A program made the position numbers and the translations under genes. Below the pieces are notes generated by a model, which was not told the DNA's origin, made no database searches, and worked only from the letters and a program-made list of their open reading frames with translations. This document shows, piece by piece, positions 1 through 42,795 of a DNA stretch of 42,795 nt; within the stretch, counting starts at the first letter, position 1; each line of letters opens with the position of its first letter. The DNA is from Octopus bimaculoides (Eukaryota), in assembly GCF_001194135.2 (NCBI RefSeq), contig NC_068989.1:19062492-19105286 (forward strand). The letters run 5' to 3'.

Positions 1-143
1 TCTCCCCCTCTCGATTTTATCGATTCAGGCAGCACACCAAATAGAGTGCAGCTGCAACCATACCAACTTCGTTTTTTTTTTTCCTTGTCTTCTTTTTCAT
101 GCCATATCCGCGAAGAAAAATTCTTCAAACATACATACCGTGT

Positions 144-377
144 AAGACGGCGAGCAGGCAGAAACGTTAGCACGCGAGGCGAAACGCTTAGCTGCATTTC
201 GTCTGCCGTTACGTTCTGAGTTCAAATTCCGTCAGGGTCGACTTTGCCTTTCATCCTTTCGGGGTCGATAAATTAAGTACTAGTTATGCACTGAGGTCGA
301 TGTAATCGACTTAATCCCTATGTCTGTCCTTGTTTGTCCCTTCTATGTTTAGACTACTGTGAGCAATAAAGACATAA
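144..377 (+). mobile_element. tRNA-derived SINE, family A (tail type A1)
   Basis: Head aagacggcgag...gagttcaaattcc (A/B-box-like) and tail tgtctgtccttgtttgtccc...gcaataaaga; exact 13-bp TSD atacataccgtgt at 131-143 and 378-390; many paralogues in the window. Confidence 0.9.
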
Positions 378-384
378 ATACATA

Positions 385-768
385 CCGTGTTTCCCCGAAA
401 ATAAGACCTGGTTTTATATTAATTTTGCATCCGAAAAACGCACTAGGGTTTATTTTCGGGGATGTCTTATTTTTTGCAGAAGAAATCCAAGAAAGACAAA
501 AAAGTCTCATGTCCTTGTGTAAAAGGAAAGAATTGTAAAAAAGAAACCTGTGTTTTTAGTTATCAAAAGTATATTTATTTGCTTGTTGTTTTTAGTCAAG
601 TACAAACATTTCGTCTTCTGGAACATCGTCATGAATCATCAAACCCCAAACTTCAGCCTGAATTTCTTGCAAATTCATTTCCTGTAGAATCATGAACCAC
701 AATCTCTCATGTTTGGCAACATAACTTTCCTTAAATGAACACTTTTTGTTCAAGTACCCTGCTCGTAG
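385..768 (-). mobile_element. Tc2/pogo-like (TcMar) DNA transposon 3' fragment
   Basis: TA followed by TIR-like CCGTGTTTCCCCGAAAATAAGAC at 385; minus strand has an open C-terminal frame LRAGYLNKKCSFKESYVAKHERLWFMILQEMNLQEIQAEVWGLMIHDDVPEDEMFVLD*. Family assignment is from memory of TIRs. Confidence 0.55.
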
Positions 769-1002
769 TTATTTCTTTATTGCCCACAAGGGGCTAAACA
801 TAGAGGGGACAATCAAGGGCAGACAAACGGATTAAGTCGATTACATCGACCCCAGTGCGTAACTGGTACTTAATTTATCGACCCCGAAAGGATGAAAGGC
901 AAAGTCGACCTCGGCGGAATTTGAACTCAGAACGTAACTGCAGACGAAATACCGCTAAGCATTTCGCCCGGCGTGCTAAAGTTTCTGCCAGCTCGCCGTC
1001 TT
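769..1002 (-). mobile_element. SINE family A (tail A1), inverted relative to 144-377
   Basis: Near-consensus reverse-complement copy with full head and tail. Confidence 0.9.
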
Positions 1003-1126
1003 ACACGGTATGTATGTTTGAAGAATTTTTCTTCGTGGATATGGCAACACAACTGTCGGTAATTTTATTTTTCACTCAATTCATGACTTCTTTGACAAAT
1101 GTTTTCACACTGATTTCTCTCGATAA

Positions 1127-1265
1127 CATAACAGGCCGGATATTGTTGTTTGGAACAGACAAAGGATGTACCTACTGTCATAGAGGTCAGGTATCCTGCT
1201 CATGAGAATATCTCTTTGAAAATCTAAAAGAAAGAGGTTAACACGAACAATTGCTTCGATAACCT
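1127..1265 (+). mobile_element. R4/Dong-like (R2 superfamily) non-LTR relic, restriction-like endonuclease region
   Basis: HNRPDIVVWNRQR, then after a frameshift TVIEVRYPAHENISLKI; resembles the PD-(D/E) endonuclease motif of R4/Dong elements. Confidence 0.5.
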
Positions 1266-1458
1266 GATTGTATGTAAATTCACTTTTATTCCAATAATAA
1301 TTGGTACATTTGGTTTTCAGAGTAAACGCCTATTGATAATCTGGATAAGGCAAGGTTTTCAGTTGCACATTACAAATACAATTTGTAAGCAGAAGAGTAA
1401 TAGTATGTGTGTTCGTGCGTGCGTGTACGTATGTGTATACATGTATACTTATATATCG

Positions 1459-3445
1459 ATTAGACAGTCATTTAATCCAGTTGAAAAGTCCGCTCACACT
1501 CTTTTTTTTTTTTTTTTTTTATTCTCTTTACATAAACCGTCGGAGCTACCCAGTCTGAATGGTAGGCTTTTTCAATTATATCTGGACTTTCTAGTCTTTC
1601 GAGCTCTTTTTTGACGTGGTATGACGCCACAAACGGCACGTTCCGTTTGGGCCGGGAGACGGGTGTTGTCTTTTCTTTTACTGCGATCCTCGCTTTCGTT
1701 TTAGTGCAACAGTTTATCCTTCCAAAAAAACACTTGGAAACAATTTTTTAATTTATTGTCTCAGTTATTCCACTTCGTTCGAACTTATGATCGTGCCAAC
1801 TACATTTTCACAGAGGACGCTAATGGGGGTGTCCCACATTTTGAATAACTCCATACATTCTGTGCCAAATAGGTTTAGTGATTTTTTCAACACATAAATG
1901 ATTGTCTTTTACGTTTCACCTCGAAAAGTTACATTGCAAATACATTACCGATGAAATATTTCTTTCTTGTAACACTATATGCTACTTTATTTGATTTAAA
2001 TAATTTCGGCTTTTCCGATTTGTCGCCATGTTTCTTCATTTATGATAGTGATGTTACTACCCGTATCTAGTTGCATTTTGACACTAGTGGTTTCGATTCT
2101 CATCTTGACGAATTTTGTGTCCGTTGTACAAACTTTTTTCTCTGATGCCAAACTATTTATTTTTTCTCGTTTGGTCCAGTTTTCCGTCATCTTAGCTCTG
2201 CAGTGCGATTTAATGTGTCCTGTGTTCCCACAACGAAAACACTTTGCTTTTTTGAACGGATACTCTTTTCTCAGGCGCCTACCACCGCATGCCATATAGG
2301 GGTTTATCTCCTGTTGTATATCGTCCTTTCCGTGAAACACTTTATCCGTCTTCCGACTCTTCCACACTGGTTTTATCTGTAAACAATCTCTGCGTTGGAT
2401 TTCTTCTGTGTCTTGCCTTACTTTTAATATCATATCGCACTCTTCTGACAAATTCTGGAGAGTTATATCCTGGTTCATTTCCAGCTTTGCGAGAATTTTC
2501 GTTCTGACTTCTGCGCCCTTTTCAGCAATAAGTCCCTGAACAAAAATCAAGATCTCTCTGTTGACTCTATCCGCATATGTGGTAACGTCTTCGTTATCAC
2601 TTTTCAAACACTTCCAATGTGTACTAAATAACGATGTTTTTCCACTAAACTTCCTACATAAAATGCCGATTGTGTCTGTGAAATTTATGTCAGAAACTTT
2701 TTTAGGCAATATAAAGTTACAATATTTTTCGTGCTCTGTCGGCACCAGTTTCCTCAGAATTAGACGAGTTTTCATTTGGTCAGTCCAGTCTTGGCATTCT
2801 TTTTCGAAAATTTGTTCAAATCTTCGGTATAGGCGCAGGAGTGGCTGTGTGGTAAGTAGCTTGCCTACCAACCACATGGTTCCGGGTTCAGTCCCACTGC
2901 GTGGCACCTTGGGCAAGTGTCTTCTACTATAGCCTCGGGCCGACCAAAGCCTTGTGAGTGGATTTGGTAGACGGAGACTGAAAGAAGCTCGTCGTGTATA
3001 TGTATATATATATATGTGTGTGTATGTTTGTGTGTCTGTGTTTGGCCCCCCAACATCGCTTGACAACCGATGCTGGTGTGTTTACATCCCCGTAACTTAG
3101 CGGTTTAGCAAAAGAGACGGATAGAATAAGCACTAAGCTTACAACGAATAAGTCCTGGGGTCGATTTGCTCGACTAAAGGCGGTGCTACAGCATGGCCGC
3201 AGTCAAATGACAGAAACAAGTAAAAGAGATAAAAGAGAAAGAGAATATGCCTTGAAGGTGACTACTTCTTTCGGGTCATATTTAAATTCCTTTATTGAAT
3301 TTGCTACGTGGTCTGGCGAAAACGTATTTTCCGGTTTTGTTACCAACTCCATTAGTTGTAGCATTTGTTGCTGTAACATTTGTTGTTCTTGTTGTTGCTA
3401 TTTTTGCAACTCAACTACACCCTGTAGTAAAAGAGATACGACAAT
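1459..3445 (-). mobile_element. Ty3/Gypsy LTR retrotransposon relic: gag, zinc knuckle, aspartic protease, start of RT
   Basis: EFKYDPKEVVTFKAY/YRRFEQIFEKEC gag motifs; CFRCGNTGHIKSHC (CX2CX4HX4C); protease LDTGS; RT N-terminus CTKTKARIAVKEKTTPVSRPKRNVPF...DWVAPTVYVK...RV*ADFSTGLNDCL. Contains stops and frameshifts and is split by a SINE at 2831-3244. Confidence 0.9.
2831..3244 (+). mobile_element. tRNA-derived SINE family B (CORE-like centre, internal TA/TG microsatellite), inserted in Gypsy gag
   Basis: aggcgcaggagtggctgtgtggtaag...gggttcagtccc head, ggcaccttgggcaagtg CORE-like block, tail ...gcatggccgcagtcaaatgac(a/t)gaaacaagtaaaaga. Confidence 0.9.
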
Positions 3446-3626
3446 TATCAGATTATGTAAGCCGCTATTAAATTGCATAGAGAGATAGCTTGTGAGTTTC
3501 TATCTTAATTGTGATTCAGTGAAAATCCGGTCTATATGTTGCCGAAGCTGTATAAATTAGCTCTGTCAGGTGTTTATTGATAAGGATAACACGACTTTTT
3601 GACTTGACAAATTTTATTACTGGGTA

Positions 3627-4110
3627 CAGTAATACTTATATCAGACTTGTAGATTCAGCACGGTAGCACAATACGTATTGACAATACTTACAATATGCAA
3701 CAATACCCGGCAATTTTTTGTTTATATTTTTAATAATTAGGCATTTTACATCATTACATCTAGAGAAGGTAATAATCAAAAACCGAAGCATATGAATAGA
3801 TTTGTGAGCAAGAAACTGGAATTGGTAGTACCAGTATCTAATTTCCAATTAGGTGTTTCAGTGACGAGAGATTGTGAAGAGTATGGTGGCAAGAAGCAAA
3901 TAATGTTCGACAAATGTAAGGCTAAGAAGAAACTCAGTTCATTTTCGTTGAAATGTTATATTGACACAAATTCTATCATCAATTGTTGGTACAAGGAAGC
4001 GTTTGAGAGCTGCGAAAGATACAGTTGGTGAGGACACAATAATGAAGTGGGTTATTCAGTAACGTCTGCGATGTAGACTTGAAAAGGTTCCCTGGCAACA
4101 CAAGCATATA
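3627..4110 (+). mobile_element. Tigger/Jerky-like (pogo) transposon 5' part, CENP-B-type HTH relic
   Basis: TA|CAGTAATAC TIR-like start; KKLEL..LGVSVTRDCEEYGGKKQIMFDKCKAKKKL and RKRLRAAKDTVGEDTIMKWVIQ*R resemble Tigger/Jerky N-terminal HTH domains. Confidence 0.6.
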
Positions 4111-4170
4111 AGTGTAAGAACCATACATAGCGATACGTTGCATCAGATAAATGAACAATAAAAAAACAAT

Positions 4171-4587
4171 ACTCTTTTACTCTTTTACTTGTTTCAGTCA
4201 TTTGACTGCGGCCATGCTGGAGCACCGCCTTTAGTCGAGCAAATCGACCCAGGACTTATTCTTTGGAAGCCTAGTACTTATTCTATCGGTCTCTTGTGCT
4301 GAACCGCTAAGTTACAGGGACGTAAACACACCACCATCGGTTGTCAAGCGATGTTGGGGGTACAAACACAGACGCACAAACATATACACATACATACATA
4401 CACACATATACACATATATACGACGGGCTTCTTTCAGTTTCCGTCTACCAAAATCCACTCACAAGACTTTGGTCGGCCCGAGGCTATAGTAGAAGACACT
4501 TGCCCAAGGTGCCACGCAGTGGGACTGAACCCGGAACCATGTGGTTGGTAAGCAAGCTACTTACCACACAGCCACTCCTGCGCCTAT
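4171..4587 (-). mobile_element. SINE family B, full length
   Basis: Near-consensus reverse-complement copy of 2831-3244. Confidence 0.92.
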
Positions 4588-5475
4588 AATATTAATTAAT
4601 TATTTTTATGATCATTTAATTTATAAGATTATTACATTAATCGTTACAATATAGAAAATACAACTTCTTTGGTAGTTTCTGAGTACACAGCTTTGTTGTT
4701 GTTACTGTAACCAAATTGTCTTTAGTTCCATGGTCCATTGTGTATGCCAGCTTCATCTCTGTGATTACTAGGTAAGTAGAGAGGGTGATAAATCTACTTT
4801 CGCGCTTTGATCTGCATACTGAGAGAGTTGCCCTTTGACCAGAGATGGGTCGATCCAAAGAGAGAGAAAGCTATTTGGCTTCACGTATTTATATTGTTCG
4901 AAAGCAAAGAATTTCTCCTCTCTAATCAGCTTTGACCGATGAATGCCTTGATAAAGATCAAGAAGTCAACTTATTCTCATAAATTTCTTAGTGCCACAGG
5001 CTAAAACAATAGGCCTAGGTATTTGGTGGCTGTTCGCTACATAAACATTAAAAAAAAAAAAATTTGAAAAGAGATAAGAGTGGTAAAGGCGTTTTACAAA
5101 TCACCATGAAACGGTCAATAAAGTAAATCGAGGAAATCAAACCCATCAATAAGAAGTTAACACTTAATATCCTGTTAAAAATGTTCTCAGTCAAAAAAGT
5201 TGTTTCTGTAATGATCCTGTTCAACAGCTTATTTTAAGTTTGATATTTATTCCATCGCTATGTTTTGGGCGAATCGCTAAGCTACAAACTAAGACCGTTT
5301 ACCAAATGGTGAGAGATATACACGCATACATATTCACACACATACACATACATATTCACACATATATATACGTACATAAACATGCACATATTCATATTAT
5401 ATATGTTGACGTATAAGTTGATCCCCACAATTTTCAGGTTAATATCTAGTTTTTACAATATACTATAGTTACTGT

Positions 5476-5745
5476 GTGGAGGCGGTTTCGGTTCACAGAC
5501 CGGGCGTTGTGAGTGTTTATTGAGCGAAAACACCTAAAGCTCCACGAGGCTCCGGCAGGGGGGGGTGGCGACCCTGTTGTACTCTTTCGCCCCAACTTTC
5601 TCACACTCTTTCTTCTTGTTTCTTGAGTAACGCTGCAGTGGACTGGCGTCCCGTCCAGCTGGGAGGAACACATACACCATAGAAACCAGGAAACCGGGCC
5701 CATGAGCCTGGCTAGGCTTTAAAAGGGCGCATAAATAAATAAAAA
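5476..5745 (+). mobile_element. SINE family C with internal head deletion and V-domain-like tail
   Basis: 11-bp TSD atagttactgt at 5465-5475 and 5746-5756; body shared with 18141-18456; contains tggactggcgtcccgtccag (V-SINE-like) and an A-rich tail. Confidence 0.8.
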
Positions 5746-6321
5746 ATAGTTACTGTATGTATTTAGATATAAACTTATTAATACTATTAGTTTTTACTTA
5801 AAAACATGCTATGATCCTCTAATACACAATAATTTCCAACCTAGTTATTTCATATAGAAAGTACCCGAATAAACATTTTAATAGACAGAACCATATATTA
5901 CTATAAAGGAGCAGGAACAAATCCTATTGTTTATTATAATTACATTCACGTCTAGGATGCTCTACAGCTATATTAAATCAACAATCAGCTTTTGGTTAGT
6001 ACTTAATTTTTATCTACTTTGAAAGGATGAAAAGCAAAGTTGACCTTGGTTGCATTTAGGTAAGTACTAGTAATATTCTGTAAATTTATACTGCAGACAT
6101 TTTTTGTCCGACGTTCTAACGAGTCTACCAGTCCGTTTCTTTTCTTTTTCTTTTTCTTTTTTTTCTTGATCCTTACGACGCATAAGGTTAGTTACTTGGT
6201 TTCCGTGGTATAGAAGTGATTGCGATCTCAATATTTTCTTTGAACGGGACGACACTGTTCTAACAATATTTAAACAGGGAATCATTCGCATCAATTTTTT
6301 TACACCAATAACTTCAGCCTC

Positions 6322-6484
6322 GGCGAAGGAGTGGCTGTGTGGTAAGTAACTTGCTAACTAATCACATGGTTCCGGGTTCAGTCTCACTGCGTGGTACCTT
6401 GGGTAAGTGTCTTCTACTATAGCCTCGGGTCGACCAAAGCCTTGTAAGTGGATTTGGTAGACGGAAACTGAAAGAAGCCCGTCG

Positions 6485-6534
<50 letters not shown>

Positions 6535-6727
6535 TGTGTTTGTCCCCCAACCATTGCTTGACAACCGATATTGGTGTATTTACGTCTCCGTAACTTAGCG
6601 GTTCGGCAAAAGAGCGCCGATAGAATAAGTACTAGGCTTACAAAGAATAAGTCCTGGGGTCGATTTGTTCGACTAAAGGCAGTGCTCCAGCATGGCCGCA
6701 GTCAAATAACTGAAACAAATAAAAGAA
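6322..6727 (+). mobile_element. SINE family B, full length, expanded internal (TG)n
   Basis: Same head, core and tail as the other B copies. Confidence 0.9.
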
Positions 6728-7217
6728 TACAAAAAGAACATTGAAAGCTTTATTTTTCATTTATTATTAAATGCTGTTAGTTTGCTTCACTCTGGAAAAT
6801 TTATAGAAATTGCTACTAGTATAATTTTGAGTGTAGTCTAAACAAAGTAATATAAACGATTAGTCGTTGTCTAAACTATTTAGACCTCAGTATCCGCAAC
6901 ATTGGTGTAGTACACGGAAGAGGGAACAACTACCAATGCAGTTCAGCGCTAATGTTGTCGCAAGAACTTTTCCTGTTTGAGGAGGGAGGTCAGCGTCCAT
7001 ACCCTCCATTGTATGGCCTATGACAATGATGAGTGGAAAGAGAGTAATAAAGTGCAACTCTTGAGTTATTATCACACCGGAAAGCAAGTCGGAATTCATG
7101 CAACTGAGTGGACTTACCTAAAGGCACTCAGTGGCCATATGGGACTGTTAAACTGAACGACGAGTTAAATCTATCAGCCATTTTACATGCTTTTCATGGT
7201 TTTAGCATGAGAAACTT

Positions 7218-7280
7218 GTATGTATGTATGTATGTAATTTATGTATGTATGTATGTATGTATGTATGTATGTAGGTAGGT
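7218..7280. repeat. (TATG)n microsatellite
   Basis: Direct reading. Confidence 0.85.
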
Positions 7281-7690
7281 AATATTACGTCTGATGACGT
7301 AAGGTAAGGGGTACATACAATTAGAGCTCAGGTTGAGCTGCTATCTAAACTGCAATTTGAGCTGCAACTAAAATATATAAACATCATATACAGCTAAACT
7401 ATATAAATCTGACCTAAGACCAGATGTTAGCCTGTGTATCCATTTATTCTGTTATGTATGTATGTATGTATGTATCTTCTATTTCTCTTTTTAATTTAGA
7501 GAAAATTTTGACTGGCCGCCCACTTGGTAGCAAGGTTGTTAAAGAAAGCATCTTGTTTCGTTCATATTACTTTTAATCTTAAGGTCGTGCAGATTATTAT
7601 AGTCCCCATATATCTTGATCATTTATAGTGTATAAGTTAAGGATTTGCATTCTCTCCCCAAGAATCCAAGTTCAGCCATACTTTGTTCCT

Positions 7691-8385
7691 ATGTATGTAT
7701 GTATGTATGTATGTATGTATGTATGTATGTATGTATGTATGTAGGTGTGAATGTGTGTGTGTATGTAAGTATGTATGTGCANNNNNNNNNNNNNNNNNNN
7801 NNNNNNNNNNNNNNNNNNNNNNNNNNNNNNNNNNNNNNNNNNNNNNNNNNNNNNNNNNNNNNNNNNNNNNNNNNNNNNNNNNNNNNNNNNNNNNNNNNNN
7901 NNNNNNNNNNNNNNNNNNNNNNNNNNNNNNNNNNNNNNNNNNNNNNNNNNNNNNNNNNNNNNNNNNNNNNNNNNNNNNNNNNNNNNNNNNCTTTGTTCCT
8001 ATGTATGTATGTATGTATGTATGTATGTATGTATGTAGGTGTGAATGTGTGTGTGTATGTAAGTATGTATGTGCATATGCATGTATGTATGTATGTAGGT
8101 GTGAATGTGTGTGCATATGCATGTATGTATGTATGTATGTATGTGTATGTAAGTATGTATGCATGTAGGTGTGAATGTGTGTCTATGTGTATAAGTATGT
8201 ATGTGCATATGTATGTAGGTGTGAATGTGTGTGTATATGTGTGTATGTGTGTAAGTATGTATATGCATATGTATGTATGTACGAATGTATGTATGTATGT
8301 ATGTATGTATGTATGTATGTATGTATGTATGTATGTATGTATGTATGTATGAATGTGTGCGTGTATGTATATGCGTATGTATGCC
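7691..8385. repeat. (TATG)n/(TG)n compound satellite spanning the gap at 7782-7990
   Basis: Direct reading; source of the His/Thr- and Met/Tyr/Val/Cys-rich pseudo-ORFs. Confidence 0.9.
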
Positions 8386-8460
8386 GAAAACCAAATTTAA
8401 AAGACGCAAACAAAATAAAACTGATAATAGAGATATTAAATAATTATTTTGTATATTAGT

Positions 8461-8697
8461 TTGTGTATGTGTGTGTGTACGTGATTGTGTGTGTATTTAT
8501 GTGTACGTGCTTGTGTATGTGTATATGTGTGTGTATTTATGTGTACGTGATTGTGTATGTGTGTATTTATGTGTACTTCATTGTGTATGTGTGTATGTGT
8601 GTGTGTGTATATGTGTGTGTGTTTGTGTACGTGATTGTGTATGTGTGTGTGTGTGTGTGTGTGTATTTATGGGTGTGTGATTGTGTTTTTGTGTGTT
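8461..8697. repeat. TG-derived minisatellite (recurring gtgtacgtgattgtgt...atttat unit of about 26-40 bp)
   Basis: Direct reading. Confidence 0.75.
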
Positions 8698-9068
8698 AAT
8701 ATTCAGTAGAAATAGAAAAAAATAAAAGATAAAACGGTAAAGCAGAAAATACAGAATTAGATCAACAACAAACAAACATTCTGAAATTAATTTGGTGGTG
8801 GTGAGAGGTAAATGAATTAAGTGACAACAATAAGTAAACATAATTTGAGCCGGATAATTGTCGTTGTTGCTGTTTTTGTTATTGTTACTGCTGTAGTGTG
8901 TCAATAGTATTTTCAGTTTGTTTGATGTCTTCATTTCCAAGATAACAATGACAATTGTTAAAAAAAAAAAAACTGCGATATCTTCACAGACAATGGCGGA
9001 ATAAACATCTCCAACTTGACAAGCAAACTCGACTGATCTACGAGAGTGGCAAAGATAGAGAAACATTT

Positions 9069-9119
9069 TTCGTCATCATCATTGCCGCCGCCGCCGCCGT
9101 CGTCGTCGTCATCGTCGTC

Positions 9120-9159
<40 letters not shown>

Positions 9160-9173
9160 CGATGATGATGATG
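9069..9173. repeat. Compound trinucleotide repeat (GCC)n(GTC)n(GAT)n
   Basis: Direct reading. Confidence 0.9.
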
Positions 9174-10230
9174 CAATCTTCCTGATCTAAGAAAACTTCA
9201 GTCTAGGACCAATCGAGGAAACCCACAAATATAGGCTCATTCTGAACGCTATAAGATCAAGTGCCCACTCCACTCCAGATGTCTTTATGTCCGCATGTAT
9301 ATGTCTATGTAATTTTGCTCTTTATCCAAGTATGTATATTTGCATCTATGCATGTTTGCACGTGAATAATTACGGCATCATCAGCACCACATGGCTTGTT
9401 AAACTTTGGGAATCATGAAAACTAAAGAAGTTCTAGATATAGACAAAGGTCGACCAGAAAAACAGGGGTCTGTCACGAAAGATCTTGTCTCATTTACTCG
9501 AGGAATTTGTCCAAGAGTAAGAAAGGATAAAGATGATATAATTCGACTTTGAAAAGTCTTCCTTTTTTTTTCCCCCCTCTGAAAATTAATTGAAGAAAGG
9601 TTAACTGACTATGGAGCAATATCTTGTCCATCGAGTGTTGTTTCTGGTTTTTCTCACATTATCAACAACGGTTTTCCATTCCTCACCATCCTTCATTAGG
9701 TCATCAACGATGTAGACGAATTGGGTAGCTCAGCTGGGAATGAGATTTGGCATGGTTCAGTTTGGGGATCGAAAACGAGGCAATCTCCTCTGCTATTTCT
9801 GAAGCATCGGCAGATGGAGCTACTGGAACAACAGCCTCACTGAGACTTGCTGAAGTTGTCACTGGTTTTATGCAGTTCATCTCTCTCTCTCTCTCTCTCT
9901 CATTGTTTCGATCTATCTCCCTCCTTGTCTCCACCTCCGCTCAGCTATTTTGATTAGAAAGCCCTCAAATGACTCTTGCTACCACAAGTATAACAGCTGA
10001 AATTTCTACCCTGCAGTTATATTATATTTGTTACTGCACACACAATGTAACACAACTCCGGAACGATCCTATAGTCTTGCGTATTCATAAATATTTGCAA
10101 ATCCATGCTGATTGCTCCAGCCCACATATCATTTTATCTTTTATGCACCAACGTTTACAATCTGCCTATATTGATGATGATGATGATGGCAATAAAAGTA
10201 TGATGGGTGAAAATGATAATATTGGTTTCA

Positions 10231-10420
10231 AATTTTGATACAAGGCTGGTAATTTTGGGGGAGAGAGTAAGTCTATTTCAAAAGGTACTTATCTTATCGG
10301 CCCCGAGAGGACGAAAAGCAAGTCGACCTCGTCGGAATTTGAACTCAGGGCATGAAAATTGACGAAATGCCACTAAGCACACTTTATCCGGCGTACTAAC
10401 GGTTCTGCCAGCTCGCTGCC
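10231..10420 (-). mobile_element. SINE family A, older copy (tail A3)
   Basis: gtcgacctcgtcggaatttgaactcag core; caaattttgatacaaggc tail. Confidence 0.75.
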
Positions 10421-10450
10421 ATATGTGATAATACTATTAACATTAATAAT

Positions 10451-10661
10451 CCTATCTGCTATAAGCACAAGGCCTGAAATTTGGGAGGAGGGGTAAGTCA
10501 ATTACATCGGCCCAGTACTCAACTGATACTTATCTTTTTGATCCCCAAAAGGATGAAAGGCAAAGTCGACCTCGGCAGAGTTTGAACTCAGAACGTAACG
10601 CTAGTCAAAATACCGCTACGCATTTCGCCCGGCGTGCTAACGGTTCTGCCAGCTCGCCGTC
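10451..10661 (-). mobile_element. SINE family A (tail A2)
   Basis: Full head; tail agcacaaggcctgaaatttggga. Confidence 0.85.
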
Positions 10662-10694
10662 ATATACGATAACATTACTATTAACGTTAATAAT

Positions 10695-10880
10695 TATTTA
10701 TCGCCCACAGGGGGCTAAACATAGAAGGGACAAACAAGGACAGACAAAGGGTTTCAATCGATTACATCGACCCCAGTGCGTAACTGGTACTTATTTAATC
10801 GACTCTGAAAGGATGAAAGACAATGTCGACCTCGGCGGAGTTTGAACTCAGAACGTAACGCTAATCAAAATACCGCTAAG
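10695..10880 (-). mobile_element. SINE family A (tail A1), 5'-truncated
   Basis: Flanked by attaacgttaataat (10680-10694) and attaacattaataat (10881-10895). Confidence 0.85.
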
Positions 10881-10895
10881 ATTAACATTAATAAT

Positions 10896-11095
10896 GATCA
10901 CTTCTTACATAGATACAAGACCAGAAATTTCGTGGGAAAGGAACAGTCGATTGTAAATTATCCACAATATTTGACTAGTACTTTATTTTATCGACCCACC
11001 AAGACAGGATTAATGACAAAGCTGACCTTGGTAGAATTTGAATTCAGAACGCGAAGAGTCGAAGATGTGATCACAAGGCATTTCATATGATGCTG
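10896..11095 (-). mobile_element. Degenerate SINE family A-related copy
   Basis: gaccttggtagaatttgaattcagaac matches the B-box region; otherwise divergent. Confidence 0.55.
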
Positions 11096-11513
11096 TAACG
11101 ATCCAGCCAATCATCCATCCTACCTACGTCGACGACGACGACGACAATGATGATGATGATGATGAACAGTCGATATGGTAGTTCTCGTAAGATCAAAAGA
11201 AGAGTTTGAGAAGATAAAAGAAAGATAAAAGGTGTGTGGGGGTGTGAGAGAGAGATATAGAAACTACAAGACAAACACCACCAACGATACAAAACTAAAA
11301 ATGAAATCTTTGTTTTATTTCATCATAACATAATCTGATTAGGAATAAATAAACTTGATAATTATGACCTAGACATATTTCTCTTAGATAATGATATTTA
11401 GTAACGGGGGTTCATTAAAAACTTCTGGTTATAATACCCGAAATCTACTTGCATAAATCAAGTAGATACCTCGATGGCTGTCCAAAGAGTAACTAACAAA
11501 CAACAAAATTAGT

Positions 11514-11652
11514 CATCTCTCTCTCTCTCTCTCTGTCCTTCTTTCTCTCTCTCTCTCTCTGTTTCTTTGACTTTCTTTTATGCTTTGTTTATTCGTTTCT
11601 TTTTCTTTTATCTTTTCAAGATTGACAATAGAATACACAAACAAAATACAGT

Positions 11653-11701
<49 letters not shown>

Positions 11702-11900
11702 TGTATATTTTCATCAGAAATTAGAGGCGTAAGTATACATGTATGGATACACACACATATACATCTCTGTATGTAAAAGATCTTGCATATGAATTTATAT
11801 AGACGTATAGATAGATGTATGTGTGTGTATATATATATATATATATATGCGCGTGTGTTTGTGTGAGTGTGTGTGTGTGTGTGCGTGTGAGTATGTATGT
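11514..11900. repeat. Microsatellite cluster: (CT)n 11514-11561, (CA)n 11657-11698, TA/TG 11810-11900
   Basis: Direct reading. Confidence 0.85.
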
Positions 11901-11932
11901 ATATATAATTATATATGTGCATGTATACCTGT

Positions 11933-11994
11933 AGGCACATGAGTAGCTGTATGGTAAGTAACTTGCTTACCATGGTTCCGGGTTCAGTCCCACT
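11933..11994 (+). mobile_element. SINE family B head fragment
   Basis: ggtaagtaacttgcttaccatggttccgggttcagtcccact. Confidence 0.7.
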
Positions 11995-12401
11995 AAACCT
12001 GGAACCATTATTAAGAATTAATTCAAACACTATGTAAAAATTGAAGAAAGATCTAATAACAGAAGCTCATTTATTCCTTCATTCTAAAAATGTCCCACCG
12101 AAGCCTTTTTCTACATATTAATAATAAGCAATTAAAATTTCCGAATCTTAAAATTCAAATTTCAAACGGAATAGAAGCGGTATTGCTGATCTAACGATAC
12201 TTCACGTCTGTTATCGTATAATTTGTACAGAAAAGAAAGGATTATGAAGAAAACAAGGAGTTCTTGGTGCATTAATAACGTAAAAAAAGAGAAATTATGA
12301 TTTTGAAAGTAAGTCAAAGACGAACGGCGAGGCTACATTAACGGATGAACCCAAAGTATGTGGAGATGGAGAAACAAAAGAACCAGACATTTATACTTTC
12401 T

Positions 12402-12555
12402 TTGTGTGGTAAGAAGTTTGCTTTCCAACCACATAGTTCCGGGTTCAGTTCCACTGAGTGACACTTCGGCAATATCTTATTCTGTAGCCTCGGCCCCCAC
12501 TAAAACCATGTGAGTGGATCTGGCAGACGGAAATTGAAATAAGACCGTCGTATAT
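12402..12555 (+). mobile_element. Degenerate SINE family B, 5' half
   Basis: tgtgtggtaagaagtttgctttccaaccacatagttccgggttcagttccact...gcagacggaaattgaaa. Confidence 0.7.
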
Positions 12556-12569
12556 AATAATAATATTAT

Positions 12570-12895
12570 CATCTTGTGTTTCTTTTGTTTCACTGGTTTT
12601 GAATACGAATTCGGTTATCAGACGCTGTGATTTTATTTTTGTTAGTTCTTTATATGATTCTTCATAACGTGCCATAATAATTTTCAAATCACATTGGAAT
12701 TGCTCAGCTCGTTCAATATCGTTATCATTTGTAAGAAAATGATTTCCAAGTTTATTTGGAGGCCTTCTAGAATTATATTTGCAGATAGTTTATAGTAGTG
12801 ATGATACATTCTCTGAAACACTCTCTACAATTTATTCTTCATTAGGAGCTTCGTCGATTGTAAATTCTGCAATGTCTTCAATTGTTAATTCTTCA
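12570..12895 (-). mobile_element. Tigger-like transposase C-terminal relic
   Basis: EGFEELTIEDIAEF...EGLQ...NDNDIERAEQFQCDLKIIMARYEESYKELTKIKSQRLITEF resembles the Tigger1-type C-terminus; contains stops. Confidence 0.55.
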
Positions 12896-13006
12896 AAACC
12901 TTCTCAGTCAATCTGACTGTGTTAAAGTAAAAAAAAAAATAGGGCAAAAAATAATCGGTTCTTTTTGTTGGACCGTGTTATTTCAAAACCGCGCAAAAAG
13001 AGAATT

Positions 13007-13063
<57 letters not shown>

Positions 13064-13217
13064 CACACATACAAAGATACACACACATACGTAAGTGTCG
13101 AACAATTGGAATGAGTGCTCAACATCGCATTGGCAGATAAAGATTCTTTATACATACATGCATACATATGTTTGGAAGCATGCATGTATATATGCATGTA
13201 TGTATGTATGTATGTAT

Positions 13218-13251
<34 letters not shown>
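13007..13251. repeat. (TG)n 13007-13060 and TATG/(TAGA)n 13190-13251
   Basis: Direct reading. Confidence 0.85.
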
Positions 13252-14010
13252 TGGAGGTGTGTGTATGTTCTTCAGGTTTATCTTAAGAATTTCTCACCGA
13301 CGGAGAAAGAACCAGTTTCTACTTCAGAAGCGAGGTTGTTACATTGACATTTCGGTAACACCAATTAGGTAAACACGTGGGTATGTATCTGCATACGCAT
13401 ATATATATATGTCTGTGCATGCGTGTATGTTATCATACATGCAGATGTATATGCTTATACATATTACGTGTATGTATACACATGCTGGTATGTAAATACG
13501 TGGTAATACTTACTACAAGTTACTAATATTTACTACAGGTTAAATATCTGTAATGTTACACATATTTTTACAGTTTCATTTTCCTCTGATTTTATTTTTA
13601 AACATTTCTCACCGACTTCGCCTGTTTTCAAGAATGTCGTTTCATTAGAATTTACTCATCAACTAATTATTCATGTAGTTGCTTCCTCTTATGTTCAATA
13701 ATTGTCGTTTGATGGCGTAATTTTTTGTCGTGAAATAATTTAGTTTTGATGAAGTTCGTTCCGACTATATTTTCATTTTATTAAATGTAGCTTACATAAC
13801 GGGTTCTTTTACTTCTTTATTTTTTACTATCTTAATAGGAATTGCATAAGGTATTTTTCAGTTCACAACTCCAATAGAGAATAAGTACACCCTCACTTCT
13901 CTGACCACTAGAGAATTACAGGAAATAGGTATATTTAAATCAAACACTGACTTAGCTTTAATAGATTGGCTAATTTATATACCATACGTTTGTTGGTGGC
14001 ATTATTAATG

Positions 14011-14246
14011 AAGGCGGCGAGCTGGCAGAAACGTTAGCACGCCGGGCGAAATGCTTAGCGGTATTTCGTCTGCCGTTATGTTCTGAGTTCAAATTCCGCC
14101 GAGGTTGACTTTGCCTTTCATCCTTTCGGGGTCGATAAATTAAGTACCAGTTACGCACTGGAGTCGATGTAATCGACTTAATCCCTCTCTCTGTCCTTGT
14201 TTGTCCCCTCTATGTTTAGCTCCTTGTGGGCAATAAATAAATAAAA
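14011..14246 (+). mobile_element. SINE family A (tail A1), full length
   Basis: Near-consensus copy. Confidence 0.92.
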
Positions 14247-14470
14247 AAACGTTAGCACGCTGGGCGAATTGCTTAGCGGTATTTCGTCTGCCGTTACGTT
14301 CTGAGTTCAAATTCCGTCGAGGTCGACTTTGCCTTTCATCCTTTCGGGGTCGATAAATTAAGTACTAATTACGCACTGGGGTCGATGTAATCGACTTAAT
14401 CCGTTTGTCTGTCCTTGTTTGTCCCCTCTGTGTGTAGCCCCTTGTGGGCAATAAAGACATAAGATAAGAA
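14247..14470 (+). mobile_element. SINE family A (tail A1), tandem second copy lacking the first ~18 nt
   Basis: Begins aaacgttagcacgc directly after the A-tail of the first copy. Confidence 0.9.
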
Positions 14471-14591
14471 TTTACCAAAAATTGGTATCTCGTTCTCACC
14501 GTTACTCTCATTCACAAAACGTGGAATGTGTGTGTATGTGTGCATGTATATGTATGTATGTGTGTGTATGTGCGCGCATGTATGTGTGTGC

Positions 14592-14626
<35 letters not shown>

Positions 14627-14670
14627 CATACATACATACATACATACATACACACACACATATGTAAGTT

Positions 14671-14795
14671 TATAGTGTTTCACGTTGGATAATTGGTAAT
14701 CCGACGATTATCTAAGAACTACGCCCTTCGAAAATGGCAGGTATTAGATAATCGTCCGATTACCTAATATCCGGAGCTGATTTTTAACGTGGAAC
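14671..14795. mobile_element. Small palindromic element, possibly a Tigger/pogo-derived MITE
   Basis: ggtaatccgacgattatctaa (14695-14715) pairs with ttagataatcgtccgattacc (14744-14764), 1 mismatch; outer cacgtt/aacgtg also pair. Confidence 0.45.
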
Positions 14796-14889
14796 TTAGC
14801 TGATAGGCTTCAATACTGCAGCAATTCTGAAATATGAGTTACACAGAGATTAGGATTGTTGCATGAAGGGCTTAAGATACAAATCCTGA

Positions 14890-15110
14890 AATCGCTCAGA
14901 ACGTTAGCTTAGTTTTTCCTTGGAGATGGCCAGATTGGAGTAATATCGAGAATAACCAGCCGAAATTGCAAGGATAATCTGGATCTCGACCGAGGAAAGA
15001 AAACTCCGAATGACCTGTCCTTGTTTTCTTTGTATCGTCTATCTGGATGTTTTGTCCCTTTCTTGTATCACCTAACTGTCTGGATGTTTTGCGTTCTTGT
15101 CCCATTCTAT
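14890..15110. repeat. Unclassified interspersed repeat, possibly a Penelope-like terminus
   Basis: Internal repetition of ctggatgttttg; classification rests only on memory of similar octopus repeats. Confidence 0.3.
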
Positions 15111-15112
15111 AT

Positions 15113-15177
<65 letters not shown>

Positions 15178-15207
15178 ATATATATGTAAAACATATGTAC
15201 ACATATG

Positions 15208-16385
15208 CTCTTTTACTCGTTTCAGCCATATGGCTGCAGTTATGCTGGAGCACCACCGTAGTCTTTCTGATTTCCTCAATCTGGGGTGTTTCACATCACC
15301 AGTCCTGTATGTGCCTTTGTCCCAACTGTTGGCCCATTTGGGGGTATAATGGAGTTTCATTCCGCTGCCCTCGTCTACACCTCATGTCGAGGTTGTTGGT
15401 TCATCCGGTATTGTGAAGAGGAGGATGTCTAGTTTCTTTGTGAAGACATTTACTTCCACCTTCTGCAGATTTCTTAAGTTTTGTGGCAGGACATTGAAGA
15501 GCTGTGGACCTTCGAACCTTAAGCTATTGCAGTACCTGGTCCTGAATTTAGATGGAGTAGATGGAACCTTTGGTACAATACAATGGCGGCCAGTTCTGGC
15601 ATTTGTATAACACTCAACGCCTAAATTAGGTACTAGCCCTGCTAGAGTTTTCCATATGTAGAATATTACATATCTGTCATGCCTTCGTTCTAGGGAGTAA
15701 AGTTGCAGGTTTCTCAGCCTATTCCAATAGCTCATCCGCTGCACTGTTTCAATCTTTTTAGTGTAGTGGTGTTAGGTTGCTTCAAGCTCCGCTGTTAGTC
15801 TGGCACTATGTGGTGACCATAACTGGGATGAATAGTCCAGACGGATGAGAACAAAAGTTCTCCACAGGGGCAACATAGTTTCTTGGTCTTTTCTTAAAGG
15901 ACCTCCGTTTCCCACCTGCCAGTTGTCTACACTTTGCTGCCATCTTGGTAGTGTGCATATAAAACGATGCATAATTATACATACTGATCCCCAAGTCTTT
16001 CACTACTTGTGACTCTGGGAATGTAGTGCCTTCGAGTCCTGTATATGCAGGCTGTAGTGCATTCGTGAGTTGATAGTGAAGTGCTTGAAAAATTTTTCAG
16101 CATTAAACTGCATGTTGTTTATTTCAGCCCACTTGTATATCGAACTCAGATCCCGCTGTAAACTTGCGACATCATCTTGATTCTTTATTGCCTGTGATAA
16201 TTTTGTATCATCGGCATAGCTACTGACAGTAGCTGTCCGAGTGACCTTGGGCTTGTCTAAGAGGGCTATTATGAACTGTAATGGCCACAGAACAGTTCAC
16301 TGGGGGACGCTACTAAGGATTTGAGTTTCCTCGGAAAGGGCACCATTGGCTGCAACTACCTGACTTCTGTCTTTAAGGAAATCAT
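15208..16385 (-). mobile_element. CR1/L2-type LINE, 5'-truncated: RT domain, C-terminus, 3' UTR and tail
   Basis: FLKDRSQVVAANG..., degenerate VPQGTVL, SSYADDTKL (about 16205-16225), KDLGI, RLDYSSQLWSP, LQLYSLERRHDRY; stop at 15382; frameshifted. Confidence 0.9.
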
Positions 16386-16487
16386 GCATCCACTCTCATA
16401 CATACATACATGCATACATACATACATACATACATGCATACATACATACATGCATGCATGCATGCATACATACATATATATATATTT

Positions 16488-16577
16488 TATTCTTTTACTT
16501 GTTTCAGTCATTTGGCTGCGGCCAGCCATGCTAGAGCATCGCCTTTAGTCGAACAAATCGAACCATGACTTATTCTT
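16488..16577 (-). mobile_element. SINE family B 3' end, runs into gap
   Basis: ttttacttgtttcagtcatttggctgcggcc. Confidence 0.8.
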
Positions 16578-17233
16578 NNNNNNNNNNNNNNNNNNNNNNN
16601 NNNNNNNNNNNNNNNNNNNNNNNNNNNNNNNNNNNNNNNNNNNNNNNNNNNNNNNNNNNNNNNNNNNNNNNNNNNNNNNNNNNNNNNNNNNNNNNNNNNN
16701 NNNNNNNNNNNNNNNNNNNNNNNNNNNNNNNNNNNNNNNNNNNNNNNNNNNNNNNNNNNNNNNNNNNNNNNNNNNNNNNNNNNNNNNNNNNNNNNNNNNN
16801 NNNNNNNNNNNNNNNNNNNNNNNNNNNNNCTCTCTCGCTCTCTCTATATGTATGTATGTATGTCACGCTGTATGAATTTTTGAAATAAAAAGATATTATC
16901 ATACACCAATTAATTCAGACTAGCGTGCTCATCAGGGGTTTTATTTCTGTACCAACCAAGACAAGGTTACTAGTCTGATTATATTAGTGTATAACAAAGA
17001 GGGTGTGCATGCGCGCGCGCACTCAATCACTCACACACACACACACATACACACACATACACACACACACACACACGCGCACACACGTTTAAAACAGATA
17101 TTTTATTGTCCAAGACAACGCTTTTATCCTGCTGAGTCGGCGCCGATCAGAACTTCTGCCGTTTCATATTGGATAGAGATATTAATAAATGATATTGAAG
17201 TAAAGATATATCTTTGATGCCATGTAAATAAAG

Positions 17234-17274
<41 letters not shown>

Positions 17275-17460
17275 GGTGGCAGTGGTGGTGGTAGTGGAAG
17301 TAGTGGCAGTGGTGGTGATGGTGGTGGTGGTGGTGGTCATAATGGTGGTGGTGGTAGTAGTCGTAGTGGTAGTGGCAGTGGTGTTGTTGTTGTTGTTGGT
17401 GGTGGTAATAGTAGTAGTAGTGGCAGTGGCGGTAGTAGTAGTAGTAGTAGTAGTAGTAGT
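17234..17460. repeat. Compound (GTA)n/(GTG)n/(GTT)n trinucleotide repeat next to a gap
   Basis: Direct reading. Confidence 0.9.
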
Positions 17461-18140
17461 NNNNNNNNNNNNNNNNNNNNNNNNNNNNNNNNNNNNNNNN
17501 NNNNNNNNNNNNNNNNNNNNNNNNNNNNNNNNNNNNNNNNNNNNNNNNNNNNNNNNNNNNNNNNNNNNNNNNNNNNNNNNNNNNNNNNNNNNNNNNNNNN
17601 NNNNNNNNNNNNNNNNNNNNNNNNNNNNNNNNNNNNNNNNNNNNNNNNNNNNNNNNNNNNNNNNNNNNNNNNNNNNNNNNNNNNNNNNNNNNNNNNNNNN
17701 NNNNNNNNNNNNNNNNNNNNNNNNNNNNNNNNNNNNNNNNNNNNNNNNNNNNNNNNNNNNNNNNNNNNNNNNNNNNNNNNNNNNNNNNNNNNNNNNNNNN
17801 NNNNNNNNNNNNNNNNNNNNNNNNNNNNNNNNNNNNNNNNNNNNNNNNNNNNNNNNNNNNNNNNNNNNNNNNNNNNNNNNNNNNNNNNNNNNNNNNNNNN
17901 NNNNNNNNNNNNNNNNNNNNNNNNNNNNNNNNNNNNNNNNNNNNNNNNNNNNNNNNNNNNNNNNNNNNNNNNNNNNNNNNNNNNNNNNNNNNNNNNNNNN
18001 NNNNNNNNNNNNNNNNNNNNNNNNNNNNNNNNNNNNNNNNNNNNNNNNNNNNNNNNNNNNNNNNNNNNNNNNNNNNNNNNNNNNNNNNNNNNNNNNNNNN
18101 NNNNNNNNNNNNNNNNNNNNNNNNNNNNNNNNNNNNNNNN

Positions 18141-18456
18141 GAAATTAACGTGCAAGTGGCTGAGTACTCCACAAACACGTGTACCCTTAACGTAGTTCTC
18201 GGGGATATTCAGCGTGTCACAGTGTGACAAGGCTGGCCCTTTGAATTACAGGCACAACAGAAACAGGAAGAAAGAGTGAGAGAAAGTTGTGGTGAAAGAG
18301 TACAGCAGGGTTCGCCACCATCCCCTGCCGGAGCCTCGTGGAGCTTTAGGTGTTTGCGCTCAATAAACACTCACAACGCCCGCGGTCTGGGAATCGAAAC
18401 CGCGATGCTATGACCGCGAGTCCGCTGTCCTAACCACTGGGTCATTGCGCCTCCAC
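18141..18456 (-). mobile_element. SINE family C with intact tRNA head and alternative tail; 3' end lost in gap
   Basis: Minus strand gtggaggcgcaatgacccagtggttagg (A box)...ggtttcgattccc (B box); body shared with 5476-5745. Confidence 0.85.
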
Positions 18457-18715
18457 TTCACCTTATATTAGAAGCACCTCAAAATGGTAAATGGGAAAAT
18501 CCAACGGGTTTTAAACATATTTTGCCCATAAAACAAAGAACATATAGAGTAATCAAGCATCGTTCATTGATGAATTCGAATAATCATTACTTTTGCAATG
18601 AAAACATACATATTAGACGCTGTCCAGCAGCGTCGGGTTGGAATGAAAAATAAGTAATTTTCTTTTCTTTTATATATGATGGGGCAGCATAAAAAAAAAA
18701 AGGATGTGTTTATTA

Positions 18716-18795
18716 TCACTTGAACCATCTGAGATGTTGGAACCTTTAATTATGTGTCACTTGAACCATCTGAGATGATGGAACCTTTAATTATG
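18716..18795. repeat. 41-bp tandem duplication
   Basis: tcacttgaaccatctgagatg(t/a)tggaacctttaattatg twice, 1 mismatch. Confidence 0.9.
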
Positions 18796-18799
18796 ACTA

Positions 18800-19110
18800 G
18801 GTAACCGTTTTAGGGTTTAGTCCCAAGATTTTGTTAATCGTCACTTCAGCAGTTAAATTACACGTTGCTTCCGGATCGATGATAAATGATTTCATTATTC
18901 CATCAACTTTTATTTGCTGTTGTGCTAATTGATCGTTACCTTTAGCTTCAAAAATGAATTTTCATCGTAACTGACCAACACTTCTTTTCCATGTAACGCA
19001 TTACAATTGTTCCTCTTCACGCTAGCCTGAGTGAGAGTGTCACAAAAGTTGCGAAATTGATTTCTTTGGTTTGCCTACTCCCAGCACATTCCCTCTTTTG
19101 CCGGATATTT
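18800..19110 (-). mobile_element. Possible very old Gypsy gag-protease relic
   Basis: KYPAKEGMCWE...NQFRNFC (degenerate knuckle) and VDGIMKSFIIDPEATCNL (compare IDSGATCNL). Confidence 0.35.
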
Positions 19111-19134
19111 AAAATCAGAAACTAAATGAGATCT

Positions 19135-19355
19135 AAAGGCGGCGAGCTGGCAGAAACGATAGTACGCCAAAGATGCTTAGCGGCATTTCGTCTGCTGCTA
19201 CTTTCTGAGTTCAAATTCCGCCGAGGTCGACTTTGCCTTTCATCCTTTCGGGGTCGATAAATTAAGTACCAGTTATGCACTGGGATCGATGTAATCGACT
19301 TAATCCCTTTCTCTGTCCTTGTTTGTCCCCTCTATGTTTAGCCCCTTGTGGGCTA
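19135..19355 (+). mobile_element. SINE family A (tail A1)
   Basis: Exact 18-bp TSD agaaactaaatgagatct at 19117-19134 and 19356-19373. Confidence 0.93.
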
Positions 19356-21034
19356 AGAAACTAAATGAGATCTCAACTTATATCTATAATGGAAGTTTAA
19401 AAAAAAATTTCTATATAAACTTGTCTGGTCAACATTATTTAACCAAATTTATATTATCTTCGCCATTCATGTTAAGCAGACATTTATCTATGTCCTCGTA
19501 TCGGCACTAATACTAACAATATTTTAACTGTGATGTAGAGTGGCTGCGATAATCTTATTCTCATGGTGGGATTTGACTTCTTACTGTATTGATCTGCTTT
19601 TGCGATGTCAGCATCAGACTTATCTAAATCTTACTTTTGCATTTGTTTTTAGACAAATTCAAGGGTTAATTAATTAGAAGGTTACAAGTAGGGATTTTTT
19701 AAAAAATAAAATAGACCAGAACATACTCCCGTCGTACTTCAAATCTTTTTTCTCCCCCCCCCCCGCAAGACACGACGTCAGAAAGTCTTTTATATTAACG
19801 AAGGTTTTTGTTTTTCTTTTTAACATTTAGTGTATGATAAATTTCAGAAAGGCCTTCGCCTTAGCCTTATGTTCATTATAGTATAGCTCGTTTTCTACTG
19901 TCATCTGCTGCTTTATCAAAAATATATTTCTAGTGTATTCAATGATTTCTCCTAATTTTGTACCATTGCAGTTTTTGAAGTTTTGATGCTAAATGCTGAG
20001 ATGGAGGAGGGGAATATCTTTCTTCATCATTATATCTCGTTCTTACAGTTAATTAATTTACTGAAATACAAAGTTAAACTGAAATAGTTTCACCTTTAAT
20101 AACGTTTCCTTTGAAGTATTGATTTGGACATATATACCATTAAAGGATAGTAACTTTTAAACTCCTTATAAGGACAAAACAAAAACTCTTAACAAATTTG
20201 ACATCATCAACCTCACCCTGGTCAACGTCAAAATCAAATCCGCCATCGCAGGCCCCAAATTCTTTATCGTTAGATTCAATTATGTTGTCGTCTGTTTCGA
20301 TTTCGTATCGTTAATTTGATTTCGTTATCGTCACCTTAAATGCCACCAAGTATGGTGCGATTATTTTATAAACATAGGTATCAGTGATTACTTGCGGCTG
20401 AATTGTAGAAGAATGTAAACTTTGAAAAGCTTTGTATAAAAATTATCACACCTAATATCACCAATAAAATACATACATTTTGTACATCGGACGTACGGAA
20501 AATTGGAGTCTATACTTTATAGATATCACGACAAAGACAAAAATAAATATCTTTTAAACTTTTTATTTATTATTCCCGTTTCTTAACTCTCAAAATTTCC
20601 CCCTTCGCTCCCATCCCAAATTCTACACAATCATCTTCGGTGATCAAAGTCAGCGCAGTGTCGAACTCATCAAAATGCTTCGGTTCATATCACACTTCCT
20701 CTTACTAAACATTTTCAAAGAGTAGAACATATTTATGGCCTAGGTAATTTGCATAAATGAAACAAAAATGATAGAAGAAACAGTTCAGATGCATACATAA
20801 AATCATACATAAAAATTTACGGAGAAATTGCAAAAAAAAAATGAGCTATACTTATTTTGAAATGAACATTGGTGAAAGACTGCTTACAATTTAATGCATA
20901 CTTAGAGATATATCTACACGAAGACATATATGCGCATGCTTACACACGCGTGCGCGCTATAGAAGTGAGGCTCACAGGTAAGGTGGGGTTATTGTACGGT
21001 CTCTTCCCCGGGCGACGCTTTTATGGGATCAGTA

Positions 21035-21138
21035 GTAAATATTTAATCGATACAGCTACTTCGCCCCCTTTTATGTTTGTCTGTCCTTGTTCGTCCCCAC
21101 TTTGTAATGCCTTTATAGCAAATATTTATGAAATAAAG
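21035..21138 (+). repeat. Orphan retroposon 3' end related to the SINE A1 tail
   Basis: About 104 bp, repeated in reverse at 25592-25694; contains tttgtctgtccttgttcgtcccc. Confidence 0.7.
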
Positions 21139-21510
21139 TAGCTTGCTTACCAACCACATAACTCCGGGTTCAGTTCCACTGCGTGGCATCTTAGGCAAGT
21201 GTCTTCTACTATAGCCTCCGGCCGACCAAAGCCTTGTAAATGGATTTGGTAGACGGAAACTGAAAGAAGCCCGTCGTATATATGTATATGTATATATATG
21301 TGTATGTGTTTGTGTGTCTGTTTGTCCCACCAACATCGCTTGACAACCGATGCTGGTGTGTTTACGTCCCCGTAACTTAGTGGTTCGGCAAAAGAGACCG
21401 ATAGAATAAGTACTAGGCTTACAAAGAATAAGTCCTGGGGGCGATTTGCTCGACAAAAGGCGGTGCTCCAGCATGGCCGCAGTCAAATGACTGAAACAAG
21501 TAAAAGAGTA
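21139..21510 (+). mobile_element. SINE family B, 5'-truncated
   Basis: Near-consensus from tagcttgcttacc to gaaacaagtaaaagag. Confidence 0.9.
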
Positions 21511-21565
21511 TATAAGAACACATGCACATGTCTAGAGATGCAACTCTCTGTATATCTTCTATCTC

Positions 21566-21932
21566 ATACTTGTTTCAGTCATTTGATTGCGGTCATGCTG
21601 TGGCACTGTCTTGAAGAATTCATAGTTGAATGACTCCACCCCGGTACTTTTTTTAAAGATTGGAACTTATTCGGTCGCTTTTGCCGAACGGCTAAGTCAC
21701 GGGACGTAAACACATCAACACTGGTTGTTAAGCGGTGGCGGAAGACAAACACACACACACACACACACACACACATACGCTTACGACGGACTTTTTCCGG
21801 TTTCCGTTAATCAAATTCGCTTACCAGGCTTTGGTCGACCCGAAGCTATAGTTGAAGACACTTGCCCAAGGTGTCACCCAGAACCATGTGATTGGGAAGC
21901 AAGCGACTTACTACATAGCCATGCCTGCGCCC
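21566..21932 (-). mobile_element. SINE family B, older subfamily
   Basis: Divergent reverse copy with internal (CA)n. Confidence 0.8.
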
Positions 21933-21934
21933 AA

Positions 21935-22120
21935 ACACGACCTGAAATGTTGTTGAGAGGGGGAGGGCTAATCGATTATATTGACCCCAGAGTTTGACTG
22001 GTACTTAATTCACCGACCTCGAAAGGCGAAGTCGACATTGGTGGAATTTGAACTCAGATGTATGAAATGCCGCTAAGCATTTTGTCCGGCATGCTAACGA
22101 TTTTGCCAGCTCGCCGCCTT
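21935..22120 (-). mobile_element. SINE family A (tail A2-like)
   Basis: gccagctcgccgcctt head; ggaatttgaactcag core. Confidence 0.8.
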
Positions 22121-22173
22121 TTAGAATTAGATAATAGCACGCGCGCAACAGACAGNNNNNNNNNNACCACCGC

Positions 22174-22214
<41 letters not shown>

Positions 22215-22535
22215 CGCTTAAGTATATCCTGAGACATTAACACCATGATTGTGCCATCGAAAGATAAAGAGGCCAAGGCTCGTTCACTTAGTAATATGAC
22301 ATACCGACTAGATAAAAAGTTATCAAGGAAGAAAATCTATTTGTATGTATGCACGTACATATGTACGCACTTGCACATCTAAGTACGCACGTACGTAGTT
22401 CGTACATATGCACGTATGCATGTTTTCTTGGCTTTATTTTTTTGGGATTTCTCGTCAATTTGAGAAAGAGTGGTTTCAAGCCTCGGGAACAGGGGTCTTC
22501 CGTTGGTTTTAAACAACATTAACGTAGTAGTCATG

Positions 22536-22571
<36 letters not shown>

Positions 22572-24436
22572 NNNNNNNNNNNNNNNNNNNNNNNNNNNNN
22601 NNNNNNNNNNNNNNNNNNNNNNNNNNNNNNNNNNNNNNNNNNNNNNNNNNNNNNNNNNNNNNNNNNNNNNNNNNNNNNNNNNNNNNNNNNNNNNNNNNNN
22701 NNNNNNNNNNNNNNNNNNNNNNNNNNNNNNNNNNNNNNNNNNNNNNNNNNNNNNNNNNNNNNNNNNNNNNNNNNNNNNNNNNNNNNNNNNNNNNNNNNNN
22801 NNNNNNNNNNNNNNNNNNNNNNNNNNNNNNNNNNNNNNNNNNNNNNNNNNNNNNNNNNNNNNNNNNNNNNNNNNNNNNNNNNNNNNNNNNNNNNNNNNNN
22901 NNNNNNNNNNNNNNNNNNNNNNNNNNNNNNNNNNNNNNNNNNNNNNNNNNNNNNNNNNNNNNNNNNNNNNNNNNNNNNNNNNNNNNNNNNNNNNNNNNNN
23001 NNNNNNNNNNNNNNNNNNNNNNNNNNNNNNNNNNNNNNNNNNNNNNNNNNNNNNNNNNNNNNNNNNNNNNNNNNNNNNNNNNNNNNNNNNNNNNNNNNNN
23101 NNNNNNNNNNNNNNNNNNNNNNNNNNNNNNNNNNNNNNNNNNNNNNNNNNNNNNNNNNNNNNNNNNNNNNNNNNNNNNNNNNNNNNNNNNNNNNNNNNNN
23201 NNNNNNNNNNNNNNNNNNNNNNNNNNNNNNNNNNNNNNNNNNNNNNNNNNNNNNNNNNNNNNNNNNNNNNNNNNNNNNNNNNNNNNNNNNNNNNNNNNNN
23301 NNNNNNNNNNNNNNNNNNNNNNNNNNNNATTAAATACGCTTTACACCGCTTAAACTGCCAAAGGAGTAAGTGTAAACAGCTGAATACTTGTCAGTGATTG
23401 GTTGAAATTATCGAAATAAGACAATTGTTTACATGAAATAACTCCGAATACAAAAATTTTTTTCTGTTCTATAACACAAAATAGATAAGTATACGAAGTT
23501 TGAAAGTCTTTCGGTACCAAAAACACTACATAAAACATAAATGAAAACTGGTGCCCCCGTTTTGAGCTAGATCCGAAAATGACTCTCCCCAGACACAACA
23601 GAATATGCTTCAACACACGAAATCACATAAAAAATCTTGCAAACCAAATCCAAATACAGCACTCTTGATTTTTCTCTCACCTAAATCTTTACCACTGTAT
23701 ATCATGATGGTTAAAATTTATAGATATACTCAGAAACAAACCAGAAAAAGCGTTGATACAAACACTGTTTAACGCACCATTAACTTATTAATCAAACGTG
23801 ATACCAAGAATTTGCTTTAATATGCGAATCGTTCTATCCAATTTACATAAGTTCTTAGTAATAACAGGTTTGTAAGCAGTGTTTCTCTGTGGATAGTTAA
23901 GACGGTACCTTTCTGATGATGTCCCTGTACAAGCTTGAAATTCTTCTGTTCACAAAGTTATTGTCTACAGAGGTGAAATGTTTCTATACATACAGTGTTG
24001 GCTGAAGCCTATTGATATACAAAATAGTATACGTATGTGTGCGCACAGCTATAAACGATGCTAATATGTTAAAATCAAATGTATATTTTAAACATATATT
24101 ATAAACTTACTTTGAGATATAAATGCATATAGTGAGCGGTGATCCAACAAAAGTGCCCCTAAGTGCTCTCTCGACGTGCGAGAAAGATCAACGAGATCTC
24201 CCTCAAATTGCACTCTACGTATAAAAAGAAAATGTCGAAGGACACATTGGACCATTGGTGGAAAATCAATGATCCTCTGCGACGTTTTTTCTATAGTTCA
24301 ATAGATATATATATATATAATTATATTTCGTACTTTCCTTGCAGAAATATTTCTCTTTGAGTGTGTGTGTGTGCGCGACGTCTCCTTGTAGCCTTTCTTT
24401 CTCTGCTGTGAACATATCAAATTTTAGTAACCATGT

Positions 24437-24830
24437 AGGTGCAGGCATGGCTATGTGATAAAAAAGCTCGTTTTGCAGCCACGTGATTTCGGGTTCAGTC
24501 CCACTGCACAGCACCTTAGGTAAGTTTCTTCTGTTATAACTCTTTGGATCGATCAATACCTTGTGAGTGGATTTAATCAACGGAAAGTATGTGAAAGTCC
24601 ATCATGTGTGTGTGTGTGTGTGCGCGCGCGCGCCTTTGTGTTTGTCTACCCACACAGCTTGACAACCGGTTTCGTCTCTTTGATGTCCTCGTAAAATTAC
24701 AGTTCGGCAAAAGGCGGAATAAGCAAGTATCAGGCTTAAAAAAGTAAGTTCTGGGGGTCAATTTGTTCGACTAAACCTTCCAGGGCACTGTCTCAGCTTG
24801 ACCACAATCCAATGGCAGAAATAGAAGGTT
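24437..24830 (+). mobile_element. SINE family B, older subfamily
   Basis: aggtgcaggcatggctatgtg...gggttcagtcccact; internal (TG)n(CG)n. Confidence 0.75.
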
Positions 24831-25591
24831 AAAAACAAATGAAAAAAGATAAAAAGAAATTTCAAAAACAGACTTCGTTTCGGCCATATTTTCTTTTTTT
24901 TTTTTGAGAATTAGACTGCGTACAAATTTAGGTTTTAGCCCACCTGTTGGAAACCACAGGATTAGAGAATGTTGTTCTTGCGAGATGGTCGTGACTGGAA
25001 TGTCTTTGATCATCTTGGTTCTGCACGATCAGATTTAACCACGGGGTTCTAAACAACACCAGCGGCAACAAAGTACCTAGCAATTTGGGTGGTGGGGAAT
25101 TGGTATTGATAGTAAGAGGAATTAAAGATAAGCGGAATTAAAGATAAAAATCAACAACAAACACAAAAGCTAAATGTTCAGAACAAGCTTTTCTTCCTCT
25201 TTCTTTCTTTCCCTCTCTCACAGACGCATGCACACACCACAGACACATGCCTACATGAACACACAGACACATGCCTACATGAACACACAGACTCATACGG
25301 AAAGGGTAAGTGAAAGGAATACATTCCAAGACCTGCATACCGAATATCTACTCAACCTTCAAGCCAGCAGTTTCCTGTCCAAGAATGCCGCCCACTGGGC
25401 ATTGCTAAAAAATGACCTTATATCAAAAAGGTATTTTAAAAGACATTAAAGCATGTCAATAAGTAAAGAAATAAGGAATTAAATTATTTTCTTAAAGGGG
25501 ACTGAAAAAAAAAAGAGAACAAATAAATAAATCCGTCTTCACTCTCAAGTAAAGTCATTCGCCATGTCTAAGTGGCTGTTCCATGTTACTA

Positions 25592-25694
25592 CTTTATTTC
25601 ATAAATATTTGCCATAAAAGCATTACAAAGAGGGGACGAACAAGGACAGACAAACATAAAAGGGGTGAAGTAGCTGTATCGATTAAACATTTAC
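25592..25694 (-). repeat. Second copy of the orphan retroposon 3' end
   Basis: Reverse complement of 21035-21138. Confidence 0.7.
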
Positions 25695-25954
25695 AATTTT
25701 AAATATACAATAATAATTTGATTATATTTACAATGTTCGCCAGCTGGTTTTCGGTGCGTCGCCGCACCCTTTATATACAATATATATTGCTAGCAGGGAG
25801 AGCGAACACCTACCATCCTCTAGAAGACAACGGGATCGTGAGACTGACTCAGTATCGAGCTACTTGGCTCGTCCTCAGTCGCGAGTACCTGCCCCCTAGA
25901 GCGTCCTCATTTTGTTTTATAAGAACTGTAGCTAAGTTAGTGTTAACATATGTT

Positions 25955-26168
25955 TCAAATTTTGGCACAAGGTCAGTAGTTTTAGTGGAAGGGAGTTAGT
26001 CGATTACATTGACTCCAGTACTTGACTAAGTACTTTATTTTATCTATCCCGAAAGGATGGAAGGCAAAGTTAACCTCTGCAGGATTTGAACTGAGAACGT
26101 AGGGACCTGTAAGAAATACCGCCAAGCATATTTACAGTCCAATGTGTAACGATTTTGCCAGCTTACCA
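25955..26168 (-). mobile_element. SINE family A, older copy (tail A3)
   Basis: tttcaaattttggcacaagg tail; gatttgaactgagaac core. Confidence 0.7.
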
Positions 26169-26219
26169 ACTTAGTGTTAATATATCCAATGCAGACAGCA
26201 AAATCTAACTAAAAATAAT

Positions 26220-26384
26220 GTTTTTCTACTCTAAGCACAAGGCCTGAAATTTTTAGGGAGGGAGGACAGTCGATTAGATCGACTCAGTACGCAGCTGGTA
26301 CTTAATTTATCGACCCCGAAAGGATGAAAGGCAAAGTCGACCTCGGCGGAATTTGAACTCAGAATGTAGCGGCAGACGAAATAT
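26220..26384 (-). mobile_element. SINE family A (tail A2), 5'-truncated
   Basis: 14-bp TSD taactaaaaataat at 26206-26219 and 26385-26398. Confidence 0.88.
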
Positions 26385-27667
26385 TAACTAAAAATAATTG
26401 TGCAACAAAGGAAAAACAGTAGGCGGAGTTAAGCAAATCTACTCATGTGTGCCCCTTCCCCAACGACTCTGTCTCCTCATAACTCCCACTAAAATGGATA
26501 TTTTTTCAATGAAATTTTCTACAAATATGCTTCAGATGGTGTAGAGTTCGATTATGTCGAAATTTGTTATGAAAAAGATGTCTATGGGTGCTGAGAGGAG
26601 TTTCGGAAAATTCACACGAGTTGANNNNNNNNNNNNNNNNNNNNNNNNNNNNNNNNNNNNNNNNNNNNNNNNNNNNNNNNNNNNNNNNNNNNNNNNNNNN
26701 NNNNNNNNNNNNNNNNNNNNNNNNNNNNNNNNNNNNNNNNNNNNNNNNNNNNNNNNNNNNNNNNNNNNNNNNNNNNNNNNNNNNNNNNNNNNNNNNNNNN
26801 NNNNNNNNNNNNNNNNNNNNNNNNNNNNNNNNNNNNNNNNNNNNNNNNNNNNNNNNNNNNNNNNNNNNNNNNNNNNNNNNNNNNNNNNNNNNNNNNNNNN
26901 NNNNNNNNNNNNNNNNNNNNNNNNNNNNNNNNNNNNNNNNNNNNNNNNNNNNNNNNNNNNNNNNNNNNNNNNNNNNNNNNNNNNNNNNNNNNNNNNNNNN
27001 NNNNNNNNNNNNNNNNNNNNNNNNNNNNNNNNNNNNNNNNNNNNNNNNNNNNNNNNNNNNNNNNNNNNNNNNNNNNNNNNNNNNNNNNNNNNNNNNNNNN
27101 NNNNNNNNNNNNNNNNNNNNNNNNNNNNNNNNNNNNNNNNNNNNNNNNNNNNNNNNNNNNNNNNNNNNNNNNNNNNNNNNNNNNNNNNNNNNNNNNNNNN
27201 NNNNNNNNNNNNNNNNNNNNNNNNNNNNNNNNNNNNNNNNNNNNNNNNNNNNNNNNNNNNNNNNNNNNNNNNNNNNNNNNNNNNNNNNNNNNNNNNNNNN
27301 NNNNNNNNNNNNNNNNNNNNNNNNNNNNNNNNNNNNNNNNNNNNNNNNNNNNNNNNNNNNNNNNNNNNNNNNNNNNNNNNNNNNNNNNNNNNNNNNNNNN
27401 NNNNNNNNNNNNNNNNNNNNNNNNNNNNNGGTATGCTCAGAGTTGTTCCACTGAGTTCAAATCATGCCGAGGTCAACTTCACTTCCCATCCTTCCAGAGG
27501 CGATAAAAAAAGTAAGGATATTGGACCAGATGCTTTGTAGTGTTTTTTCAGTTTCTTTACGTTCGTGGCCTATTGAGATGGTATTCTCGCATTCACTTGC
27601 ATTGGTCAAAGCCCCGCTTTGACCAATGCGAGTGAATTTGAGAGACGGAAATGTGTTGAAGCATGCA

Positions 27668-28437
27668 TAATGGAAACACCTTAAAATTTCAAACAAATCT
27701 ATTTTAATATGGGGTAGGACCACCTTTTGCAGTAATTACAGCTTGAATTCTACGAGATATGGACTTGTACAAAGTTTGAATTGTTTGCAAACGAATTTTT
27801 GTCCATTCTTCAGCTAAAACAGTCTCCAGTTCTTGCAGTGATGATAGTGAAGGATATCGACTCCTTACCTGTTTTTCTAAAATACACCATAAATGTTCAA
27901 TAATATTGAGATCTGGGGACTGTGGTGACCAGATAAGATGTTCAACTTCACTAGAATGTTCCTCGTGCCATTCAGTAACAACTTTAGCTGTGTGAATTGG
28001 TGCATTATCATTCTGAAAGATTGCATTTCCCTCCGGAAACAGTTCCGCATCCATAGGATGAATTTGATCAGATAAAATGCTTAAATAGTCTTGNNNNNNN
28101 NNNCTGTAGATTTTTTTCTCCAACTCTAAACGCTTTGCAACGTTTGTTTTTGAAAGCAGTGGTTTTCTGATTGTAGCCCCCACCCCTGAAATCCGGCTTT
28201 GTGCCACTCCCGGCGAACAGTTTTTGTGGAGACTGGGTTCCCGATGTGGTCATTAAGCTCTGTAGTAATTTTGGGAGCTGTACTTTTGTGATCCTTTCTA
28301 ACAATTCGCGTAAGAGTCCGACGGTTCATATCTGAAATTTTGTTTTTCTTTTCCCGGAGTTTTGTTTCGACGAGGAGGATGTTCCCTCTTTCTCAAAGAC
28401 TGTCATTACTTTTAAGACAGTACTTCTTGATACACCA
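27668..28437 (-). mobile_element. Tc1-like transposon relic, DD36E catalytic spacing
   Basis: HTH region GVSRSTVLKVMTVFEKEG...RRTLTRIVRKDHK...VSTKTVRRE; catalytic FQNDNAPIH...WSPQSPDLNIIEHLW...RRIQAVITAKGGPTPY; the middle is replaced by a 10-N gap. Confidence 0.92.
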
Positions 28438-28444
28438 ATAGATG

Positions 28445-29160
28445 GAACAGACGCAAGCAAGGAACACGCATTGAGGGCTGGGAAGAAGATGCTGTCTTCA
28501 GAAGTGGGACCATCGGGTGGGTGTACACTGTGCACCCTAATTAGCAGGAGTGCTTCCTTCTGCGTCTACTGCTGCACACTGTCAGACCTTCGAAGACACA
28601 ATGGGAAGTCTGCACGACCTATAGAGAAGCCTGCGCCAAACATGGACTACTGGAAGACGATGCTCACTTGGACCAGACACCGGAGGAGGCAGCAGTCAGT
28701 GCAGCACTAAGTTAACTGCACCAGCTATTTTCTATCATGTTGATGACATGTGGCTTGCGTGAACCTCACAAGCTTTGGGCGATCCACAAAACCAGCATGG
28801 CAGAGGACATCTAGAAAGGATCCAAAGGCAAACCTCAGCGGAAATTGCCACGTTCAATAACATCATTTACAATGAGGCATTACTTGACCTGGACACCCGA
28901 GTGCAAGCTATGGGAGATCAAGGCAATTCCACATTTGGTTATTACATAACTGACTTCAAAATTTGGGTATTCATAACTTATTGGGAATTCCTTAAAACAA
29001 GATCCTGTGTAAGACAGTTCGGTATTCTCTGTGAATGCACAAAAACCGTTTTAAGGGCTACATACTTTGTATAGTTTTTATTGGATTAGCGAAACAATTA
29101 TGAGAACGGAACCAAGGGATAATCCCCGCTTTTCCGGGAATTACTGGGTACGTCAGCTAG
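28445..29160 (+). mobile_element. Helitron relic: Rep/helicase inter-domain coding fragment plus 3' terminus
   Basis: VYTVHPN*QECFLLRLLLHTVR...YREACAKHGLLEDDAHLDQTPEEAAVS..LHQLFSIMLMTC...IYNEALLDLD; ends ccgggaattactgggtacgtcagCTAG|t (decayed hairpin plus CTAG at 29157-29160). Confidence 0.8.
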
Positions 29161-29179
29161 TACATACATATGTGTGTAA

Positions 29180-29416
29180 GTTACAGTCTCCTTGTCTTAA
29201 CTTTATGCTGTAGTTGTAAATGAGTTCCAGTGACATGCAAGTAGGTTCCTTCGTTTCTAATCTTCATTGAAAACACGTCTTATCAGTGGGAATATTACCT
29301 TAGAAACAACTGAGAGTTGATGACTAGAAGGGTAAAATCCAGCTGTAGAAAATCCGCCTGTCCGACCCGTCTGAGCATGGAAAAGTGGACGTTAAAACAA
29401 TGTTGATGATGATGAT
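29180..29416 (+). mobile_element. Old SINE-like element with RTE-type 3' tail
   Basis: Ends catggaaaagtggacgttaaaacaatgttgatgatgatgat, like the RTE tails at 36084 and 41880. Confidence 0.6.
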
Positions 29417-29429
29417 ACATCTTTAAGTC

Positions 29430-30500
29430 GTATTTGCGATCCCTTTAAATTAGATACCTGTTAATCAAATGCTGTCATTTGTGAATCCCATCTTAAAATA
29501 CAAGTAAATATTACTCTCAGTAAACCACAATCTCCCCCGTCCCAAATAAATTCTAGTAGCCTTATAACCTGAGATGAATTAAAATTTTTGCCAAGTAGAG
29601 AATGCCGTACTTTTCGAGTATACCACACCATTACCTAGGCTTTCCTTTCAATATTTGAGTAACTCATTCAAGTAGTAGTTCATGCTCGTGGCAATTATAG
29701 TTGGACCAGACACCGGAAAATATTCCTGATCATAGCATTTTCACTTGCATCAGTTAAAGTAACTTCTTTCGTAGCATCATAAATGTTTACCACTGACTTT
29801 GGCATTAACATCGGCTTTATATGCCCAAACTTTGTTGTTGGACTTCTCATGAAAATAGAAATATCAGGTTTACGAAGTGATGCAAGCGGCGATAATTTGT
29901 TAATCTTTCGTAGAAATTAACAAGTCCGAGAAATGAATCTAATCGTGTCTTCGTTGATGATCCGTAATACTCTTTACTAAATGGTGATCTGGTGATATTT
30001 ATTCTCCATTGCCAGTCTATATCCCACTACAAAAGATAGTTCAACTGTTTCTAACAGATTTGGTTCGATAAAATCACAATGTCTATTAATTCCATCGTTT
30101 TTTTAAAATGATCTTACCTACCTTGATATACAAATTTATAGCAATTTCAACACTATTACATGCAACACTTTCATAAACAATAATGTTAACAGTGTCATTT
30201 CTCATAATGATTGCTTTCTGAAACTTGGCATTGAATGTTTTAATTCTTGCCTGTTTTAAAGTATCCATTGATATACTTACTAGAGTAGCTTCTCTTGCTT
30301 CGGAACAATCTCTGCCTGATACGTCTATTCACAGTTTCCACATATTTAGAGATATCCACCCACCTATCTGTTGCACAATAACTATTCTGACTTCTATGGT
30401 GCACTCCCTTATTGTACTTCTGAGCTCATTTTGAATTCCCCTTGTAGTTTTTATAATACATTCCCGATTAGGATCACTGTTGACAAAACCTTACTGACCT
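29430..30500 (-). mobile_element. Highly degenerate Ty3/Gypsy pol (RT-RNase H)
   Basis: SFLGLVNFY, DATKEVTL-TDASE and YSNIERKA motifs across frameshifts. Confidence 0.65.
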
Positions 30501-30901
30501 TCTAGAAGTGCGAGCCCTCAAGCTATACGAGGCATCAGATCTAGTGTACAAGAAAGAAAGCGCCATCTTAAATGGAATAGGTGTAGCTGCTATATTCTTT
30601 TCTTGCCGATGCTACTGGTCTTGTTCCAACAACATCAAATCTTTAATAGACAAACATCATCCATAACGTTGAACTTTTTCCTAGAAGGCTCTACCTGTAG
30701 GTTTAATTGCTTCATCAATTGCTTTTATGTTCTTTTAAAAGTTCTTCAACGGTAATACGTTTTGAAGTTAGCTATTACCTTGATCAACTGGCTGGATTCT
30801 CCCAGGTCCTAAACCACAACGTCCGGCCCTTCTTCGTCAAAACACCAGCACTCTGGAATTTCCTGCATAGTTATTTCTTGCAACAGTTTCAGTGGAATAT
30901 T

Positions 30902-31115
30902 CGTTTCAAATTTTGGCATAAGGCCAGCAAGTTCGGGGTGGGGCTAAGTCGATTACATCAACCCCAGTACTCAGCCGGTACTCATTTTATCGACCCCCGA
31001 AAGGATGAAAGGCAAAATCGACCTCAGCAGAATTTGAACTCAGAACATAAAGACAGACGAAATGCCGCTAAGCATTTCGACCGGCGTGCTAACGATTCTG
31101 TCAGCTCGCCGTTTT
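30902..31115 (-). mobile_element. SINE family A (tail A3), about 250 bp upstream of the TRIT1 ATG
   Basis: Exact 16-bp TSD gtttcagtggaatatt at 30886-30901 and 31116-31131. Confidence 0.9.
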
Positions 31116-31363
31116 GTTTCAGTGGAATATTAATGGCATTTGTCTCAGAGAACCTGTAAAGACCATGGGCACTGACCCGCTCTATTAACTTAGCAAATAT
31201 TTGTGTATGTGTGTAGATGGCGCATAGAAGACAAAATTACTAAACGTTAAAAAGAAAAACAAAAATACAGCATCAAAAAATGCAAGAAACCTGAATTATA
31301 GGAAACTCTTTAGGCAAAGTAATTTTATTACAGCATTTGTCTCCCATAGTTACATGCAAAAAC

Positions 31364-31489
31364 ATGGCTGTACTACGTAGTCGGTTTCCTGTAGTTGTAT
31401 TAGGTGCCACTGGAACTGGTAAATCTAAACTCGCCATTGAACTTGCTAAAGTATTTTCTGGCGAAATAATAAATGCTGATTCCATGCAG
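31364..31489 (+). CDS. TRIT1: tRNA dimethylallyltransferase (IPP transferase), first visible coding exon
   Basis: [42 protein letters not shown] with P-loop GATGTGKS and EIIxADSMQ, diagnostic of MiaA/Mod5/TRIT1; aacATGG context; CAG|GTAAGT donor at 31490, phase 0. The true start codon is uncertain. Confidence 0.93.
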
Positions 31490-32869
31490 GTAAGTTGTTT
31501 CCATTCTAATGACTCTCATGGCCTGTTTTCTTCTATCGATTAGCGAAGCTTTTACTCCACGTGCTACCAAGCATTTTCTATTTTGCTATCTTCCTTCGCT
31601 CACTTTTCATCAGGGCTTTTGTTTTTATTTTAAAGAATAAGGACCTATATTTCGTTCTAGGAAATCTTAAAATTTTTATCTTTGTTTACAAAAATTTTCT
31701 AAATTTCTGTTGTTTCTTTTTCTTTTCGTAGAACAGCGTTTAAATTATTAGAAGATTATGTCATTTACATCGACTCTGGTCCACGTTTACCATTATGTGT
31801 ATATGTACCATTATATATATATATATATATACATATATATNNNNNNNNNNNNNNNNNNNNNNNNNNNNNNNNNNNNNNNNNNNNNNNNNNNNNNNNNNNN
31901 NNNNNNNNNNNNNNNNTTAATCGAAAGTTAACAACAGTGGAAATGAGTAGTACATATATGCATATGTAGGAGGAATTTCAAACATATGAACCATTTCTGT
32001 AGAAAATATGTTGTGTAATGAATGTACTTTACAATAGGTAGACACCTTTTTTTCGTCTTGAGAAGGTAAAAAACGGAAGCTGAAAGGTTAATATATAATC
32101 GTCTTCGTTTCGTTATTTTTCTTTACTATTAAAATGTAATAATAATGTATAATGTTTGAAATTTTCGATGTTTTCCTTATATCTAGTGAAAACTAAAATG
32201 TTGAGAAGTTGCACATTTTCCTCGTCTTACACATTATGTATGCAACACATGCATTCGTACACAGTTATTCTTACACCTGCATATATATATATATATATGT
32301 ATTATGTATGTGCGTGTATGTTGAATGTGTTTATAAATAGTTATCATATATAAAGTTTATATTCATGATTGGTTGATTATATATATACACAAACAAATCT
32401 ACATGTGCGTATAATTTTACAAGTTTAATTTTAATGTGTTATCTTTATAAATGAGTATTATGTATGTGCGTCTATATTCTCTTAGATAAAGCCGAAAGTG
32501 CAGTGGAAATCAGTTAAACAAAAAACAAAACATCTAAATGACCTACAATATTTCGCCTACCAAAGTGCAATTGTTGCAGAAAGTGTTTCACACCTGCTTG
32601 TGAATGCACCTCCCCCCCTGTTAATCACTCGACCATTAAGTGGGTGTGACCTTTATTTTTAACCAGGTGAAGCAGTAGAGTAGAATATTGGTGCTTTATC
32701 TGAAAGTATTATAGTAAAGTTATTAACAAGGCCTCAACTAATGGCCAGCTCTCTTCCATTCATTTGTGTAAAACTTTAAATTGACAGGATGCCCGTCTTA
32801 TCACTTAACTATTGAATTGTGAAAGAAGGAATGAAAACTAATTTTTAGCATCCAAACTACCTGAAACAA

Positions 32870-33640
32870 GCAAATGGCTAATTGATTAGATGAAATGCAG
32901 TTTTGCTTTGTGCCAGGGAGAAGCACTACTGCTGTCTTTATAGTTATAGAACTGCAGGAGAAGTATTTGGTTAAGAATAAACCATTCTCATTGGTATTTG
33001 TTGACTTGGAGAAAGCCTTTGAGTACCCTGCTGTGTGATATGGTGAGCTTTGAGGAAGTTAGGAGTAGACAAGTGGTTTGTGAAAGCTGAACAGGCCATG
33101 TACAGAGTTTCTGTTAGTTGGAGGAGGATGTATGGAAAATGCAGTTGAATAAGAATAGGATAGAGAAAATTCAGAGAGCTTTTACCTCTGTTGGCAACCA
33201 AAGGTCTCTCTCCCTAAGTGAAAAGAAGTTTGTATGATGCCTGTGTACAAACTGCAACGCTACATGGTAGTGAGACGTGGGCCCGGCATGCAAAGAACAT
33301 ACGAAGACGAAAGAGGAATGAAGCTAGCCTGCTCTGCTGAATGTGCAGTGTTAGTGTACATAGGTGATAGTGTAAGTGTACTGAGAGAAAAGTGAGGCAT
33401 TAGAGGAATTAAATACAGTGTGCATTAGAGAACACTGTGCTGGTTTGGTTGTGTGATGTGTATGGATGTGGACAGTTGGATAAAGAAGTGCCAATCACTT
33501 AAAGTGGATGGAAGTTGTGGAAGAAGGAAACCTTGGAAGACATGGGATGAAGTATTGAAGGTTGATCTTAGGATGCAGAGCCTTATGAAGGAGATGATGA
33601 AGGACCGAGATATCTGGCACTTTGTGCTGTACTTTAGAAG
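32870..33640 (+). mobile_element. RTE-clade LINE relic (RT and C-terminus, internally deleted)
   Basis: LQEKYL..FVDLEKAF, LYDACVQTATLHGSETW, GRRKPWKTWDEVLKVDL. Confidence 0.85.
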
Positions 33641-33679
33641 ACTCATCCACCAAGGAAGTCATCTTGGTCATGCTTGTCC

Positions 33680-34260
33680 ATAAGGGAGCTCTGCCCCACT
33701 CTCACCTCCATCCCCTCTGACCTGTCTACCTTTTTCTCCCACACTTCATCTTACACCCACTGGTTTTCTGTCATCTGAGAGCTGAGTAGTCGCTACATCC
33801 CTCCTGCTTTTTATGCCCCCCCCCATTTCCCATTATCTCCTGTCTACACCAATCACCACTTTTCTGTACCTTCTTGCCTCTATGTTATTCTCCATTATTA
33901 ACAACTTCCTCTTCTTCTATCACCTTTAGTGCCATCACATGTCCACCATAATCCCTGCCTGTCTCCTATATTTCACTCCATCATTTGCTATGGTCACCTC
34001 TTTCCTGCATATCCACCCTATCCAAGCCTGTGCATCGCCTCATTTATTCTCTCCACCCCCTATGTTCTTTGAGGACTTGTCTTGAGACATTTTCGCCACC
34101 ATCTCTCTCACTATTGCTCTATATATCTTACTCTCTAACTTGCTCTCCCTTCTCTTTGAACTCCAAGAATCTCTTCTACAAGACATCTATCCTTATCCTT
34201 CTATACCTTTAGTCTCTCATCTGGCACAAATCCACCCCCTCCTCAATACTACTCTTGCCT
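33680..34260. repeat. Pyrimidine-rich low-complexity tract, probably old retroposon UTR; similar tract at 41580-41880
   Basis: C/T-rich composition between two RTE pieces. Confidence 0.4.
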
Positions 34261-34289
34261 TCCCAGCTGAGGTATCAAATTGTTAGGCT

Positions 34290-35620
34290 AGGTTATGAAA
34301 GTTACAGAGAAGGTCAAAGTTTAACTAATTAGGAAGTGAGTTAACCTGGATAAGATGCAGGTGAGTTTTGTGCTACGTAGGAGCACTACTAGTGCTATCT
34401 TACTGATAAGGCAACTGCAGGAGAAGTATTTAGCCAAGAATTAACCTCTGTACTTGGCTTTTGTAGATTTAGAGAAAGCCTTCGACAGAGTACCCTGTTC
34501 CCTCATCTGGAGGTCAATGCAGAAGCGAAGGATAGATGAGGTGGTTGGTGAGAGCAGTAAAAGCCATGTACAGTGATGCTGTCAGTAAGGTGAAGGTCAG
34601 GAATTAAGTGTACACATAGGAGTACACCAAGCATTGGTTCTCAGCCCTCCCTTGTTTATCATAGTCCTCCGAGCCATAACAGAGGAATTTAAGATTGGCT
34701 ATCCTTGGGAGCTTCTCTATGCTGATGACCTTGTTCTTATAGCTGAATCACTACCTGAACTTGAGAAGAAATTTCAGGTGTGGAAGCATGGTCTGAAATC
34801 AAAAGGCCTTAGAGTTAATTTAGTTAGGAAAAAGGACAAATTTCAAATCCCAGCATGGAGATGGCCCTGTTCAATATCTAGGAAAGGTGTTGGTAGAAAC
34901 TCCTTGTGGTGTATCCAGCGCTATCATGCAAAGGTTAATAGAAAAAGTAGACTTTGTGTGTGGCAGATGTGCAGGTACAATAAACACTAAAAATGTACAG
35001 AGAATCGACTTCCTCAAATGTTGGTAGGATGTATGGGTGCCCTTAGAAATAGTAGATGGCTCCCGTTACCTATGTGATGAAGTCAGTAGTGGAGGAGGAA
35101 GTTCTGAAAGCATAGTTGCTAGAATAAGAATAGGCTGGGCAAAGTTCAGAGAGCTACTACCTTTGTTGGTAACAAAGGGCCTCTTCCTAAGAGTGAAAGG
35201 CATATTGTATGATGCCTGTGTATGTACAGCTATGCTACATGGCAGTGAAATATGGGCTGTTATTATATAGGACATGCATAGGCTTGAAAGAAATGAAGCC
35301 ACTATGCTCCACTGGATTAGTAATGTCTGTGTGCATGTATGGCAGAGTGTAAATGATTTAAGAGAAAAATTAGGTATAAGAGGCATCAGCTGTAGTGCGC
35401 AAGAGAGAAGTTTGTGCTGGTATGGTCATGTGATGCATATGGATGAGAACAGCTGTGTAAAGAAGTGCTGATCTCTAACTGTGGAAGGGGTAAACTCCCA
35501 AGAAGATATGGAATGAAGTGGTGAGAAAGGATCTTCAGATGTTGGGCTTCACAGAAGGGATGACAAAGGTCTGAGACTTTTGGTGGTTTGCTGTGCTTAA
35601 GAAGACATGTCAATTTAAAT
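34290..35620 (+). mobile_element. RTE-clade LINE relic
   Basis: FVDLEKAFDRVP, LSPPLFII, LLYADDLVL (YADD at 34718-34729), RIRIGWAKFRELLPLL, LHGSEIW; frameshifted. Confidence 0.9.
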
Positions 35621-35689
35621 AAACTCTGGCCATCCATACATACAGGTATGTCCTCTGTTCCTCTCTAAGCTGAGAGGTTTTTCTCTTGA

Positions 35690-35810
35690 GGATTTGTGGG
35701 TGCTGGTGTCATGTAAAAAGCACTTTTGCTGGTACCACATAAAAAGCACTCAATACACTCTGTGAAGTGGTTCATTTTAGGAAGGGCATCCAGCCGTAGT
35801 AATCATACCA
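35690..35810 (+). mobile_element. RTE-type 3' UTR fragment
   Basis: ggtgtcatgtaaaaagcac repeats and ggaagggcatccagccgtag. Confidence 0.6.
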
Positions 35811-36083
35811 CAATAGGTAATCGGGACCTATATAAACACTTAATTCTTGGACACCTCTCAAAACCAAAACTGACACCAGTCAGTATCACTTTAATTACCA
35901 AATTCTCCTTAAATTGCACCCTACCATTTTAAATAAAGGACATATAAAATAATGTATTCCTAGATACCCCTTAAAAGACAGAGTGGTCACAACTGGAATG
36001 CCATTGCTTATAAGTTTGCTCAAGTAGGGCCAACTAAGTGCTAAACAATGTTAACTAACTTACATTATCATTAGCTTTTGATA

Positions 36084-36280
36084 CATCATCATCGTTTAAC
36101 GTCCGCTTTCCATGCTAGCATGGGTTGGACGATTTGACTGAGGACTGGTGAAACCGGATGGCAACACCAGGCTCCAGTCTGATTTGGCAGAGTTTCTACA
36201 GCTGGATGCCCTTCCTAACGCCAACCACTCCAGAGAGTGTAGTGGGTGCTTTTACGTGTCACCCGCACGAAAACGGCCAC
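36084..36280 (-). mobile_element. Young RTE-type 3' tail copy
   Basis: catcatcatcgtttaacgtccgctttccatgctagcatggg; retains CpGs. Confidence 0.85.
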
Positions 36281-36314
36281 GAAAGAGTATCGCGAAAGGC
36301 CTGGTTGGAGGCCT

Positions 36315-36451
36315 AACCTTCCAAGTTCTTTTATAGGGCTTAGAAAAACTGAAGGACCGCTGCAATAAGTGTATGAATCTAAGAGGGGAATATGTTGAAT
36401 AAAATCATAATTAACTGATCCTCCTGTATTTTCTTTTAGTACCCCCTCATA
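36315..36451 (+). mobile_element. mariner transposase C-terminus and 3' TIR
   Basis: GLEKLKDRCNKCMNLRGEYVE* followed by agtaccccctcaTA. Confidence 0.75.
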
Positions 36452-37000
36452 ATTAGTACTATTTAACGTGATTAGAAGTTCAATGTAAGAGACAATTTTT
36501 ATGGTGTGCCATTTGGACAACATTGATGAATCATGATAACCTGTTATAAAAGATGTTTGAAGGTTTGAACTTAGTATTGTACACTAACATAGTTATTGTA
36601 AATACAGCACTAGACACTCATTTCTTCTCATCAACATGCTGTGGCTAGACTGAATTTTTTCTATTATCATGTCAATTGTTGTCAATGCTAGGAAAAGCTT
36701 CTTTCAGTGGTTTTTTTTTCTTGTTTTCCTCTGTCTAATTATTAATATATATAACCTGTGTCAGTTTCTGTTTATTTAACCAACACTCTTATACAGGTAC
36801 AAGACTAACTTCCCAGACACTGGTGATAATCCACACCAATTTACAAGCAGGGGTCCCGCGATTATCAGACAAGTTTCCTGGTACCTTGAACAGAATAGTA
36901 CCTTGCATATTACATCATCATTGACATCATTAAATGTCCCTTATACAGTATTAACTTGTATCAATTATATTAATGTGCAGGTACCTGTATTTTATTTAAT

Positions 37001-37290
37001 TCATCATCACCATCATTTAACATCTGTTTTCCATGCTGGCATGAGTTGGATGGTTTGAGGGGAGCTGGTAAGACCAAGTGCCACACCAGACTCTTGTCTG
37101 CTTTGGCATGGTTTCTGTGGCTGAATGTCCTTCCTAATGCTAACCACTTTACAGAGTGTACTGGGTGCTTTTTACATGGCACCATCACCAGTGCTTTTTA
37201 CATGGAACTGGCACCAATGTTTCTTATGTGACACCAACACTGGTACTTTTTGCATGGCACCAACACTGGTGCTTTTTACATGGTACCAGC
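37001..37290 (-). mobile_element. Older RTE-type 3' tail with tandem gtgctttttacatggcacc repeats
   Basis: Divergent, CpG-decayed paralogue of 36084-36280. Confidence 0.8.
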
Positions 37291-37563
37291 ACCAACAGAA
37301 TCACCAAGTAAAACTTGCAAGACAAAAACTCCTTCAGAATAATTATTTAAGTGAATTTAATATCTAATTTATATTGTGTTGACCAAAGTGGCTATCCCTG
37401 GTTCAAAAAAATCTGTAATCTGTAAAGGCTTCAGAATCTTTGATTCTCCAAAAAATCAATGTTGTACCAGTATTCTATATCCTATGTCAGTTTCTAGTTG
37501 TTTAACCAACATTTCTCGATATTGTTATTGTATTAACTCTAAATGTTGCTCTTCCTATTGCAG

Positions 37564-37704
37564 GCATACAAAGGATTGGATATTATTACCAACAAGGTCA
37601 CAGCAGAGGAAAGAGCTGAATGTCCACATCATTTGTTGGACTTTGTCAGCCCTTTAAATTTTAAATACACCATAGCTGATTTCCAAGCAGCTTCTATACC
37701 TATT
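37564..37704 (+). CDS. TRIT1: tRNA dimethylallyltransferase, second visible coding exon (141 nt)
   Basis: Acceptor cttcctattgcag|; AYKGLDIITNKVTAEERAECPHHLLDFVSPLNFKYTIADFQAASIPI (YxGLDIxTNK and HH motifs); in phase 0 with the previous exon. Confidence 0.93.
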
Positions 37705-37713
37705 GTATCCTTT
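37705..37713 (+). promoter_or_regulatory. U12-type (minor spliceosome) 5' splice site GTATCCTTT
   Basis: Exact consensus where IPT homology stops. Confidence 0.85.
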
Positions 37714-38534
37714 TACTTAAATATATCAACTATGACATATATTATACAATCTTAAAGCTACTTTTATCCATTTCGTATTAAATTAGTGTGGAGGATTTAA
37801 AATAATCCCCAATTGCTGTCAGATCACAGTACGATATGCTTCCCTTAAAAACTAAAGTTTTGTTTTCATTCACCTTGTTGCTTTTCATTTATTGGGCTGA
37901 TCTATGACCCTTCCCCATTGTTTTTAGGGATATAGGATGTCTAGGGTATATTAGCCAATGTATCCTTGCTTTCCCAAGACTAGGGTTTGATCTGTGTACT
38001 ATTTGGCTACTATTTCTAGCTGATCATATAGATCAAGTCCAAGGACATTATTTGTAATATTGGACAGCGTTATTTGTAGCCTTGCTTAAAGATTTCTTAC
38101 ATGGATGCCAATATCTGTCAGTATGATTGCTCTGGAAAGGATTTTAAACACTGGGTCCACCTATTATCACATACAAAAGCAATATGTGGTAATAGGTGGA
38201 ATTTTTAGGCTCTAGTGTGAAAGACTAAGGGTCAAAGGTTAACTTCAGGTTGCATGGCGTGAGGTTAGTGAAAAGTATATATCCTTGAGGAGGAAATGTA
38301 CCAGAGTATTGCAGGAAACATTTTCAGATGGACTATTGCTGGTCTCTAATTCTAAAGCATTTCCACCTAGGATGTAGGCCCCTGTTCAGTTACTGAGGTC
38401 ATGTAGAATAAAGTGTTCTGACCAGAGGTGTAACAAAAAGCTATGGGCCATCAACAGGTAACCTCAATATCTTATTTACTCAGGTGCCTTACCTTTAGAA
38501 GAAGAATTGATTGTCTTCAGAAATTGACACTTTA

Positions 38535-38917
38535 TCTCTTTATCTTTTATTAGTTTCAATCATTAGATTGTGGCCATGCTGGGGTATCTCCTGAATTTTA
38601 GTTGAACAAATCAACCCCAGTACTTGTTTTTTTTGAAGCCTGGTACTTGTTCTGTTTGTCTCTTCTGCCAAACTGCTAAGTTACAGGGACATAAACATGC
38701 TAACATTGGTTGTCAAGTGGTAGTGGGGGATAAATACACATGCACACACACACACACACGTATGATGGGCTTTCAGTTGCCATCTACCAAATTTACTTAC
38801 AAGGCTTTGGTTGGCCTAAGGCTATAGTAGAAAACACTTGCCAAAGGTGCCATGCAGTGGGACTGAACCAGGAACCATGTGGCTGGAAGGAAACTTCTTA
38901 CTATACACACCTCCACC
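38535..38917 (-). mobile_element. SINE family B, old and CpG-decayed
   Basis: Divergent reverse copy with internal (CA)n. Confidence 0.8.
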
Positions 38918-40781
38918 TTTGTTATTATTTTGTCTTCATGTTTTTATTTTGTTCGTCATATGATTAATCATAAATTGAAATGATATAGAATAATAATGTA
39001 TTGTACAGAGATAAACTATAGATCTTGTCATGTACAAAATGTTGATCACTTATAGATGACATTAATCAGTGCTTCAATACTGTTTCTGTAGCATTATGAA
39101 AATGATAGACAAACTCTCATAGAACATGAAGTTACCATATTTGATTGATGGTAAATAAAACACACTTTTTTTCCCCCAAAAAAGCATCTCAAAAATAATC
39201 GCTCCAGGCTCTATATGCAAAGTTGGGTCTTTCATAAGCTAATTTTGTCCCTAGCTCTCACTTCTTCTTGAACATGTGCTGCTGAAATCCGGGTGTGTCT
39301 AATATGCTCATGCATCTTTTATGCCATTAAATGCAGTAATCTGTTGTGGATAACTTTCCTAGAAAAGCCTATTACCTATTTCCCACAGTTAGGTGTAATA
39401 AACCTTTGTACAGTCGTTTTGGCCAAATGACTACAACTCACAAATGTTATTGTGTTAGAGGACTATGTACTGAATCATGTAGGAAGGAACAATCTTATTA
39501 CTTTAAAAGTCTGTTACTTATTTTGTCAGTCTCTTTGAGGACTTAAAGAAACCAACACTGGTTGTCAAGTGGTGGTGGGGACAAATACAAAGGCACACAT
39601 ACACTTATATAATATACCTTGCGGGGAGAGAGAGTTCTTATATAGACACCTGTCAACATGGTAAGTATTCTAAACATCTGTATGTGATAGGAGATGGTTT
39701 CTTAGGTCCTAGGGTAAGAAATTAGGTCATTGTTTAGTCTTAGTTTCATAGAATATAGTATCAAATAGATATCCTCCTTGGATAGGAAGCATAACAGCAT
39801 TTTGCAATAAACATTTCCACACGGAATATGGTTGGTCTCTATTCTGTACTGAGGCTATGGAGAATTAAAGTGTTCTGATTAGAATCATAACAAAATGCTA
39901 TGTCCAATAAACATATTCATTCAATTATCTTACCTCTAAACTAAGAATTAACTGTAGAATCTGGCAAATTCTCCTGTGCATCTCTATTATTTTGTGTTCA
40001 GAATAAACTTGGCTCTTGGATGCCTGTCCAACCCATGTCAACATGGAAAAGCAGATGTACAATGATGATTGTGATCATCTTCCCCAGCAGCTAGACAGGC
40101 ATCCTATCCAGAGTTCCTTTTCTTATCTGCCATGAAATTAGACAAAGAATCAACCCAATTCTTTCTTGACCACATCTTTCTTAAGCAGTGTTCAAGTTTA
40201 ACATTAACTATATTGATATTGATCTCACTTGTCTAAGAAAGCTAATGAAGGCTGACGAGACTAATTATAAAAATAAATTTACTAATTTAGAGCTTTAAAC
40301 CAGTTCTTAATTCAAAAAAAAGTAGTGAGTAAGAATTTGTCTAGTTGTAACTTGTTGATAGTTTGATCACAAATGCCTGACAAAACTAGTCACTTCAGAA
40401 ATAGTTTGGAGTTAATAGCTAGTTTGATTTAGCCTCTTTGTAGCTGATGAAATATTACAGAAGCTGATGAAATATTTTAGGGGCTGATAAAATAAATACT
40501 ACATAGTAAATATACTGTGAGAAATTATCAAAACTTGATTAGCTTATTGACCAATTAAAAAAAAATTTTATATCGTGTTTTCAATTCATATATGCAAGTA
40601 TGGCTCTGTGGTTGGGAAGCCTGCTTTCCATTTATATAGTCTCAGATCAGGTCAACTATGTAGCACTTTGGGCAAGTCCTAGGCTGCCCAAAGTCTTGTG
40701 AGTGAATCCTATCGAACTATCCAGTCCATGCCAGCAGGGAAAATCGATTTTAAATGATGAAGATGATGATAATGCCATGCT

Positions 40782-41200
40782 AGGTGCTGCTGTGTGGTAA
40801 GATGCTTGCTTCCCAGTTACATGGTTGCAAGTTCAGTCTCACTGTGTAGAACCTTGAGCAAGTATCTTCTGTAGTCTTGGGCCCACTAAAGCCTTGTAAG
40901 CTTGTAAGTGAATTTGGTGGGTGGAAATTGAAAGAAGCCCATTGTGTGTATGTATGTGTGTGTGTGTGTGTGTGTATGTGTGTACACACACGTGTCTGTG
41001 TTTGTTCCTCACCACTGCTTGACAACCAGTGTTGGTGTGTTTACATCCCTGTAAATTAGTGGCCCAGCAAAAGAGATTGATAAAATAAGTACCAGGCTTA
41101 AAATTTAATAAGTTTCAGGGTGAATTTATTTGATTAAAACTTCTTCAAGGTGGTGCCCCAGCATGGCTGCTGTCTAATGATTGAAACAAGTTAAAGAAGA
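40782..41200 (+). mobile_element. SINE family B, old and CpG-decayed
   Basis: ctgtgtggtaag...gcttgacaaccagtgttggtgtg...ggtggtgccccagcatggc...ttgaaacaag. Confidence 0.8.
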
Positions 41201-41879
41201 GACAAAATCATTTTCCGTACTGATCCACTGTTTTGCTGAATCTTTGATCTGGTACTTAATTCTTTGTTCTTCAGTTTACCTACCCAGGTAATGAGTTCTG
41301 GGAAACTTAAACTTGAGTCAATTAGCCACTTACTCTTGGATGAATTTCTCTGCTACTTAATTTTGCCATAGCTGGAATTATGAAGTTTTATGTTTTGAAA
41401 ACATTTCACTTGGTTTTGTATTATTTTCTCATCTTTGTTTAGTTGAGCAGGGCTGTAATGGTCTCTGCTTCTAAGAAATTGTTTGACTCCTACTCTGACT
41501 AACATTTTCTCTCATACTCATGTATTTTATGTGCTAGACATAGTGTACTAACCAAGTTTTTTTTTCTTGGTCTCATAACTGCATCCTTTAGACTTTCCCC
41601 TCCCCAGTTTTCTGGGTTTTTTTTTCACTCTACCCACACTTCACCTCATTCCCCTTACCTGCCCACCCAGCCATCCTAGATTTTATGACCCCTTCTATTT
41701 TGTTTCTCTATCCACCTTTTTGTACCTTGAGTGTATGCCCTGATACTTTATTTCCACCATCCTTTCTCCCTTTCCTGCTGGGATACCCATGTATCTCATC
41801 TGCATCAAGACATTTACTTCTGTCCCTCTATCATACTTTACCCTCTCAGCACCTGGAAACAATGCCACCTTCCTCAGTA

Positions 41880-42134
41880 CTGCATCCCCATTCTGTGAAG
41901 GGGTTTTGTAAGTTATTTGGTGACCTCACTAGTGTTGGTGCTATGAAATAAGCACCCAGTACATTTTGTAAAGTGGTTGGCATTAGAAAGGGCATTCAGC
42001 ATAGACCCTACCATTGGAACTTGGCACATTCTTTGGCTTGTTGGCTCTTGTTGAACTGTCCAACCCATGCCAGTATGGAAGATGGACATTAAATGATGGT
42101 AATATTCAGTTGTTGTCATCATCATCATCATCAT
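41880..42134 (+). mobile_element. Old RTE-type 3' tail
   Basis: ggttggcattagaaagggcatt...ccatgccagtatggaagatggacattaaatgatg...(CAT)n. Confidence 0.75.
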
Positions 42135-42468
42135 TTGTATCTCTATTTTTTCCTCCCATGTTTGTAAGGGTTAGATGAGCCATACTATATCATGTTTTTT
42201 TCCCTCTTTTCTGCCACATAGATTAAGAGGGAAACTGCTAGACCTTGTTATTGTGTAGGTCATGTGTTTTGGCAAGTATTTTTATAGCTGGATGTCCTAT
42301 CACCTTACACTTTACAGCATAGAATGGGTGTACTTTATTATGCTACTGCATTGAGAGTCTGTCTTCTGCCTTATGCAAGGTTTTATCTATATATATAAAA
42401 CAAAGTTTGTGTGTGTGGTACTTATGTTCCTTACAAATTCAAAAACTGAGTTGCTGATTTTGACATAC

Positions 42469-42795
42469 GAGCGAATCAATTTAGATGAGATGCAGTTTGG
42501 GTTCGTGCCAGGTAAAAGCACTACTGATGCCTTATTTCTAGTGAGACAGTTGCAGGAGAAATACCTAGCTAAGGATAAACCTCTGTACCTGGCTTTCGTT
42601 GACATGGAGAAAGCCTTTGACAGGGTCCCCCGATCCCTTATCTGGTGGTCAATGAGGAAACTTGGGATAGAAGAATGGTTAGTGAGAGCTGTGCGAGCCA
42701 TGTACAGAGATGCTGCCAGTAAGGTGAGGGTTGGAAATGAGTACAGCAATGAATTCCGGGTAGAGGTAGGGGTCCACCAAGGTTCCGTCCTCAGC
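42469..42795 (+). mobile_element. Young RTE LINE RT fragment, open frame running off the window end
   Basis: ERINLDEMQFGFVPGKSTTDALFLVRQLQEKYLAKDKPLYLAFVDMEKAFDRVPRSLIWWSMRKLGIEEWLVRAVRAMYRDAASKVRVGNEYSNEFRVEVGVHQGSVLS; 109 codons with no stop. Confidence 0.93.

What the first reader, a model, noticed from the sequence alone, without database searches (positions are those of the whole stretch)
37705..42795. TRIT1 carries a U12-type minor intron, over 5 kb long and filled with transposons
Seen: exon 2 ends ...ATACCTATT|GTATCCTTTTAC, an exact U12 donor, with no good U2 donor nearby. I could not find the expected next exon (about I.DIF.[11 protein letters not shown]) or a canonical TCCTTAAC branch site before the window ends, so the intron exceeds 5 kb. 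Established: U12 introns are rare, ancient and can limit expression. Inference: minor-spliceosome control of i6A37 tRNA modification, probably at a position conserved across animals. I have not verified whether vertebrate TRIT1 has a U12 intron here.
Basis: partly seen in the sequence, partly recalled or inferred. Interest (0 to 1): 0.7.

Follow-up and report, generated by a model that had tools for sequence, protein, structure and literature searches.

The report
Conserved U12 minor intron in octopus TRIT1
The octopus gene for the tRNA-modifying enzyme TRIT1 has a rare "minor-spliceosome" intron after its second exon, but other animals have the same intron at the same spot and human TRIT1 is already listed as a minor-intron gene, so this is real but ordinary.

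Summary
The window is Octopus bimaculoides chromosome CM046609.1. TRIT1 exon 1 (31364-31489) ends with a perfect U2 donor (CAG|GTAAGT). Exon 2 (37564-37704, phase 0) ends ...CCT ATT|GTATCCTTTTAC, a 9/9 match to the U12 donor consensus, and no usable U2 donor lies nearby.

The orthologous intron sits at the same codon and phase and is U12-type at both ends in five other bilaterians:
- GT-AG with a TCCTTAAY-like branch site in Aplysia, Elysia and the spider Argiope.
- AT-AC in the hemichordate Glandiceps and the fish Larimichthys.

Human TRIT1 and mouse Trit1 are already listed among minor-intron genes.

The octopus 3' end could not be inspected. Exon 3 ([20 protein letters not shown]... in O. 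vulgaris and O. sinensis) is absent from the window and from the 2.8 kb of resolved sequence beyond it. The O. vulgaris gene spans about 350 kb, so the intron is probably far longer than 5 kb.

At least 30% of the intron inside the window is recognisable repeat: two SINE-like copies and a reverse-transcriptase fragment that runs into an assembly gap.

A practical by-product: the RefSeq annotation splits the gene at this intron, into a 105-aa read-through model and a separate 362-aa C-terminal model.

The parts
31364..31489 (+). TRIT1 exon 1 coding part (42 codons, [42 protein letters not shown]), followed by the U2-type donor CAG|GTAAGT
31490..37563 (+). Intron 1 (6,074 nt, U2-type GT-AG). It contains a 76-nt N gap and reverse-transcriptase fragments (34634-34990)
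37564..37704 (+). TRIT1 exon 2 (47 codons, phase 0 at both ends)
37705..37713 (+). U12-type 5' splice site GTATCCTTT (9/9 of RTATCCTTT)
37705..42795 (+). 5' part of intron 2 (the minor intron). The 3' end lies beyond the window
37705..37755 (+). Read-through codons VSFYLNISTMTYIIQS plus stop, which form the C-terminus of the annotated 105-aa RefSeq model. This is intron sequence, not a conserved exon
38530..38907 (+). Copy of a dispersed repeat of about 400 nt (SINE-like), with at least 8 further copies in the window and extension
40789..41206 (-). Second copy of the same dispersed repeat, inverted relative to the first
42490..42795 (+). Reverse-transcriptase (RVT_1) fragment of a retroelement, running into the assembly gap. 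Related copies are in intron 1
37960..37967 (+). Second GTATCCTT motif inside the intron (possible decoy; unexplained)
38279..38286 (+). ATATCCTT motif inside the intron (possible decoy; unexplained)

Best explanation
Intron 2 of Octopus bimaculoides TRIT1 (tRNA A37 isopentenyltransferase) is a GT-AG-subtype U12 (minor-spliceosome) intron. It is orthologous to the U12 intron at the same phase-0 codon position in other bilaterian TRIT1 genes.

Shown: the donor GTATCCTTT lies at the exact conserved exon boundary; no U2 donor is available; and the orthologous introns are U12-type at both ends.

Inferred: U11 and U6atac recognise this donor. U12 pairs with a TCCTTRAY branch site about 10-15 nt upstream of an AG that lies far downstream (more than 5 kb away, probably tens of kb). 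Exon 2 is then joined to an exon beginning ATT GAA AAT... ([20 protein letters not shown]).

The intron has been inflated by SINE-like and LINE insertions, as is usual for octopus introns. Any rate-limiting or regulatory effect on TRIT1 expression is a generic property proposed for minor introns and is not shown here.
For: - Sequence and reading frame of the exon 2 / donor boundary.
- The exon 1-2 product is 100% identical to an O. bimaculoides TRIT1-like protein with Pfam IPPT.
- Homology to the full-length O. vulgaris TRIT1 (P0356) is 87/89 identical and stops exactly at ...IPI. After that the octopus orthologues continue [20 protein letters not shown], while the window reads intron.
- Orthologous introns at the same codon and phase:
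  - Aplysia: ATC|GTATCCTTTT...TGTCCTTAATGGAGTTCAG|, 403 nt.
  - Elysia: ATT|GTATCCTTCA...TATCCTTAACTTATTCTGTACAG|, 793 nt.
  - Argiope: ATT|GTATCCTTTA...ATTCCTTCATTTCTTGTTAG|, 549 nt.
  - Glandiceps: ATC|ATATCCTTTT...TTTCCTTGACTCAGATGAAC|, 6,243 nt.
  - Larimichthys: CTG|ATATCCTTTT...CCTCCTTAATCGCTGGAAC|, 2,442 nt.
- In each of these loci, RTATCCTT occurs on the coding strand only at this donor, plus once overlapping the Elysia branch site.
- No alternative U2 donor exists near the octopus boundary.
- TRIT1 is named among human minor-intron genes (PMC7507305), and mouse Trit1 was assayed as a U12-intron gene (PMC4601534).
- Molluscs are relatively rich in minor introns, and Octopus sinensis was part of a survey of more than 3,000 genomes (PMC10639083).
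Against: - The octopus 3' splice site and branch point were not seen. Exon 3 is not in the window or in the 2.8 kb of resolved sequence after it.
- No TCCTTRAY occurs on the + strand in the available intron sequence.
- DNA of the larger octopus gene models could not be fetched because their ranges are too long.
- The current RefSeq model does not splice here. It reads through to a stop, giving a 105-aa product, so annotation-level transcript support for this junction is lacking in this species.
- No RNA-seq was available.
Confidence: 0.9

Rival explanations
1. The intron is now spliced by the major (U2) spliceosome. The donor keeps a U12-like sequence, but the 3' end has converted to a U2-type branch site and polypyrimidine tract.
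For: The 3' end is unseen. GT-AG U12 introns are the subtype that can convert to U2 type, which is established knowledge. The boundary has GT at +1/+2, so U1 recognition is not formally impossible.
Against: The donor matches the U12 consensus at 9 of 9 positions and MAG|GTRAGT at only 4 of 9. Conversion normally goes with decay of TATCCTT. Three other protostome orthologues keep both the U12 donor and the U12 branch site.
Confidence: 0.04
2. The window holds only a truncated copy or remnant of TRIT1 (exons 1-2). The 105-aa read-through product, ended by intronic termination, is what this locus really makes, and the functional enzyme is encoded elsewhere.
For: RefSeq annotates a 105-aa 'tRNA dimethylallyltransferase-like' protein that ends in intron sequence. 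The C-terminal 362-aa model is a separate gene record. The assembly is full of N gaps.
Against: Exons 1-2 are intact and 87/89 identical to the N-terminus of the full-length O. vulgaris and O. sinensis proteins. The C-terminal model lies on the same 96.9-Mb chromosome record. No second N-terminal model turned up for the species. The same kind of truncated read-through model ([I/V]-S-F... = RTATCCTTT) occurs in Larimichthys (which also has a full-length model), Polypterus (likewise), Naja and Megalops. That points to a gene-prediction artefact at this intron.
Confidence: 0.05
3. The U12-like 9-mer at the exon boundary is a coincidence and says nothing about the splicing machinery.
For: RTATCCTT occurs 5 times in the window against 3.1 expected, so the motif by itself is not enriched.
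Against: At one fixed position the chance is about 5e-5. The same motif sits at the same codon in five other phyla-spanning orthologues, each paired with a U12 branch site.
Confidence: 0.01

Closest known systems
Minor (U12-type) intron of vertebrate TRIT1 (human TRIT1 is among the 699 minor-intron-containing genes; mouse Trit1)
   Same: Same gene. The fish orthologue has the intron at the same phase-0 position between the '...ALSL' and 'IDD...' codons. The donor core is TATCCTTT.
   Different: The vertebrate and hemichordate introns are AT-AC subtype, whereas the octopus (like gastropods and a spider) starts with GT. The octopus intron is longer than 5 kb and TE-laden, against 2.4 kb in the fish. 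The exact intron number in human was not checked with tools; only the gene-level listing was read.
GT-AG U12 intron of gastropod TRIT1 (Aplysia californica, Elysia chlorotica) and spider TRIT1 (Argiope bruennichi)
   Same: Identical position, phase and donor: CCT ATY|GTATCCTT. The flanking residues P-I | I-(E/D/N) are the same.
   Different: Those introns are 403-793 nt with a visible TCCTTAAY/TTCCTTCAT branch site. The octopus 3' end is out of reach and the intron is at least 6-13 times longer.
U11-binding splicing enhancer (USSE) of SNRNP48/RNPC3: tandem U12 donor motifs used for regulation
   Same: The octopus intron carries two further RTATCCTT motifs on the sense strand, 255 and 574 nt after the real donor.
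   Different: From my own knowledge, USSE motifs are about 30-40 nt apart and conserved. Here the spacing is hundreds of nt, and the extra motifs are absent from the five orthologous introns. This is not a member, only a loose resemblance.

Membership tests
U12-type (minor-spliceosome) intron | 5' splice site |RTATCCTT(T) directly at the exon boundary | tested here: met
   37705-37713 = GTATCCTTT, immediately after the last conserved codon
U12-type (minor-spliceosome) intron | Branch-point sequence TCCTTRAY about 8-20 nt upstream of the 3' splice site, with no polypyrimidine tract | not testable with these tools
   Octopus exon 3 is outside the window and outside the extra 5 kb. DNA of the long gene models was withheld. 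The feature is met in all five orthologues examined.
U12-type (minor-spliceosome) intron | Terminal dinucleotides GT-AG or AT-AC | tested here: inconclusive
   The 5' GT is seen. The 3' end is unseen.
U12-type (minor-spliceosome) intron | Poor fit to the U2 donor consensus, so that classification does not depend on a single motif | tested here: met
   ATT|GTATCC matches MAG|GTRAGT at 4 of 9 positions. The exon 1 donor of the same gene is CAG|GTAAGT.
U12-type (minor-spliceosome) intron | Orthology to established U12 introns (same position and phase) | tested here: met
   Five orthologous loci. TRIT1 is listed as a minor-intron gene in human and mouse.
U12-type (minor-spliceosome) intron | Removal depends on U11/U12/U4atac/U6atac snRNPs | not testable with these tools
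   Needs RNA-seq or a knock-down experiment.
TRIT1 / MiaA tRNA isopentenyltransferase (Pfam IPPT, PF01715) | N-terminal P-loop G-x-T-G-x-G-K-S and the D-S-M-Q-x-Y-x-G-L-D-I-x-T-x-K motif | tested here: met
   GATGTGKS and ADSMQAYKGLDIITNK are encoded in exons 1-2. Precomputed Pfam hits PF01715/PF01745 on P0001.
TRIT1 / MiaA tRNA isopentenyltransferase (Pfam IPPT, PF01715) | Remainder of the IPPT domain and the C-terminal zinc finger present in the same gene | tested here: inconclusive
   Not in the window. Present in a separate 362-aa model on the same chromosome (P0410) and in the full-length O. vulgaris and O. sinensis proteins.

The most novel reading that the evidence does not exclude
In octopus the ancient TRIT1 minor intron has grown to tens of kb or more than 100 kb: the O. 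vulgaris gene spans about 350 kb for 583 codons. It has also acquired a cluster of extra U12-donor-like motifs just downstream of the real donor. These could act as U11 decoys or enhancers, and together with frequent read-through they could yield a truncated P-loop-only 105-aa product. Minor splicing would then be a real bottleneck for i6A37 tRNA modification in cephalopods.
Probability: 0.07. Interest if true: 0.45.

Novelty: already known. Interest (0 to 1): 0.15.

Why it matters
Mostly for annotation. The RefSeq gene set of O. bimaculoides splits TRIT1 at exactly this intron, into a 105-aa read-through stub and a 362-aa C-terminal model. Exon 3, which encodes the conserved VGGTNYY substrate-binding segment, is in neither. 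Similar stubs ending in [I/V]-S-F (= RTATCCTTT translated) exist for several fish and a snake.

Recognising the U12 donor lets the two models be merged. It also flags a recurring failure of gene predictors at minor introns.

Biologically, it adds one more case of a minor intron kept at one position across Bilateria, AT-AC in the two deuterostomes and GT-AG in the four protostomes sampled. It opens no new question.

Tried and rejected
1. Searched the window and the 5-kb extension for exon 3 and later TRIT1 exons, using motif regexes and tblastn with ten full-length TRIT1 proteins. Only exons 1 and 2 are present.

2. Tried to fetch the DNA of the O. vulgaris full-length gene and of the O. bimaculoides C-terminal model, to see the acceptor.

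3. The first protein search with the 89-aa query returned only short proteins. A profile of C-terminal regions returned no cephalopod in its top 120. A chimeric query (octopus N-terminus plus an X-masked consensus) finally surfaced the Octopus cluster.

4. Four of the twelve contig look-ups gave no DNA: the Stegodyphus, Ptychodera and Zootermopsis proteins are not on record, and the Cimex gene range is too long. No insect was therefore examined.

5. Rfam and tRNA scans of the window found nothing, so there is no intronic snoRNA or tRNA-like hit at threshold.

6. Looked for the intron number of the human and mouse TRIT1 minor intron in supplements. None are held.

7. Considered a U11-binding enhancer (USSE) for the three clustered RTATCCTT motifs. 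Rejected as a membership claim because the spacing is wrong and the motifs are not conserved.
Full report
**Where the window comes from.** The spliced translation of the two coding segments is 100% identical over 89 aa to the protein 'tRNA dimethylallyltransferase-like [Octopus bimaculoides]' (P0001, Pfam IPPT). That protein's gene lies on CM046609.1 of GCA_001194135.2. Locus L001 overlaps the window base for base, with window coordinate = L001 coordinate + 21363.

**The observation.**
- Exon 1 is 31364-31489. It encodes MAVLRS...GATGTGKS...ADSMQ and is followed by CAG|GTAAGT, a textbook U2 donor.
- Exon 2 is 37564-37704, preceded by ttcctattgcag. It encodes 47 codons (AYKGLDIITNKV...FQAASIPI) and ends in phase 0.
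- The next bases are GTATCCTTTTAC. GTATCCTTT matches the U12 donor consensus RTATCCTTT at all nine positions, but MAG|GTRAGT at only four of nine.
- Every other GT from 37564 to 38004 scores 6 of 9 or lower. Each lies inside conserved coding sequence or behind the in-frame stop at 37753-37755.
- The 8-mer RTATCCTT is not enriched in the window as a whole: 5 found against 3.1 expected. The significance therefore rests on position, not on count.

**Is this the true exon end?**
- Full-length TRIT1 proteins from ten animals align to the window only over exons 1 and 2. The alignments degrade exactly after ...IPI.
- The full-length Octopus vulgaris protein (P0356, 583 aa) and O. sinensis XP_029641982.1 (P0411) are 87/89 identical to the window's exons 1-2. 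They then continue [26 protein letters not shown], whereas the window continues VSFYLNISTMTYIIQS and a stop.
- The annotated 105-aa O. bimaculoides protein is simply exon 1 + exon 2 + read-through of GTA TCC TTT TAC....

**Orthologous introns.** I fetched five TRIT1 loci and mapped exons 2 and 3. All have an intron at the same codon boundary in phase 0, and all are U12-type at both ends.

| Species | Donor | 3' end | Length |
|---|---|---|---|
| Aplysia californica | ATC\|GTATCCTTTT | TGTCCTTAATGGAGTTCAG\| | 403 nt |
| Elysia chlorotica | ATT\|GTATCCTTCA | TATCCTTAACTTATTCTGTACAG\| | 793 nt |
| Argiope bruennichi (spider) | ATT\|GTATCCTTTA | ATTCCTTCATTTCTTGTTAG\| | 549 nt |
| Glandiceps talaboti (hemichordate) | ATC\|ATATCCTTTT | TTTCCTTGACTCAGATGAAC\| | 6,243 nt (AT-AC) |
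| Larimichthys crocea (fish) | CTG\|ATATCCTTTT | CCTCCTTAATCGCTGGAAC\| | 2,442 nt (AT-AC) |

- In each locus the only RTATCCTT on the coding strand is this donor, plus one overlapping the Elysia branch site.
- Truncated gene models from Polypterus, Naja and Megalops end in I-S-F or I-S-S right after the homologous residue. That is what ATATCCT(T/C)T translates to. This is consistent with the same intron in other vertebrates, but it is inferred from peptides only.
- Literature: TRIT1 is named among human minor-intron-containing genes (PMC7507305). Mouse Trit1 was assayed among U12-intron genes (PMC4601534). A survey of more than 3,000 genomes reports molluscs as relatively rich in minor introns and includes Octopus sinensis (PMC10639083).

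**The 3' end and the length.**
- No exon 3 and no TCCTTRAY motif occurs on the + strand from 37705 to the window end, or in the following 5 kb from L001.
- In that extension, window-equivalent 42796-44666 and 47468-47755 are N gaps. Exon 3 could in principle hide in a gap. However, the sequence entering the first gap is a reverse-transcriptase fragment, so the gap more likely holds the rest of a retroelement.
- The O. vulgaris gene spans 349.5 kb.
- In O. bimaculoides the C-terminal 362 aa are annotated as a separate gene (XP_052826426.1, P0410). It lies on the same chromosome and itself spans 165.6 kb.
- The intron is thus at least 5.09 kb and probably tens of kb. Its exact length and its branch site could not be determined with the tools at hand.

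**Content of the intron inside the window.**
- Self-comparison of the window plus extension marks 1,553 of 5,091 nt (30.5%) as dispersed repeat.
- There are two copies of a SINE-like family of about 400 nt, at 38530-38907 and 40789-41206, in opposite orientation. At least eight further copies lie elsewhere in the window and extension.
- There is an inverted partial copy of the 26-nt tandem repeat that lies just upstream of exon 2.
- There is an RVT_1 fragment at 42490-42795 (E=1.2e-10).
- 30.5% is a lower bound, because only 47 kb served as the 'repeat library'.
- No Rfam family or tRNA is present.

**Mechanism.**
- Shown: a consensus U12 donor sits at a boundary where five orthologues have complete U12 introns.
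- Inferred: the donor is recognised by U11 and U6atac, a distant TCCTTRAY branch site by U12, and splicing joins ...CCT ATT to ATT GAA AAT....
Nothing here tests it.

**Rivals.**
- Conversion to U2-type splicing with a fossil donor (about 4%). This is unlikely given the perfect donor and the retention of both U12 signals in three other protostomes.
- A truncated gene remnant whose real product is the 105-aa stub (about 5%). Against this: intact and conserved exons, a C-terminal model on the same chromosome, and the recurrence of the same read-through artefact in species that also have full-length models.
- Pure coincidence of the motif (about 1%), excluded.

**Side observation.** Three of the five RTATCCTT motifs in the window lie on the sense strand within 575 nt, at 37705, 37960 and 38279. 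A first-order Markov simulation gave such a cluster in 3 of 1,500 runs. The contexts share no further similarity, and the orthologous introns lack extra motifs. The test is post hoc, so I record it as unexplained.

**Verdict.** The feature is nevertheless a known, deeply conserved minor intron of a gene already catalogued as minor-intron-containing. Its practical value is in repairing the split O. bimaculoides gene model.

Noticed in passing
window 37705, 37960, 38279 (+ strand): Three RTATCCTT (U12-donor-like) motifs lie within 575 nt at the start of the intron. The whole window has only five on both strands. A cluster of 3 or more within 600 nt arose in 3 of 1,500 Markov simulations. The extra motifs are absent from the five orthologous introns. 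They may be decoy donors or chance.
   Followed up: partly
window 31364-37755; O. bimaculoides proteins P0001 and P0410: The RefSeq annotation splits TRIT1 at this intron, into a 105-aa read-through model and a separate 362-aa C-terminal model (XP_052826426.1) on the same chromosome. Exon 3 and part of the linker exon are in neither.
   Followed up: yes
proteins P0003, P0005, P0009, P0019 (fish, snake): Several short 'hypothetical protein' or TRIT1 models in vertebrates end in I-S-F or I-S-S straight after the homologous residue. That is a translation of ATATCCTTT, meaning read-through of the AT-AC minor intron, a recurring gene-prediction artefact.
   Followed up: partly
loci L002-L006: The U12 subtype follows phylogeny in this small sample: GT-AG in the four protostomes (octopus donor, two gastropods, spider) and AT-AC in the two deuterostomes (hemichordate, fish).
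   Followed up: partly
window 36994-37294 vs 41927-42103 (and extension 46054-46243): The 26-nt tandem repeat (5 copies, 37165-37294) about 270 nt upstream of exon 2 has inverted partial copies in intron 2, so inverted repeats flank exon 2. No consequence was tested.
   Followed up: no
window 38530-38907 (+) and 40789-41206 (-): Two copies of the same SINE-like family sit in inverted orientation 1.9 kb apart in the intron, 67.5% identical over 422 nt. Together they could form a long imperfect hairpin in the pre-mRNA.
   Followed up: no
window 1996-3066 (-), 27704-28207 (-), 34634-34990 (+): Transposable-element protein fragments occur elsewhere in the window: a gag-like ORF with DUF7083, a zinc knuckle and the start of an aspartyl protease; a Tc1-like DDE_3 transposase fragment interrupted by Ns; and a reverse-transcriptase fragment in intron 1.
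   Followed up: partly
window 7782-7990, 16578-16829, 17461-18140, 22572-23328, 26625-27429, 31841-31916, and directly after 42795: The window has many runs of N (assembly gaps), and it ends exactly where a 1,871-nt gap begins. Absence of an exon from this assembly is therefore weak evidence.
   Followed up: yes
window 14029-14462: A 218-nt unit is repeated twice in tandem at 92% identity. It contains a tRNA-like box-B-type segment (GGTTCAAATTCCGCCGAGGTCGAC), probably a SINE head, though ARAGORN calls no tRNA.
   Followed up: no
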